From Longimicrobiales bacterium (GTDB lineage: Bacteria > Gemmatimonadota > Gemmatimonadetes > Longimicrobiales > Gaopeijiaceae): a stretch of DNA of 64,000 nt. Shown one piece after another: positions 1 through 64,000 of the stretch. The position numbers and the translations under genes are program-made. The notes below the pieces were generated by a model. The model was not told the DNA's origin. It searched no databases and was given only the letters and a program-made list of their open reading frames with translations. The DNA is taken from the NCBI GenBank assembly GCA_965249725.1, contig OZ252251.1:64001-128000 (forward strand), in the 5' to 3' direction. The first letter of the stretch is position 1; every line of letters starts with the position of its first letter.

Positions 1-661
1 CGCGGCCACCCAGGTGACGTTCGGATTCCACACGGCCGTGGCCACGGCGACCGATGCCATCGGTAAGCTCCACTCCACCGCCGAAGCCCATGGCCGAGTC
101 ATGGTGGTGGAGCTCATGGGACGGAACGCCGGTTGGATCACTCTGTTCGCCGGCGTCGCGGGTACGGCCGATGTGATCCTCATTCCTGAGATCCCCTACA
201 GTTTCGAGACGTTGTGCGCCAAGATCGAGGATCGGTACCGGGACCGGCACGGGTTCGCCATCGTCGTCGCCGCCGAGGGGGCGGCAGAAGCGGGGGGTAC
301 TCAGACCTTCCAGGAGCCCGGCCGTACCGGCGGCTCGCCACGCCTCGGTGGCATCGCCGAGCGGCTCGCCGCTCAGATCGAGGAGCGCACGGGCCACGAG
401 AGTCGATCGCTCGTTCTCGGTCACCTCCAGCGGGGTGGAGAACCCAGCGCCTACGACCGCCTCCTGGCGCTCCGCTTCGGATCGGCGGCCGTGGAACTCG
501 TCCGGGACCAGTGCTTCGGCTGCATGGTGGCCCTCGATCCGCCCAACGTCTTGGCTGTCCCCCTGAGCGAGGCCATCACGCAGGTGAAGCTGGTGCCCAC
601 CGACGGCGACGTCGTTCGAACCGCACGCAACTTGGGGATCTCCTTCGGCGACGAGAGCTAG
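1..661 (+). CDS. pfkA: 6-phosphofructokinase, C-terminal part (5' end outside window)
   Basis: TFGFHTAV, VVELMGRNAGW, LIPE and LGHLQRGG motifs of the PfkA family. Confidence 0.9.
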   Translation, partial: AATQVTFGFHTAVATATDAIGKLHSTAEAHGRVMVVELMGRNAGWITLFAGVAGTADVILIPEIPYSFETLCAKIEDRYRDRHGFAIVVAAEGAAEAGGTQTFQEPGRTGGSPRLGGIAERLAAQIEERTGHESRSLVLGHLQRGGEPSAYDRLLALRFGSAAVELVRDQCFGCMVALDPPNVLAVPLSEAITQVKLVPTDGDVVRTARNLGISFGDES

Positions 662-679
662 CCACCGGCCGGGAGAAGA

Positions 680-2365
680 CTAACCGGCGGCGGGGCTCGA
701 CCTCGTCAAACTCATGACCGTCCCGATGGCGAGCACCGTGAGCGCGCCCACGACGTTGTAGTAGAGCCACGAAATATCCGTGGTGATCGATACGACGAAC
801 ACGGCCAACATGCCTCCGAGCAATCCCCAGAAGGCGCCGTTGCCGTCGGCCCGCTTCACCATGAAGGCGAGCAGGAAGACTCCCAGAAGCGATCCGTAAA
901 AGAACGAACCCACCTGGTTCACAGCCTCGAGCAGCGATCCCAACCGGCCGGCGTAGAGAGCGACGCCGCACGCGAACAACCCCCAGAACAGCGTGGTGGC
1001 GCGGGAGACCATCAGGTAATGCTCCTCCGACGCACCCACGCGGAAGTGTCGCCTGTAGAAGTCGATCACCGTGGCACTGGACAATGCCGTGAGCTCGGAG
1101 TCGAGAGACGACATCGCCGCGGCGAAGATGACCGCGATCATGAGCCCAAGGATGCCCGCCGGCACATATTGGATGAGGTAGGACGGGAAGACGTAGTTCA
1201 CGTCGTTCGAGGAGGCCCCTCGGACCTCGGATACGATCGACTTGGCTTCTCTACGCAGCCCCGCGAGCTGTCCGTCGTACTCTCCGATGCTCTCCTGGAT
1301 GCCGAGCAGGTCTTGGCCCTCGCGCCGGGCCTCGAGCAGGCCGAGCGTGGCCTCCCTGCGAAGGGAATGAACGACCCCGTGCTCCTCCTCCAGCCGCCTG
1401 AACTCATCACCGCTCTGACTCTCGTGCGCCATGGTCACCTCGGCCGAATTGAAGAGCAGAGGTGGGCGCTCGAAATGATAGAAGACGAAGAGCAGGACGC
1501 CGATCGCCAAGATCGCGAACTGCATCGGCACCTTTAGAAACGCGTTGAAGATGAGCGACAAACGGCTGGACTTGAGCGAGTCGGCCGTCAGATACCGCTG
1601 AACCTGGCTCTGGTCGCACCCGAAGTACGCGAGGGCAAGGAAGAACCCGCCGATCATGCCCGACCAGATCGTATAGGTGTTCGTGGGATCCCAGGACCAA
1701 TCGATGCTCGACCACATGTCCTGAATGCCACCTATGTAGACGACATCGGCCACGCCGACCTCTGCCGGGAGGGTTCCGAACAGAATCACCAGTGCCGCCC
1801 CGATCCCCACGAACATCATCAGCATCTGAATCACGTCGGTCCAGATAACGGCGGTGATTCCGCCCACCATGGTATAGGCGATGGTGACCGCCCCCATGAT
1901 GAGAATCGTGATCTTCTCGTCCCACCCCATGATGACCGACAGGACGATGGCGGGAGCATATAGCACGATGCCGGCTGCCAGTCCTCGCGAAACGAGGAAG
2001 AGGAAGCTGCTCAGCGAGCGGGTCTTAGCGTCGAATCGCCTCTCGAGGTACTCATAGGCGGTAAAGACCTTGGAACGGTAGAAGAATGGCACGAAGATCA
2101 GGCACAAGAGCACCATGACGAACGGCTGCGGCAGATACACCTGAATGAACTCCATGCCGTCATCGAAGGCCTGACCGGTGGTTCCGATGAAGGTGATGGC
2201 ACTGGCCTGAGTCGCCATGACCGAGAGGCCGACGGCCGCCCATGGGAGACTCCGGTTCGCAAGGAAGAACCCCTCTACGCCAACGTTCTTGCGGCTCTGA
2301 TAGAGTGCGAATCCCACGACGGCGCCGAAGTAGACGACGAAGACTGCCCAATCCAGGCCGGTCAC
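680..2365 (-). CDS. Sodium:solute symporter (SSS family)
   Basis: Many TM segments; SAITFIG, YEYLERRFD, GGITAVIWTD, DQSQVQRYL, AAAMSSLDS. Confidence 0.92.
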   Translation of the reverse strand: MTGLDWAVFVVYFGAVVGFALYQSRKNVGVEGFFLANRSLPWAAVGLSVMATQASAITFIGTTGQAFDDGMEFIQVYLPQPFVMVLLCLIFVPFFYRSKVFTAYEYLERRFDAKTRSLSSFLFLVSRGLAAGIVLYAPAIVLSVIMGWDEKITILIMGAVTIAYTMVGGITAVIWTDVIQMLMMFVGIGAALVILFGTLPAEVGVADVVYIGGIQDMWSSIDWSWDPTNTYTIWSGMIGGFFLALAYFGCDQSQVQRYLTADSLKSSRLSLIFNAFLKVPMQFAILAIGVLLFVFYHFERPPLLFNSAEVTMAHESQSGDEFRRLEEEHGVVHSLRREATLGLLEARREGQDLLGIQESIGEYDGQLAGLRREAKSIVSEVRGASSNDVNYVFPSYLIQYVPAGILGLMIAVIFAAAMSSLDSELTALSSATVIDFYRRHFRVGASEEHYLMVSRATTLFWGLFACGVALYAGRLGSLLEAVNQVGSFFYGSLLGVFLLAFMVKRADGNGAFWGLLGGMLAVFVVSITTDISWLYYNVVGALTVLAIGTVMSLTRSSPAAG

Positions 2366-2541
2366 GGAGTGCCGAAGTCGAAGGTGACCGTGAAGATGTG
2401 CAACAAGACGATCAATGCGGTGGAGTAGATCAGGACGGCGCCGTACAACCAGCCCCAGCTCGGGAATATGCCGATCGGTCCGCCCTCGTCGTCGTCTCCA
2501 CTCTCGGCGCTATGCCCCAGGTATTCGTCAACGTTTGCCAT
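2362..2541 (-). CDS. Small single-TM protein coupled to the SSS transporter (start refined to ATG at 2541)
   Basis: Acidic N-terminus plus FPSWGWLYGAVL TM helix; 4-nt overlap with the symporter start, 2 nt after the PIG-L stop. Confidence 0.7.
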   Translation of the reverse strand: MANVDEYLGHSAESGDDDEGGPIGIFPSWGWLYGAVLIYSTALIVLLHIFTVTFDFGTP

Positions 2542-2543
2542 GG

Positions 2544-5237
2544 CTACCGCGATCCTCCAGTCGCTGTCCACTCGTCCGCATCGAGCGAGACCAGATTGGC
2601 GAAGAGCCGGTAGGCGCCCGGCACTCCAGCGGGAAACTGCCTGAAGAAGGAGAGGGCTACATAGGCATAGAGCCCCTCTCCCAGTCGAGCGACCAGCAGC
2701 GACCCGTGCGTGGGTTCCTCACCGGGGTCGCGGAGCTCCAGTAGGGGAGTAAAGCGCTCATCCCACTCACTCAGAAAGTAGAGGCCGCGTTCCTGAACCC
2801 ACCCTGAGAAGTCCGCTTCCGTGATGCGGTTCGGCGAATTGAATACCGGCGACCCGGGATCGAGCATCGCGAAAGGCGAGTTCTCGTCGGTCACACGAGG
2901 AGCAGACCGATTCCCCATACTCACGGGATAAGGAGCGAAGCCACCCCGGGGATACTCGAACTTGTTGTACTGCACGATCACAGTGCCCCCGGCACGGGCG
3001 AACTCCAGGATCTGGTCGTTGGCCCCTGAGACGTCTGGGCGAGTCTCGTATACCCGTATTCCGAGCACCAGCACATCGTAGGCGGAGAAGTCGCCCCCAC
3101 GAACGCGTTCGATGGTCACCTCCTCCGCGTCGACGCCCATCTGCTGCAGCGCTTCCAGGCCGTCGTCGCCCGAACCCATGACGTATCCGACCTTGATGCC
3201 CGCCGCCACGGTGACCGGTAGGATCGAGGCCCGCATCTCGGCGGGTTCCATGTAAAGCGTCCGCTCGATGTGTGGATAGTCTATGATGTCGACGCGCTCG
3301 TCGAAGCGCGTTCCGTCGTCGCGGATCGCCACCGCGCGGAATACGTGGGCACCCGCATCCACATCGCGACCGGGCTCCACAGTGAACGTGAACCCTCGGC
3401 TCGAGCCTTCCACGTCCATGGTGAAAGGGATGCTCGCCGGCATGACGCTCCACCCCTCAGGCGCCTGGAGCACAACGCTGCCCGACGTTCCGGAGCGCGA
3501 GTCGTTGCGGACGAGCACCGTCACCTCCCGCGCTTCGCTCGATCCCTGTGGCCACGCCATGCCCCTCGGCTCCATGCCCACCGACAGGGCCGGTGTCGCC
3601 AGAACCGGAGCGCGGTACTCACCCGTGGCCTTGTCCACACCCACGTATCGAGCGCGACTCCCCCAGACCAGGTGCACGGGTGCATCGATCCCCGGTATGT
3701 GAAGACTGAACTCGCCCGCGGCGCTGAGGAGCGCCCTCCAGTTCCGTGGAAGGCTCTCCGATCCGTTGGTGTCCGACCACTGGTACATATCCCCCTGCCG
3801 GGGCGCCTCGAGGTAGTACAGGCGCGACGCGGGCAGATCCTGATCCAGGTGCACACGGTAGCTCCAACTCGCCATCTCCCCCGATTCCAGCTCCTGGGGC
3901 GCGAGAGTCTGCCCGTCGAGATCGGCGAATTCTGCCGATCCTCCAGCCCACTCACCCGGCCCCGCGGCCTGGATCACGGCTCCGTCGACGCGGAACGGCC
4001 CGCCATTCCAGACGCGCACCTCCAAATCGAGGTCCTGACCGGCCGTCACGAGATCGTCATTCGCCCTCACATCGACGACGATGGAGGCGGCCTTCATGAG
4101 TGCCCAGCGGACCTGGGCCGCACGCATGGCAATAGGCTCGCCAAGCTCCGACCCGACCTCCTCCATGTCGCGCATGAGCCCGAACGTGGCCTCCAGGTGG
4201 CGGTAGGCCAGAGCCAACGGAGCTGCCGCGCGCTCGGGCCTGAGGGCGTCCAGGGACTCGGCAGCATCCTGTATCGCAGTCCGGTAGGCCCTGAGATGCT
4301 CCCGCATGGGAGCGGCCGAGCCTTCGGGCAAGCCGTTCGTAAGCCCGGCTAGCGTCGTGTCGACGCCGGCGAAGATGCCATCGTCACCCGCAGGTTCCTG
4401 TACATGACTCACCACTAGGCGCAACCCGGCGTCACGTGGGCCCAGGGGCTGAGGGGCCCCCATGTCTTGCGACCGGTGCTGGCTCCTGCTCTCCATCGAC
4501 AACTGGAGGTAGGATCGCCCGAGGAGCGGGTCGAAGGTGCCGGTGGGCACGGTCACAGGGGGCGGATCAGGACTGCGCCGAACGGAGTGGTACAGCTTCT
4601 GGGTCCGCCACGCCTGGCCGGCTCCCCCCGGAAGGTCCGTGAATCGCGACGGATCGTTGGCCGCCTCGAAAGCCTCGCCAACGAGAATGCCGCTGGCCTG
4701 ATGCTGCCCGTGCCCGTCGCGCGGAGTGCCGCTCCAGACCGAGACGATCACCTGGGGCCGGAACGTACGGATCACCCAGACGATGTCGCGCAACACCTCG
4801 TCCCGGGGCCAGTGGGCGAAGGCCTCGTCCGCACTCTTGGAGAATCCGTAATCATACGCCCGCGTGAAGAACTGCCTCCCGCCATCCAACTCGCGGGCCG
4901 CCTCGAGCTCTCCCGTCCGGATGATGCCCAGGCCCTCACCCAGCTCGGGGCCGATCAGGTTCTGTCCGCCGTCACCACGGGTCAAAGACAGGTAGGCCGT
5001 CTCGACCCCCATGCCCCGTGCGAGGGCCGTGAGAAGCCCCGTATCCTCGTCGTCGGGGTGAGCTCCGATCATGAGCACTCGCTTGACGCCGTCGAGCCTC
5101 CGAAGCGTGAGCGCCGCCTCCACGACCCCACTCCCCTCCGGCCCGATCTGAGCCGCCAAAGGCGCGGCCCCGAGCATCAACGCAACCAACGCGACGGTCA
5201 GCACGACCCCAAAACTCCCCTTCTCTGTTGTCGTCAT
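2544..5237 (-). CDS. Secreted PIG-L/LmbE family deacetylase with NEW3-like and C-terminal domains
   Basis: Signal peptide (..APLAA|Q); GAHPDDED, SLTRGDGGQN, IRTGEL, GHGQHQ motifs. Confidence 0.9.
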   Translation of the reverse strand: MTTTEKGSFGVVLTVALVALMLGAAPLAAQIGPEGSGVVEAALTLRRLDGVKRVLMIGAHPDDEDTGLLTALARGMGVETAYLSLTRGDGGQNLIGPELGEGLGIIRTGELEAARELDGGRQFFTRAYDYGFSKSADEAFAHWPRDEVLRDIVWVIRTFRPQVIVSVWSGTPRDGHGQHQASGILVGEAFEAANDPSRFTDLPGGAGQAWRTQKLYHSVRRSPDPPPVTVPTGTFDPLLGRSYLQLSMESRSQHRSQDMGAPQPLGPRDAGLRLVVSHVQEPAGDDGIFAGVDTTLAGLTNGLPEGSAAPMREHLRAYRTAIQDAAESLDALRPERAAAPLALAYRHLEATFGLMRDMEEVGSELGEPIAMRAAQVRWALMKAASIVVDVRANDDLVTAGQDLDLEVRVWNGGPFRVDGAVIQAAGPGEWAGGSAEFADLDGQTLAPQELESGEMASWSYRVHLDQDLPASRLYYLEAPRQGDMYQWSDTNGSESLPRNWRALLSAAGEFSLHIPGIDAPVHLVWGSRARYVGVDKATGEYRAPVLATPALSVGMEPRGMAWPQGSSEAREVTVLVRNDSRSGTSGSVVLQAPEGWSVMPASIPFTMDVEGSSRGFTFTVEPGRDVDAGAHVFRAVAIRDDGTRFDERVDIIDYPHIERTLYMEPAEMRASILPVTVAAGIKVGYVMGSGDDGLEALQQMGVDAEEVTIERVRGGDFSAYDVLVLGIRVYETRPDVSGANDQILEFARAGGTVIVQYNKFEYPRGGFAPYPVSMGNRSAPRVTDENSPFAMLDPGSPVFNSPNRITEADFSGWVQERGLYFLSEWDERFTPLLELRDPGEEPTHGSLLVARLGEGLYAYVALSFFRQFPAGVPGAYRLFANLVSLDADEWTATGGSR

Positions 5238-5415
5238 GGGTACGAACCTACCTCCCGCCCGGGATACACGAAAACCACTTCAGTGACTACCTACTCGCGC
5301 CGGGGCATCGAAGTGCCGTGCCGCCCTCGGCCATCCGGGCTGCTTGTCCGAAGTTCGCAGTCGCGGATATGTTGGGCCGGACTCGAAAAGACCTACCTAC
5401 CCCGGAGGGTAATCC

Positions 5416-6831
5416 ATGAATCAGCCCCGCGACCAGTGGAGCTCCAACCTGGGCCTCATCCTGGCGGCTACCGGCAGCGCTATCGGTCTAGGCAACCTCT
5501 GGAAATTCCCGTTCATCACTTGGGAAAACCGCGGTGGGGCCTTCGTGCTCGTCTACCTGCTCTGCATCGCTGCGGTGGGTCTGCCGATCATGATGGCCGA
5601 GCTACTGATCGGCCGTAAGACGCAGAAGAGCGTGGTCGGCGCGCTGAAGGATGCGATCGGCCCGGCATGGGGACTCCTGGGACTCTGGGGGGTGCTGTGC
5701 GGATTCGTGCTGCTCAGCTACTACACGGTGATCGCGGGCTGGTCGCTCTTTTACTTCTCGAAAACGGCCTCGTGGATGGTCAGCGGATTCCCGACAGGCG
5801 AGTCCATGGGAGATCTCTTCGGCGCACAGGCCGGGAATGGACCACTGCAGCTCGGGCTTTCCATAGCCTTCAGCATCGCGACGGTGTCCATCGTGTACTT
5901 CGGCGTGCAGAAGGGGATCGAGCGTATCGCTCGGCTCTTCCTTCCTATCCTCTTCGGGATTCTGACCCTGTTGTTGGTCTCGGCCCTAGGAATGGACGGT
6001 TCGGGTGAGGCGCTCGCGTTCATCTTCCGACCCAACTTCAGTGAGCTCGAGCCGAGTGGAGTGCTCGAGGCTCTCGGACACTCGTTCTTCACGCTCTCGC
6101 TGGGCATGGGGGCGATGGTCACGTACGGGTCGTACATCGGACGGGAACAGTCCATCGTGAAGGCGTCGGCCGTGATCGTCGCACTCGACACGGTCATCGC
6201 CCTGGTCGCCACGATCATCATGTTCTCGGTGATCTTCAGCGTCCCGGGGATGGATCAAGAGGTTAGCGGCACGGGCACGGTGGGCATGCTCTTCATCTCG
6301 CTGCCCGAGCTCTTCTTCACCGAGGTTCCGTTCGGGGCGGTGCTGGGCCCGCTCTTCTACGTGCTCGTGGCCCTGGCCGCGCTGACCTCGACGATGTCGC
6401 TACTCGAGGTCGTGGCCGCCTACGTGATCGACGAGCACGGAATCGGACGACAGAAGGCGACGCTCCTGTGCGGCGGAACGGTCTTCCTTTTCACGATCCT
6501 TGCCGCCGTCTCCTTCGGGGCTGTGCCGGCCGTCACGAACCTCCAGCTCGGCGGAGCCGTGGGCGACCTGCTCTTCGGGGGGAAGGCAAGTTGGTTCGGC
6601 ATGGCCGACCACTTCGTGTCGAACTGGATGCTGCCCACTGGCGGTCTGGGCATAACCCTGGCCGCGGGCTGGTTCATGACCCGTCAGACCTCAGAGTCCG
6701 AGCTCTTGGACGGGACAGAGCCGGGGTGGTTCAACTACGGGGCGTGGCGGTTCTTCATCCGCTTCGTCGCCCCCGCCGCAGTGGCGGCGATCATCGTCGC
6801 CGTCCTTTTCTTCGGCGTCGACTTCTCGTAG
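5416..6831 (+). CDS. Sodium-dependent transporter (NSS/SNF family)
   Basis: GSAIGLGNLWKFP, GGAFVLVYL, FFTLSLGMG motifs; GGAGG SD upstream. Confidence 0.93.
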   Translation: MNQPRDQWSSNLGLILAATGSAIGLGNLWKFPFITWENRGGAFVLVYLLCIAAVGLPIMMAELLIGRKTQKSVVGALKDAIGPAWGLLGLWGVLCGFVLLSYYTVIAGWSLFYFSKTASWMVSGFPTGESMGDLFGAQAGNGPLQLGLSIAFSIATVSIVYFGVQKGIERIARLFLPILFGILTLLLVSALGMDGSGEALAFIFRPNFSELEPSGVLEALGHSFFTLSLGMGAMVTYGSYIGREQSIVKASAVIVALDTVIALVATIIMFSVIFSVPGMDQEVSGTGTVGMLFISLPELFFTEVPFGAVLGPLFYVLVALAALTSTMSLLEVVAAYVIDEHGIGRQKATLLCGGTVFLFTILAAVSFGAVPAVTNLQLGGAVGDLLFGGKASWFGMADHFVSNWMLPTGGLGITLAAGWFMTRQTSESELLDGTEPGWFNYGAWRFFIRFVAPAAVAAIIVAVLFFGVDFS

Positions 6832-6840
6832 AACGAGAGC

Positions 6841-6868
6841 GGGGACGGCGGTTCGAGCCGCCGTCCCC
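6841..6868. terminator. GC-rich hairpin between convergent genes
   Basis: Perfect 11-bp stem GGGGACGGCGG/CCGCCGTCCCC with 6-nt loop, 9 nt after the stop codon. Confidence 0.65.
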
Positions 6869-6911
6869 CGATCGTCTTCATCCCGCCGCTTTCAGCCGCA
6901 GCTTCGTCAGC

Positions 6912-8054
6912 TCACCCGTTGTCTCTAGACGTTGTCTCTAGACGCTGTCTCTTGAGCCGCTGACGTCCCTCTTCGTCCTTTTGTGTGGTGTACACGGCTC
7001 CGTCGGCTCCAAACCCAGCGATGGACGCGTCGGGATCCAACGTGACCTGACCGACGGCTCGCCCCTCGGCATCGAAGATGTCGAACAAGCTCGGATCGCC
7101 GGCACGCGTGTGGCGGCCGACCCAGATGCGTCCCTCCGGATCGATACGTGTCGAGCCGGCTCGGAACGACGGCATGAGCTCGGGCCATTCGACTTCGTCG
7201 ATCGAGCCACCCCGACCGGCGGCACTACGGTGGAACTGCATGCTGGGCGCGCCTCCACCCATGGTCATCATCACGCTCGGACCCGGTGCGGGTGCGTCCA
7301 GCCAAGCCCGCTTCTCGGCGTCGCCGGGAGTGATCCGCCGGTGATCGACAGGAGGTCCCACGGACACGGATCCATCCGGATGTATGACCTCGACGTAGTA
7401 GCCGTCCGACCGCACCAAGGCGATGGTGCCGTCGCTTCCCACAGCCCAGTCGTCCTCGAGGCTCATGGGCACCTGTTCCATTCGGATCTGCCCCCCGCCC
7501 CCGGACCGCCTCACCTCCCGCGGCTTGTACTTGGCCATCGTCTCTACCTGGGTCGAACCAGACGTAACCCGGCCGACTCGTGAAGAGTCGCGAAAATTCT
7601 GCACGTTCCTCATAGAGAAGTAGATGCGCCCCTCGGAATCGACACCCCGTGGAAGAACTGGGGTGCCACCCCCCAGCACCATCGGGCTGTTCCGAGCGAA
7701 GCTCCCATCGGGGGCGACGATCGTAAGCCTGCTGTTGCCGAGATCGACGAGCAGAGTCGAATCGCCCGGGAAGGCGTGGACGGCATCGGGCTGCCGGTAC
7801 TGCCGAGCACTGCTACCCTCCGCACGCCACACTTCCATGGTGCCGGCGTCCATGTCGATCGCGCCGAGTACCTGTTTGACGGGGTCGGCGGCGAGCACAC
7901 GACCGTCCGCCAGCTCTCGCACACTCGAGAGGAGGTCGAACGCAACAGGGTACTCGACCTCCTCCACTATCCGGAGCTGGACGGCGGCGCTCAAGGGCTC
8001 CGCGGCTGTTACCGAGAGCAGGGCAAGAAGCAACAAAGTGTTTCGAGACATCAT
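6912..8054 (-). CDS. Secreted beta-propeller-like protein (start refined to MMSRNT)
   Basis: Signal peptide MSRNTLLLLALLSVTAAEPLSA; repeated blade-like motifs (DGRVLAAD, DSEGRIYF, DPEGRIWV). Confidence 0.7.
   Translation of the reverse strand: MMSRNTLLLLALLSVTAAEPLSAAVQLRIVEEVEYPVAFDLLSSVRELADGRVLAADPVKQVLGAIDMDAGTMEVWRAEGSSARQYRQPDAVHAFPGDSTLLVDLGNSRLTIVAPDGSFARNSPMVLGGGTPVLPRGVDSEGRIYFSMRNVQNFRDSSRVGRVTSGSTQVETMAKYKPREVRRSGGGGQIRMEQVPMSLEDDWAVGSDGTIALVRSDGYYVEVIHPDGSVSVGPPVDHRRITPGDAEKRAWLDAPAPGPSVMMTMGGGAPSMQFHRSAAGRGGSIDEVEWPELMPSFRAGSTRIDPEGRIWVGRHTRAGDPSLFDIFDAEGRAVGQVTLDPDASIAGFGADGAVYTTQKDEEGRQRLKRQRLETTSRDNG
6917..6955. repeat. 13-bp tandem repeat x3 (CGTTGTCTCTAGA) at a gene 3' end
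   Basis: Two identical copies plus one diverged copy (CGCTGTCTCTTGA). Confidence 0.85.
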
Positions 8055-8286
8055 TCCCCCGTGGAGTCTGGCTGATGCGATGGGTCGATCATGGGTGGAG
8101 TCGGCCGTGTTCGCTACGGCTGCCGGATCAGATGCGAGGACGACGGACCTGGGTTGCCTCGGTCTCAGGCAATCGACCCACACCCTCCCCGATCGACTTT
8201 CCCTCTGCCTGGACCTTCGCGATCTTTCGTCCTCGATGTTGCTCGGGCACGTAGGCCCGGGATCGCCCGCGACCCACGACACTTAC

Positions 8287-10380
8287 ATGATCTCAGACCT
8301 CCTCGACCGGCCGACCCCCAAGCGCTCCGAGACGCTTCGCTTCGAGGGACGCGTCCTGTACCTGGTCGACGATTCCGCGCTGATGGAAGCTCAGTTGGGC
8401 GAGGGACGCGATCTGACGCTCACGGCGGAGTTGAAGGGAAAGCTCCGTGACCAGATCAGCACCGACGAGATCACGCCGGCATATATCTGCCTCTTCTACG
8501 ACGAGACGCTGGGTGACTTCCCTTATCTGGGGCTGTCCGCCACCAACCCGGAGACCGGCACCACCGAGTCACCAGTAACACGGAACGCGGTGAAGAACGG
8601 TGGCTTCGTCTGCTCCGTCGCCGGAAAACGTCGAGGAAAGGGCAGTAGCCGAGAGGCGAGTCCCTATGCCGAGCTGAAGGCCGGGCTTCGGGTCGTGATC
8701 GCCGAGAGCCTGGCGCGCATCTACAACGAGAACTGCCAGAATCTGGGCATTCTCACTACGACCGACTTCGACATCATCCGCCGTATCGAAGAAGGAGAGG
8801 AGATTCCCCTCTCGATCTTCACCGAGGGCCAGGACGAGATCACCCGGCAGATCATCGAATACGGCGGGCTCTTCGAGTTCAACGTGGCCCGCCTCCAGGG
8901 TAAGGTCTCGCTACCGGCACCCCGATGCGAAGACGACGGTGGGACCTCGACTCCCATGACGCTGGCCGAGAAGATCTTCGCCAGACACTGGGTCGTCGAC
9001 GCCGCCGAGGGTGAGGTCGGTGTAGGCGAGGTCACGCCGGGAGAGGCCGGGTTCTTCCGAACCGATGTCCGCTTCTCCCACGAGTACGTCACACCTATGT
9101 CGGCCATCTTCTTCGAGGACAAGGTCGGCGAGAATGGTGAGGTCCTCGATCCGTCGAGCGTCCTCTTCTTCCGGGACCACCTCACGTTCCTCTCCAAGGT
9201 GATGAGCCAGGAACGCGTCGAGCAGGGCCTGCTAGACGTGGCGAACGAACTCGAGGTCAAGCAGAGAGAGTTCGCCGAGAAGCAGGGAATCCGTCTGTAC
9301 GGTGAGCAGATGGGCGACAAGCTCGGCTCCGAGGCGATCTGCCACTCGAAGATCCTCGAAGAGTATGCCGAGCCCGGCATGCTCATCATCGGATCCGACT
9401 CGCACACGCCCCATGCCGGAGCCATCGGCTGCGTGGCCTTCGGTGTGGGTACGACGGCGATCTTCAATTCGTGGATCACGAAGGACGTGCGGGCCCAGGT
9501 ACCCGTGTCGTTCAAGGTCGTCATCTCCGGCGAGCCCAAGGCCAATGTCACGGCCAAGGACTATATGCTCGAGATCCTGAGGAATCCCTACATCCGTGAC
9601 GGCCACGCTATCGGGCAGGTCATCGAGTACGCCGGCCCCGCCGTAGAGGCCCTGTCCGTAGACGAGCGTGCGACCATGACCAACATGGCCGCGGAGGTCG
9701 GGGCGTTCACGGGAATCGTGGCCGCTGACGAGAAGACCGTCGAGTTCCTCGTGCATGACAGGGGAGTGGAGCAGGCGACAGCCGAGGCCCTGATCCAGGG
9801 GATGCAGAGCGATCCGGATGCGTCGTACGTGAAGGTCATCGAAGTCGACGCGTCTGCGATCGAACCGATGGCGGCCCTCCCCGGCGACCCCGGAAACGGC
9901 GTGGTCATCGCTGAGCTGTCCTCGGAGCCGATCCGCATCGACATCGCCTACGCGGGCTCCTGCACGGCAGGCAAGAAGGAGGACATGGATATGTACGCCC
10001 GCGTCTTCCGCGAGGCGCAGGAGACCGCCGGACTCACCGTCCACCCCGATGTGGAGTGCTTTATCCAGTGTGGCTCGATCGAGGTCCGAGAGTATTGCCG
10101 AGAGAAGGGGTACTTGGAGCTGTTCGAGAGGGCCGGCGCTTCGTTCATCGAACCCGGGTGCGGCGCATGCATCAACGCCGGCCCCGGTGTGACGCGCTCA
10201 CAGGCCGAGGTGTCGGTGTCTTCGCAGAACAGAAACTTCCCGGGACGTTCCGGGCCCGGTCAGCTGTACCTGGTGTCTCCATACTCGGTCGCCGCCAGCG
10301 CCATCGCCGGCTTCGTGACCCAGTGGGAGCCGGGTAAGGCCATCCAGCCGATTACGCCCCGCAAGCTGGCGGTGGTGTAG
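8287..10380 (+). CDS. Aconitase-family dehydratase, swivel (LeuD-like) domain fused N-terminal to a LeuC-like domain
   Basis: N-terminal ISTDEITP, GKGSSRE, ARIYNENCQNLG; C-terminal GSDSHT, GSCT, PGCGACI, NRNFPGR; start refined to ATG at 8287. Confidence 0.88.
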   Translation: MISDLLDRPTPKRSETLRFEGRVLYLVDDSALMEAQLGEGRDLTLTAELKGKLRDQISTDEITPAYICLFYDETLGDFPYLGLSATNPETGTTESPVTRNAVKNGGFVCSVAGKRRGKGSSREASPYAELKAGLRVVIAESLARIYNENCQNLGILTTTDFDIIRRIEEGEEIPLSIFTEGQDEITRQIIEYGGLFEFNVARLQGKVSLPAPRCEDDGGTSTPMTLAEKIFARHWVVDAAEGEVGVGEVTPGEAGFFRTDVRFSHEYVTPMSAIFFEDKVGENGEVLDPSSVLFFRDHLTFLSKVMSQERVEQGLLDVANELEVKQREFAEKQGIRLYGEQMGDKLGSEAICHSKILEEYAEPGMLIIGSDSHTPHAGAIGCVAFGVGTTAIFNSWITKDVRAQVPVSFKVVISGEPKANVTAKDYMLEILRNPYIRDGHAIGQVIEYAGPAVEALSVDERATMTNMAAEVGAFTGIVAADEKTVEFLVHDRGVEQATAEALIQGMQSDPDASYVKVIEVDASAIEPMAALPGDPGNGVVIAELSSEPIRIDIAYAGSCTAGKKEDMDMYARVFREAQETAGLTVHPDVECFIQCGSIEVREYCREKGYLELFERAGASFIEPGCGACINAGPGVTRSQAEVSVSSQNRNFPGRSGPGQLYLVSPYSVAASAIAGFVTQWEPGKAIQPITPRKLAVV

Positions 10381-10386
10381 AGGCCT

Positions 10387-11250
10387 GTGTCCTCGCTCGA
10401 GCCTTTCGCCCCGGACCGAGCGCTGTATCCGTTCGAGTCCCACTGGTTCCAAAGCACCGTAGGGCAGGTCCACTACATCGACGAGGGCTCGGGGCCGCCC
10501 ATCCTCTTTCTGCACGGTAACCCGACGTGGAGCTTTCTCTACCGGGGAATCGTGATCCGACTGAGGAAGCACTTCCGGTGCATCGCCTTGGACTATCCGG
10601 GCTTCGGCCTCTCCGTCCATCCCCCGACCTACGGATATACCGCTGCCGAGCACGCCGAAGTGGTGACCGGACTCGTGCGCGGACTGGGACTCGAGGACCT
10701 GACGATCATGGGACAGGACTGGGGCGGCCCCATCGGCATGCGCGTGGCGTTGAACGAGAGGGACCGCATGCGATCCCTCGTCATGGGCAACACTTGGTAC
10801 TGGCCGGCCGCTTCCCTGCTCATGCAGGGCTTCTCCAAGATCATGTCTTCGGGGTTCGTCCAGGGGCAGATTTTCAAGAAGAACCTCTTCGTGGAGAGGA
10901 TCATGCCCATGGCGGTCAAGCATAGGCTCGCCCCCGAGATCATGGACCACTATCGAGGCCCCCTGCGCACGCTGGACTCGCGGGCTGGAGTGGCCGAGTT
11001 CCCGAAGGAGATCACCCAAGCGGCTCTCTGGCTCGGCACCATAGCCGACGAGGTGCCCGACGTTCTAGGGGATCTCCCACTGCTCCTGACCTGGGGGATC
11101 TACGATCAGTTCTTCGGCTCGGCCCTCATGGAGCGGTTCAAGGCCGACTTCAAGAACGTCCGCACGACGCGACTGGACGCCAAGCACTACATTCAAGAGG
11201 ACGCGCCCGCCGAGATCGCGAAGGCGATCGAGGCGTTCCTGGGGCGCTGA
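10387..11250 (+). CDS. Haloalkane dehalogenase-like alpha/beta hydrolase
   Basis: LHGNPTWSFLY, QDWGG nucleophile motif, HYIQED catalytic His. Confidence 0.85.
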   Translation: MSSLEPFAPDRALYPFESHWFQSTVGQVHYIDEGSGPPILFLHGNPTWSFLYRGIVIRLRKHFRCIALDYPGFGLSVHPPTYGYTAAEHAEVVTGLVRGLGLEDLTIMGQDWGGPIGMRVALNERDRMRSLVMGNTWYWPAASLLMQGFSKIMSSGFVQGQIFKKNLFVERIMPMAVKHRLAPEIMDHYRGPLRTLDSRAGVAEFPKEITQAALWLGTIADEVPDVLGDLPLLLTWGIYDQFFGSALMERFKADFKNVRTTRLDAKHYIQEDAPAEIAKAIEAFLGR

Positions 11251-11431
11251 GGGACCGCGCGGCCTCCTAGCGAGAGGTGGACCCAACCAGGGCGCACCGA
11301 GCGTTCGCCTCAACCGACACTTGATCACACCCTGGGAGCGCCTGCCCCCCATAGGCATACGGTGCTATCACATACGTTCGAGAGAGCCCGTGATGCCGGT
11401 CGTAGCGGTCTTGGTTCCCGCCCTTCGCCGG

Positions 11432-11638
11432 CTAGCTTGCCCCGTCCGGAGCTCCAGAGCGATACAGGATCACCCGCGCCTTTTCGAGCGTGACCAAGCC
11501 CCCACCGATCATGGCGTCCAGCTCCGGCAGCACCTCCTGGATGCGCTCTTCCTCCTCGACCACCTCTACGATCACCGGGAGGTCGGTGGAGAGCCTCAGC
11601 ACCCGGTCGGTGTGAAGCCGTGCGCTGGCCCCGAACCC
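11432..11638 (-). pseudogene. 5'-truncated DUF190 (PII-like) gene remnant
   Basis: Manual translation GFGASARLHTDRVLRLSTDLPVIVEVVEEEERIQEVLPELDAMIGGGLVTLEKARVILY; no start codon, upstream frame runs into the tRNA terminator. Confidence 0.75.
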
Positions 11639-11647
11639 CGGAGCACC

Positions 11648-11681
11648 AAAAGAAAAGACCCGGCAATCGCTTGCCGGATCC
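11648..11681 (-). terminator. Rho-independent terminator of the tRNA pair
   Basis: Minus strand GGATCCGGCAAGCGATTGCCGGGTC stem-loop followed by TTTTCTTTT. Confidence 0.8.
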
Positions 11682-11683
11682 GA

Positions 11684-11756
11684 TGGTCGCTACTGGACTC
11701 GAACCAGTGACTTCTACGATGTGAACGTAGCGCTCTACCAACTGAGCTAAGCGACC
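11684..11756 (-). tRNA. tRNA-Val(CAC), CCA not encoded
   Basis: Cloverleaf: GGTCGCT/AGCGACC acceptor, CTACG-TTCACAT-CGTAG anticodon arm, ACTGG-TTCGAGT-CCAGT T arm. Confidence 0.95.
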
Positions 11757-11807
11757 CTGGCTGCGACCGCGGCGTTCCCGCCGCGATCCTGTCGATCGAA
11801 AAATCAG

Positions 11808-11880
11808 TACCCCCACGGGGAATCGAACCCCGGTTTCCTGGCTGAGAACCAGGTGTCCTAGGCCACTAGACGATGGGGGC
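11808..11880 (-). tRNA. tRNA-Glu(CTC), CCA not encoded
   Basis: Cloverleaf: GCCCCCA/TGGGGGT acceptor, CCTGG-TTCTCAG-CCAGG anticodon arm, CGGGG-TTCGATT-CCCCG T arm. Confidence 0.95.
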
Positions 11881-12053
11881 AAAATACCCGGACCTCACGC
11901 CTTGAGGGGCGAAAGAATACATAGTATGGGATCCCGATTCAACCCCCTGGAACGGCGGGGTGTCTATAGGGTTAAGTCAACAAGTGCCAACGAATTGGGC
12001 CAACGAACTAGGCTGGCGAACTAGACCGGCGAACGAGAGAAGTTGAACGATAC

Positions 12054-12344
12054 ATGGCCGAGAAGCTGAACGACGAATCCATCCGTGGATGGTTGGGTGG
12101 ACGAAAAGGGTGGAAGCGTAAGGGGAAGACACTGATCAAGGAGTTCAGTTTCACGTCCTTCCGTGATTCCATCGTGTTCGTCAATCGAGTTGCCAGCCTG
12201 GCCGACGACCTGGACCACCATCCCGACATCGGCATCCGCTACACCACGGTGAACCTGACGTTGACCACACACGAAGCCAAGGGTCTCACGCAGAAGGACC
12301 TCGAGTTCGCCGAGCGAGTCGACTTCGCGACCTCGGCACGCTGA
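12054..12344 (+). CDS. phhB: Pterin-4a-carbinolamine dehydratase
   Basis: DHHPDI, LTTHEAKGLTQKD motifs; 96 aa. Confidence 0.9.
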   Translation: MAEKLNDESIRGWLGGRKGWKRKGKTLIKEFSFTSFRDSIVFVNRVASLADDLDHHPDIGIRYTTVNLTLTTHEAKGLTQKDLEFAERVDFATSAR

Positions 12345-12995
12345 CTAGGGACGTAGATCCAGTAGGTCTCTCAGCCTCTCCAGATAGAAATCGGGCTTCA
12401 CCTCCTCGAGGTGCGCTCTAGCAAAGGGCCCCCACAACGCCGCAGCCGTGTACACACCGGCTGCCCTTCCCGCCATTGCGTCATAAGGGGAGTCCCCGAG
12501 GAAGATCACGCGCTCGGGCCGCTCGATTCCCAAGCGATCTAGCGCGAGCTGTACCGGCTCGGGATCCGGCTTGCCGTTCTCCACATCGTCGAACGTCACC
12601 ACCACGTCGAAGGCCTCTCCCATCCCGCAGCAGTCCAGCGTTCGCAGCGCCATCTCCTTTGCCTTGCTGGTCACCACTGCGACCCGGGTGCCCACCTCCT
12701 TCAAGCTCGCGACCACGTCCAAGGCGCCAGGGAAGGCAAGCACCATCTCATCGTGGATCGTGCGCTGGAAGGTCCTGTATGTGTCGATCATCGCCTCTGC
12801 CTCGGCCGCCGAGCGAGCGAAGTCCTGCATCTGAACGCGCAGGGGCTTTCCCATCGTGGCCAGCCAGTCCTCGTCGGGGCTCTCCTGGCCGAGATGCTCA
12901 AGCGTGGCATGGCGGAAGGACCTCAGGATCAACCCGGTGGTGTCCGCGAGCGTCCCATCGAGATCGAACAGGACGGCATCCCACACGGGTGTCAC
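12345..12995 (-). CDS. HAD-superfamily hydrolase (PpaX/Gph-like); start GTG at 12995 or ATG at 13022
   Basis: FDLDGTLAD, VTSK, GKPDPEP, LGDSPYD motifs. Confidence 0.88.
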   Translation of the reverse strand: MTPVWDAVLFDLDGTLADTTGLILRSFRHATLEHLGQESPDEDWLATMGKPLRVQMQDFARSAAEAEAMIDTYRTFQRTIHDEMVLAFPGALDVVASLKEVGTRVAVVTSKAKEMALRTLDCCGMGEAFDVVVTFDDVENGKPDPEPVQLALDRLGIERPERVIFLGDSPYDAMAGRAAGVYTAAALWGPFARAHLEEVKPDFYLERLRDLLDLRP

Positions 12996-13047
12996 TCGAG
13001 AACCTCCGTCGAGCACCTCCATCGAGCACCTCCCTCGAGCACCTCCG
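12996..13047 (-). repeat. 13-bp tandem repeat x4 containing a Shine-Dalgarno motif (GGAGGT) on the minus strand
   Basis: TCGAGAACCTCCG, TCGAGCACCTCCA, TCGAGCACCTCCC, TCGAGCACCTCCG. Confidence 0.85.
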
Positions 13048-13065
13048 TAGTGGACGTCTGCCGCC

Positions 13066-14409
13066 TCACCCCGCCAACCCGGCCCGTACCACCTCGGTCA
13101 GACACTCGATGCCGAACTCCACCTGGGCTTCAGAGACCGGAGCGGGCGGCGCGATCTCCACGACCTCTCCGTGGGCACCCGCGGGCAGAACCAGCAGCCC
13201 CTCCTTGAGAGCGGCCGTCGCGATCGAGACGCCCGCACCCATCCGGGAGCCCATCTCGATACCGATGAGCAGACCCCGACCCCTCACCTCGCTCACTCCG
13301 GGGACCTTGCCCACCAGAGCTCGGCTGAGGTCACGCCTCAAACGGTCGCCAAGGGTGGCGGCCCGACTCACGAGATCTTCCTCCTCCAGAACGTCGAGGA
13401 AGGCGAGCGCTGTCGCACACGACAACGGGTGACCGAGGAAGGTGCTCGTGTGCAGCGCCTCGCCCGTCGATTCAGGCCAAGCGTCCATGACGTCGCGAGA
13501 GCCCAGGCATGCGCTCAGCGGGAGGCCACCCCCCAACGCTTTCCCCACACAGAGCAGGTCGGGCACCACCCCTTCGTGTTCCAAGGCGAACAAGGCCCCT
13601 GTGCGCCCGAACCCCGTGAAGATCTCATCGAAGACGAGCAGGGCGCCCGCCGATCTGGTCAGATCCGCCAGTCGGTTCAGGAAGCCGGGCGGTGGCACGC
13701 GCACCCCTGCCCTGCCCTGGATGGGCTCCACCAACACCGCCCCGATGGGGTCCGGGAACGGGCCGCTCCCTGCCAAGATCTGCTCGACCTGAGCGAGCGC
13801 AGACTCCGTGGCGTCCGCAGCGTCCACGGCCTCGCCGTGGGGAAAGGGCGCGAACGCGACTTTGTCGTGCAGCCGCCCTTGGAAGGGAGTCCGGAAGTCG
13901 GCCCGCTCGGTTGCCGCCAGGCTGCCCAACGTGAGTCCGTGGTAGCCCCCCTCGAACGCCAGGATCCCTGATCTGCCGGTCGCCAACTCGGCGGTTTTGA
14001 GAGCGACCTCGACCGCCTCGGACCCGGAGGATGCCAGAACGCTCCGGGTATCGTCCCAGGGTGCCAACGCGGCGAGGCGCTCCAGCAGCTCGAGCTTGGG
14101 CTCGGGCGGGTGTATGTCGCCCATCCCGTGCACCAAGCGTCCCGCCTGCTCCTCCAAGGCGGCTCGGATCAGGGGGTGAGCATGACCCGCGAGCGCCACG
14201 CCGAACGCACCGGTGAAGTCGACGTACACGTTCCCATCCACGTCTCGGACGTTGGCGCCCGCCGCGGCCTCCCAGAACACGGGAAAACTCGGGGAGAGAA
14301 ACGTGACGTTCCGGGACTCGACTCCTCGCAACCGCTCCGCCAGGGCCAGCGAGCGGGGTCCGGGCGGGGGAGTGACGAGGGACGGGAGGAGCGAGCCGAA
14401 CTCGGGCAT
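13066..14409 (-). CDS. Class III PLP aminotransferase (GabT/ArgD-like)
   Basis: SGSEAVE, FEGGYHG, EPIQGRAG, FDEIFTGFGRTG, GKALGGG. Confidence 0.9.
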   Translation of the reverse strand: MPEFGSLLPSLVTPPPGPRSLALAERLRGVESRNVTFLSPSFPVFWEAAAGANVRDVDGNVYVDFTGAFGVALAGHAHPLIRAALEEQAGRLVHGMGDIHPPEPKLELLERLAALAPWDDTRSVLASSGSEAVEVALKTAELATGRSGILAFEGGYHGLTLGSLAATERADFRTPFQGRLHDKVAFAPFPHGEAVDAADATESALAQVEQILAGSGPFPDPIGAVLVEPIQGRAGVRVPPPGFLNRLADLTRSAGALLVFDEIFTGFGRTGALFALEHEGVVPDLLCVGKALGGGLPLSACLGSRDVMDAWPESTGEALHTSTFLGHPLSCATALAFLDVLEEEDLVSRAATLGDRLRRDLSRALVGKVPGVSEVRGRGLLIGIEMGSRMGAGVSIATAALKEGLLVLPAGAHGEVVEIAPPAPVSEAQVEFGIECLTEVVRAGLAG

Positions 14410-14419
14410 CTAGAGGCTT

Positions 14420-15319
14420 CTACTCTTGGCCGAGCGGATCCTCGGCCGCCATGCCCATGGCGTGAAAGCCCATGTCCACGTGCAGCGTCTCCCCCGTAAT
14501 GGCGGCCCCGAGCGGAGAGCAGAGAAACGCCGCCGCGTTGCCCACGTCGTCGGCCGTGTTCACGTCGCCAATGGCGGAGTTCTCCCGGTAGTAGTCCACC
14601 ATGCGATCGATGGACCCGATGGCCTTGGCCGCCCTACTGGCGAGCGGGCCCGCGGAGATCGTGTTCACTCGAAGGCCCCATCGCCGGCCTGCCTCGAACG
14701 CGAGGGTGCGGGTGTCGCTCTCGAGCGCCGCCTTGGCAGAACTCATACCGCCTCCGTAGCCCGGAATGACCCTCTCCCCCGCCAGATAGGTCAGGGACAC
14801 CACCGATCCACCCTCCCTCATGAGAGGACCGAAACGCTGAACCATCCCCACCATCGAGTATGCGCTGGCGCTGACCGCGGCCAGGTACCCAGCCCTGCTC
14901 GTGTCCACCAAGGCGTTCTGGACCTCGGGTCCATTGGCCAGTGAGTGTACCAGCACGTCCACACAGGGATCTCCGAAGTCACTCCTGAGACCGTCGGCGA
15001 CCTCCTGCAGAGTGTAGCCCGTCAGGTCGCGGTACCGCTTGTCCTCACGGATGTCGTCGGGCACGTCGTCGGGCGTGTCGAAGACAGCGTCCATCGGGTA
15101 GATCTTTTCGATCTCTACCTCCCCGCCTCCCGGCAGGCTCAGGTCCAGCTTGCCGCGCTCCAGGCTCATGGTGAAGATCTTCAGGACGGGCGGCCACGTT
15201 CCTACGCAGACGGACGCACCTGCCTGAGCCAGGGCTCGGACGATGGCCCAGCCGTATCCCTTGTCGTCCGCGACTCCCGCCACGAACGCTCTCTTGCCCG
15301 TCAGGTCTATGGGAAGCAT
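14420..15319 (-). CDS. fabI: Enoyl-ACP reductase (plant/chlamydial-type FabI)
   Basis: [50 protein letters not shown]. Confidence 0.9.
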
Positions 15320-15420
15320 GGCAGCACTGCTCCTTGGCGTGTCTCTGTCCGCAGCTGTGAGTGGGAGATCGCTCCCGAATTCAACTGCAAGAACCTAAGA
15401 CGGATGAGGCGGCGCCGTCG

Positions 15421-15459
15421 ACCTACAACAGCACCTACAACAGCACCTATAACAGCACC
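15421..15459 (-). repeat. 12-bp tandem repeat x3 duplicating the last codons and stop (GTG CTG TTR TAG)
   Basis: ACCTACAACAGC x2 plus ACCTATAACAGC. Confidence 0.85.
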
Positions 15460-16403
15460 CAGGCCCCGAGCGTCAGATAGGTCCCCAGCAACACGATCCC
15501 CTCGGCTCTCCGGATGGTGAGGTTGGCTCGCACGATCGGGACCAGCAACACCGACATGATCACGACGGCTGGGAACTCCAGGCTCAGCACCTCCGGATGC
15601 ACGGAAAGGGGAGAGACTGTCGCGGTGATGCCGAGAATCGCCGCGATGTTGAAGACGTTGGAACCGATGATGTTGCCGACGGCGATGTCGGCCTCACCAC
15701 GCCAGGTGGCGACGAGCGACGTGGCCAGCTCCGGAAGCGAGGTCCCGATGGAGACCAATGTGAGCCCGATGACCAGCTCCGAGATTCCCATCGCCTCGGC
15801 GAGGGCGACGGCCGACTCACGAATGGCGAACGCGCCAATCACGAGCCCCGTGATACCCATCGCGATGAGGGCGAGATCCCGCGCCGCGGCCCACGGAGTC
15901 AGGCCGACGGTCTCCTTGGCGAACTGCTCGTACTCCTCCAAGACCTCTTCGTCTTCCTGCTTCGCCGTCCGGAAGACGAACCACAAGTAGGCACAGAGCA
16001 CCACCAACAGGGCGAGGCCCTCCACTCGGGAAATCCGCAGGTCCCAGATCAGGGGAAGCAGGAAGGCCGTGATGATCAGCATCACGGGCACCTCTCGGGT
16101 CACCACGCGCCCCGCGACGTCCAGCGGCTTCACAATGGCGCTGATACCGAGCACGAGACCGATGTTCGCCAGGTTCGACCCCATCACGTTGCCGATGGCC
16201 AAATCGCCGTTGCCGCCCGCGGCCGCTACGAGCGAGACGACGAGTTCCGGAGCCGAGGTCCCCATGGACACCACGGTGAGGCCCAGAACGATGGGGGTGA
16301 TTCCCACCGAAGAGGCCAGGCGAGCACTCCCACGCACGAGCCACTCGGCCCCGAAGTAGAGGACACCGACACCACCGGTGAAGAGCAGAAGCTCTCGCGT
16401 CAT
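15447..16403 (-). CDS. Calcium/sodium antiporter (YrbG/CaCA family)
   Basis: Two alpha repeats, GTSAPEL..GSNLAN and GTSLPEL..GSNVFN. Confidence 0.92.
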   Translation of the reverse strand: MTRELLLFTGGVGVLYFGAEWLVRGSARLASSVGITPIVLGLTVVSMGTSAPELVVSLVAAAGGNGDLAIGNVMGSNLANIGLVLGISAIVKPLDVAGRVVTREVPVMLIITAFLLPLIWDLRISRVEGLALLVVLCAYLWFVFRTAKQEDEEVLEEYEQFAKETVGLTPWAAARDLALIAMGITGLVIGAFAIRESAVALAEAMGISELVIGLTLVSIGTSLPELATSLVATWRGEADIAVGNIIGSNVFNIAAILGITATVSPLSVHPEVLSLEFPAVVIMSVLLVPIVRANLTIRRAEGIVLLGTYLTLGAWVLL

Positions 16404-18163
16404 GCCTGCCGCCGCCCCATCCAGTCCCTGAGCTCATCCACCCGCATCGTGTTCAGAACGTCCTCCCTACGCAGCCAGGCTCGGCGCGCCTGATCGACCC
16501 CGTACGACATGTGATCGAGTCTTTGCACCGAGTGGGCGTCGGTGCTGATCACGACCCTTACCCCCAGCTCCTTGGCACGCCGCGCATGGACCTCATTGAG
16601 GTCGAGCCGGTTCGGATTCGCGTTGATCTCCACCGCGACGTCGAGCTCCGACGCCGCTTGCAAGACCGCCTCCACATCGAGTTCGAACGGCTCCCTCCGG
16701 CCGAGCAGTCGCCCGGTGGGGTGGCCTACGATGTCCACCGACGGATGCTGCATTGCACGGATGACGCGGTCCGTCATCGTCGTTCGATCCATGTCCATCA
16801 GGGAGTGCACGGAGACGATCACTACGTCCAACGCCTCGAGAACCTGGTCGGTCATATCGAGGCTCCCATCCCGCAGAATGTCTACTTCCAAGCTCTTGAA
16901 TATCGTAAATCCGTCCAACCCCCCCTGCACCAGATCGATCTCCTCCCACTGCTTCGGAGCCTTCTCGGGGGTCAGTCCCTGCACCATGGCCAGGGCCGGG
17001 CTGTGGTCGCTGATGGACATGTACTCATATCCCCTCGCTATACACGCCCGGGCCATTTCCTCGACCGAGGCCTTCCCATCGCTCCACGTGGAGTGCATGT
17101 GGAGATCGCCCCTGAGATCCTCCAGCGTGACCAACTCTGGAAGCGAGCCGCTGCGGGCTGCCTCGATCTCGCCGCGATTCTCGCGAACCACCGGCGCAAT
17201 CCAAGGGAGTCCGACGGCCTCGAACACGGACTCCTCGGTGTCACCGGCTATGCGCTCGCCGTCCTCCTTACCCACGTCCTCCGGGTCCACGCCCTCCGGG
17301 AGGCGGAAGACGCCCCATTCGTTGACGCGCAGGCCCTGCCTCAGCGCGAGCTGGCGGACTACGACGTTGTGTTCCATGGATCCGGTGAAGTAGTGGAGCG
17401 CCGCGCCGAACGAGCGAGGCGGGATGATCCGGAGATCCACCTCCAGCCCGGACCGCAGAACCACCGCCCCACGGGTCTCCCCCGCCAAGTCGACTCGCTC
17501 CACTGAGCCGAAGGTGGTGAACCGCTCCATGATGTCGGGAGCGGGGAGTTCGGCCTGGACGAGCAGATCCACATCGCCGATGGTCTCTCTCCGGCGCCGG
17601 TAGCTGCCCGTTACCTCGATACGCTGGACGCCCTTCGCTTCACCCATGTGAGCGAGGAGCGGCCCGATCAGGTCGTCCACCTGCGACAGCAGGAAACGCC
17701 CCGCATAGCGACGGTAGTCCTCGATGGCACGGAGGATCTTCTGGACGCTCGTGGCACCGAACCCCTCCAACTCCTGCACCTTGCCGGCGTTGAGCGCCTC
17801 CTCGAGCTCGTCGACGGTCTTCACGTCCAACGACTCCCAGAGCTTCTTCGCCTTCTTGGGTCCGACGCCGTCGAGCTTTACGAGGTCGACGAGGGTGCGG
17901 GGGATCTCTTCGGCCAGTTCCTCGAGCCGCGTGAGCTTGCCCGTCTCGATCAACTCGACGATGTGGGCGGACATGTCCTTGCCGATCGCCGGAAGCTCGG
18001 TGAGATCCTCCCCCTCCGCGACCATGGACTCGAGCGATCGCGTGAGTCCGCGGACGGTTCGAACCGCGTTCCGGTAGGCCCTGATACGGAACGGATTCGA
18101 GCCCCGGATTTCGAGCAGGTCCCCGAGTTCGTCGAGGATTTCAGCGATCTCGATGTTCTGCAC
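16400..18163 (-). CDS. polX: DNA polymerase X with PHP domain
   Basis: NPFRIRAY, GSYRRRRETIGDVDLL, YFTGS, DLHMHSTWSDG, ISTDAH. Confidence 0.95.
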   Translation of the reverse strand: MQNIEIAEILDELGDLLEIRGSNPFRIRAYRNAVRTVRGLTRSLESMVAEGEDLTELPAIGKDMSAHIVELIETGKLTRLEELAEEIPRTLVDLVKLDGVGPKKAKKLWESLDVKTVDELEEALNAGKVQELEGFGATSVQKILRAIEDYRRYAGRFLLSQVDDLIGPLLAHMGEAKGVQRIEVTGSYRRRRETIGDVDLLVQAELPAPDIMERFTTFGSVERVDLAGETRGAVVLRSGLEVDLRIIPPRSFGAALHYFTGSMEHNVVVRQLALRQGLRVNEWGVFRLPEGVDPEDVGKEDGERIAGDTEESVFEAVGLPWIAPVVRENRGEIEAARSGSLPELVTLEDLRGDLHMHSTWSDGKASVEEMARACIARGYEYMSISDHSPALAMVQGLTPEKAPKQWEEIDLVQGGLDGFTIFKSLEVDILRDGSLDMTDQVLEALDVVIVSVHSLMDMDRTTMTDRVIRAMQHPSVDIVGHPTGRLLGRREPFELDVEAVLQAASELDVAVEINANPNRLDLNEVHARRAKELGVRVVISTDAHSVQRLDHMSYGVDQARRAWLRREDVLNTMRVDELRDWMGRRQA

Positions 18164-18166
18164 GAC

Positions 18167-20221
18167 CTACAGGATCCCCTTGGCCTCGAGGAAGGACACG
18201 AACTCGGGCTCCGTCAGCACCTCGACGCCGAGATCCTTCGCCTTCTGAAGCTTCGATCCCGGATCGGCGCCCACCACGACCCGGGTGGTCTCCTTGCTCA
18301 CCGAAGCGACCACACGCCCTCCCTCGCCCTCGATGAGGCGTTTGGCCTCGGAACGGGCGAAGCCTTCCAGCCCGCCCGTGAAGACCCACTTCTCCCCTGC
18401 CAACGCGTCGCCCCCGATGTCATCGGGTGGGACGAGATCCATGCCGCGGTCCAGCACCGCCTGAATCCTCGTCTCGTTGCGCGGGTCGTCCAGGAATCCA
18501 CGAATCTGCTCCGACATGATGGGACCGATTCCCTCGACGGCCTCCAGCTCCTCGGCGGTCGCCGCCCGGACCGCGTCAAAGCTACGGAAACTGCGAGCGA
18601 GCTCCTTGGCCACCGTAGCACCCACTTCCGGAACCCCCAGTCCGTAGAGGAATCGATGGAGTTCCACCGACTTCTTGACTCGGATGGCCGCGGCCAGATT
18701 GGCTGCCGACTTTTCGGCGAACCCGTCCAGTTCCTCGAGGTCCGCGGCGGTGAGATCGAAGAGGTTCGCCAATTCCTTCACCAAGCCACGATCCACGAGA
18801 AGGTTGGCGGTCTCCTCACCGAGCCCCTCGATGTCGAGTCCGCCGCGGGAGCCGAAGTGCATGATCCCCCGCTTCAGCTGGGCCGGACAACCGAACCGAT
18901 TCGGACACATCGTGAAGGGTCCGTTCTCCGTGACGGGAGTCTCGCACGCAGGGCAGTGGTCCGGCATCTCGAACGCCGCCCCCCGCTCCCTCCCGTCGTC
19001 CTCCACCCGCTCGACGACCTGCGGAATGACGTCCCCAGCCCTTTGGATCCTCACCAGATCGCCCTGACGCACATCCTTGCGGGCCACCTCCTCGCGATTG
19101 TGGAGCGACGCGCGTGACACGGTCACGCCGCCCACCTCGACCGGCCTGAGCAGCGCCACCGGCGTGAGCTTGCCCGTCCTTCCCACCGAGACGGCGATCC
19201 TCTCGATGCGGGTGATCTCCTTTCGCGGCTCGAACTTGTACGCGAGGGCCCAACGCGGATGATGCGATGTGGCGCCCAGGTCTTCGCGGGCGTCCATGTC
19301 GTTCAGCTTGATCACCACCCCGTCGATCTCGTAGTCGAGATCGTCACGGTCCGCCGCGAAGCTCTCGTGATACGAGACGATCTCTTCCACCGTGGTCACT
19401 CTGACGACGCGCTCCGGCGTCTTGAACCCCCAGTCGCGAAGGGCCTGCACCCCCTCCTCGTCGGTGCCCATCTTGGCGCCCCGAAGGAGGAGGATGTCGT
19501 ACGCCAGAATGTCGAGGGGACGGGAAGCCGTAACGCGCGAATCGAGTTGGCGGAGTGATCCCGACGCGGAGTTCCGCGGGTTCACATAGGGTTCGGACCC
19601 CTGCTCGACCATGCGCTCGTTGAGGGCCTCGAAGGCCGAGAGGTACATGATCACCTCGCCCCGGATGGCCAACAGTTCGGGTGCCCCACGCACGTGCTCG
19701 AGAAGACGAAGCGGCAGGCTGGAGATGGTCCTCACGTTCTCGGTGACGACCTCGCCCGTCAGGCCGTTCCCGCGGGTAACCGCCCGAACGAACAGGCCGT
19801 TCTCGTAGACCAGCTCGATCGAGGCCCCATCCAGCTTGGGCTCCAGCAGATACTCGGGCTCACGCTCCAACCCCTTCCGTGCGCGCTCGTCGAAGCGAGC
19901 CAGCTCTGAGCTGTCCTGGGTCGAGTCCAGTGAGAGCATGGGGGCGGTATGCTCCGAGGTCGGAAGGACACTCTTGGGCTCACTACCCACGCGCCGGGAC
20001 GGGGAATCCGACGTGACGAGGTGAGGGTGAGCGGCCTCCAGAGCGAGCAGCTCGGCGTACAGCCTATCGAACTCCGCGTCGTCGATCTCCGGGCGAGACT
20101 CGACGTAATAGAGGTGGGAATGCCGTCGAAGCTCGTCCCTCAGAGCTTCGGCACGGCGCTCGAGATCCTCGCCCTGCTCCGAGGTCGATCCCGTGGGGGT
20201 ATCCGGCGTGCCTTGGGTCAA
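18167..20221 (-). CDS. ligA: NAD-dependent DNA ligase (start refined to TTG at 20221)
   Basis: EPKLDG adenylation motif, NPRNSASGSLRQ, DGVVIK, CPAC zinc finger, C-terminal BRCT; GGAG SD before the TTG. Confidence 0.95.
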   Translation of the reverse strand: MTQGTPDTPTGSTSEQGEDLERRAEALRDELRRHSHLYYVESRPEIDDAEFDRLYAELLALEAAHPHLVTSDSPSRRVGSEPKSVLPTSEHTAPMLSLDSTQDSSELARFDERARKGLEREPEYLLEPKLDGASIELVYENGLFVRAVTRGNGLTGEVVTENVRTISSLPLRLLEHVRGAPELLAIRGEVIMYLSAFEALNERMVEQGSEPYVNPRNSASGSLRQLDSRVTASRPLDILAYDILLLRGAKMGTDEEGVQALRDWGFKTPERVVRVTTVEEIVSYHESFAADRDDLDYEIDGVVIKLNDMDAREDLGATSHHPRWALAYKFEPRKEITRIERIAVSVGRTGKLTPVALLRPVEVGGVTVSRASLHNREEVARKDVRQGDLVRIQRAGDVIPQVVERVEDDGRERGAAFEMPDHCPACETPVTENGPFTMCPNRFGCPAQLKRGIMHFGSRGGLDIEGLGEETANLLVDRGLVKELANLFDLTAADLEELDGFAEKSAANLAAAIRVKKSVELHRFLYGLGVPEVGATVAKELARSFRSFDAVRAATAEELEAVEGIGPIMSEQIRGFLDDPRNETRIQAVLDRGMDLVPPDDIGGDALAGEKWVFTGGLEGFARSEAKRLIEGEGGRVVASVSKETTRVVVGADPGSKLQKAKDLGVEVLTEPEFVSFLEAKGIL

Positions 20222-20450
20222 CGAGACTCCAACTTCTGGTGAATATGCGGCCCAATAACGTGGCGAATCCGGAAGGGTGAGGACAGTCCTCATCGGGTGT
20301 GTCGCGCAGGGTATCGCCCGGCCTATCCAGCGGGCTCCGTGGCGTTGCGTGGCTCGTGTACCGGGGGGTATATCACAGGACCTGCCCAGCAACGCTTCGG
20401 GCATCCGGATCGATCACACCGCCGAGAGTTCTCATACGGCTGGAGGAACC

Positions 20451-22091
20451 ATGCGAATCACCCACCGAGTCTTACACACGCTGCTGCGGGCAGGGCTCTG
20501 CGTCCTCGCCATCTTGGCCTTGGCCACCCAGGCCATGGCCCAGCGGCCGACGACCACTGCACGCGGTGCCGACGAGGGAGACGGACCATACAGCCGGCTC
20601 ATTCTGAGGGGTGCCACGATCATCGACGGAACCGGAGCGCCCCCGCAGGGCCCGGTGGACATCGTCATCGGAGGCGACCGCATCGCCGAGGTCCGCTCCG
20701 TCGGCTTCCCCGGCGTGCCGATCGACGAGCGGCGGCGGCCCGAAGATCCGGAGCGAGAGATCGACCTCACCGGCCATTACGTCATGCCTGGCTTCATCGA
20801 CATGCACGCCCATACCGGCGGGGAGCCCAAGGCCCCTCAGCCGGAGTACGTCTACAAGCTGTGGCTGGCGCACGGTGTGACCACGTCCAGAGGCGTAGGC
20901 CACGGGCCGATGATGTGGGCCCTCGAAGAGAAGGCGAAAGCCGCCCGTAACGAAATCGTGGCGCCTCGGATGTACACGTATGCTCGTCCGGGTGAAGCGT
21001 GGGACGAAGGCAGCATCGACTCGCCCGAGAAGGCCCGCGAGTGGGTACGCTGGGCCGTGGAGCAGGAGGTCGACGGGCAGAAGATCGACGGTCTCAAGTT
21101 GGGTTCGTACGACCCGCCGATCATGGAGGCCTTGATCGACGAGGCCCACAAGTTCGGACTCGGTACCGTCGCCCACCTGGGGCAGATGGGCATCGCCAGG
21201 ATGACGGCGCTGGACGCCGCCGAGGCCGGCCTCGACATGATGACCCACTACTACGGGCTCTTCGAGTCGCTGTTGAAGGACATGAGCATTCAGGACTGGC
21301 CTCTGGACTACAACTACAACGACGAGCAGCACCGCTTCGGCAACGTGGCTCGGCTCTGGGACCAGATCTACGAGCCCGGATCCGACGAGTGGTATGCCCT
21401 CATGGATCGGTTCCTCGAGTTGGACTTCGGACTCGACCCCACCATGACGATCTACGAGGCCGGCCGTGACGTGATGCGTGCCCGCAACGCGGACTGGCAC
21501 GACGAGTACACGCTGCCAAGCCAAGAGGAGTTCTATCAGCCCAGTCGCCAAGCCCACGGGTCGTATTGGTTCTACTGGACCAGCGAAGACGAGGTCGCTT
21601 GGAAGAACTTCTATATCCGGTGGATGCGGTTCCTGAACGAGTACAAGAACCGAGGCGGAATCGTGACCACCGGCTCTGACTCGGGTTTCATCTACAAGCT
21701 GTATGGGTTCGACTACATCCGTGAATTGGAGCTGCTGCGTGAGGCCGGATTCCACCCTATCGAGGTGATCCGATCCGCTACCATGTACGGAGCCATGCAG
21801 CTCAACAAACCCAAGGGGCTCGAGCCGGACTTCGGAATGATCAGGAAAGGCCTCAAGGCCGACTTCGTCGTGGTGGATGAGAATCCTCTCCAGAACCTCA
21901 AGGTGCTCTACGGTACGGGCGCCGTGAAGCTCAACGACGACACCGGCGAGGTGGAGCGTGTGGGCGGTATCAAGTACACCATCAAGGACGGCATCGTGTA
22001 CGACGCCAAGCAACTACTGGAGGACGTACGGGAGATGGTGCGGAAGGCCAAGGAGGAGGAGCGCGTCACGACGGACGGGGCAGGAAACTGA
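20451..22091 (+). CDS. Secreted amidohydrolase-superfamily protein
   Basis: Signal peptide; MPGFIDMHAH, TGSDSG, ADFVVVDENPL; GGAGG SD before ATG at 20451. Confidence 0.87.
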   Translation: MRITHRVLHTLLRAGLCVLAILALATQAMAQRPTTTARGADEGDGPYSRLILRGATIIDGTGAPPQGPVDIVIGGDRIAEVRSVGFPGVPIDERRRPEDPEREIDLTGHYVMPGFIDMHAHTGGEPKAPQPEYVYKLWLAHGVTTSRGVGHGPMMWALEEKAKAARNEIVAPRMYTYARPGEAWDEGSIDSPEKAREWVRWAVEQEVDGQKIDGLKLGSYDPPIMEALIDEAHKFGLGTVAHLGQMGIARMTALDAAEAGLDMMTHYYGLFESLLKDMSIQDWPLDYNYNDEQHRFGNVARLWDQIYEPGSDEWYALMDRFLELDFGLDPTMTIYEAGRDVMRARNADWHDEYTLPSQEEFYQPSRQAHGSYWFYWTSEDEVAWKNFYIRWMRFLNEYKNRGGIVTTGSDSGFIYKLYGFDYIRELELLREAGFHPIEVIRSATMYGAMQLNKPKGLEPDFGMIRKGLKADFVVVDENPLQNLKVLYGTGAVKLNDDTGEVERVGGIKYTIKDGIVYDAKQLLEDVREMVRKAKEEERVTTDGAGN

Positions 22092-22107
22092 GCTGAGGCG
22101 GCCTCGC

Positions 22108-23295
22108 ATGCCTCCATTGGATGTCGAGAAGCTGAGAGCCGAGACACCGGGAACGGGGCACCGGATCCACCTGAACAACGCCGGCGCCGGGCTCATGCCG
22201 GACCCTGTGCTCCGAACGATGACGGAGTATCTGGAGCTCGAAGCTCAGATCGGCGGCTATGAGGCCGCAGACGCCAGGAAGGCGGAAATCGCTCAGGTGT
22301 ATGACGTGCTCGGCTCACTCATCGGAGCCGCTCCCGACAACATCGCCGTGACCGAGAACGCCACGGCCTCGTTCATCCAGGCCCTGTCCTCGGTGCCGTT
22401 CGCGGCGGGGGATGTGATCGTGACGACGCGGAACGATTACATCTCCAACCAGATCATGTACCTGTCGCTCGAATCCCGCATGGGTATCGAACTGGTACGG
22501 GCGCCCGAGGATCCGTCGGGCGGGGTCGACGTGTTGGCCATGGAGGAGCTGATCCACCGGCGGCGGCCCAAGCTCGTGGCCGTCACCCACATTCCCACGA
22601 ACTCCGGGCTGGTACAGCGGGTCGCCGATGTGGGCCACATGTGCCGGCAGAGGGACATTCTCTACCTGGTCGACGCGTGCCAGTCCGTCGGTCAGATGCC
22701 CCTAGACGTTGAACAGGTCGGATGCGACTTCCTTTCGGCGACTGCACGGAAGTTCCTGCGTGGTCCTCGTGGCGTGGGGTTCCTCTACGTATCCGACCGG
22801 GCGTTGGACCTGGGACTCGAGCCGCTATTTCCGGACATGCGCGGTGCGGACTGGATCGAGGCCGACCTGTACCAGCCGGCACCCGGAGCCCAACGCTTCG
22901 AGAACTGGGAGTTCCCCTACGCGCTCGTCTTGGGAATGGGCCGGGCCGCCGAGTACGCGCTCGATCTGGGAATCGAGGCGATTCAGGATCGCGCCTGGGC
23001 CCTGGCGGCCATGACCCGAGACCGCTTGTCCGAGATCGATACGTTGCGTGTTCTCGATCGGGGTGAGGAGCGCTGTGCGATCGTCACCGTGACCTCAGAG
23101 ACGCGAGAGGCGTCCGAGCTGGTATCGGAGCTGACCGAGGCGGGGATCAACACGAACGTGACCGTCAGGGACTACGCCGTGTTGGATTTCGACGACAAGG
23201 GCGTCGAGTCCGCCATCCGCATCTCACCCCACTACTACAACTCCGAGGAGGAGATCGAGAAGCTGACGACCACCCTCGCCGGGCTCGTGGAGTGA
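22108..23295 (+). CDS. Class V PLP enzyme (cysteine desulfurase/EgtE-like C-S lyase)
   Basis: HLNNAGAG, VDACQSVG, SATARKFLRGPRG, RISPHYYN. Confidence 0.85.
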   Translation: MPPLDVEKLRAETPGTGHRIHLNNAGAGLMPDPVLRTMTEYLELEAQIGGYEAADARKAEIAQVYDVLGSLIGAAPDNIAVTENATASFIQALSSVPFAAGDVIVTTRNDYISNQIMYLSLESRMGIELVRAPEDPSGGVDVLAMEELIHRRRPKLVAVTHIPTNSGLVQRVADVGHMCRQRDILYLVDACQSVGQMPLDVEQVGCDFLSATARKFLRGPRGVGFLYVSDRALDLGLEPLFPDMRGADWIEADLYQPAPGAQRFENWEFPYALVLGMGRAAEYALDLGIEAIQDRAWALAAMTRDRLSEIDTLRVLDRGEERCAIVTVTSETREASELVSELTEAGINTNVTVRDYAVLDFDDKGVESAIRISPHYYNSEEEIEKLTTTLAGLVE

Positions 23296-23390
23296 TGTCC
23301 TCCGATCCTCTGAGTGCTTGCCCCTGCCCCACCACAGTGAAGAGATTTCGGGCCACCACCGTAGTCAGGGTTCAGGGAGCGAGGTAAGCG

Positions 23391-23957
23391 TTGCAACCGG
23401 AGGTCGAAAGAGAATTGGTCCGGACGTGCAAATCAGGTGGTGTCCGATTCTATGAACCGCTCGTACGAGCGTATGAAGGCCCCGGATTTCGCCTCGCCGT
23501 CGGCATGCTCGGCAGCCCCGACGACGCCCGCGACGCGCTCCAGGACGCCTTCATCAAGGCGTGGCAGTCGCTGCACCGATTCGACAGCGATCGCCCGTTC
23601 GGGCCTTGGTTCTTTCAGATTCTGCGTAACCAGTGTCGGGACGTGATCCGCAGTAGACAGTCCCGTGGACGCCTCGAAACGAGGGACGAGAAGCTCGAGT
23701 TACGGCCTGCCGGGACGAAGACGAACCCAGAGCGACTGAGACAACGAAGTGAGGCCCAGGAGACCCTCTGGGCGGCTCTGAGGGAAATCGGTGACGAGCA
23801 TCGGGAGATCATCGTGCTCAAGGAGCTCGAGGGCTTTCGATATGCCGAGATCGCCAGCATTCTGGACATCCCGGAAGGCACTGTGGCCAGTCGACTGTAT
23901 CACGCGCGCAACGCGCTGCGAGCGGCATTGCTGGAGATGAACGCTGAATATCCGTAG
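23391..23957 (+). CDS. ECF sigma-70 factor
   Basis: DARDALQDAFIKAW and WFFQILRN (region 2); YAEIASILDIPEGTVASRLYHAR (region 4). Confidence 0.92.
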   Translation: MQPEVERELVRTCKSGGVRFYEPLVRAYEGPGFRLAVGMLGSPDDARDALQDAFIKAWQSLHRFDSDRPFGPWFFQILRNQCRDVIRSRQSRGRLETRDEKLELRPAGTKTNPERLRQRSEAQETLWAALREIGDEHREIIVLKELEGFRYAEIASILDIPEGTVASRLYHARNALRAALLEMNAEYP

Positions 23958-23969
23958 GAGGATCACGCC

Positions 23970-24389
23970 GTGACGGGCATCAGTCACGAGACACTCATGC
24001 GCTACCTCGACGGAGAGGTCGCTCCCGATGAGCGCACCCGGATCAGGGCGGCCGTGGCCGCCTCCACCGAGCTGCAGCGCGACGTTGCGGTCTTCGGTGC
24101 CATGAAGAGGGATCTCCAGGGGATGGCGTTCTCGATCAGTCGAGACGATTCGGTGTGGGGCGTGGTCCACCGCCGACTCACCCGACCCATCGGTTGGCTG
24201 CTCGTGCTGGCCGGATTCACGGTTTGGGCCGCCTACGGCTCCTACCTCTACCTGATGTCTGCCATCGATCCCAGGGAAAAGCTGGCCACCTTCGCGATCG
24301 GAGTGGGAATTCTGCTCCTCTTCAGTAGCGTCATCTATGAGCGGTACAAGGAGTGGCTCACCGATCCGTACCGGGACGTGGTTCGATGA
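23970..24389 (+). CDS. Membrane anti-sigma factor-like protein
   Basis: LMRYLDGE N-terminal anti-sigma-like motif, two TM helices, directly after the ECF sigma. Confidence 0.75.
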   Translation: MTGISHETLMRYLDGEVAPDERTRIRAAVAASTELQRDVAVFGAMKRDLQGMAFSISRDDSVWGVVHRRLTRPIGWLLVLAGFTVWAAYGSYLYLMSAIDPREKLATFAIGVGILLLFSSVIYERYKEWLTDPYRDVVR

Positions 24390-24709
24390 TCATCGTCACC
24401 ACGCCGGATATTCCCGGCATGAACGTAGTGCGCACCCTCGGGCTGGTGCGTGGAAACACCATTCGGGCTCGTCACATCGGCAAAGACGTCATGGCGATCC
24501 TGAGGAATGTCGCAGGCGGCGAGATCCACGAATACACCAAGATGCTGGCGGAGGCACGAGAGCAGGCTATCGACCGGTTGGTCGAGGAGGCCGAGACCCT
24601 GGGTGGCAATGCTGTCCTGGGCCTGCGTTTCCAGACGTCCATGATCCAGAAGGGCACGGCCGAGATGCTCTGCTACGGAACCGCGGTAGTCGTCGAACCC
24701 GAGGACTGA
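24386..24709 (+). CDS. YbjQ/UPF0145 family protein
   Basis: LGLVRGNTIRARHIG, GGEIHEYTKML, YGTAV; ATGA overlap with the upstream gene. Confidence 0.9.
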   Translation: MIIVTTPDIPGMNVVRTLGLVRGNTIRARHIGKDVMAILRNVAGGEIHEYTKMLAEAREQAIDRLVEEAETLGGNAVLGLRFQTSMIQKGTAEMLCYGTAVVVEPED

Positions 24710-24831
24710 CAGGCTCTTTTCGGCCCTGCCAGGGCGGGTCCGGACCGGATTTTGCTTGACCGTCGGCCGCAGACCCTCATTATGCGATATCCTCCGCCCC
24801 CCTAGTCGGCCCTCGATATCGCAGCAGGCCC

Positions 24832-25632
24832 GTGTTGAGAATTGCGATACTCCAGCCCGATCCTCGCGCGGCGGCTCGGTTAGCCGACGCCTTGAGATCT
24901 ATGTACGAGCTCCGGTCCTATCGGAGCTGGGCCAAGCTGTACAGCGACGCCCCGAAAGCCCCCTGGGCGTGCTGCGTGGTCGACATCTATCCTCCGGAGG
25001 GCCCCATCTCGCCCACCCAGCTGGGAAGACTGAAGCGGCAGCGTCCCGACCTTGCCATCGTCGTATACTCCGACTTCGCGGACCGCGAACCGGACTTGTT
25101 CGAGATCGGGCAGCAACAGATCAACGCCGTGATTCTGGCCGGGCTGGAGGACTCCCCTGCTGCCATTCAGACCACGATCAGCCGCTCCCTGACTTCGGCC
25201 GCCGCCGGAGTCGTAGAGAGCGCTCTCGAAGGCCGCCTCGCCGCCCTGGGGATCGCGGTCGTCCGCTGGTCCATGGAGCACTCCTTGGAACGCCCGAGCG
25301 TGGACGACCTGGCCGAGGGAATGGGTATGTCTCGAGGCCAACTCACGAGGGAGCTCAGTCGCAGCGGTCTCCCGCCGCCCCGGGCTCTCCTCCTGTGGGG
25401 ACGCCTGTTCCAGGCCGCTCGTCTACTGCAGGGTGGGACCGCAACGGTCGAGGGGGTGGCACACGCTCTGGGGTATTCCACGAGTTCGGGACTGCATCGG
25501 GCGTTCCATCAGTACGTTGGATGGCCGCCGGGAGCCACCTCCACGCGGGGCGGAGTGGACGGCGTTCTCGAGTCGTTCATGGAGTCGCAGGCCGAGGTAG
25601 CCCGCCAGTCGGCGGCCACCGGGAGTGGGTGA
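24832..25632 (+). CDS. AraC-family regulator with receiver-like N-terminus
   Basis: SVDDLAEGMGMSRGQLTR and VEGVAHALGYSTSSGLHRAF double HTH. Confidence 0.82.
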   Translation: MLRIAILQPDPRAAARLADALRSMYELRSYRSWAKLYSDAPKAPWACCVVDIYPPEGPISPTQLGRLKRQRPDLAIVVYSDFADREPDLFEIGQQQINAVILAGLEDSPAAIQTTISRSLTSAAAGVVESALEGRLAALGIAVVRWSMEHSLERPSVDDLAEGMGMSRGQLTRELSRSGLPPPRALLLWGRLFQAARLLQGGTATVEGVAHALGYSTSSGLHRAFHQYVGWPPGATSTRGGVDGVLESFMESQAEVARQSAATGSG

Positions 25633-25655
25633 GTTACCCGTTGGGCGCTGCCCGT

Positions 25656-27576
25656 TCAGGAGCCACCCTGCACGAAGGCCCGTAGGTCTCCGATGTCGTA
25701 GGCCCCGTTCGCGTTTCCCCGATCGTCGAGAATCGACGCTTCGCCCGCATTGATCGGTACGGCACCGGATTCTATGAAGGCGGTCAGGGCTCGCTCCACG
25801 GTCATCGAGAACTCTCCGACCGTGATCGGCACCACCACGGTACCCACGTTTCCATCGGCATCCTTGATTCCGACGCTGAACTCGAAGTCGCCCATCATTT
25901 CGGGCGCCCCACGGACGACCAATCTCATGCCGTCCGTGTCGACCATCATTCCCCGGGACGGTAAAGCATCGTCCAGGAACGCCGCATAGGGCATCAACCC
26001 TCCGGCGATCGTAAGCGAGCCCGAATAAGGGTTGAAGTGGCTTCCCTCCGGTAATCCACCCACATTCACGATGCCGGGCACCCGGCTGCTCGTCAGCCGC
26101 ACCCGAGCTTCGTCCCCGGCCGCGACGATCGAGTGAATCGTCACTCGGCTGGGGGCAGACTCCGCGTGACGCAGGGTCCCCGGACTGGTCTCGTTGTTCA
26201 GGAAAGCCTGGGGCGCGCCGCTCTGGCCCCAGGCATCGGAAGCCTCGCCTCGATTACCCCCGTTCTCGGCCGTGAGCAAGAGGTCGGCGCGTCCATCCGC
26301 CTCCACCATGGAGAACAGGTAGGGCCGAGGAGATCCCCGATCCGGTCGCCGGACACCCGCCAAATCCCAGTGGTACATGAGGACGCCGGAAGACGGCAGG
26401 TTGGCATCGAAGCCCAGCTGCGGACGGTACTCCAGGACGAGGAACTCGACGTCGTCGTCGTCCAACGGGACTCGTAAGGCCTCACCACTCTGCTGGGCGG
26501 GACCCAGGACGAACTCCTCATCGAACGCGTCATCCGCGTCGACCCATTCCACCCATCCGAGGTGCTCCTTGGACCATGGGCTGAAGTGTGTCGGGCCGAA
26601 GCTGACCCCCCGGGTGGACCCGTCGCCACACCCCCAGGAGCCTGCCGCCATGAGGCCCCAGCAACCCAACACCCAACGCCTGTTCTGGGGCTGGATTCCG
26701 TCGATGGGGTGATAGAGATCGGGCAGACCGAGCACGTGCCCGAACTCGTGGGAGACGACCCCCGCCGTCTGGAGGGTCTCCCCGGTGCAGTCCGCAGCGC
26801 TGGTAATCGTGTATCCGAAGATGAGCATGGGGTTGCCGTCGAACCCCACGTCCTCGGTCGCGAGCGCGTCGCCGAGCCAGAAGACCATGGCGCTTCGGTG
26901 AGGCCAGATGGCGGGACCACCACAGGACGCCGAGATCTCCTGGAACTCGAAGTTCACGACGTCCACGATCCCGTCGTCGTCCCCGCTGTTCGGAACGCCG
27001 TCCGGGCCGTCGTTGTCGAACTGGGTGAAATCGATGACCTCATCGACGAGCCCGACCGCCTCCACCAGATAGTCCCCGGTCCCGGTGTTGTCTCCGAGGC
27101 CGGAACTCTCACCCACCACTTCCGCGACCGTCAGGCTGGTCCGCACCCACGGGGCCACGACCCCCTCCACGGTCAGGAGTCCACCCGAAGCGTCCCGGTA
27201 GAAGTCCGTCAGCGTACCGGCCTCGGCGGGCCCCTCGAAGAGGACCCGACGAATGTCCTCGACCGGAAACCGGGGATCCTCGGAGTCCGCGAAAGAGCGC
27301 CGGGATGACCAGCAACTGAAACTGCCCACTCATGGGCGGGTTGGCGCCCGGCGCGGCCTGCGGCCTCTGACCCCTCCACACCTGTGGAAGCTCGAACACG
27401 TCAGGATCGCGCGCGACGCGATCAAAGTACGCCTGGGGTAGAGCGAGACCCCGCAGCACCGCGACCGCCTCGATGTCCTGGGCGTGCGCCGGGACGAGCA
27501 CCCCGGAAAGGAGGAGCCCAGGGAGGAGCCCAGGGAGCAGCCCGAGTAATACGCGGGGGGCCACCGTCCGGCTCAC
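25656..27576 (-). pseudogene. M6 (immune inhibitor A-like) metalloprotease, frameshifted near 27292 (true lesion or sequence error)
   Basis: Signal peptide..LLVIPALF in one frame continues as FADSEDP..DNDGPDG..HEFGHVLGLPDLY in another; extra T in GCG CTC TTT CGC. Confidence 0.82.
27510..27545. repeat. 12-bp tandem repeat in a signal-peptide coding region (LLPG units)
   Basis: GGAGGAGCCCAG x2 plus GGAGCAGCCCGA. Confidence 0.7.
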
Positions 27577-27983
27577 GGGGTGTACCTCACTTGGTACCCG
27601 GCCAAGCCGTCCCTGACCGCGTTCTGACCGTCGGCGACTTGCACGACGGTCGTGGCAGGGGGCTGCGTCGTATCGGCGACATTCAAGCGGAAGGCTACCT
27701 CACCCGGAGTACCTAGAAGCACCACCACCTTCGTGGTATCACCCGCAGCGCTCGTGTGGAGATCACCGGTAAGCGGCTCCACGCGCGACACCCCACCGCC
27801 CACGAGATGGATCAGCGCCGCACCCTCGGCCCCGTTTGGAGACTCGAGCACCGCAGTCAGTGTTCCGGGAGCACTCCTCGGACCATCGTCCAGGCAGCCC
27901 CACACTCCTAAGAGCGCCGCGAAGAGCGCCGCGTGGGCGACCAAGGCCTTGTGGGGTGTGAAGCGTCGCGCCGAATCAGCCAT
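27573..27983 (-). CDS. Hypothetical lipoprotein
   Basis: AALFAALLGVWGC lipobox-like signal; overlaps both flanking genes. Confidence 0.65.
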   Translation of the reverse strand: MADSARRFTPHKALVAHAALFAALLGVWGCLDDGPRSAPGTLTAVLESPNGAEGAALIHLVGGGVSRVEPLTGDLHTSAAGDTTKVVVLLGTPGEVAFRLNVADTTQPPATTVVQVADGQNAVRDGLAGYQVRYTP

Positions 27984-28848
27984 GGGCCTCGGTGGACAGA
28001 GCGTCACGGGTCGCCCGATATCCCTCGTCGAGGAAATAATCGATCTCGTCGAAATCGAAGCCACCGTGGGATTCCAGGGCAGGTCGGACGAAGGTCAGCG
28101 GAACGCCCGTCCAATCTCGCACCGTATCGCGCCTCTTCTGGCCAGCCATGATGGCGAACACCCTTTGCTGGACCGACACGAGCCCCTCCCTGGCCGCCAC
28201 ACGGGCGTCGGCGTCCGGGCCGGCCCCCGCATCGATGGCGATAATGCGCGTGGCTCCAAGATCAGCGGCCCGTTGGAGCGGCAGCATATCCTGCACGCCC
28301 CCATCGATGAAGAACCGTCCATCCACTTCAACCGGGGGGAACAGGACGGGCAGCGCGCAGGAACCGTACAGCCCGTCGACCAGAGAGACGTCCGTATCGC
28401 CTCCGTTCCCGAGCCACACCGTCTCGCCAGTGGCCAGGTCTACGACGTTCACGACCATCGGTATCTGAAGGCCACTCCAGGAGTCGGTCGGGAGCAGGGT
28501 CTGGATGAAGTCCCGCAGTGGGCTCCCCCGGAACACGCTCGCGGCTCGGATACCCCCGATCCACAAAGCCCGACGCCTTACACGGGTGATGTCAGTGCGC
28601 TTCAGGCCGCGTGCGACAGCCTCCATCTCTTCGACGGAGCGACCCCCGGAAAAGGCGGCCCCCACCATGGCACCGATGCTCGTCCCGATAATGCCGGCCA
28701 CAGGGATACCCGCCTCCTGAATGGCCTTCCAGGCACCGATGTGGGCCAGACCCTTGAGGGCTCCGCCGCCCATGACCACCCAGATCGCATCAGGCGACTC
28801 ACCGGGTGTCTCCGTATCGGTCTCACCGGGTTCATATGAGGTCGTCAT
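27976..28848 (-). CDS. Patatin-like phospholipase
   Basis: GGGALKG, GTSIG, DGG motifs. Confidence 0.9.
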   Translation of the reverse strand: MTTSYEPGETDTETPGESPDAIWVVMGGGALKGLAHIGAWKAIQEAGIPVAGIIGTSIGAMVGAAFSGGRSVEEMEAVARGLKRTDITRVRRRALWIGGIRAASVFRGSPLRDFIQTLLPTDSWSGLQIPMVVNVVDLATGETVWLGNGGDTDVSLVDGLYGSCALPVLFPPVEVDGRFFIDGGVQDMLPLQRAADLGATRIIAIDAGAGPDADARVAAREGLVSVQQRVFAIMAGQKRRDTVRDWTGVPLTFVRPALESHGGFDFDEIDYFLDEGYRATRDALSTEAHG

Positions 28849-29012
28849 CGGCAGCACACTCGAAAAGACCGACAAGGCGACCGACGGAGCGACGGCTGGG
28901 CAGACCGCAAGCGGAACCGCGGCTCAGCTTGACGGTATACCAAGGCCTCTCTAGCTTTGATGAAAAGAAGAATCATTCTCAATAAGGTCCACTCTCCAGA
29001 GTTTTCCCTTCC

Positions 29013-29792
29013 ATGAGCGACACCCCAATTCTCAGGATTTCCGGCCTTTCTGCCAAGGTCGCCGACGAAGATCTCTCCATTTTGAACGGAGTGGACCTCG
29101 AGCTCGGAACCGGCGAGATCCACGCCATCATGGGCCCGAACGGCTCCGGCAAGAGCACTCTCGCCAAGGTACTGGCCGGACATCCCGGTTACGAAGTCAC
29201 GGCCGGAGAGGTCACGTACCGTGATGAGTCCATTCTGGACATGGAACCGGACGAGCGCGCCCTCGCGGGAATCTTCCTGGCCTTTCAGTACCCCGTCGAG
29301 ATCCCTGGGGTCTCGATCGCCAACTTCCTGAGGACCGCGCTTCAGGCTCGCCTGACGGGCGACGAAGAGGTCGATCTGTTCGACTTTCAGGACGAGCTCA
29401 TCGACCGCATGAAACTGCTCGACATGGAGCCTTCCTTTGCCGAGCGCCCCGTGAACGACGGGTTCAGCGGAGGCGAGAAGAAGCGCAACGAGATTCTCCA
29501 GATGGCGGTGTTGCATCCGACTTTGGCGCTCATGGACGAGACGGACTCCGGCTTGGACATCGACGCGCTCAAGGTCGTGGCTAGCGGCGTGAACACCTTG
29601 CGCGAAGAGAATCCCGAGATGACGGTGCTTCTCATCACGCACTATCAGCGGCTCCTGAACTACATCAAGCCCGATGTCGTGCACGTGATGGTCGAAGGCC
29701 GAATCGTGCGGACCGGCGGGCCCGAGGTGGCACTGAAGCTCGAAGAGGAAGGCTACGCGGAATGGGCGGACAAGGAAGCGGTGCCTGCGTAG
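29013..29792 (+). CDS. sufC: Fe-S assembly ATPase SufC
   Basis: [33 protein letters not shown]. Confidence 0.96.
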
Positions 29793-29871
29793 CACCACAC
29801 ATGCCTGGCACCGCACATGAGACAGCAGAACTGTGGGGCGATCCCACGCCGACTCCAGCAGGACAACGGTC

Positions 29872-31283
<1,412 letters not shown>

Positions 31284-31287
<4 letters not shown>

Positions 31288-32645
31288 CGATGGAAGCCAC
31301 CCAGGCCGTTTCGCCAACGGAGAGCGAAGACGCCACGGCGGCCCTAAACGGAGCAGCCGTGGAGCACCTGGGCCGAGAGGCCCCCGATTGGTTGCACGAG
31401 CGACGCGAGCACGCATGGTCGGTCTATGAGGACACGCCGCTTCCGACGACCCGTTCTGAGGAGTGGCGGTACACGGACCTCTCCCGGCTCATCGACCTCG
31501 AGTCGCTGAGGCTCCTCACCCCGGACGATACCGACCCCGACGCCCCGCGACCGAGACTGCTGGAAGAGGCCATGGTCGAGGACCGGGCCGCCTCCGGGCA
31601 CTCGGTGCTGGTGGACGGTCTGACGGTACAGGTGGATCTGGAAGCCGACCTCGCGGCCCAGGGGGTCGTTCTCACGTCTCTGCGGTCGGCCGTCGAGAGT
31701 CACCCCGCCCTGCTCGAGGAGCACCTCGCGGTCGCGGCCCTCCCTCCGGAGGAGGGAAAGTTCCAGGCCCTGAACGCCGCCCTCTGGACCGACGGCGTGT
31801 TCCTTTACGTGCCGAAAGGTGTGCGTCTGGAGCTTCCCGTGCGAGCCACGCGTTGGCTTTCGCACCCCGGCTCCGCCGTGTGCACGCGGACTCTCGTCAT
31901 CGCGGAAGCCGGCAGCCAGGTGTCGTACGTCGAGGAGCTTCTCTCGGACGACATGAGCGAGCGAACGCTCGTTTCGGCCGGCGTGGAGATCATCGCGAAG
32001 GACGGTGCTCAGGTTCAATACGTATCCATCCAGCGCACCGGCCGCGGGGTGTTCTGCCAGTCGGCACAGCGGACCCTGGCGCATCGTGACTCCACGCTGG
32101 ACACCCTCAACGTGAGCCTCGGCGGCTCCGTGAGCCGTGTCGACCTGAACGCGCGGCTGCTGGGGCCCGGAGCCAACAGCGACATGTTGGGCCTCTACTT
32201 CGGCGACGGGGACCAGCACTTCGATCACAACACGAGTCAAGATCACGTGGCTCCCAACGCCGGAAGCGACCTGCTCTACAAGGGTGCGCTGGACGGCTCG
32301 TCGAGCGCGGTGTTCCGAGGGGTCATCCGGGTCCATCCCGGGGCTCAAGGCACCGACGCGTACCAGACGAACCGCAACCTGCTGCTCTCTGAAGAGGCCC
32401 GCGCCACCTCGCTGCCGAACCTCGAGATCGAGGCCGACGACGTGAAGTGCTCTCACGGCGCGACGGTCGGCCAGCTCGACGCCGAAGCGCTCTTCTATCT
32501 GCTCAGCCGTGGAATGAGCCGCCACCAAGCCGAGCGGCTGGTGGTCATCGGCTTCCTGGGTGACGTGCTGTCCCGACTCCCCTTGGGTGGAGTCGTCGAG
32601 AAGGTGACGAAGGCGATCGAGCGAAAGCTCCAGGCGCATGGCTGA
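31284..32645 (+). CDS. sufD: Fe-S assembly protein SufD
   Basis: [27 protein letters not shown]. Confidence 0.94.
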
Positions 32646-32964
32646 GGTGGCCGCACAACCCGAGTGGGTCAAGGTCGCCGTGCTCGATCGGTGTCCGCCG
32701 GGGAATCTCTTAGGCGTCGAAGCGGGCGATGTGAAGATCGTTCTGGCCAACGTCGATGGAGACATCTATGCGCTCGAGGATCGTTGCTCGCACCAAGACT
32801 TCCCGCTCTCCGACGGGGAGCTCGAGGACGACCGATTGGAATGCGTCTACCACGGTGCCCAGTTCGACGTATGTACGGGGCGGGCCACCCAGCTGCCCGC
32901 GATCCGGCCCGTGACATCCTTCGCCGTTGAAGTCAGGGACCAGGAGATCTTCGTCCAGATCTAA
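32638..32964 (+). CDS. Rieske-type ferredoxin
   Basis: CSH and CVYHG..FD..TG Rieske ligands. Confidence 0.92.
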   Translation: MAEVAAQPEWVKVAVLDRCPPGNLLGVEAGDVKIVLANVDGDIYALEDRCSHQDFPLSDGELEDDRLECVYHGAQFDVCTGRATQLPAIRPVTSFAVEVRDQEIFVQI

Positions 32965-33009
32965 TCGTGGAGGGCTGAGGCCTCTCACATGTCCCGAGGG
33001 ATCACGTTC

Positions 33010-34257
33010 ATGCCAGACACATCGACTGCCTTCGACTGGCCCGCCTTGCGAAAACTCTTTCCCATCTTGGGTGAAGAGGTGGGCGGCAAGCCCCTCGTCT
33101 ACCTCGACAACGCGGCCACCTCCCAGAAGCCGCAATCGGTCATCGACGCGCTTACGGACTACTACGAGCACACCAACGCGAACGTGCATCGTGGAATCCA
33201 CGAACTGAGCCGCAGGTCCACGGTCGCCTATGAAGACGCGCGGGCCCGCCTTGCCAGGTTCATCGGAGCGTCGCGACCGGAGGAGTTGATCTGGACGCGT
33301 GGCACCACGGAGGCCATCAATTTGGTCTCGGGAAGCTGGGGGCTCGACAACCTTCGAGAAGGCGACGAGATCCTCATCAGCACGATGGAGCACCACTCCA
33401 ACATCATCCCGTGGCAGTTGGTGGCGCGCCGCACCGGTGCGGTTCTCAAGTACATCGAGATGGACGAGGAGGGCCGGCTGGTCCTCGACGACCTACCGAA
33501 GCTCCTCTCCGGCCGCACGCGGCTGGTCGCGATCTCCCACATATCGAACGCCCTCGGGACCATCAATCCGGTTCGTGAGATCGTCGAGATGGCCAAGGCC
33601 GCCGGGGCCCTGGTGCTCGTCGACGGGGCTCAGGCGGCGCCCCACCGACGCATCGACGTACAGGCGCTCGGCTGCGACTTCTACGCGTTCTCGGGCCACA
33701 AGATGTGTGGACCCACGGGCATCGGCGCACTTTGGGCTCGGCATGAGCTCCTCGAGTCGATGCCACCGTATCAGGGTGGTGGCGAGATGATCCGCATCGT
33801 CGGGCGGGAAGAGAGCACCTGGGCCGAGTTGCCCCACAAGTTCGAGGCGGGCACTCCGAACATCGCAGGAGCCATCGGCATCGCGGCGGCCGCCGACTTC
33901 CTGGACGAGCTGGGCTTCGACGCGATCGGCGAGCATGGACGGGACGTCGTGTCCTATGCCATGGAGCGGCTGAGCGACATCGACGACATCCGGATCTTCG
34001 GCCCGACGGACATGGACGAGCGATCCGGTGTCGTCTCATTCGCGATGGGCGACGCCCACCCGCACGACATCTCCACCATTCTGGATTCCGAGGGAATCGC
34101 CATCCGCGCAGGCCACCACTGCGCCCAACTCGTCATGCAGCACTTCGGTGTTTCAGCCACCGCACGCGCGTCCTTCTACCTCTACAATTCGCGCGAAGAT
34201 GTCGACCGGTTGGCCGACGGCTTGGAACTCGTCCAGGGGATTTTCGGCACCGCCTAG
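33010..34257 (+). CDS. sufS: Cysteine desulfurase SufS
   Basis: YLDNAATSQKP, FSGHKMCGPTG, RAGHHCA. Confidence 0.95.
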   Translation: MPDTSTAFDWPALRKLFPILGEEVGGKPLVYLDNAATSQKPQSVIDALTDYYEHTNANVHRGIHELSRRSTVAYEDARARLARFIGASRPEELIWTRGTTEAINLVSGSWGLDNLREGDEILISTMEHHSNIIPWQLVARRTGAVLKYIEMDEEGRLVLDDLPKLLSGRTRLVAISHISNALGTINPVREIVEMAKAAGALVLVDGAQAAPHRRIDVQALGCDFYAFSGHKMCGPTGIGALWARHELLESMPPYQGGGEMIRIVGREESTWAELPHKFEAGTPNIAGAIGIAAAADFLDELGFDAIGEHGRDVVSYAMERLSDIDDIRIFGPTDMDERSGVVSFAMGDAHPHDISTILDSEGIAIRAGHHCAQLVMQHFGVSATARASFYLYNSREDVDRLADGLELVQGIFGTA

Positions 34258-34327
34258 AGGCCCGCTCGCAAGCTCGGGACCGAGGCACTATTATGGTTGG
34301 CCCAGTCCCCCTAGTCGCGACGAAATC

Positions 34328-34852
34328 ATGACGGAACCGTCCCTAACGTCTCTCTACCAGCAGCTCATTCTCGAGCACTACCGCAAGCCGCGGAACAAGT
34401 CTGAGTTGGAGAACCACACGGTCGAAGCCCAGGTCAACAACCCGGTGTGCGGAGACGAGATCAAGGTCCAGCTGCGCCTCGAGGGAGACACGATCGAAGA
34501 CGTCCGCTTCGAGGGGCAGGGCTGCTCCATCTCGCAGGCGTCCGTCTCGATGATGACCGCATTGGTGAAGGGTTCGACCCGGGACGAGGCGCTCCAGCTA
34601 GCGGACCGTTTCTCCGAGATGATGCAGGGGAGCGAGGACGCCGCGGGCGACCGTGCCATGGGTGACCTCCGGGCGCTCCAGGGCGTGAGCAAGTTTCCTG
34701 TGCGCATCAAGTGTGCGCTCCTTGGCTTCGACGCCCTGCGAGAGGCCCTCGGCGCCGACCGCGAGGTCGGCTCGAGCAAGGGCCGCAGTGCCAGCGGGGG
34801 CCGTGGGGCCACGGGGAGCCAGGCGCTCCGCCAGCGAGAGGCGGCCCACTGA
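34328..34852 (+). CDS. sufU: SufU sulfur-transfer/scaffold protein
   Basis: LYQQLILEHY, NPVCGD, GCSISQAS, RIKCA. Confidence 0.93.
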   Translation: MTEPSLTSLYQQLILEHYRKPRNKSELENHTVEAQVNNPVCGDEIKVQLRLEGDTIEDVRFEGQGCSISQASVSMMTALVKGSTRDEALQLADRFSEMMQGSEDAAGDRAMGDLRALQGVSKFPVRIKCALLGFDALREALGADREVGSSKGRSASGGRGATGSQALRQREAAH

Positions 34853-35409
34853 TGCCCGGGCGTGACGGCGCTTCCGCGGTCTTTTCCGGGGTCATTGAGG
34901 ACACACCGGTCGGACCCCTGGCGGTCTGGGTTACGCGCAACGGAGTCCGACGGGTGGGCTACGTCCAGCAGGACATGATCGACGAAGGACACTGGGACCC
35001 GGGCGAGGACCAGATTCTGGTCCGGGCGTTCAAGCAGCTCGGCCAATACCTGACGGGGCGGCGGAAGAGCTTCGACCTACCGCTCGATTTCTCGGGCGCC
35101 ACGGCGTTTCAGAAGCAGATCTTCGAGCGGCTCATGCACGTTCCGCACGGCCGTATCGTCTCCTATGGCGACATCGCCGACGAGTTGGGAGATCCGGGGG
35201 CGCCCAGGGCCGTCGGACAGGCCGTCGGAGCCAACCCGCTCCCGATCGTCGTGCCCTGCCATCGCGTGGTTCGTAGCGATGGAAAGCTGGGTGGGTACTC
35301 GGGAGGACTGAGTCGCAAGGTCACCCTCCTCGGGATCGAGGGTGTGGATGTCGACGGGCCGCGGCCCGGGAGTAGGGTCCATCCGGAGGTGCTGAGGCTG
35401 CCGCTCTAA
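34852..35409 (+). CDS. ogt: Methylated-DNA-protein cysteine methyltransferase
   Basis: RAVGQAVGANPLPIVVPCHRV active-site motif. Confidence 0.92.
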   Translation: MPGRDGASAVFSGVIEDTPVGPLAVWVTRNGVRRVGYVQQDMIDEGHWDPGEDQILVRAFKQLGQYLTGRRKSFDLPLDFSGATAFQKQIFERLMHVPHGRIVSYGDIADELGDPGAPRAVGQAVGANPLPIVVPCHRVVRSDGKLGGYSGGLSRKVTLLGIEGVDVDGPRPGSRVHPEVLRLPL

Positions 35410-35996
35410 GCGGTAGCGCATCCCGCCAGAAGCTGATGGGTGGGATTAATCGTGTCGGGAGTTGGCCCGTTACAAGACATTCTTCACGCAGGCGGGTTTT
35501 CGCAGGAGATGGCGGGTTGCAGAGTGTCCCCCGAGGAGGACGCCTAGGATCGAGAATCGCCCAGCGATGAGGTCGATTCTTGGGGACTCGCGGCCCAATC
35601 AACCCAAATGCTGCGCCTTTCTGCGATGGCACAATCCTTCCAATACTCAGCAGCGAAATTCATCGCAGATTCCTCAAGAGGGCACGCGAGCGCCGCGCGG
35701 ATCGGCGGCAGAAGCGCCAGGCTCGTGCGCGCCGACGCCGGCGCGGCTAACCGAGCCGGCGCGGGTCGAACGACTGCGAGGCCTCCGGTTGTTCGTAGGA
35801 GCCCATGCAGATGTGGCATACGGGCCGGACGCCCGGTGCTCAGGCGTGACGACAGGTGGTGGGATTAGCCTGCCAGTGAGCCAGCTAACACCGTTAGGAA
35901 GGACCGGGTCAAGAGTACGCACTGATCCTGCGTCTTGCGCCCGATGGCTCGTGTGGGCAACGTGACGGGTCGCCACCGTAAACACTCCGAGAGCTG

Positions 35997-36620
35997 ATGC
36001 CGACCGGTTCATTCCCCGCCTCCCGCCAGGCCCTGGCCGTTCTCTGTTTGGTGGCGTGTGCGTGCGGCGGTGAATCGGGCCCCGCGGCCCCCGCGGGTCT
36101 GGGCAACGCCGTGCCGCCCGACGGCGGTGCCACGGGCCCGTGCGAGCCCGGCCGCGAGTCCCTCGGCTCCTTCCCGAGCCTGCCGCTCCGGGCGCCCCCA
36201 AAAGCCATCACGACCGGTGAGGTGCCCCACTTTCAGCTCAACCCGGATACGTCACCCGAGGTGATCGCCGAGCTCTTCGAGCAGGTCTTCAGCCTCTCGC
36301 TGGTCGAAGAGCGGCCCGCGAACGTCGGCGCCCAGGGGTCCACAGCCATCTGGCTCCAGGACGTGGTCGCCATCACGCGCCCGGAGTGCGTCGTCAGCGG
36401 GCGTGAGTTCGCGCACATCCACCACGACGGCAGCCTACACTCGGTGCTGCCACACGCGCGCATCCCGCAGGCGGCGGCCGGGTGGGTGGAGATCCACCCG
36501 TTCGCGGGCGTCGTCACGGGCTTCGAAGCGTTCGTGATGATCTTCGCGCCGCGAACCCTAGAGGAAGTGGACGTGGTGTTCGACCTGATCCTCGAGGGCC
36601 TCAACTTCGTGACCGGCTGA
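35997..36620 (+). CDS. Luciferase-like/DUF5519 domain protein, possible lipoprotein
   Basis: REFAHIHHDGSLH, GWVEIHP, FAPRTLEE; LVACAC signal-like segment. Confidence 0.7.
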   Translation: MPTGSFPASRQALAVLCLVACACGGESGPAAPAGLGNAVPPDGGATGPCEPGRESLGSFPSLPLRAPPKAITTGEVPHFQLNPDTSPEVIAELFEQVFSLSLVEERPANVGAQGSTAIWLQDVVAITRPECVVSGREFAHIHHDGSLHSVLPHARIPQAAAGWVEIHPFAGVVTGFEAFVMIFAPRTLEEVDVVFDLILEGLNFVTG

Positions 36621-36763
36621 GCGTGAGCCCGTTATCGGACATGCCTGGGATCGTTGAACGAAGAGTTGGCTGTACCGAAGCCCACCCGAATGATTGCGCG
36701 GGTCGGACGCCGCTCGATAGAATGTTCGAGGTTAAGGTCCGGGCCTAGACGAAGGAACTCACA

Positions 36764-37153
36764 ATGGCGCCGATGAAAGACGTTGGTGGTTGGTTGTTCG
36801 TGTATCTCATTGGTTCGGTGCCATTGGCGCTCTTTTACGCCGCGGGACTAGCTGGGCGGTTCCTTGACTATCACCTGGGACTCTTAGCAGCGATCTTCCT
36901 CGTACTCGCGGTGCCGCTAGTGCTGGTGGTCTTGAAGGTGCCGTCTGCGCCAGCATGGAACATCGCGGCGTTATGGGTCGGAGCAGGATCGATCTCGCTG
37001 ATTTTGATAGCCGGTGCGCTTTCCGCGGATGAGGCAAGGCTCCGCGAAGTGGGCGTGACCCTGGCGGCAATCGTGTCCATCTCGATCGTCTGGGCCGTGG
37101 TATGGACGATGTACTTTCTCACCTCCGACCGAGTAGCCAGGACCTTCGTTTAG
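36764..37153 (+). CDS. Small membrane protein (DUF2569-like)
   Basis: GGWLFVYL start, four TM segments, WTMYFLTSDRVARTF C-terminus; AAGGA SD. Confidence 0.65.
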   Translation: MAPMKDVGGWLFVYLIGSVPLALFYAAGLAGRFLDYHLGLLAAIFLVLAVPLVLVVLKVPSAPAWNIAALWVGAGSISLILIAGALSADEARLREVGVTLAAIVSISIVWAVVWTMYFLTSDRVARTFV

Positions 37154-37312
37154 CTAGAGGCCCTCGCAGCTCGATGACGGGGGTTAGTCGACGTCGACCG
37201 GCCGCTTCGTGGACACTCCGGTGGCTCCGCCACCTCCGCGTCGTGAGTCGGTGAGCCCGTCATGAGGCATCCCGGATGGACGTTGCGGTGTGCCGGCTCT
37301 TCTGACCCGAGC

Positions 37313-37828
37313 CTAGCTGGCCTCGTTACCGTGAATCCGCTTCGTGAGCGCGGGTACTAGACCCATCGAGCGGGCATAGGTGGCGAGTTGACCACAGTGG
37401 TACTGCTCGTGCGCGCCCGCATAGAAGAGATAGGTCACGCGCATCCATGTCTGTCCGTCGAAACGCTTGATATCGGTCGACCAGTGGTGCTCTCCCACTG
37501 CACGGATGCGCTCGTTGCAGGTCTCCAAAGAAGACGAGAGCGCCTCGACGAGTTCGCTCGGTGTCATAGTGTCGGGGAGGTGTCCAGCGTAATCCGCCAC
37601 ATGGTCATCCGGCGAGCGGCGCGTATAGTCACCATCCGGATCCGCTGCCTCGCCGACGAGCATTAGGCTCGCGTCGATAATGTGGCGCACCACCTCCGAC
37701 ACGTTCTTGGCATCCGGGTGCGGTCGAAAGTCCCATCGCTCGAGTGGGATGTTCGTGGCTTCCCCAATCGTACCTTGTCGGGCGTAGCCGAACGCCTCGA
37801 TCGCGTCCGACAAGACTCCGTCGATCAT
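37313..37828 (-). CDS. DinB/YfiT family protein
   Basis: WDFRP, EVVRHI, HEQYHCGQL; AAGGAGG SD before ATG at 37828. Confidence 0.85.
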   Translation of the reverse strand: MIDGVLSDAIEAFGYARQGTIGEATNIPLERWDFRPHPDAKNVSEVVRHIIDASLMLVGEAADPDGDYTRRSPDDHVADYAGHLPDTMTPSELVEALSSSLETCNERIRAVGEHHWSTDIKRFDGQTWMRVTYLFYAGAHEQYHCGQLATYARSMGLVPALTKRIHGNEAS

Positions 37829-37922
37829 TTCGACCTCCTTCCAGGTTAGCGGGAGGGCAGATGCTCCCCGCGGCACCATACGTCGGACTCGGCGCGAGCC
37901 CAAGTCTGATGACCCTGCCCCC

Positions 37923-39661
37923 TCAGGCCCGAGCCCCGAAGATCCGTTCGTTGAAGGCCACGAATCGCGGATGACCTTCCAGCGCATCAGAGAGAATCGA
38001 GACACTGCGAGACCACATCACGATTGGGGACCGCTTGGTCGCCCCTTCGTCCAACTCGTCGAGCGCTCCATCGATGTCTCCCTCCAATATGCCAATAACG
38101 GCGAGGGCGGCATGATTGCCCATCTCTTGGAGTGGACCTCGTGTTTGGTCGAGGTCGGGACCGAAGTCGTAGGTCGGGTCATCCGCATGGAGCGCGAAGG
38201 CGCGCAGTACGGTGTAGAACGGGCTCGGGACGAGCCCGAAGCAGATGGAGAACTGCTCGGCGGCCTCAGCGAACCGGCCCCAGGCCAGGAGCGCCGAGCC
38301 CAGGAACTGGTGGGCCTCGTGGTGGCTCGGGTCGCGTGCGATCGCCTCCCGAATGATGCGCTCAGCCTCAGCCCTGTCGGCTTCGTCGCCTCGCATCACA
38401 AGCGCGAATCCGATCCAAGCGCGGTTGTAAATGTGGTGCGGGTCGATCTCGATCCCTCGCTCAAAGGCGGCGATCGCGTCGTCGAACCGACGCATCAGGC
38501 CCAGACAGTGGCCTCGCCATAGCTGGAAGTCCGCATCCTCCGGGTCCAGTTCGATCGCCCGGTCGAAGGCCTCCACCGCGCGATCCCATTCCCAGTCGAA
38601 GTGATACGCGACGAGCCCCCGTGCGAGCCACGACAGTGGCTTCTCCGGGTCTAGCTCGATCGCCCGCTGCATGGCCTGCGTGGCCTTCGGCCGCACGTCA
38701 GTGGAGGAAGCACCGTGCCAGTACATAGAGAGGACGTACGAGCCAGCCAGTGCACCGTAGGCAGCCGCAAAGTCCGGGTCGAGGGCGATCGCCCTCTCGA
38801 GTTCGGCGATAGTGCGCTCTCCATCCGCCCTTCGGAAGGCCTCGCGACCGCGCAGGAAATGATCGTACGCAGCCACGTTGTCCGTCGGATGCCTGCGAAT
38901 CCGTTCCACTACATCGGGCGTGAGCTCGGCTCGGAGCGCTCCGGCGAGCGTCTCGGCGATCGCGCTCTGTACTTCGAAGATGTCCACGAGATCACGATCG
39001 TACGTCTCGGCCCAAACATGCTTGTCCGTCGAGGCGTCGATCAGCTGGGCCAACACGCGCACCCGTCCCCCACGGGTCGTACGCTGCCTTCCAGCACGCT
39101 TCCGACCTCGAGTTCGCGCGCGATCTCACGGATCTGTTTGCTCGTGCCTTTATAACCCATCACCGATGTGCGAGACACGACGTGGAGGTCCTCAATCCGC
39201 GACAGTTGGGTCAGGATATCCTCCGTTATGCCGTCGCTGAAGTACTCGTTGTCCGGATCACGGCTGAGGTTGACGAAGGAGAGCACCGCGATTGCGAGAG
39301 TCGAAAACTCGTTTCCCGACGCCGGCTCATCGCCCCCCTCCCCGGTATCAGCGGACGGCGGGTCGGAGCGTGCGGCTTCCTCCACGTCCGAACCGAGCGG
39401 GTCTGCTCCCGGCGTGCGCACCACGCCGGTCGGCGTCACGTCGAAGGTCCACGCTAGAATGAGTCCGACGACCAACCCCACCACTAGCAGAGCGAGGACC
39501 AGACGGTCCGCCCACGCGGGGACCCCTATCATTGGAAACACGACGTCGACGACCTGTAGGACGAGCCAAGACGCGACGACGTAGACAGCAAGGAATCGAA
39601 CCACGCGACGACGGCGCAATTCGTGCCAGAACCCGACAAGACCGGAGACGTCGCTCGTCAC
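37923..39661 (-). pseudogene. Membrane-anchored TolB-like/TPR protein, frameshifted near 39065
   Basis: ELRRRRVVR TM region and IAVLSFVNLS..YFSDGITED..LEGSVR in one frame continue as VRVLAQLID..WAETYDR plus TPRs in another. Confidence 0.8.
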
Positions 39662-40051
39662 GTCGTGCCTCCTCTGCGGTTAGGAACGAGACTGGCCGAC
39701 GGCAAGGTCGGGCTGGCCTCCCACCCCCGCAAGCTGATGTGGCGATGATCGGGGCCGGCCAAGTCGGGCTTCAGGACCTCGAGAGCTAGTACGGCGGACC
39801 GCCCCCCGCTCCTCCCACTTCTTCTCCATGATGGCCACGCCGCTCTCGTCACCCAACTTGATGAGCGCCCACTTGTTGGTCGTCCCGCAGTCGGGGCAGT
39901 AGGCGTACGTGTCGTCGAGGACTTCCATCTCGACCGTGTGCCCGCACCCGTCGCATACTCCGAAATCCTCGGGGGGTGTGCTTGCTTGCGGATTACCTGA
40001 GGGGGGCTCGGCAGGGCTTCGCGGGGGGGGCCAACGAGGGTTCGGCGCGGG

Positions 40052-41332
40052 TCAGCCGCCGCCGGGAATCACCGGTTTGGAGGCACCGGGCTGCAGAATC
40101 ACCTTCACCGCCTTGCTCCGGCGATGGTTCGCGGCCGCCTTCAGCGCGTCTCCGTACTGATTCAGCGGAAAGGCGTGGGTCACCATTTCGTGCACCGGCG
40201 CACCGGTCTCGACCAGGAGATCGTGCACGATCTGGAAGGTGTTCTGCCGCTCGCCCCTCCATGTTTCCTGCCCGTAGCCGACGGAGCCGCGCACCCTGAG
40301 CTCGTGAGCCCACAGGAACGTGAGATCCAGTTTCTTGAGCTCCCCGACGCAACCGATGACCACGACCCGGCCCCTCGGAGACGCGAATCGGAGCGCCTGG
40401 CTCAGGCTGGAGTCGTTGCCCACACAGTCGTAGATGAGCGGAAAGCCGCCCCCCGCAAAGACTTCGGGGCCCACGATGGGCATGTACGCCGACGCTCCGG
40501 TCTCGACCAAGGCCTGTCGGGCCTCCGGCCCCGGTGTCACCACCTCGGTCGCCCCCATCTTCAGAGCGAGCTCCCGTTCGTGGTCCCTCTTCGCCTGCGC
40601 AAGAAGAACACCCTGATACCCCGTCGCCCTCAACGCCCAGATCGTGCCCAGGGCAATCGCGCCACTCCCGATGACCAGCACCGGCTCGTGCTCCTTGGGC
40701 GGGGTTTGGAGCACCGCGTGCATCGCTATGGAGAGAGGTTCGATGAGGACCGCGGTGTTGTCGGAGAGCGCATCGTCCACCGGGAAGACCTGGGACTCGT
40801 GCGCAAGTACCGTCTCTCCCCATCCCCCACGGAGGTCTCGGTGGTAGCCGACCGTCGTCCCCGCAGAAAGATGGCGCCCCGCCACCATGACCCGGGCCTC
40901 TTCGCCGGCCCGCTCGCAGGTGTAGTGATATCCCCATGAGCACGACGGGCAGCTGTCGGTCTTCGAGTACCCCCGTGTGGTGCAGGACAGAACCGGGTTC
41001 ATGGCCACTCGCTGGCCGACCTCGACCTTCGTCACGTCGTCGCCGACGGACTTCACGCGACCGAAGATCTCGTGCCCCAGGACCGCGGGGAACGAGCCGA
41101 ACGGCTCCATGGCCGGGCTGGAGCTATAGGTGAGGTTTCCGAGGTCGCTCCCACAGATGCCACCCGAGGTGACCTCGATCTCGATCCAACTCGGTGTCGG
41201 AAGCTCGAGGTCCGGCAGGTCGCGTAGCCCGAGCCCACCGAGAGCGCCGAAAAGCGCGGAGTCCGTCACCCTCCCGGCGGTCTTCGCCAGGATGAAGCGC
41301 GGTACGGATACGTCGAAAACGACTCCCTTCAT
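40052..41332 (-). CDS. Zinc-binding MDR alcohol dehydrogenase
   Basis: GICGSD, LGHE, structural Zn Cys cluster, GSGAIA. Confidence 0.9.
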   Translation of the reverse strand: MKGVVFDVSVPRFILAKTAGRVTDSALFGALGGLGLRDLPDLELPTPSWIEIEVTSGGICGSDLGNLTYSSSPAMEPFGSFPAVLGHEIFGRVKSVGDDVTKVEVGQRVAMNPVLSCTTRGYSKTDSCPSCSWGYHYTCERAGEEARVMVAGRHLSAGTTVGYHRDLRGGWGETVLAHESQVFPVDDALSDNTAVLIEPLSIAMHAVLQTPPKEHEPVLVIGSGAIALGTIWALRATGYQGVLLAQAKRDHERELALKMGATEVVTPGPEARQALVETGASAYMPIVGPEVFAGGGFPLIYDCVGNDSSLSQALRFASPRGRVVVIGCVGELKKLDLTFLWAHELRVRGSVGYGQETWRGERQNTFQIVHDLLVETGAPVHEMVTHAFPLNQYGDALKAAANHRRSKAVKVILQPGASKPVIPGGG

Positions 41333-41464
41333 CGCCTCCAGCCGGTCGAGATGATCGGGCGAGCCCGGCACGCATCCGAGGGAGCTCCCGGGCGCGCAGC
41401 GGGTTCATGCACGGTGGCAATCAGTCTAGCGGCGCAGGATTGGCAGAGCCACCGGAACCACAGA

Positions 41465-41518
41465 CCAGCGCCCAAGCCAGCGCCCAAGCCAGCGCCCAAG
41501 CCAGCGCCGGAACCAGCG
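41465..41518. repeat. 12-bp tandem repeat CCAGCGCCCAAG x3 plus a diverged copy in a divergent promoter region
   Basis: Three exact copies at 41465-41500, then CCAGCGCCGGAA CCAGCG. Confidence 0.88.
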
Positions 41519-41576
41519 ATGGAGGGAGGGGGTTAGCAAGCGCAACAGTCCGCCTCAACGTCAGCCGGACCTACCC

Positions 41577-42857
41577 ATGTCGAATCGCGCCGCCGTAGTT
41601 GCGGGATGCCGCACTCCATTCGCCCGTTCGGGCTCCGAACTGAAGGACCTGACGGCCGTCGAACTCGGTACGCTGGCCGTCCGGGAGCTGATGGACCGGA
41701 GCGGCATTCCGGGGGAGGACGTCGACCACCTCGTCTACGGAACGGTCGTCCACAATCCCCACGCTCCTCACATCGCACGCGAGGTCGGGCTGGCCACGCT
41801 GCCCAAGACCGTCACGGCGGCCACGGTATCGCAGGCGTGCGCCTCGTCGAACCAGGCCATCACGGACGGCGTCAACCTGATCGAGCGCGGGTATGCGGGA
41901 ATCGTCGTGGCCGGAGGGGCCGAGTCACTGTCGCACATCCCCATCACGATCAAGCAGTCCCTGGCGGAGACCCTCATCGCCACCTCGAAGGCCAAGAGCC
42001 TGAAGGGACGGCTGGCGACGCTCGCCCGGATTCGGCCCAAGGACCTGGTCCCCGACTTTCCCCAGATCGCCGAGCCCAGCACGGGTGAGAGCATGGGCCA
42101 GTCGGCCGAGCGGATGGCCAAGGAGAACGGGATTTCGAGAGAGGACCAGGACGCCTGGGCCCTTCGTTCCCACGGGCTGGCCGCAGCCGGGACGGAAGAC
42201 GGGAGGCTACGGGCGGAGATCGCCCCGCTCTACGTGCCACCCGACTTCGAGACCGTGATCGAGACAGACAACGGCATCCGGAGTGACAGCAGTGCAGAGG
42301 CGCTGGCCAAGCTCAGGCCCGTGTTCGATCGCAAGCACGGCAGTGTGACGGCCGGAAACGCTTCGCCGCTCACCGACGGGGGCTCCGCCGTGATGCTCAT
42401 GTCCGAAGAGCGAGCCAGAGCCCACGGAGTCGAGGTGATGGGCTACGTGAGGAGCTACGCGTTCTCGGGGCTGGATCCGCGAGGGCAGTTACTGCAGGTC
42501 CCAGCCTACGCCGCGCCCATCGCGCTGGACCGGGCGGGGGTCACCATGGCGGACATCGGCCTCATGGAGATGCACGAGGCGTTCGCGTCACAGGTCCTCT
42601 CGAACCTCCAGGCCCTGTCGTCCAAGAAGTTCGCTGAAGACGAGCTGGGGCGGAGCGAGGCCGTCGGTCACCCCGATGTGGACGTGATCAACGTGATGGG
42701 CGGGTCCATCGCGATCGGGCATCCGTTCGGAGCGACCGGCGCTCGGCTGACGACCACCCTGCTGAACGAAATGAAGCGGCGAGACGTGGAGTTGGGGCTT
42801 ATCACGGTGTGTGCAGCGGGCGCGCTGGGGTTCGCGATGGTGGTGGAGCGAGGGTAG
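41577..42857 (+). CDS. fadI: Acetyl-CoA C-acyltransferase (FadI-type thiolase)
   Basis: QACASS, MHEAFASQ, GHPFGATG, VCAAG. Confidence 0.88.
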   Translation: MSNRAAVVAGCRTPFARSGSELKDLTAVELGTLAVRELMDRSGIPGEDVDHLVYGTVVHNPHAPHIAREVGLATLPKTVTAATVSQACASSNQAITDGVNLIERGYAGIVVAGGAESLSHIPITIKQSLAETLIATSKAKSLKGRLATLARIRPKDLVPDFPQIAEPSTGESMGQSAERMAKENGISREDQDAWALRSHGLAAAGTEDGRLRAEIAPLYVPPDFETVIETDNGIRSDSSAEALAKLRPVFDRKHGSVTAGNASPLTDGGSAVMLMSEERARAHGVEVMGYVRSYAFSGLDPRGQLLQVPAYAAPIALDRAGVTMADIGLMEMHEAFASQVLSNLQALSSKKFAEDELGRSEAVGHPDVDVINVMGGSIAIGHPFGATGARLTTTLLNEMKRRDVELGLITVCAAGALGFAMVVERG

Positions 42858-42966
42858 AAACGGCTCCGCCGCGAGAAACGTCACCGGTCGCGTGCGCTCT
42901 GGTCGCGTCCGGACCCTCCCCTCCCTATCTTCGGCACCCCCCCCCTTACGCTCCCCGAAGGAGGTC

Positions 42967-43197
42967 ATGTTGAAAACGGGCAGAGGCAAGGGCGCAGAAC
43001 GCGTCGACATCGACGATACCGAACTCGACGTCGAGTTCGAACAGGAGCTCAAGGACGCAGAAGCCATGGAGAAGGCGCTCCTGCTGCGCTACGCACCGGA
43101 ACTCGAGGCCGACGAGAACGACCCCCGGGTCGCCAAAGGCCTCAAGAAGTCGGGTGACATGATGCAAGCGTTCGCCGACCGCGCAGCCAAGGACTAG
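42967..43197 (+). CDS. Hypothetical acidic small protein
   Basis: AAGGAGG SD close to the ATG; host-like GC3 codon usage. Confidence 0.6.
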   Translation: MLKTGRGKGAERVDIDDTELDVEFEQELKDAEAMEKALLLRYAPELEADENDPRVAKGLKKSGDMMQAFADRAAKD

Positions 43198-43205
43198 GGG
43201 GGATC

Positions 43206-43778
43206 ATGCCAGCGATACGACCGATGTATCACTACAAGGGCGAGAGCCCTCGCCGTCCCACCCGAACGGTCAAGGCAATCGCCAACGAGTGGACCGGGTC
43301 GATGTACGACCTGGTCGACGCCACGCGCGTCGCGCCGAATCGGACGATGTACAGGCGGGCCCAGACCATCCTGGGAGACTACGTCGACCCCCAACCGAGG
43401 CGGACGCTCATCATCGAGGCGGACCCGTGGTGCGATATGGAGTACCGGCTGAGCGCACACAAGGCGTGGGCCCACGTTGGCGGTGCCATCGGTCTGGAGG
43501 TGTGGGAGGTTCCCTGGACCGGACCCGAGGTGCAGCTCGCCAATTGGTGGCAGACGTTGTGGAAGCGCTGGGAGTGGAACTCGCCAGGTGCCGTGTTCCA
43601 CCAGGCGAACACCGTGCCGATTCGGCACTCAGTGCCCATGCGGATAGGCATGCAGTACAAGGTACTGGTGAAGACTGCGGTCATTGCTCGGGCCGCGGGC
43701 AAGAGAGGGTCCCGTCAGAGTTGGGCGTATTCGAAGCTCAAGGTTCAGCTGAGCGAGATTCCGTACCGCTACTCATGA
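43206..43778 (+). CDS. Hypothetical Trp-rich protein
   Basis: 190-aa ORF, host-like codon bias, G-rich SD-like run upstream, 8 nt after the upstream ORF. Confidence 0.6.
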   Translation: MPAIRPMYHYKGESPRRPTRTVKAIANEWTGSMYDLVDATRVAPNRTMYRRAQTILGDYVDPQPRRTLIIEADPWCDMEYRLSAHKAWAHVGGAIGLEVWEVPWTGPEVQLANWWQTLWKRWEWNSPGAVFHQANTVPIRHSVPMRIGMQYKVLVKTAVIARAAGKRGSRQSWAYSKLKVQLSEIPYRYS

Positions 43779-43823
43779 CCGCGGGAGAGGCATCAGGCTG
43801 GGCGAAGCTGAGTCTACAACGCC

Positions 43824-44315
43824 CTAGGGGTTCATCTCTCGTTCGAGTTCCTCGCGGTGTTCCCGCCGCCGCTTGCCGTCCTCGAAGCGCTGTCGTTCCT
43901 CATCGGTGGTGAGCAGAAGTGGCGGCACCGGAGCGGGCCGACTGTTCTTGTCGATGGCCACGAACGTCAGGAAGCAGTCGTTCGTGCGCCGCCGGGTCCG
44001 GCTGATGGGATGCTCCGCGACCACCTCGACCTCGATTTCCATGGACGAGCGACCCACGTAGTTCACGCGAGCGGTACAGATGACGAGCTCGCCGGCATAG
44101 ATCGGCTCGAGGAACTCCACCTTGTTGATCGCCACGGTCACGCTGGGCTGTCCGGCGTGCCGCATGGCCGCGACGGCCGCGGCCCGGTCGACCATCGAGA
44201 GCAGCACTCCGCCGAACACGTGGCCGAGGTTGTTCACGTGGCCGGGCATCATCAGCTCGGTGATTTCCGAGGTGGAGGCCTCGGGGGGACGGGGGGTGAG
44301 GTCGGGTTTGGTCAT
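43824..44315 (-). CDS. Acyl-CoA thioesterase (hotdog fold, YciA-like)
   Basis: NNLGHVFGG, VGRSSMEI, FVAID. Confidence 0.9.
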   Translation of the reverse strand: MTKPDLTPRPPEASTSEITELMMPGHVNNLGHVFGGVLLSMVDRAAAVAAMRHAGQPSVTVAINKVEFLEPIYAGELVICTARVNYVGRSSMEIEVEVVAEHPISRTRRRTNDCFLTFVAIDKNSRPAPVPPLLLTTDEERQRFEDGKRRREHREELEREMNP

Positions 44316-44382
44316 GGGAACAGTCTAACCGGCCGGGGTCGATCGGGTCTACGGAGCGTGGGTACGAAGCCGGGCGTCGTCC

Positions 44383-47031
44383 TCACCACTCAAGGTCCAT
44401 CACCCACAGGTCGCCCTCGAGCTCGGCGAACGTGTAGTAGATCCTACCACCGTGGACGAAGAACTCGGCGCGGGGGAGCCGGAGGAGGTCGTCGAACTCG
44501 ACCAGGGTGCGAGCAGCACTCCCGTCCACCGAGACTTCGCGGAAGGCCGTGGTACCGTCGTCGAGACGGTCCAAGACAATGATCTCTCGGTCGCTCGACC
44601 AGAAGAGGGTCTCCACATCATTCCCCTCGAAGACGTTCCTCCGCTGCTCTCCGTTGAGGTCGACGACGAAAGCCGAAGGGCCCGACGAGAACGCGATCCG
44701 CTCCCCGTCCGGAGACCACCGTGCGCTCGAACCCGTCGTGAGTCGCCGAGGCTCAGACCAATCCGAACCGCCCCCACCGTCTGTGACGAAGAGGGCCGTT
44801 CCATCCTCGAGAATGGACTGAAAGACGAGGCTCCGGCCATCTGGAGACCAATCGGGATACCGGTCCGGAGTGGGCGAATCATACACGGTCTGGTGGTCGG
44901 TCCCGTCGGCCCGCACGACGAAGATGTCCCTGTTCCCGTTCCGGAATCCGTGTCCGGTGAGCCACCGGCCGTCCGGGGACCAAGCCTTCACGAACTCATC
45001 GGCAGGATGATCCGTGACCTGAACCGGAGGGCCTGCATCCAAGGGTTGGACATACAAGTCCTGGTTCCCGGACCGATTCGAGTCGAAGGCCAGTGATCGT
45101 CCGTCGGGTGATACGGCCATCCCTTCGATAACCTGACGCCCCGTCGTGACCCTCTCCCCATCGTATCCCGATACCGGATCTCCGCGGGGAATCTCGATCG
45201 ACCAGACATTCTGTCGGCGAAGGAGGGTGGAGTACACCAGTGTGCGACCGTCTCTGGAGAGGGAGATCGTGTGCGGGTCGAGCCCGGTAGTGACACGCAC
45301 CGGCTCCTGCCGTGGCATGCCGTCACCATTCAACTCGACCGCGTAGACGTCGCGGCCCCCGCCGCGGTTCGAAACGAAAAGAAGGCGCCCGTCGGGAAGC
45401 CACGTAGGCGAGACATTCTGGTCCTCGTTTAGCGCGACCGTCACCGACGGTCCACCATCGGCAGGGGCCACGCGAATCGCCGACGGCGCAATATTTCCGA
45501 GCGACCGGCCAAAGGAGACGAAGTTCAGGTTTCCGACCGTGTAGGCGATCCACTCTCCATCGGGCGACCAGACCGGCCAGTGTCCCTGTCCGATCTCCCG
45601 ATGTTCCCCCGTAGCAACCGTGTAGACGTGCAGGACGGATCCCAGCCGGTAGGCGAGTCGTGTTCCGTCGGGGGACCACGCGGGGTGTCCGAGCGCCCCC
45701 TCGGGAGGCGCCGAAAAAGCCGGCCGGGGTGTGCCGCCCAAGGCCGGGACGCTGTGGATCCGACTCCCGGCAGCGAAGACTACCTCGGATCCGTCAGGCG
45801 ACCACCGTGGATAGCGCTCGTGGCCGCCGGTGTTGCCGGCAATCTGAATCGCCCGGCCCCCGGAGATCTGTCGGACCATGACCTGAGCGCGAGGAGCGGG
45901 CCCCGACGAACCATCGCCTGTCGCAGCCTGAGCAAGAGCGCCGGTCGACATGTATGCCACGCTACGCCCATCCGGGGAGATTGCGGGAGTCAGATCGGGA
46001 GCCGCATCGAAGGTGAGCTGCCTGTTGTTGCCGACCGTGATCGGAGTCGGTCCGCCCCCTAGTGACATCACGGCGACCGCGGCGGCGACCACCACGGCCG
46101 CACCGAGGCCAACCGCCGTCCACGGGGTCCTCCGTGCGACCGGAGCCGCCACCCCAGTCATCATGCTTGTCGGAGTCATCCCCCCGCTCGGCGTGGCCAG
46201 CGCCTCGAGGTGCCTCATCATCTCCTCGCTGGTCTGCCAGCGGTCGGCAGGCTTCTTCTCGAGGCAACGCATGACCAGATGCCCCAACCCCGGTGGCACC
46301 GCGCTGCGGTGCTCCGTAACGGCCTTGGGGACCTCGGTCACATGGGCGACCAGGACCATCTGCGGGCTTTTGCCCGCAAACGGGGGAACGCCGGCCAGCA
46401 ACTCGTAGGCCAAGGCACCCACGGCATATATGTCCGCGCGGTGATCGATGCTGTCGGACGCCTCGGCCTGCTCGGGGGCCATGTAGGCCGGCGTGCCCAA
46501 AGCCACCCCGATGGTCGTGAGTTGATGGCGCCCTGTGGCTTCACTCACGGCCTTGGCCACGCCGAAGTCCATCACCAACGCGTGGCGACCGCTGAGCATG
46601 ACGTTGTCCGGTTTGACGTCGCGGTGTACCACGCCGTGTTCGTGGGCGTAGGCCAGCGCATCCACCACGTCGCGCAGAATGCGAACCGCCTCGGTGATCG
46701 GCAGTTCTCCCTCACGCACGAGCCGGTCCCGGAGCGACTCCCCCTCGACGTAGGGCAGCACGTAGAACAAGAAGCCGTCGACCTCCCCGGAGTCGTGCAG
46801 GGGGAGGATGTGGGGGTGGGTCAAGCCTGCGGCGATCTCGATCTCACGGAGAAAGCGCTCTGGCCCGAGCGTGGCCGCCAGATCAGGCCGGAGGACCTTG
46901 AGCGCCACCTTCCGATGATGCCTGACGTCGTCGGCCAGGTACACCGTCGCCATCCCACCCGCACCCAGCTCTCGTTCGATGGTGTAGCGGCCCTCGAGGG
47001 CTGCGTTCAGGCGGGCGACCGGATCGGACAT
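44383..47031 (-). CDS. Hanks Ser/Thr kinase with TM helix and TolB/PD40 beta-propellers
   Basis: LGAGGMATV, VALK, HRDVKPDN, DFG, GTPAYMAPE; multiple WSPDG repeats. Confidence 0.93.
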   Translation of the reverse strand: MSDPVARLNAALEGRYTIERELGAGGMATVYLADDVRHHRKVALKVLRPDLAATLGPERFLREIEIAAGLTHPHILPLHDSGEVDGFLFYVLPYVEGESLRDRLVREGELPITEAVRILRDVVDALAYAHEHGVVHRDVKPDNVMLSGRHALVMDFGVAKAVSEATGRHQLTTIGVALGTPAYMAPEQAEASDSIDHRADIYAVGALAYELLAGVPPFAGKSPQMVLVAHVTEVPKAVTEHRSAVPPGLGHLVMRCLEKKPADRWQTSEEMMRHLEALATPSGGMTPTSMMTGVAAPVARRTPWTAVGLGAAVVVAAAVAVMSLGGGPTPITVGNNRQLTFDAAPDLTPAISPDGRSVAYMSTGALAQAATGDGSSGPAPRAQVMVRQISGGRAIQIAGNTGGHERYPRWSPDGSEVVFAAGSRIHSVPALGGTPRPAFSAPPEGALGHPAWSPDGTRLAYRLGSVLHVYTVATGEHREIGQGHWPVWSPDGEWIAYTVGNLNFVSFGRSLGNIAPSAIRVAPADGGPSVTVALNEDQNVSPTWLPDGRLLFVSNRGGGRDVYAVELNGDGMPRQEPVRVTTGLDPHTISLSRDGRTLVYSTLLRRQNVWSIEIPRGDPVSGYDGERVTTGRQVIEGMAVSPDGRSLAFDSNRSGNQDLYVQPLDAGPPVQVTDHPADEFVKAWSPDGRWLTGHGFRNGNRDIFVVRADGTDHQTVYDSPTPDRYPDWSPDGRSLVFQSILEDGTALFVTDGGGGSDWSEPRRLTTGSSARWSPDGERIAFSSGPSAFVVDLNGEQRRNVFEGNDVETLFWSSDREIIVLDRLDDGTTAFREVSVDGSAARTLVEFDDLLRLPRAEFFVHGGRIYYTFAELEGDLWVMDLEW

Positions 47032-47147
47032 GGCGCAAGATGCGGTTATCGTGCGCGCGACCACAAGAGAAACTCCACCGGTGCCGGGCCTTCGACCGTG
47101 TGGGCTCTGAGGCCCTTCCGGCCTCAGCTCAGTGTCCACGAGACCCC

Positions 47148-47969
47148 CTACACCGCCTCCAGCCCGAAATGCCTAACCAGATCGACCCACTGCGTCCGAT
47201 TCCGATCGCCCACGATGTTGGTGCGCTTGAGTGACACCCTTTGGGAGAACGCGATCGGCAAGGGAGCCGGCCTGTCATCGGCACTTCGGCGTATGGAGGT
47301 GCCTGCCCTCGTCGCCATCGCCTTGAACCACAGATCGTCGGCTGCGGGGGCCAACTTCTCGAAGAGGTCGCGGTTGGTCGCATCCTCGTGCAGGCTGTGG
47401 GGCGGATAGATGACACCGCCGTACCCGAGGGCCAGAACTCGGTCCCGGTGCTCATCGTCGGGGTCATAGGTCCACTCCGAGTAGGGCAGTGGGTCACCGG
47501 CGTCATCGTATGCAATGGTTCTGCACTCATGAGCAATGATGTCGCCCGGGTGAACCCTGTGCGTCGCTTCCAGTCGGCGCAGCCAACTCCTCGGGTAGAT
47601 ATGATCGTCGTCGCACGTGACGATCGTCCTGTCGGGGAACTCCGCCAGTGAGGCGACCAGCTTGAGGTGCGGGCAATCCAACGTCGAAAACCGGATCGAG
47701 AATCGCTCACCCCTCAGACGACCGAGGCTCCTCGGTACCCGTCCCCTCAACTCCTCGTTTAGCCAGAGGACGATCTGCTGCGGCTGTACATCCTGATCCA
47801 GGATGCTGCGGATCGTGATCGGTACGATCGACAGACGAGACGGAATCGACGTCAACGAGACGACGATGGAGTGCTCACTGGCTTCCGCGGATCGACCCAG
47901 CTTCTCCGCGGGGGTGAGGAGAAGCCTCAGAGAGGAGTACACCGAGGGCGGCAGCTCCTTGAGCTTCAA
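47148..47969 (-). CDS. GT-A fold glycosyltransferase-like protein
   Basis: VVSLTSIPSRL, TCDDDHIY DxD motif, GGVIYPP, DDLWF. Confidence 0.8.
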   Translation of the reverse strand: MKLKELPPSVYSSLRLLLTPAEKLGRSAEASEHSIVVSLTSIPSRLSIVPITIRSILDQDVQPQQIVLWLNEELRGRVPRSLGRLRGERFSIRFSTLDCPHLKLVASLAEFPDRTIVTCDDDHIYPRSWLRRLEATHRVHPGDIIAHECRTIAYDDAGDPLPYSEWTYDPDDEHRDRVLALGYGGVIYPPHSLHEDATNRDLFEKLAPAADDLWFKAMATRAGTSIRRSADDRPAPLPIAFSQRVSLKRTNIVGDRNRTQWVDLVRHFGLEAV

Positions 47970-48126
47970 CTCCCGGACCCGCGTTCATTGACCGCAGGGC
48001 GGCCGGAAAGAGCCATATTCTGGCGGGTGAGGAGCACGAACATGGCCCAAGATGGGCGAATCGTCAGTGGGCCCACAAGGGAAACCCCGCACGGGGCCTT
48101 GCTCTCGATTCAAACAGCATCGATGT

Positions 48127-48150
48127 TACCATAAGTATGGTGTTATGGTA
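48127..48150. promoter_or_regulatory. Inverted-repeat operator upstream of vapBC (probable autoregulation site)
   Basis: TACCATAA-N8-TTATGGTA perfect inverted repeat with a nested ACCATA/TATGGT pair in AT-rich DNA. Confidence 0.6.
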
Positions 48151-48167
48151 CTAGGGAGACGAAACGA

Positions 48168-48452
48168 ATGCGGAAAATGACCTTCAGCTTGGACGATGCT
48201 ACGGCCCTCAGCCTCGAGCGTTCTGCGGATCGCCTTTCGAAACCGAAGAGCTGGGTGGTCCGAGAGGCCATCCGGACATACGGAGAGAGCCTCGGCAGGC
48301 TGAGCGACGAGGAGCAGGAGCGGATGCTCACCGTGTTTGACGACGTCGTCGGCCGTATCCCCGAGCGACCCACCGAGGAGGTCGACGAAGAACTCTCCGA
48401 GCTTCGACGAGCGAGGCGGTTAGGGGGACGACCCGGGAGCGGCAGGGAGTGA
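48168..48452 (+). CDS. vapB: Ribbon-helix-helix antitoxin (VapB/CopG-like)
   Basis: KMTFSLD..LERSA..KSWVVREAI RHH pattern; GTGA overlap with the PIN gene. Confidence 0.82.
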   Translation: MRKMTFSLDDATALSLERSADRLSKPKSWVVREAIRTYGESLGRLSDEEQERMLTVFDDVVGRIPERPTEEVDEELSELRRARRLGGRPGSGRE

Positions 48453-48829
48453 TCCTTCTCGACACCACGGTCCTGATCGACGGTCTGACGGGCGCCCGCC
48501 GTTGCGCACCCGCTCTTCGGTTAGCCCTAGAACGGCGAGAGCGCATCGTCGTTCCGACGTTGGTGCTCTACGAGTGGTGGCGTGGCCCCAGACTGGTCGA
48601 GGAGGTCGAGGCCCAAGAGGCCCTGTTTCCCTCCGAGTCCGCCACACCCTTCGGCCCGCACGAAGCGCGGCTCGCCGCAGACCTCTACCGGACGGTGCCA
48701 CGGCCCAGAGGTCGCGAGATCGATCTGGCCATCGCTGCCTGCGCGATCTCGTGGGACGCCATGCTGTGGACCCTCAACATGCAGGACTTCGAGGACATTC
48801 CTGACCTGAGTGTGGCACTGCCGGGATGA
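48449..48829 (+). CDS. vapC: PIN-domain toxin VapC
   Basis: ILLDTTVLID, LYE, DLAIAACA, WTLNMQDF. Confidence 0.9.
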   Translation: MILLDTTVLIDGLTGARRCAPALRLALERRERIVVPTLVLYEWWRGPRLVEEVEAQEALFPSESATPFGPHEARLAADLYRTVPRPRGREIDLAIAACAISWDAMLWTLNMQDFEDIPDLSVALPG

Positions 48830-49086
48830 CCGCCCTGATCGAGGCGCCCTACGGTGGAGTCGTCCAGGTTGAGTGGGCGACGTGGGCGACCCCTACCGGA
48901 CCGGAACCATCAGATGGGTTCCCTCCCCCTCCCCCATCACCCAGGGCACGCCCGCTTCACCGTCCATTGGGAGGGCAGGGAGCGCCCCTCCGTCAACGTA
49001 GATCAAGAGGTGGGGCTGGTCAGCGGCTAGCATGTATGAGATGGCGACGCCCTCGATCTTTCTATGGCCGCCGGCAGGGGAACACG

Positions 49087-50841
49087 CTAGGACTCGGGTA
49101 GCCCGGCTGCCCGCAACCCTTCAAGCAGACGGGCCTGATGCTCGGGTTTGGCGTAGGGGAACTGACGGCTGAGGGTGGTCACCGTGGCCTTGGGCATCAA
49201 CCTGACGATCTCGTCACCTGAGTTCCGGGTGCCCTCCAGATCGCCGCACGCGTGTCGGAGCATCGTGTCGTACACGTGTGCGGCGGGATAGTCGGGCGCC
49301 TTGTCCAGTAGCTCATCCCTATGACGCTCGGCCTCAGCGTACCGCCCCATCTGGAGGTAGAGGTGGACGAAGTTGAGTAGGGCCGGAGCCGAGAGGTGCG
49401 GGTCCAGGCGCGCCGCATGCAGCATGGGCACTTCCGCCAGCTCCGGGTGTCCGCTGAAGATGAGGCTCGAGGAGTAGAAGAGTTGGGCTTCCGAAGAATT
49501 CGGGTCGAGAGCTAGCGCTTGTTCATGTTCGGAGAGGCTGCGCTGATGCCCGTCCTTCCACATGTGCATCCAGCCCAGGAACGAATGCCCGAGGGCCAGG
49601 TTCGGATCCTGGGCGACGGAAGTCTCGGCGTCTCGAATCGCCAAGTCCATGGCGTCAGGATCGGTATTCCAGCCGAAAAACCACGCATGGAATTTCACGT
49701 AGCTGCGATAGGCCAGGGCCAGCGCGAATCCTGGATCCAGGGCTAGGGCTTCATCGAACATCGCCAACGCCTCGGCGTTCGTCACTGGACTGGGTTGACG
49801 GTACAGAACCCGACCTCTCAGGAAAAGATCATGAGCTTCGGCGCTGGTCGTGTACTCGCTTCCCCGCTGTTTCTCCTCTGCTGCGGTCAGCTGGACGGAG
49901 AGGGCCGACACGATCTTTCCGGTGATGTCGTCCTGCAGGGCGAAGATGTCGTCAGAGGTCCCGTCGTACCGTTCGGTCCAGACGTATTGGGAGCTCGAAG
50001 TATCAGCGAGCTTCGCGTTGATCCGCACGCGACTGCCGGATTTTTGTACGCTTCCCTCCAATGCGTAATGAACACCAAGTTCCATGCGGACTCTTGTCAG
50101 GTCCACCGCCTCTCCTTTGTACGTAAAGGATGAGTTACGACCGATCACGAACAGACCGGACAGCTTCGAGAGGTCGGTGATGATGTCCTCGGTGAGTCCG
50201 TCCGAGAAGTACTCCTGCTCGGGGTCACCACTCAGATTCTGAAACGGCAGCACGGCGATCGACGGCTTGTCCGGCAACTCCAACCGAACTTGAGGGACCG
50301 ATCCAGGCCGGCTGCTCTCGGAGTCCACCAGGCGGAAGGCACGGATGCGCTCCGCTATGTTCTTGACCTCCTGGTCACCCATGTCCTCGAACGTCACGTC
50401 GACCTTGGCGCGGACCTGACGGTATGCGTCGTCCGATAGAGTCACACCTCCAGGTTCGGCCAAAGCCTCCATTCGAGCCGCGACGTTCACCCCATCACCA
50501 TAGACGGTCCCGTCTTCCTTCTCGATGATGTCGCCCAAGTTGATGCCGATGCGGAATCGCATTTTGCGATCCTCGCTGAGTTGCTCGTTCCGCTCGGACA
50601 GCGCGACCTGGATCTCCATCGCACAGCGCACGGCCTCGACCACGCTATCGAAGACGCTGAGAACACTGTCACCGGCCGTGTCGACGACCCTGCCGTCGCG
50701 GCTCTCTACGCGCTTGCTGAACACATCCCGACACTCCACCAGGACTTCGATCGTGGCTTCCTCGTCATCGCCCATCAGCCGTGAGTATCCAACGACGTCG
50801 GCGCACAGGATGGCCGCTAGTCTGCGTTTTTGGTCCGACAT
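49087..50841 (-). CDS. Class III adenylate/guanylate cyclase with TolB-like and TPR domains
   Basis: AAILCADVVGYS, TAGDS, FRIGINLGD, GDGVNVAAR; SIAVLPFQNLS; TPRs. Confidence 0.9.
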   Translation of the reverse strand: MSDQKRRLAAILCADVVGYSRLMGDDEEATIEVLVECRDVFSKRVESRDGRVVDTAGDSVLSVFDSVVEAVRCAMEIQVALSERNEQLSEDRKMRFRIGINLGDIIEKEDGTVYGDGVNVAARMEALAEPGGVTLSDDAYRQVRAKVDVTFEDMGDQEVKNIAERIRAFRLVDSESSRPGSVPQVRLELPDKPSIAVLPFQNLSGDPEQEYFSDGLTEDIITDLSKLSGLFVIGRNSSFTYKGEAVDLTRVRMELGVHYALEGSVQKSGSRVRINAKLADTSSSQYVWTERYDGTSDDIFALQDDITGKIVSALSVQLTAAEEKQRGSEYTTSAEAHDLFLRGRVLYRQPSPVTNAEALAMFDEALALDPGFALALAYRSYVKFHAWFFGWNTDPDAMDLAIRDAETSVAQDPNLALGHSFLGWMHMWKDGHQRSLSEHEQALALDPNSSEAQLFYSSSLIFSGHPELAEVPMLHAARLDPHLSAPALLNFVHLYLQMGRYAEAERHRDELLDKAPDYPAAHVYDTMLRHACGDLEGTRNSGDEIVRLMPKATVTTLSRQFPYAKPEHQARLLEGLRAAGLPES

Positions 50842-50940
50842 GTCGCGACGTTCTCTCATCGTGCGGGCGAGCCGGGCTAGTCCTGCAGTCGCCGGGAGGC
50901 CCGCCTCCCAGCGCAAACACCCGGGCGAACAAGGTGCCCC

Positions 50941-51445
50941 TTAGTCATTTCCGTGGCTAGAGGGAAGTCGAACCCGCGACCAGAGGAAGGCCGTCAAGCG
51001 CTCCTTTACTTGTCGAGACGGGTCGGACCGCCCATTCCGAATCGCCTTGATGTACCGCACACTCTTGCCCGTCGCCTCGGCCAGTTCCCGAGCTGTGTAG
51101 TTCTGAAGTCTCTCCCGGATGTGCCGCCATGAATTGGACCCGTAGTTCGCAACCACTTCGTCGGGATCATGTATCAAGCCAGAGTTGACCTCCTCAAGCC
51201 GGTGCGACTCCTTCCCGACATAGTCGACCCAATCAAGCTCAACACTCCGGCGCCGCAGCAAGCCCCGAGTCGCTGCGCCACATTCGGCCCCGTCCGGCCC
51301 CGCACTCTTCGGCTCAGGATGGCTCTGAAACAACTCCGCAACATCTCGATACGTCTTTAGTCTCGCTGCATCCGGCGAGGCGCCCCCAGGTCGCGTCGTC
51401 ACCTCAAAGACCTCGCCCGAATATTGATCGATCCAAGGCAGTTCG
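50941..51445 (-). pseudogene. C-terminal remnant resembling casposon-type family B DNA polymerase, ending in an HTH
   Basis: WIDQYSG, KTYRDV, HPEPKS.GPDG..C...TRGLLRRR, YVGKESHRLEEV..GLIH; recognised from recall only; lower-GC codon usage. Confidence 0.55.
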
Positions 51446-51469
51446 CGCGTGCTGGAGCTCGAGTCGTTG

Positions 51470-51800
51470 GACTGCAAGACGCGGAGAGCTTCCTGGTGGC
51501 ACCCGAGGGCCTCGACTCCGCGGCGGTGGAGGACCTGATCACACACGGTGAGCGCAGGATCATCCCGCCCCATCCGCTCCGGCACCCGATATGGTTGGCA
51601 GCCTAGGGATGGCTCGGGCGTTCTATCACCTCATGGACCGGACTGCCGACCATTCGGTTGCCGGCACGTTCGGGGCAGTCTCGAAGGCCATGTCCGACTC
51701 GGTCAATGCGATTCTGGAACGCCAAGACGGAGGCGACGCAGGGCTTCTGGCGGCGACACTTCAGGTAGCCGACGCGCGGCGGGCACCCCCGCTCTCCTAG
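51470..51800 (+). pseudogene. Unidentified broken gene fragment
   Basis: Two short host-like ORF pieces (..AESFLVAPEGLDSAAVEDL.. and MVGSLGMARAFYHL..) in different frames. Confidence 0.3.
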
Positions 51801-51846
51801 CGAGAAGCCGACCAAGAGCGGCTGGGGTCCCACCACCCGACTGCCC

Positions 51847-52842
51847 TTAGCGCCTCAGCTTCCTCAGCGCCCTCGTCGCATGCACGGGGACCATGGCTCG
51901 CCGCCACTCCGTGTCGACGATCATGTTCTCCAGGGGATGGCACTGCTTGAACGCCCTCTCCGCGAGGCCGTCGATGAGGTCGTCGGTGAGAGCCTCACCT
52001 TCAGCGAGCTCTTCCCAGCCGGTGAGCTCCTTCGGCCGCGCGCCCAGCGCGGTCACCACGCCCCGAAGGGATCGCACGCGATCGTCCGGGTCTACATGGG
52101 CCGCTACCGCCACGGTCAGCAGTGGGAAGTCGATGGACTGCCGCTGGCGGAGCTTCACGTAGCCCGTCCGTAGGTCGTAGCCTCCCTCGGAGACGGCCAA
52201 GGGCACCCGGATCCTCGTAACGATCTCACCGGGCTCCCTCGTGGTGTTCCAGATCCCGTCGGCGACGAAGAAGTCTCGAACGGCCACGGTCCGGTCCCCA
52301 CCGGGTCCCGCAATGTCGACATGCGCGTCGAGGGTCATGAGGACCGGCGGCGTATCGGCGGAATGAGCGGCCACGCACTTCTTACCCACCTTGGTGACGT
52401 GGCAGACATCCCCGTCCTTCTTGAGGCAGAATCCCAGCGCCTGCCGCCAGAATCGCGTCTGATTGTAGTAGGTGCAGCGGGTATCGAGGCAGACGTTCCC
52501 CCCGATGGTCCCGGAGTTCCTGAGCTGGGGCCCGGCCACGTGGCCGGCTGCATCCGCTAGCGCTGTAAAGTGAAGTCGGACTGACGGATGCAGCGATACG
52601 TCCGTGAGTGTCTCGGCCGCACCGATGACGAGTTCGCCGTCCGCCTCGTGGATGCCTTTGAGCTCCCCGATGCCCTTCAGAGCCACAAGGTGGGCCGGCG
52701 TGAAGAGCTTGTGCTTCATGTTGGGGACCAGGTCGGTCCCGCCCGATACCGGGAGGGCAGCCTCGCCGAATTCGGCCAGCAGACCCACGGCGTCCTGGAC
52801 CGTGTCCGGCCGGTGATACTTGAAGGGAGGAAGTCTCAGCAT
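51847..52842 (-). CDS. Xanthine-oxidase-family FAD subunit with Fe-S insertion (HcrB-like)
   Basis: SGGTDL, QLRNSGTIGGN; insertion CLDTRC..FCLKKDGDVC..KC, typical of HcrB/PaoB-type subunits. Confidence 0.88.
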   Translation of the reverse strand: MLRLPPFKYHRPDTVQDAVGLLAEFGEAALPVSGGTDLVPNMKHKLFTPAHLVALKGIGELKGIHEADGELVIGAAETLTDVSLHPSVRLHFTALADAAGHVAGPQLRNSGTIGGNVCLDTRCTYYNQTRFWRQALGFCLKKDGDVCHVTKVGKKCVAAHSADTPPVLMTLDAHVDIAGPGGDRTVAVRDFFVADGIWNTTREPGEIVTRIRVPLAVSEGGYDLRTGYVKLRQRQSIDFPLLTVAVAAHVDPDDRVRSLRGVVTALGARPKELTGWEELAEGEALTDDLIDGLAERAFKQCHPLENMIVDTEWRRAMVPVHATRALRKLRR

Positions 52843-52854
52843 GGAATCTCGCCC

Positions 52855-55800
52855 TTACGGATCCAGGGGCCGGGCGACCATGATGCCGTCCTGCCCTCCG
52901 ATGCGTTGAACGCGGTCCGCGAGAGGCAGCTCGCTCACCTCTACCGCCCCGTCCACAAGAGGAGCGTGGAGCAGATGCAGCTGCCCGTTCTTCCACAGGG
53001 CGATTCCGGTGTGAGCAACATCCAGTCCGGACACGGTACTCGTTGCGGCGATGACGTCTCCATCCTGGATCCGGTCAGCGACCTCGGCAATCCGGTCCTG
53101 GGGAACGTAGTGACGAGGCGTGCTGCTGAGTCGAGCCTCGATCTCCCGAAGGGCGGATAGGAACGCCGGATCCTCACCGAGTTGGCGGTAGGCGTCGGGA
53201 TGCGTGGTCATGAAGTCGATGGGCTCGTGGTCCGGGATACCTCCCAACTGGGGCGACAGGTGCCTTACCAACCCCCTGGCGTCCTTATCGCTGATCCACT
53301 CGCTGAAGTAGTGGAGCCGCGTGGGATACCCGTCGAGGCTCCCGTCTCGATAGCGGAGGTTCTGCAAGATGCCGGAGTAGTACGCCCGGTGCCGCACCGG
53401 GTCGTCGAGCATCGTCTCGGGAACGCTCCGGACGAAGCGGGCCAACGCAAGCGCGTTCTCGACGAACGTCACGCAGTCGAGCTCCTGGAGCTCGATGACT
53501 AGGCCCTCCTCCCCTTCGACTTCCAGCGTGTGGGGCGCATAAGGCGTTCCGACGAAACGCTCACCGATGCGAGCCACGATCTGGCCGATGGGCAGGGTGT
53601 CCAGTCCGTTCGCGTAGGCCCAGCGCGCCTGATCGCGCATGATGCCCCAGTCCTCCTCCGTGCCGGGGTGGGTGGTGGGACCCGGAGCCGTGACTCCAGC
53701 GGTCGTGCTCGGACCGACCGACTGATCCGTGGCGGATTCGGCGATCGAACCCACCGCTGCCTCGTCGTCCGACGCCGACCGGTCCGCCCTGCCGCACCCC
53801 GAGAGGCCCAGCCCGAGACACAGCAGCAGCCCGGCCACACCCGCCTCCCTGGCCCGCCGCAACGCCCGCCACACCCGCGGCGGACTGAACGGAAGCGAGT
53901 CCATCCGGACCCCCACCGCGTCATAGATCGCGTTGGCGATGGCGGGAATCGACGGATGGAGCGGCCCCTCCCCCGCCTCCTTGGCCCCGTACGGTCCTTC
54001 CGGATCGATCGACTCCACGATCAGCGACTCGAGCTCCGGCGTGTCGAGGCTCGTGGGGATCTTGTAGTCGAGGAGCGAGGGAGCATTATGCAGGCCGGCC
54101 CGTCCGTGGTCGGCGTCCTTGAAGATGTGCTCCTCCATGAGTGCCTCACCGAAGCCCATGTACGCGGAGCCCTCCATCTGACCCTCGACGAGTACGGGGT
54201 TGAGCGCCCGGCCGCAGTCATGTGCGACCCAGATCTTCCGCACGTCCACGAAGCCGGTCTCTACGTCCACGTCGACCTCTGCTACGTGGGCCGTGAACGA
54301 GTAGGCGGGTGACGCGCCGATCGTGCCGCCGCGGTACTCGCCGTGTACATCCTTGGGGGTGTTGTACGATCCCGTAGCGCCCAGCGCTCCGTACTTGGCC
54401 TCAGCCAGATTGAACGCCTCTCGGATGGGCATCTTCTGCTCGGTGTCTCCCGCGTAGAACGCCCAGCCTCCGGCGAGCAGCACCTCGCCCGACTTGCACT
54501 CCCAAGACTCGGCCACTGCGTTCTGCACGAGCTTCTTGAGCTTCCTGGCCCCGTCGATCGTGGCGTTGCCCAACATGAACGTCACCCGAGAAGAGTAGGC
54601 GCCCAGGTCCACCGGAGTGAAGTCGGTATCTCCCCGGTAGACCCTTACGTGTTCGAGAGGCACGCCCAGCTCTTCCGCCGCGATGTACGCCACCATCGAA
54701 TCGCAGCCCTGGCCGATCTCACTGGCCCCGCTGAACAGAGCCACCCGACCCGACCGGTCGATCTGGATCTGGATCGCGGACTGGGGCATCTCGTTGGGAT
54801 AGATCGGGTAGTTGGTGCCCGAGATGTACGTCGAGCCGGCCACGCCCAACCCTTGGCCGAAGGGCAGCTTTCCGTAGCGCTCCTTCCAGTCCGAAGCCCG
54901 CTCGACCGAATCCAGGCACTCCAGAAAGCCGTTCGACGTGACGCGGAGCTCGTTGACGGTCCGCGTATGCTCGCCGATGAAGTTCTTCCGTCGCAGCTCG
55001 ATCGGGTCCATCTCGAGCGCCCCCGCCATCTTGTCCAGCTGCACCTCGAACGCGAAGCGGGGCTGTACGGAACCGTGACCTCGCTTGGGTCCGCACGCCG
55101 GCTTGTTCGTGTAGACGCGCGTCGAGTCGAAGCGGTACGCGGGCATCTCATAGGGCGCGGTGAGGAGCTGGCCTGAGTAGTAGGTCGTGACCAGCCCGAA
55201 CGACGCATAGGCCCCTCCGTCCAGCACGATGTTCGCGTCCACGGACTGGAGCTTACCGTCCTTGGACGCGCCGGTGCGGTAATGCATGTGGAACGGATGG
55301 CGACCCCGGTGGGCGTAGAAGACCTCCTCGCGAGTGTAGAGGATCTTCACGGGCCGGCCGGTGATCATCGCAAGCTTCGCGACGCAGAACTCGAGGTCGA
55401 AGGGCTCGGACTTGCCGCCGAAGGCGCCCCCGACCAGGGGCTGAAGGACACGGACCTTGGCTGCGTCCACGTCGAGGACCCTCGCCAGTTCCCGGTGCAG
55501 GTAGTGCGGCACCTGAGTGGCCGACCACACGGTGAGCTTCCCATCGCCCTCGAAGTGCCCGATGGCGCAGTGGGGTTCGATGGGCGTGTGGGTGGTCCCC
55601 TCGAAGAAGTAGTCGTCCTCTACGACGACATCGGACGAGTCCATCAAGGCGTCGACCTCACCGAACTCCAACTTCACCTTCTTGGTGATGTTGCCGTTAT
55701 GCCCCTCCTTCTTGGGCTCGTGGATGAACGGGCCGTCGGACGCATCGAGGGACTGGTGCGGATCGAGATAGGCGGGAAGCTCCTCGTATTCCACCTTGAT

Positions 55801-56178
55801 CGCATCGAGCGCGCATAAGGCGGTGTCCTCGTCCACGGCCGCGACCGCCGCGACGCCGTCACCGATATACCGCACGCGCTCGACACACAGGGGCGACTCG
55901 TCGGGCGTCCAAGGGATGATGCCGTACTTCACCGGCATGTCCCGCCCCGTGATCACGGCCCGGACGCCCTCCATGGCCAACGCATCGCCCGCATCGATGG
56001 AGATGATCCGCGCGTGGGGGTGCGGGCTTCTGAGGATCTTCCCGTGCAGCATGCCCGGAAACGCTAGATCGTCCGTGTACACGGCCTGACCCGTCGACGT
56101 CGCCAGACCGTCGACCTTCCGTTGCGGTTTCCCTATTAACGTGAAGTCGGACTTCGACTTAGAAGAACGGAACGTCAT
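52855..56178 (-). CDS. Molybdopterin-binding large subunit (HcrA-like) fused to a lipoprotein signal and a DUF1460 amidase domain
   Basis: LRSPHPHA, GGAFGGK, PKRGHG, GQMEG, GAKEAGEG; then LLLCLGLGLSGC, LDCVTFVE, RLHYFSEW, GLDVAHTG, LLHA. Confidence 0.88.
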   Translation of the reverse strand: MTFRSSKSKSDFTLIGKPQRKVDGLATSTGQAVYTDDLAFPGMLHGKILRSPHPHARIISIDAGDALAMEGVRAVITGRDMPVKYGIIPWTPDESPLCVERVRYIGDGVAAVAAVDEDTALCALDAIKVEYEELPAYLDPHQSLDASDGPFIHEPKKEGHNGNITKKVKLEFGEVDALMDSSDVVVEDDYFFEGTTHTPIEPHCAIGHFEGDGKLTVWSATQVPHYLHRELARVLDVDAAKVRVLQPLVGGAFGGKSEPFDLEFCVAKLAMITGRPVKILYTREEVFYAHRGRHPFHMHYRTGASKDGKLQSVDANIVLDGGAYASFGLVTTYYSGQLLTAPYEMPAYRFDSTRVYTNKPACGPKRGHGSVQPRFAFEVQLDKMAGALEMDPIELRRKNFIGEHTRTVNELRVTSNGFLECLDSVERASDWKERYGKLPFGQGLGVAGSTYISGTNYPIYPNEMPQSAIQIQIDRSGRVALFSGASEIGQGCDSMVAYIAAEELGVPLEHVRVYRGDTDFTPVDLGAYSSRVTFMLGNATIDGARKLKKLVQNAVAESWECKSGEVLLAGGWAFYAGDTEQKMPIREAFNLAEAKYGALGATGSYNTPKDVHGEYRGGTIGASPAYSFTAHVAEVDVDVETGFVDVRKIWVAHDCGRALNPVLVEGQMEGSAYMGFGEALMEEHIFKDADHGRAGLHNAPSLLDYKIPTSLDTPELESLIVESIDPEGPYGAKEAGEGPLHPSIPAIANAIYDAVGVRMDSLPFSPPRVWRALRRAREAGVAGLLLCLGLGLSGCGRADRSASDDEAAVGSIAESATDQSVGPSTTAGVTAPGPTTHPGTEEDWGIMRDQARWAYANGLDTLPIGQIVARIGERFVGTPYAPHTLEVEGEEGLVIELQELDCVTFVENALALARFVRSVPETMLDDPVRHRAYYSGILQNLRYRDGSLDGYPTRLHYFSEWISDKDARGLVRHLSPQLGGIPDHEPIDFMTTHPDAYRQLGEDPAFLSALREIEARLSSTPRHYVPQDRIAEVADRIQDGDVIAATSTVSGLDVAHTGIALWKNGQLHLLHAPLVDGAVEVSELPLADRVQRIGGQDGIMVARPLDP

Positions 56179-56180
56179 CG

Positions 56181-56699
56181 CTAGAGGTCCCCCTCAGCGC
56201 TCGGGGCCGACGCACCGTTCGCGCCATTCAAGCGCTCCGCCGCCGCCTCGACGGCATCCAGTATCTTCGTGTATCCGGTGCACCGGCAGAGATTGCCCGC
56301 CAGGGCCTCTTTGACCTGTTCGCGGCTGGGCTCGGGCGTGCGCTCCAGAAGAGCCGCTGCCGAGCAGAGGATCCCCGGCGTACAGAAGCCGCACTGAGCC
56401 GCACCTTTCAGGTCGAACTCGTCCTGGAGCGGGTGCGGGCCCTCGGCAGTAGCAAGCCCCTCGACCGTGGTGACCTCACACCCCTCGGCCTCCCAGACCG
56501 GCGTGATGCACGCCAGCGTCGGCACCGAATCGATGAGGACCGTGCAAGCCCCGCAGTCGCCCTTGTCGCAGCCCTGCTTTGAGCCGGTCAGGCCCAGGGC
56601 GTAGCGGAGCGTCTCCAGCAACGTGAAGTGACTCGGGACGCCCCTAACATGGACGTCTCCGTTCACCTTCAGACGGACGATGTCGGTGCTGGTGGACAC
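56181..56699 (-). CDS. 2Fe-2S small subunit (HcrC/CoxS-like); start approximate
   Basis: GCDKGDCGACT, QCGFCTPG, NLCRCTGY. Confidence 0.92.
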   Translation of the reverse strand: MSTSTDIVRLKVNGDVHVRGVPSHFTLLETLRYALGLTGSKQGCDKGDCGACTVLIDSVPTLACITPVWEAEGCEVTTVEGLATAEGPHPLQDEFDLKGAAQCGFCTPGILCSAAALLERTPEPSREQVKEALAGNLCRCTGYTKILDAVEAAAERLNGANGASAPSAEGDL

Positions 56700-56889
56700 G
56701 CTGGACGCAGGCCCTCCTGGCGAGTTTGCCGTAGGAATCGACTCTACGGTGGGACGGGTAGTGCGGGGTTGCACGCACCGGACAAAGGTGACCTGTCGGG
56801 TATGGCCGAGCAAGCGGGAACACTTTCCTGAGAGTGAGGGGTATGCGAGGTCCGAGCCAGGAACCCGCCGTCCACAGGAGTCACAAAGA

Positions 56890-57306
56890 ATGCCCTATCC
56901 CGAGATGATGGTTGCGCCCATGCGCGAGGACTTTACGCGCGTCGGCTTCAAGGAGCTCAAGACGCCCGAAGAAGTAGACCAGGTTCTCAGCACCGAGAAG
57001 CGGACGACCGTCGTTGCCGTCAATTCGGTCTGCGGTTGTGCGGCCGGTGCGATGAGGCCGGCCGTCGTCCTCTCCCTGTCGCACGACAACGTTCCCGAGG
57101 TCCTCACCACGGTCTTCGCGGGTCAAGATCTCGAGGCGACGGACCGTGCGCGTGAGTACTTCACGGGCTACCCGCCGTCTTCACCCTCCGTCGCCTTGCT
57201 CAAGAACGGCGAAGTCGTGTACATGATGGAGCGCCACGAGATCGAGGGACGGCATCCGTACGAGATCGCCGAGAGTCTGAGGGCGGCGTACGACGAGCAC
57301 TGCTAG
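56890..57306 (+). CDS. Bacilliredoxin (BrxA/BrxB family)
   Basis: MPYPEMMVAPMRE, NSVCGCAAG, TVFAGQD, YPPSSPS; AGGAG SD. Confidence 0.92.
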   Translation: MPYPEMMVAPMREDFTRVGFKELKTPEEVDQVLSTEKRTTVVAVNSVCGCAAGAMRPAVVLSLSHDNVPEVLTTVFAGQDLEATDRAREYFTGYPPSSPSVALLKNGEVVYMMERHEIEGRHPYEIAESLRAAYDEHC

Positions 57307-57344
57307 CCGAAACCAGTAGGATCCGACAGAGGACGGCGGGTGGG

Positions 57345-57370
57345 GCCGCCGGGAGACGACTCCCGGCGGC
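57345..57370. terminator. Hairpin between convergent genes
   Basis: Perfect 11-bp stem GCCGCCGGGAG/CTCCCGGCGGC with 4-nt loop. Confidence 0.65.
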
Positions 57371-57392
57371 TTCGTCTATCCGGGAGGACTGA

Positions 57393-58088
57393 TCAGTCTT
57401 CCCTGGGCGGCGCCAACCTGGGTTGAAGCCCCTTCCGCTCCAGCTTCCGTCGCTTCTTGGCCTCCCTCGGAGTCTCCCCCGGGAGCCTCACCTCCACTCC
57501 GACACCCCCCATCATGGCGAACCCCTTGATGCGTAGCGTCGGGCGATCGGGACTGGTGTGGAGCGGCTGGTCGGTGTTGTGGTCGAAGCCGCCCATGAAG
57601 GCAAATCCACTCACCTCCACGTCCATCTCCGGAGGCACGATGATCTCGGCCCCGCCCATCAGGGTGAACACGTGCACTTCGGTGACGCCGGGACCGAGCA
57701 TGGCCTCACGGAAATCGAGGGAGAAGCCGCCCATGACTCCCACCGCGAAGTTGTTCCGCGCCGGAATCCAGCGCCCGGCCCGGCTGTTGCCGCCCATGAG
57801 GCTCACCATGTAGGCCCGTTCGGCCACCCGATCCGCTGGCACGACGACGGGAGCTCCGCCGCGGGCGGGAAGCACGGTGGAGGCGGTGGCGGGAAGATTC
57901 GTGGCCGGTAGGTCGACGAGGAGCTCGTTCAGCTCGGCCTCGGTGGCCGACTGGTTCGCAACGTCGAGGCGTCGCTCGAACTCCGACATCTCCAGCACGT
58001 CGTTCGCGAAATGCTCCATAAGGGTATCGACCGCACGCTGGCGCGCGACCTCGATCCCAACGGGTCGGACTCCCTTCCCGTCCGTCAT
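57393..58088 (-). CDS. DUF1707 (SHOCT-like) plus LiaF-like C-terminal domain protein
   Basis: RQRAVDTLMEHF..EFERRLD; repeated MGG motifs and LDFREA. Confidence 0.8.
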   Translation of the reverse strand: MTDGKGVRPVGIEVARQRAVDTLMEHFANDVLEMSEFERRLDVANQSATEAELNELLVDLPATNLPATASTVLPARGGAPVVVPADRVAERAYMVSLMGGNSRAGRWIPARNNFAVGVMGGFSLDFREAMLGPGVTEVHVFTLMGGAEIIVPPEMDVEVSGFAFMGGFDHNTDQPLHTSPDRPTLRIKGFAMMGGVGVEVRLPGETPREAKKRRKLERKGLQPRLAPPRED

Positions 58089-59278
58089 TCCCGAGCTCCG
58101 GCCATGAAGTCGCTCACGAACTGATGGAGCACATCGGCGCAGGCCGAGAGCTCCGATGCCTCGATCCATTCCTCGTCCGAGTGCGCCTGCCCGATGGAGC
58201 CCGGACCGAAGCACACAGCCGGCGTGCCTGCCTCATTGAGGAACGCCGCATCGACCCAGGCCGTCATCCCCTCGACGGAGGCCTCGACTCCCTGGACCGA
58301 ACAGGCCGCGATGAGGCCCTGTACGAGCGGGGAGTCCTCGGCAACCTCGGTCGCCGGACGGGTGAGTCCCTGGACCAACTCGGCGTCGAGCTCGGGAACC
58401 TCTCGGGCCAACCGATCCAGAACGGCCCCGAACTGCTCCATCACCTCGGCCGCCGTCTCCCCCGGTAGCGTCCGCCGCTCCAATACCAACTTGCAGTCGC
58501 TCGGGTACACGGAGGGCGCGGCACCACCACTTATGGTGCCTGCATGGAAAGACCCGTGCGCCAGAAGAGGATGCGGAGCCGCGGAGTTCAGCTTGGTCCT
58601 GAGCTCTCCCAGTCGCGTCAGGTAGCGCCCGGCGTGCTCGATGGCGTCGATGCCCGCCTCGGGCCTCGACCCGTGGGCCGCCCTGCCTCGGAAGAGCACG
58701 TCCACCCAAACGAACCCCTTGTGAGCCGGCATGATCGCGAGGCTCGTAGGCTCACAGACCACCGCTGCGTCGGCACGTACTCCCGATCGCACGACGGCGT
58801 CCATGCCCAGGCTCGCGTGCTCTTCGTCCGCGGTGAGCGCGACGATCAGGGCACCGGAAAGGGCGTCGCCCCTCGCCAATCTCGCGGTGGCGGCCAGGAG
58901 TGATGCCACCCCACCCTTCATGTCGCAGGAGCCCCGTCCCCACAACCGCCCGCCCCGCACCTCTGCCGCGAACGGTGGGACGGTCATTCCGGCCACGCCG
59001 ACGGTGTCGAGATGCCCGTTCAGGAGGACCGTGGGACCCGCATCGGGGTCGCCCAGCCGAGCCAGCACGTTCCACCTCCCGGGGGCCGCTTCGACAGTCT
59101 CCACCTCGAGCCCCCACTCGCGCAGCCACCCTGCCGCCAGATCGGCGATGGCCCCCTCGCCGGCGCCGCCCTCTTCGAGCACCGGGTTCACGGACGGGGT
59201 AGCGACGAGCGCCTGGGCGATCGCCAACGGGTCGCCCACCCCCGCCGCTTCCGAGTATGAACTCGAATCCAGCCTCAC
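58085..59278 (-). CDS. M20 family deacylase (ArgE/DapE-like)
   Basis: NGHLDTV, GRGSCDMKGG, DEE, CEPT, AAHGS, AHSDEE. Confidence 0.9.
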   Translation of the reverse strand: MRLDSSSYSEAAGVGDPLAIAQALVATPSVNPVLEEGGAGEGAIADLAAGWLREWGLEVETVEAAPGRWNVLARLGDPDAGPTVLLNGHLDTVGVAGMTVPPFAAEVRGGRLWGRGSCDMKGGVASLLAATARLARGDALSGALIVALTADEEHASLGMDAVVRSGVRADAAVVCEPTSLAIMPAHKGFVWVDVLFRGRAAHGSRPEAGIDAIEHAGRYLTRLGELRTKLNSAAPHPLLAHGSFHAGTISGGAAPSVYPSDCKLVLERRTLPGETAAEVMEQFGAVLDRLAREVPELDAELVQGLTRPATEVAEDSPLVQGLIAACSVQGVEASVEGMTAWVDAAFLNEAGTPAVCFGPGSIGQAHSDEEWIEASELSACADVLHQFVSDFMAGARE

Positions 59279-59310
59279 CGTTCCAGCCTCACCGTTCTAG
59301 CCTCACCGTA
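59269..59310 (-). repeat. 14-bp tandem repeat x3 including the GTG start of the M20 gene
   Basis: CCAGCCTCACCGTT x2 plus CTAGCCTCACCGTA. Confidence 0.85.
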
Positions 59311-59644
59311 TGGTCCCCCCCGTGTATCGAAGAGCTGTCGATCCGTCGATGCTACGTCCGCTGGGGCTCCGACCTTCGCAAGGGCCCGCCCTCGACGCCT
59401 CCAACAGACAGAAGCTACCGGCCTCCGAGAGAGTAGTGTAAGCCGCACCCCCGTGCCAACTCTTTTCAGCAACAGAGACGGATTTTCCGAGACTCCCCGC
59501 AAGTCGCCACCAGAATTCCGAAACGAATAAAGTGAAACGAATCGGGGAAGCGGGCGTATTCCACTGGTAGGCAAACACTTAAGGATGGCCGCTCGGCTTG
59601 GGGCCGCCAAGGCACGATTCCTGCCTTACGTGGGGACGAGTGCA

Positions 59645-59842
59645 ATGGACAACGACGTACGACAGGGGGGCATCATTCGTAAGGTGACGCTGGGAATCCT
59701 CGGGGCCGCTGCCGCGGTGACGAGTCTAGTGCTGATTCGTCAGACGAAGCTCGAGACTCCCAAGGAAGTCCTCGACGTACCAGCGGGTGAGACCGTTCCG
59801 GGGAACATCTCCCTGGAGCGACTTCGCGAGCTCGGTATCTAA
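59645..59842 (+). CDS. Small single-TM hypothetical protein
   Basis: 65 aa with one hydrophobic helix, followed by a terminator. Confidence 0.55.
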   Translation: MDNDVRQGGIIRKVTLGILGAAAAVTSLVLIRQTKLETPKEVLDVPAGETVPGNISLERLRELGI

Positions 59843-59903
59843 GAACTCGCTTCCGGAATTCTCGCTCCGGTCGGGAAGGATCCTGACCAGGGGGCGTGAA
59901 GAA

Positions 59904-59940
59904 ACGGAGGGCGCATTCGCGTCTCTCCGTCTTTTTTTTT
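59904..59940 (+). terminator. Rho-independent terminator
   Basis: ACGGAG..CTCCGT stem followed by T9. Confidence 0.75.
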
Positions 59941-59966
59941 CGAACTACTCGTCGGACTCGTTCAAG

Positions 59967-60203
59967 CTACTTGTCGAAGTGCGTCACGTTCTTCTCGATG
60001 TAGCTCGTCCACTCCGGAGGAACGTCGGTGTCCGGGAAGATTGCGGTCACAGGACACTCTGGCTCGCACGCACCGCAGTCGATGCATTCGTCCGGATGTA
60101 TGTAGTACATGTCCTCACCCTCGTAGATACAGTCGACGGGACATACCTCTACACAGCTCGCGTCTTTTGTCTCGATGCAAGGTTCGGCAATGATGTAGGT
60201 CAT
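59967..60203 (-). CDS. 7Fe-type ferredoxin (FdxA-like)
   Basis: [31 protein letters not shown]. Confidence 0.93.
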
Positions 60204-60306
60204 GGGTCGCCGTCTGTCTTGGCTGAAATGTGGACCTGTATCCAAGGGGTCCGGCCTGAAGCTGGCCCTGGGAGACCCATCACTTAGGCAAGAAAGGCGG
60301 GGGGCG

Positions 60307-60915
60307 TCAAGTAGCGTATTTCTGGCTGAAAGTACGGCAGCAGTGCGTGTACCTGCGCCCAAGCAGAGGGTGGGTGCGCTCGGCCAACCCGAGGTACACC
60401 GCCGAGCCCTCGATATGGGCGGCGCGGGCCGCGTCGAGATCTCCCCAGAGATGGGCGTGACGCAGATGGTCGAGACGCTCGGCCAGTGCGACGAGCACCA
60501 CCTGAGGCTCGCATGCCAGAAGGTCTTCGAGAAGGCGCTCGGACCCGGGCCTCGGCACGCTCTCCTTGAACCCGGCTACCTCACGCCCAACCCGCTGCCC
60601 GACCCGGTCCAGCACGTCCCCTCGGCGAGGTTCGAGTGCGGGCCGCTGCGTGTCCACCAGGCAGGACGCCGCCAGTGCAACGGGCTCGTTGAGGCCAACA
60701 TCGTCCAGGAGGATCACGGCCGTCCGGCCGGAATGCAGGTAGTCCGGATGATGGTCGTCCGAGATGGCCTCCAGCCGCGGGACCATGGACGCCCGAAAGC
60801 CCTGCTCGATCAGGGTCCGCCCCACCTCATCGACACCGTGCTTCAGGGCGGTGCGATCGATGCGGTCCAACATGCGCTCCCAGCGCGTCGGCACCGCGGG
60901 CGCCACTTCGCTCAC
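60307..60915 (-). CDS. Degenerate HD-domain-like protein (RelA/SpoT hydrolase-like fold)
   Basis: [31 protein letters not shown] parallel the RSH/Mesh1 HD motifs but lack the HD dyad. Confidence 0.55.
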
Positions 60916-61754
60916 CCCTCACCCAGGTGCTTGGCGAAGTGCCGGACCGTCGCGTCGACGGCCTCGGAGAGCTGCGGGCTCGCGGCCTGGAAGGGGTGGC
61001 CAACCTCGAAGGTGTGACCGCTCTTCTCGACGAGGAGGAGCTTGGCCCTCCCGGAGACTCGGACGAGCTCCCGCGCCTCGGACTCGGCCACCGTCAGGTC
61101 GTGCCGCCCGTGGACGACGAGCCAGGGAGCTTCGACTTCGCTCGCAGCGTCGAGGACCTAGAGTTCGGACGCGTTCGCCTCGAAGTCCTCCAGGAGCGAC
61201 ACGTCGAGCGGCATCTGTTGACCCGTCCGGGTGTTCAGAATATGAACTCGCCCCGAGTCCCTCCACTCCTCCCTCGTCTCCTCCGTCCAGCGGTCATAAC
61301 GAGCCACCGCGGCCCACGTTACGAGCGCATCGACGTGAGGGTCACTTCGGGCGTGAAGGATGGCGGCTCCTCCACCCCGGCTGTGCCCAATGAGGCCGAT
61401 TCGTTCCGGGCGCCGAGAGACGAACTCCCCGCCCCTCACCGCTTCGACCAACCAGCGCAGATCATCCAGCTCCCGGCTGTAGGTATTGGCAGCGAAGCGC
61501 TCGAGCTCACTGAAGGAGTCGAGGTCGTCGCCCACTCCGTTCCGGGAGAAGTTGAAGGAAACGACCGTATGCCCAGCGATAGCGAGTTGCTCACACAGGT
61601 GCGGAAAGAAGCCCCAGTCCTTGTAGCCCTTGAACCCGTGGACGACCACCACCGCTGTCCGGGGCGCAGGGCCCTCGGCATAGCGGACGTCTCCTCGAAT
61701 GATCTCGCCTTCGTCGAGGTGTGGCGCGAGAGCCTCGAATCGGCGGTGGATCAC
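60912..61754 (-). pseudogene. Alpha/beta hydrolase interrupted by an in-frame TAG at 61158-61160
   Basis: HGFKG and GHSRGG before the stop; same frame continues VLDAA..VVHGRHD..GHTF to TGA at 60912. Confidence 0.85.
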
Positions 61755-61755
61755 G

Positions 61756-62310
61756 TCAGTCCTTGATCCACCGGACGTCGGACTCTTCTCCGCGGAGGTT
61801 CTCCAGGCGGGCCCACGTAAAGAACAGATCAGAGAGTCGGTTCAGGTACTGGACTACCCCCGGCTCCACCTCTTCCGACCCGGCGAGCGCCACCACCGCT
61901 CGCTCGGCCCTGCGGCAAACCGTGCGACAGACGTGCAGGAGCGCCGCTCCTCGAGTGCCGCCCGGTAGGATGAAGTCCCGGAGTTCCTCGAGCTCGGCGG
62001 TGGCCTGATCGATCCACTCTTCCATCTCGGCGATACGGGCCGTCGGAACGTCGGGCCTGTCGGGCTCTGGACGAGTCCCATCCGGACGGGCCGTGGCCAG
62101 TATCGCACCCAGGGCGAAGAGATCGTGCTGAATCGCCTGCAGACCTTGCTGAACCCCTTCGTCCAACACGGTCGCCCCAGCCAGGCCTACGAACGAGTTG
62201 AGTTCGTCGACGGTCCCATAGGCCTCCACCCTGGGATGGCTCTTGGGCACACGACCTCCGCCGAACAGTCCGGTGTCCCCGTCGTCTCCCGTCTTGGTGT
62301 AGATCTTCAC
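61756..62310 (-). CDS. pduO: Cob(I)alamin adenosyltransferase (PduO-type)
   Basis: KIYTKTGDDG.T, YGTVDELNS, FILPGG, RRAER, YLNRLSD. Confidence 0.93.
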   Translation of the reverse strand: MKIYTKTGDDGDTGLFGGGRVPKSHPRVEAYGTVDELNSFVGLAGATVLDEGVQQGLQAIQHDLFALGAILATARPDGTRPEPDRPDVPTARIAEMEEWIDQATAELEELRDFILPGGTRGAALLHVCRTVCRRAERAVVALAGSEEVEPGVVQYLNRLSDLFFTWARLENLRGEESDVRWIKD

Positions 62311-62398
62311 GTCGTTGGTCTCGCAATCGATGGCCCTACACCGCAAAGGAGCCATCCCTCGATAGTGGAATGCACTTAACTCGAAGTCGGACTGATAG

Positions 62399-62656
62399 TT
62401 ACCGAAGTCGGGTCAGGTTCCGGAGCTTCTGCGCCTTGTCCAGAAGTGAAGAGGTCGACTCCGCCTCCTCGGGTGCTTCGCCGAGCAGGTCGCTGAGCCG
62501 GTCACGCAGATCGAGCAAGACCTCCAGATAGATCTGATCTCGCTGAAACTCGAAGTCCAGCCGCGCGACGTCGCCGCTTTCAGCCTCGGCGCTCCGTCCG
62601 AGCTCGTCCCGATAGAGCTTCTCGAGGTTGTCGACAATGCGTTGTCGATCTCTCAT
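62399..62656 (-). CDS. Hypothetical small helical protein
   Basis: 85 aa, host-like codons, 4-nt overlap with the upstream gene. Confidence 0.65.
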   Translation of the reverse strand: MRDRQRIVDNLEKLYRDELGRSAEAESGDVARLDFEFQRDQIYLEVLLDLRDRLSDLLGEAPEEAESTSSLLDKAQKLRNLTRLR

Positions 62657-63279
62657 AACACATCTCCTCCGGGACCGTCGCGGAAGAACTCCGTCAGCGC
62701 CCCTTTCATCTCGTCCATGCCTTTGCTGAAGTAGTGATCCGCCCCGGGGATTCGTACCAGCGTCACATGCGGCCCGAACTCGGCTACGGCGGACTCGACC
62801 TCGGTCCCGGATCCGAACTCGTCGTCCTCTCCCTGTACGATGAGTACGGGCTTAGCCACGTCCTTCAAGAAGGTATAGTCGTAGAGACGCACGGGAATGC
62901 CGATGGCAAAGAGGGCAGCGACCCTCGGGTCACTGCAGGCGTAGCCCAGGGACACCATCGAGCCGAACGAGAACCCGCCTGTCACCAGGGGAAGCCCCGG
63001 ATGTTGTTCCTCGAGCCAGCCCAGGGCCGCGGCCACGTCGTCCTTCTCACCGATGCCCTCTTCATAGCCGCCCGTGCTGGTACCAACACCTCGAAAATTG
63101 AAGCGAAGTGCGGCGATCCCAGCGTCCGCCAATGCCTGAGCCGCACGAAACACGGCCTTGGTGTGCATCGTACCGCCATGTAGGGGATGCGGGTGACAGA
63201 CTACGCCGGCTGCACGCGGCGCGCCGGACGGCGTGCGAAGGGCGGCCTCCAGCTGTCCATGGGGTGCGGGAATGTTCAA
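62653..63279 (-). CDS. Alpha/beta hydrolase
   Basis: HPHPLHGGTM, RFNFRGVG, GFSFG, QGEDDE, ADHYF. Confidence 0.9.
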   Translation of the reverse strand: MNIPAPHGQLEAALRTPSGAPRAAGVVCHPHPLHGGTMHTKAVFRAAQALADAGIAALRFNFRGVGTSTGGYEEGIGEKDDVAAALGWLEEQHPGLPLVTGGFSFGSMVSLGYACSDPRVAALFAIGIPVRLYDYTFLKDVAKPVLIVQGEDDEFGSGTEVESAVAEFGPHVTLVRIPGADHYFSKGMDEMKGALTEFFRDGPGGDVL

Positions 63280-63415
63280 GCAAGACTCCTGCGGTTGTCT
63301 CGCACGTGTTCTCCAGGCCCGCTATCTTTGGTCACGCGGCCCCGGGTGGGATTCGAGACACCACTCTAGGCCCCCATCAGTGGCCTCGCCACCGGCCCTG
63401 AACCCGAGCTATCCG

Positions 63416-63934
63416 ATGCCGTCGAACCAGACCGAGGACCAGAAACTCACCGCTCGAGCCAATGACCTCTATTGGCACTCCGGGCAGAGCGTGAATCAGA
63501 TCGCCGAGGAGATGGACCTCTCCAAGAGTCGATTGTACGGCCTCGTTCGACCGTTACCGGTAGGAAGCCCCTGCCCCGACTGCCAGACCGAGCTTCTCTT
63601 CCCCAACAGGACGGCGATGGAGAAGGGGTTCGTCACGTGCCCGGAGTGTGGCTTCGAGGGTGCGGTCGACAAGGTACCGGTAGAGACGGGCAAGGCCGCT
63701 CCCAAGAAACGACGCATAAGGAAGAAGACCGGTCCGAGCCGAGCGAAGAGCGCCACCAACGGGCAGGCGACGACGCAGCCGGCCCCGTCATCCGAAGCAG
63801 ACGAGGGCGCCGCCCAAGAAGCGGCGTCTGCGCTGGCACATAGGCGAGTGGGCTCGAAACGAGTGCTCTGGGGCTCTGTGCTGCTCGGGGCGGCGGCAGG
63901 GCTCTACATCGCCATCCGGCAACGCCGCTCATAG
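63416..63934 (+). CDS. Hypothetical protein: HTH-like, Zn ribbon, basic linker, C-terminal TM anchor
   Basis: SVNQIAEEMDLSKSRLY; CPDC..CPECG; KKRRIRKK; VLWGSVLLGAAAGLYIAI. Confidence 0.7.
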   Translation: MPSNQTEDQKLTARANDLYWHSGQSVNQIAEEMDLSKSRLYGLVRPLPVGSPCPDCQTELLFPNRTAMEKGFVTCPECGFEGAVDKVPVETGKAAPKKRRIRKKTGPSRAKSATNGQATTQPAPSSEADEGAAQEAASALAHRRVGSKRVLWGSVLLGAAAGLYIAIRQRRS

Positions 63935-64000
63935 TCCGCAGCCCGGCATCGATGCAGACCCACACACATGACCCTCGGACGATCATCACGCCGGACGCGT

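Follow-up and report, generated by a model that had tools for sequence, protein, structure and literature searches.

How does one open reading frame (ORF) come to carry both a cytoplasmic molybdoenzyme subunit and a cell-wall amidase expected in the periplasm, and what would become of the resulting chain? The question is raised by a locus in the window, i.e., the whole 64,000-nt stretch of DNA that was analysed, taken from a genome referred to here as G000. An initial sequence-only reading described an in-frame fusion of a molybdenum (Mo) subunit, an internal lipobox and a DUF1460 amidase. This description is borne out by re-reading: all domains are matched within one 1107-residue ORF, no internal stop is found over its full length, and the positions given for V781, C795, AGGGAGG and the gaps of 2 and 12 nt are all correct (Table 1).

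Table 1. Features of the fused ORF and of its operon neighbours (positions in the window; aa, residues of the fused ORF).
Feature	Position	Strand	Remarks
hcrC-like [2Fe-2S] small subunit gene	56181..56813	(-)	2-nt gap to fused ORF; Fer2_2
Fused HcrA-like/amidase ORF	52855..56178	(-)	1107 aa + stop; HcrA-like Mo subunit, internal signal, linker, AmiA-like amidase
HcrA-like molybdopterin-binding large subunit part, aa 1-780	53839..56178	(-)	three Pfam domains
Basic stretch RALRRAR, aa 771-777	53848..53868	(-)	HcrA C-terminal end, at signal n-region position
SD-like AGGGAGG	53844..53850	(-)	followed by 5 nt (CGGGT), then GTG V781
GTG codon V781, possible internal start	53836..53838	(-)	codon position
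Hydrophobic segment VAGLLLCLGLGLSG, aa 781-794	53797..53838	(-)	putative h-region of former amidase signal peptide
Lipobox L792-S-G-C795	53794..53805	(-)	Cys codon TGC at 53794-53796
Linker, aa 796-870	53569..53793	(-)	first part low-complexity, Ser/Ala/Thr/Pro-rich
AmiA-like/DUF1460 NlpC/P60-type amidase domain, aa 871-1092	52903..53568	(-)	PF07313
Amidase catalytic residues C902; H1056; H1071	53473-53475; 53011-53013; 52966-52968	(-)	motif positions
hcrB-like FAD subunit gene with Cys-rich Fe-S loop	51847..52842	(-)	12-nt gap; FAD_binding_5 + CO_deh_flav_C

A fused reading frame in an HcrCAB-like operon

Three adjacent ORFs, in which all Pfam domains score above the gathering thresholds, reproduce the three-subunit layout of 4-hydroxybenzoyl-CoA reductase HcrCAB (PDB 1RM6/1SB3, presumably from Thauera aromatica). 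This enzyme, a member of the xanthine dehydrogenase family that catalyses the reductive dehydroxylation of 4-hydroxybenzoyl-CoA, has the same domains and is the best solved relative of both the Mo and the FAD subunits. The HcrA part, composed of Ald_Xan_dh_C (aa 29-135), MoCoBD_1 (161-400) and MoCoBD_2 (429-714), aligns with chain 1rm6_A at 625.9 bits (query 16-772 on chain 12-761), while the next-best solved relative, a CO dehydrogenase, reaches 284.8 bits. The solved alpha chain ends about where the G000 ORF continues into the signal and the amidase domain. The FAD subunit aligns with 1rm6_B at 216.5 bits, including all five Cys of its inserted loop, and most other solved FAD subunits align with it only to residue ~118. 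A Cys-rich loop of the FAD subunit carrying a [4Fe-4S] cluster is a hallmark of the 4-hydroxybenzoyl-CoA reductase family. In the hcrC-like ORF, Fer2_2 scores 103.8 bits (aa 116-189) and the best NCBIfam match begins at residue 45; the true start probably lies downstream of the listed TTG at 56813. TIGR03194 (alpha; 889.1 bits, cut-off 994.55), TIGR03195 (286.5 bits, cut-off 404.55) and TIGR03193 (4-HBCR gamma; 169.7 bits, cut-off 257.8) are the best NCBIfam families for the HcrA-, HcrB- and HcrC-like subunits, respectively, yet every score lies below the equivalog cut-off, which makes 4-hydroxybenzoyl-CoA only a possible substrate. Inspection of the flanks revealed no CoA-ligase or aromatic-pathway genes next to the operon.

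The amidase domain matches PF07313 at 157.7 bits (cut-off 27) over profile positions 2-198 of 202, and its closest solved chains are 2p1g_A (E 2e-45) and 4h4j/4q5k/4q68 (1.7e-44). The motifs LDCVTFVE, DVAHTG and LLHA, recognised from the outset, are present, hold C902, H1056 and H1071, and align with PDB 2p1g. AmiA-like/DUF1460 amidases are described as using a Cys-His-His catalytic triad (PMC10318531), which is invariant here in 65/65 sequences (12/12 fused, 53/53 separate). Measured against the divergence of HcrA, the amidase has not diverged more in the fused lineages (mean residual +0.008 and +0.021), and the G000 amidase is 83% identical to that of G001, a genome of the same genus, where 76% is expected. 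The fused domain is also the sole DUF1460 match in the G000 genome. Altogether, the conservation pattern suggests that the amidase part of the fused forms remains functional. The B. uniformis AmiA/DUF1460 amidase (4H4J, 4Q5K, 4Q68) has the PF07313 domain and triad in common with G000, and it is the only enzyme for which the source describes MurNAc-L-Ala amidase activity on 1,6-anhydro-muropeptides (PMC4600125). Unlike B. uniformis AmiA, the predicted G000 amidase is encoded inside an hcrCAB operon, fused behind HcrA.

The junction was checked by comparing Logan contigs of sequencing runs over positions 53400-54200. Contigs of runs X1, X2 and X5, from three studies, each span this interval with 0 other letters and 0 gaps, and two contigs of run X8, from a fourth study, cover 53400-53983 and 53954-54200 with 0 differences; one of these four runs may be the assembly's own source. 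A single 430-nt X2 contig joins 53571 to 53859, skipping 287 nt, with 7 mismatches and a shorter side of 25 nt, a pattern typical of another organism. Mapping of reads across the junction had been proposed at the outset, and the contigs of the four studies contain neither a stop nor an indel. An assembly or sequencing fault, i.e., a missed stop or indel, might be suspected in a three-contig assembly whose nearest relative has two genes, yet it is exceedingly improbable: apart from the matching contigs, G000 and G001 differ by 29 nt over a rewritten segment and by no single-base slip, and neither of the other two frames offers a start plus a signal. Because the four-study contigs reproduce the junction without difference, the fused ORF is not an assembly error.

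Origin and recurrence of the fusion

The synteny hcrC-hcrA-amidase-hcrB, which the sequence-only reading had suggested looking for in relatives, turns out to be a conserved operon in this Gemmatimonadota family. In G001, whose HcrA is 91% identical to that of G000, the two genes are separate. HcrA ends with ...AREAG, exactly at the boundary corresponding to aa 780 of G000, and its TGA overlaps the ATG of an amidase that begins MIRRMRR...AMAAC. Between AGGGAGGC and the lipobox GTGC, G000 has 45 nt and G001 has 74 nt; this net loss of 29 nt removed the stop of hcrA, the amidase ATG that overlapped it and the n-region with its basic residues, and brought the two frames into register. An identical AGGGAGG motif stands 4 nt before the amidase ATG in G001, and by this comparison the G000 motif is inherited from the ancestral amidase gene. 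Among 61 classified loci, 55 are separate, 4 are fused and 2 are without amidase, and a 4-nt NTGA overlap of hcrA stop and amidase start is found in 40 of the 55 separate ones. On comparative grounds, then, the G000 fusion is taken to have joined, recently in evolutionary terms, two neighbouring operon genes with coupled translation, hcrA and the gene of a presumably membrane-tethered, exported amidase of peptidoglycan fragments; fusion itself amounts to the NTGA overlap of stop and start being lost sporadically. In relatives, HcrA has tails of 5 to 44 residues, which indicates that its C-terminal end tolerates extensions.

The MoCoBD + DUF1460 architecture, also marked early on as worth searching for, recurs. 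Another 9 full-length proteins that combine all four domains, and one N-truncated fused protein, are present in a collection of 5.8 billion proteins. Within the family, the fused state is present in G000 and nine other genomes (G351, G379, G451, G435, G196, G541, G467, G465 and G537), i.e., in at least 10 of the 208 genomes that have an hcrA ortholog out of 314 searched (~5%). In a genome-only HcrA tree, 85 of 100 rows encode two separate proteins, 10 are fused and 5 are without amidase. It had been envisaged that close relatives might all be separate and the fusion unique to this assembly: the former agrees with G001 and the 85 rows, while the nine other genomes contradict the latter. On this tree, 8 changes are required to account for the fused state, of which branches with SH-aLRT >=95 force at least 5 (6 changes, 5 forced, on an earlier 48-row tree), and the fused state is mostly shallow; both states occur within genus g169, where two genomes carry the fusion and the genes of two others stay separate, with a GTGA overlap. 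By this reconstruction, the fused state arose from at least five independent transitions and was gained and reverted many times in the family. Its rarity and shallow placement also fit a slightly harmful, transient state.

Proposed export of the amidase from the fused chain

The lipobox motif is given as [LVI][ASTVI][GAS]C (PMC12462473). LSGC of G000 fits this motif and follows the 14-residue h-region VAGLLLCLGLGLSG, in which the best 12-residue window reaches a hydrophobicity of 2.51. G000 also encodes LspA (PF01252, 121.5 bits) and Lgt (PF01790, 169.5 bits), both scoring over the cut-offs. Since the lipobox Cys is residue 795 of the ORF, the signal is not N-terminal unless GTG781 is the start. 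The suggestion that the basic HcrA C-terminus occupies the place of a signal n-region agrees with the position of RALRRAR, within which RRAR (aa 774-777) would provide the basic n-region of the fused chain. The length of the following linker differs among homologues. The hydrophobic segment is kept in 10/10 fused genomes and persists through the diversified g169/P0003-P0009 clade; the lipobox Cys is kept in 9/10, compared with 23/55 separate loci, these being raw counts that ignore relatedness, obtained for the separate loci with an approximate regular expression that under-calls some lipoboxes. The Cys is absent from G467 and from the fused database proteins P0003 and P0006, which means that not every fused product can be cleaved by LspA; these would need signal peptidase I or stay anchored.

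The best explanation, to which we give a probability of about 0.6, is a recurrent, tolerated fusion of neighbouring genes in which the amidase would still be exported via an internal lipoprotein signal and cut off by LspA. Each ribosome finishing hcrA would continue into the amidase, the RRAR tail of HcrA would stand in for the lost n-region, and the retained h-region and lipobox would serve as a lipoprotein signal within the chain. HcrA itself would remain cytoplasmic while the C-terminal ~310 residues pass through Sec, C795 would be lipidated by Lgt, and LspA would cleave before it. The presumed outcome is essentially the two proteins of the relatives, with a short hydrophobic tail on HcrA. 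Such a self-resolving fusion would be nearly neutral, which would explain its repeated gain and loss in the family without any need to invoke a novel coupled function. Direct initiation at GTG781 from the inherited SD may contribute some of the amidase in G000. Targeting by a signal behind a ~780-residue domain could be inefficient, and a literature search turned up no natural case in which a lipoprotein signal follows such a long, cofactor-bearing domain.

Alternatively, the lipoprotein could arise from GTG781 only, the read-through chain being a tolerated by-product that either leaves 330 extra residues on cytoplasmic HcrA or is degraded. The AGGGAGG motif and its 5-nt spacing to GTG, pointed out from the start, are confirmed, in G001 this SD serves the amidase ATG, and a GTG lies at the edge of the hydrophobic segment in 7/10 fused genomes. 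However, the signals starting at these GTG codons have no basic residue: the G000 product, M-AGLLLCLGLGLSGC, has 0 K/R before the hydrophobic core, whereas the n-region contains at least one in 39/40 separate homologues whose start is defined, the single exception being a windowing artefact. Furthermore, G196 has no in-frame ATG, GTG or TTG between RVWRAI and the lipobox Cys, G465 and G467 have start codons only inside the hydrophobic core, and among the 10 fused genomes a GGAGG-like motif precedes the internal start only in G000 and, weakly, in G541. The amidases of the motif-less fused genomes still have an intact triad and change at a normal rate, and ribosomes reading through would presumably occlude the site. 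As most fused lineages are without a usable internal start, the fused chain appears to be the route to the amidase, and internal initiation as the sole route is unlikely.

Two further readings were considered. In one, the hydrophobic segment would anchor a stable bitopic hybrid that functionally couples a Mo enzyme inside to an amidase outside. The topology is consistent, the basic residues lying N-terminal to the segment, the family conserves the gene order, three fused products are without the lipobox Cys as noted above, and 32/55 separate loci have, by an approximate regular expression, a Cys-less N-terminal hydrophobic signal of the uncleaved-anchor or signal-peptidase-I type. The uncharged segments of fused forms are nevertheless short (18, 15 and 13 residues in G000, G379 and G196), the lipobox is mostly kept, and a rare fused state that has reverted repeatedly does not look like a new function under selection. 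In addition, the hcrA and amidase genes lie 12-33 kb apart in family f7 and hcrA is followed by hcrB without an amidase gene in the 5 amidase-less tree rows, which indicates that the Mo enzyme does not need the amidase; the hybrid is thus quite improbable. In the other, export would be lost and the amidase would act in the cytoplasm on imported anhydromuropeptides, like E. coli AmpD, the cytoplasmic enzyme of the same reaction that is named as the E. coli counterpart (PMC4600125). The retained triad would suit this very improbable reading, in which the hydrophobic segment is a remnant in decay; neither segment nor Cys would be expected to survive in such a remnant linker, and their persistence counts against it.

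Of the two outcomes offered by the sequence-only reading, the polyprotein split by signal peptidase II therefore fits the comparative data best, given the short segments (13-18 uncharged residues), the prevalence of the lipobox, the presence of Lgt and LspA and the scarcity of usable starts, while the transmembrane hybrid fits less well. Its further proposal, that a redox enzyme and cell-wall turnover are coupled, finds no support as a designed feature: the NTGA overlap is lost sporadically, and both G001 and most tree rows keep the proteins separate. A more elaborate form of the polyprotein reading is possible though rather doubtful. In this form, the cofactor-loaded cytoplasmic Mo subunit would be a ~780-residue extension, Sec would thread the amidase and LspA would cut, leaving HcrA tail-anchored and the HcrCAB-like enzyme at the membrane. 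Already in the unfused, NTGA-coupled operons found across the family, the amidase signal would recruit ribosome, mRNA and nascent Mo enzyme to the membrane, and the fusions would be the Rosetta-stone form of this arrangement.

Other internal signals and two-domain amidases

Lipoprotein signals away from the N-terminus have a laboratory counterpart. Hayashi et al. (1985) reportedly engineered internalised prolipoprotein signal sequences, which were still modified and processed behind short extensions. In contrast to these constructs, G000 carries a natural ~780-residue domain before the predicted signal. The proposal also resembles the polyproteins of flavi-, pesti- and alphaviruses, described as single chains in which an internal signal starts downstream translocation and is then cleaved; the viral systems, as described, differ in being obligate and in relying on the eukaryotic ER and on cleavage of the signal peptidase I type, whereas the G000 system would be bacterial, lipoprotein-type and sporadic. 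If the internal lipobox is used, the family would provide a natural case, arisen at least 5 times, of a lipoprotein signal far from the N-terminus and working behind a folded cofactor enzyme, and would probe how far along a chain the action of SRP/Sec, Lgt and LspA is still possible.

A C-terminal AmiA-like module is also found in BT1087 of Bacteroides thetaiotaomicron, a two-domain protein with an alpha/beta-hydrolase domain ahead of the AmiA domain, both domains being proposed as periplasmic and following one common pathway (PMC4600125). Unlike in BT1087, the N-terminal partner in G000 is a cytoplasmic cofactor-bearing subunit, and the export signal stands between the two parts. Fused or not, the gene for a cell-wall amidase of the periplasm is conserved across this Gemmatimonadota family within the operon of a cytoplasmic Mo enzyme, to which its translation is coupled. 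Such fused ORFs carry single database names, either "4-hydroxybenzoyl-CoA reductase alpha subunit" or "amidase-like domain-containing protein", and these annotations call for caution, as each ORF probably yields two proteins in two compartments.

Structure of the fused reading frame

The stretch 52855-56178 on the reverse strand is read as a single ORF without a stop, as the sequence-only reading had claimed, and the coordinates given there, including those of the Shine-Dalgarno (SD)-like motif and the GTG codon of V781, all proved correct. The features of the region are collected in the table below. The [2Fe-2S] ORF as listed begins at TTG 56813, while family matches begin only at residue 45, and the true start of this small subunit probably lies about 40 codons downstream of that TTG. 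A scan of the operon for promoters and terminators gave nothing above shuffled sequence.

Features of the fused ORF, its subunit genes and the flanking genes
Feature	Position	Strand	Remarks
Fused ORF	52855-56178	-	1107 aa, without stop
Xanthine-dehydrogenase-family Mo subunit domains, three	aa 29-714		Pfam
AmiA-like domain (PF07313, formerly DUF1460)	aa 871-1092		Pfam
Basic stretch RALRRAR	aa 771-777		between Mo part and hydrophobic segment
Hydrophobic segment VAGLLLCLGLGLSG	aa 781-794		14 residues
Lipobox LSGC			Cys = C795
Linker	after lipobox		first part low-complexity
AGGGAGG, SD-like motif	53844-53850		five bases before GTG V781
[2Fe-2S] subunit ORF	56181-56813	-	2-nt gap to fused ORF
FAD subunit gene	51847-52842		12-nt gap to fused ORF
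Class III cyclase with TPR repeats	49087-50916		flank
HTH_3 protein	50941-51585		flank
Disulph_isomer-family protein (disulphide-isomerase-like)	56680-57306	+	flank
DUF1707/LiaF-like protein; M20 peptidase	within 49087-51585 and 56680-59278		flanks

The junction between the two halves occurs in sequencing runs of seven studies, and none of the runs listed for it is from RNA. The assembly may itself derive from one matching run; the remaining ones are independent. Logan contigs of runs X1, X2 and X5, from three studies, each cover 53400-54200 with 0 differences and 0 gaps, and two contigs of run X8, from a fourth study, together cover the same interval with 0 differences. An assembly error is rejected because contigs from four studies match the junction exactly, and the stop or indel for which the sequence-only reading proposed a read check appears in none of them. 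One 430-nt contig of X2 joins 53571 to 53859, skipping 287 nt (53572-53858); it carries 7 mismatches in 54 nt, its shorter side is only 25 nt long, and it is probably the sequence of a different organism.

For both halves, matches to chains of known structure settle the fold. The closest solved chain to the Mo subunit is 1rm6_A (626 bits; the next best is a CO dehydrogenase, at 285 bits), and that to the FAD subunit is 1rm6_B, with which the Cys-rich inserted loop aligns so that all five Cys coincide. The amidase domain matches PDB 2p1g and 4h4j/4q5k/4q68 with E values of about 1e-45. The best NCBIfam family for all three subunits is 4-hydroxybenzoyl-CoA reductase, each under the equivalog cut-off (alpha, 889 vs 995; beta, 287 vs 405; gamma, 170 vs 258), and the enzyme is therefore called HcrCAB-like. 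The flanks (49087-51585 and 56680-59278) contain no obvious aromatic-CoA pathway gene, and the neighbours are uninformative on the substrate.

The operon in relatives and the origin of the fusion

The usual order in relatives is hcrC-hcrA-amidase-hcrB, as four genes. Among 61 classified loci, from the genome of the window (G000) and 60 relatives, 55 have separate hcrA and amidase genes, 4 are fused and 2 are without the amidase; the relatives include a single unpublished genome, G025 (locus L036), which is one of the 55 separate loci and belongs to a 12-locus set, and dropping it changes no conclusion. In 40 of the 55 separate loci, the end of hcrA and the beginning of the amidase gene overlap by 4 bases (23 ATGA, 11 GTGA and 6 TTGA). 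Such an overlap of stop and start codons is typical of translationally coupled genes. Across this Gemmatimonadota family (window 51847-56813; loci L013-L092 and L173-L219), the place between hcrA and hcrB is conserved for the gene of a DUF1460 amidase that is exported and tethered to the membrane. That the gene of a periplasmic amidase is kept, translationally coupled, in the operon of a cytoplasmic Mo enzyme is worth pursuing.

The arrangement has exceptions. In family f7, beyond the family of the window, hcrA and the amidase gene lie 12-33 kb apart in all 4 genomes checked, and the sister species G002 is without an hcrA ortholog and without the amidase. In part of the family, and in many relatives further away, the amidase gene is missing and hcrB directly follows hcrA, as in L082 (genome G158), L193, L213 and L216, and in the metagenome loci L097 and L102-L107. 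Locus L063 (G118) shows no match to the amidase or to hcrB downstream of hcrA.

Comparison with the same-genus relative G001, whose HcrA and amidase are 91% and 83% identical to those of G000, shows how the frames were joined. In G001, the hcrA frame ends R-E-A-G-TGA, and the amidase begins ATG-IRRMRRCGAQGVLSCLALAAMAAC in the -1 frame. The distance from AGGGAGGC to the lipobox GTGC is 45 nt in G000 vs 74 nt in G001. The net loss of 29 nt in G000 deleted the hcrA stop together with the amidase ATG and its basic n-region, which brought both parts into one frame, and the SD inside the fused ORF is the ancestral amidase SD. The junction of G351 (locus L044, about 3800-3870) has a 21-nt tandem duplication, giving LRSGGAA twice with one C/T difference, that is absent from its sister G379.

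Frequency and independent origins

The sequence-only reading had proposed a search of relatives for the MoCoBD plus DUF1460 architecture and its synteny, and this search revealed the conserved operon together with fusions in several members of the family. In a phylum sample of 401 genomes including G000, continuous matches occur only in G000, G351 and G196. A census of the family, in which 314 genomes were searched and 208 have an hcrA ortholog (E<=1e-150), yielded at least 10 fused genomes once candidate loci were read (G000, G351, G379, G451, G435, G196, G541, G467, G465 and G537), or about 5%, a lower bound given that about half of the 208 were judged from the match table alone, in which 150 of 216 matches are listed. 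The closely related G001 does encode two genes, as would be expected of a fusion confined to this assembly; however, the fusion is not unique to G000, given the other fused genomes and the matching contigs. Seven more loci have hcrA and the amidase in the same frame with a single TGA between them: L173 (G533), L174 (G581), L180 (G614), L192 (G606), L200 (G456), L201 (G610) and L203 (G450). A single substitution, or any read-through of the stop, would give these genomes the fused product.

The HcrA tree was drawn from 100 genome rows after removal of the duplicates (L178, L187, L191, L195 and L196), of L036 and of partial loci; it holds 85 separate rows, 10 fused rows and 5 rows in which hcrB follows hcrA without an amidase. 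To account for the fused state, this tree requires 8 changes, of which well-supported branches force at least 5; an earlier 48-row tree with database proteins gave 6 changes, 5 of them forced. Genus g169 includes two fused genomes and two in which the separate genes overlap by GTGA.

Because open-frame length badly over-calls fusions in this GC-rich DNA, where alternative frames can run beyond 1000 codons without a stop (e.g., 1561 aa over the separate genes of L019, from G007), loci were classified by reading the hcrA frame to its stop. Apparent '1 TGA' read-through matches to residue 797-846 were rejected in the loci read (e.g., G223, G277, G109, G165 and G159), as they reflect low-complexity alignment that continues beyond the stop, while the amidase is read in a different frame. 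Likewise, 'full-length' metagenome matches were rejected as fusions, being pieces joined across frames. The tblastn metagenome scan, aimed at the fused clade of database proteins P0003/6/7/8/9, found no fused locus among 80: hcrA and the amidase gene occur together in 8 loci, always as separate genes, hcrA is not followed by an amidase gene in 71 (in 59 of these, at least 1200 nt of sequence remain after hcrA) and 1 is without the hcrA end. The DNA for this clade is that of G465 and G467. Fused clusters in the protein collection comprise 9 of full length and 1 that is truncated, and several of them correspond to fused genomes.

Fate of the fused product

According to PMC10318531, catalysis in the AmiA/DUF1460 family uses a Cys-His-His triad, which corresponds to C902, H1056 and H1071 in the fused ORF. 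Pseudogenisation of the amidase part is rejected: the triad is invariant in 12/12 fused and 53/53 separate sequences, and the amidase, measured against HcrA, has diverged no further in fused lineages. The amidase part is thus still under constraint, and the only DUF1460 match in G000 is the one in the fused ORF. The export signal is also kept, with the hydrophobic segment present in 10/10 fused genomes and the lipobox Cys in 9/10; an approximate regular expression finds a lipobox in 23 of the 55 separate loci, and the others have Cys-less anchors or signal-peptidase-I-type signals. Twin-arginine export was set aside by inspection only, since RR is present but its context is not Tat-like.

Whether the amidase could be made separately depends on internal starts. 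There is no in-frame ATG, GTG or TTG from the HcrA end to the lipobox in G196, start codons lie only within the hydrophobic core in G465 and G467, and the other seven fused genomes have a GTG at the edge of the hydrophobic segment, and a product begun there would lack basic residues. Among the 40 separate homologues whose start is defined, 39 have an n-region with at least one K or R. An SD-like motif precedes the internal start only in G000 and, weakly, in G541. A separate amidase start is thus mostly unavailable in fused genomes, and in G000 direct initiation at GTG781 may occur alongside read-through. The uncharged segments are short (18 residues in G000, 15 in G379 and 13 in G196), resembling cleavable signals rather than membrane spans, and G000 encodes Lgt and LspA. 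Taken together, the constrained amidase, the kept signal, the few usable starts and the short segments with Lgt and LspA favour a route of read-through, export and release by LspA. The whole chain would be translated, with the basic tail of HcrA standing in for the n-region; the C-terminal amidase part would then be exported, LspA would release a lipoprotein amidase from the lipobox-bearing forms, and HcrA would keep a short hydrophobic tail. Since these end products are nearly those of unfused relatives, the fusion would be almost neutral, which would explain its repeated gain and loss. A coupling of cell-wall turnover to a redox enzyme was put forward from the sequence alone; a designed hybrid of this kind is not indicated. 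The fusion is rare, its distribution on the tree is scattered and often shallow, and in five of the tree rows the amidase gene is missing altogether.

The fusion is in itself the loss of a stop between neighbouring genes, and the unusual part is the internalised lipoprotein signal, which is recurrent. The literature search found no paper that describes the HcrA-amidase architecture or a lipoprotein signal placed internally by nature, and searches on internal signal sequences, lipoboxes and polyproteins gave only viral or eukaryotic cases among the matches listed. The closest natural parallel is offered by viral polyproteins that carry internal signals. An engineered precedent for an internalised lipoprotein signal was reportedly made by Hayashi et al. 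in 1985. The same amidase also occurs with another fusion partner: the 617-aa metagenome protein P0004 combines a glycosyl-hydrolase-53 domain (PF07745) with an AmiA-like domain at the C-terminus, which shares 60% identity with that of the window.
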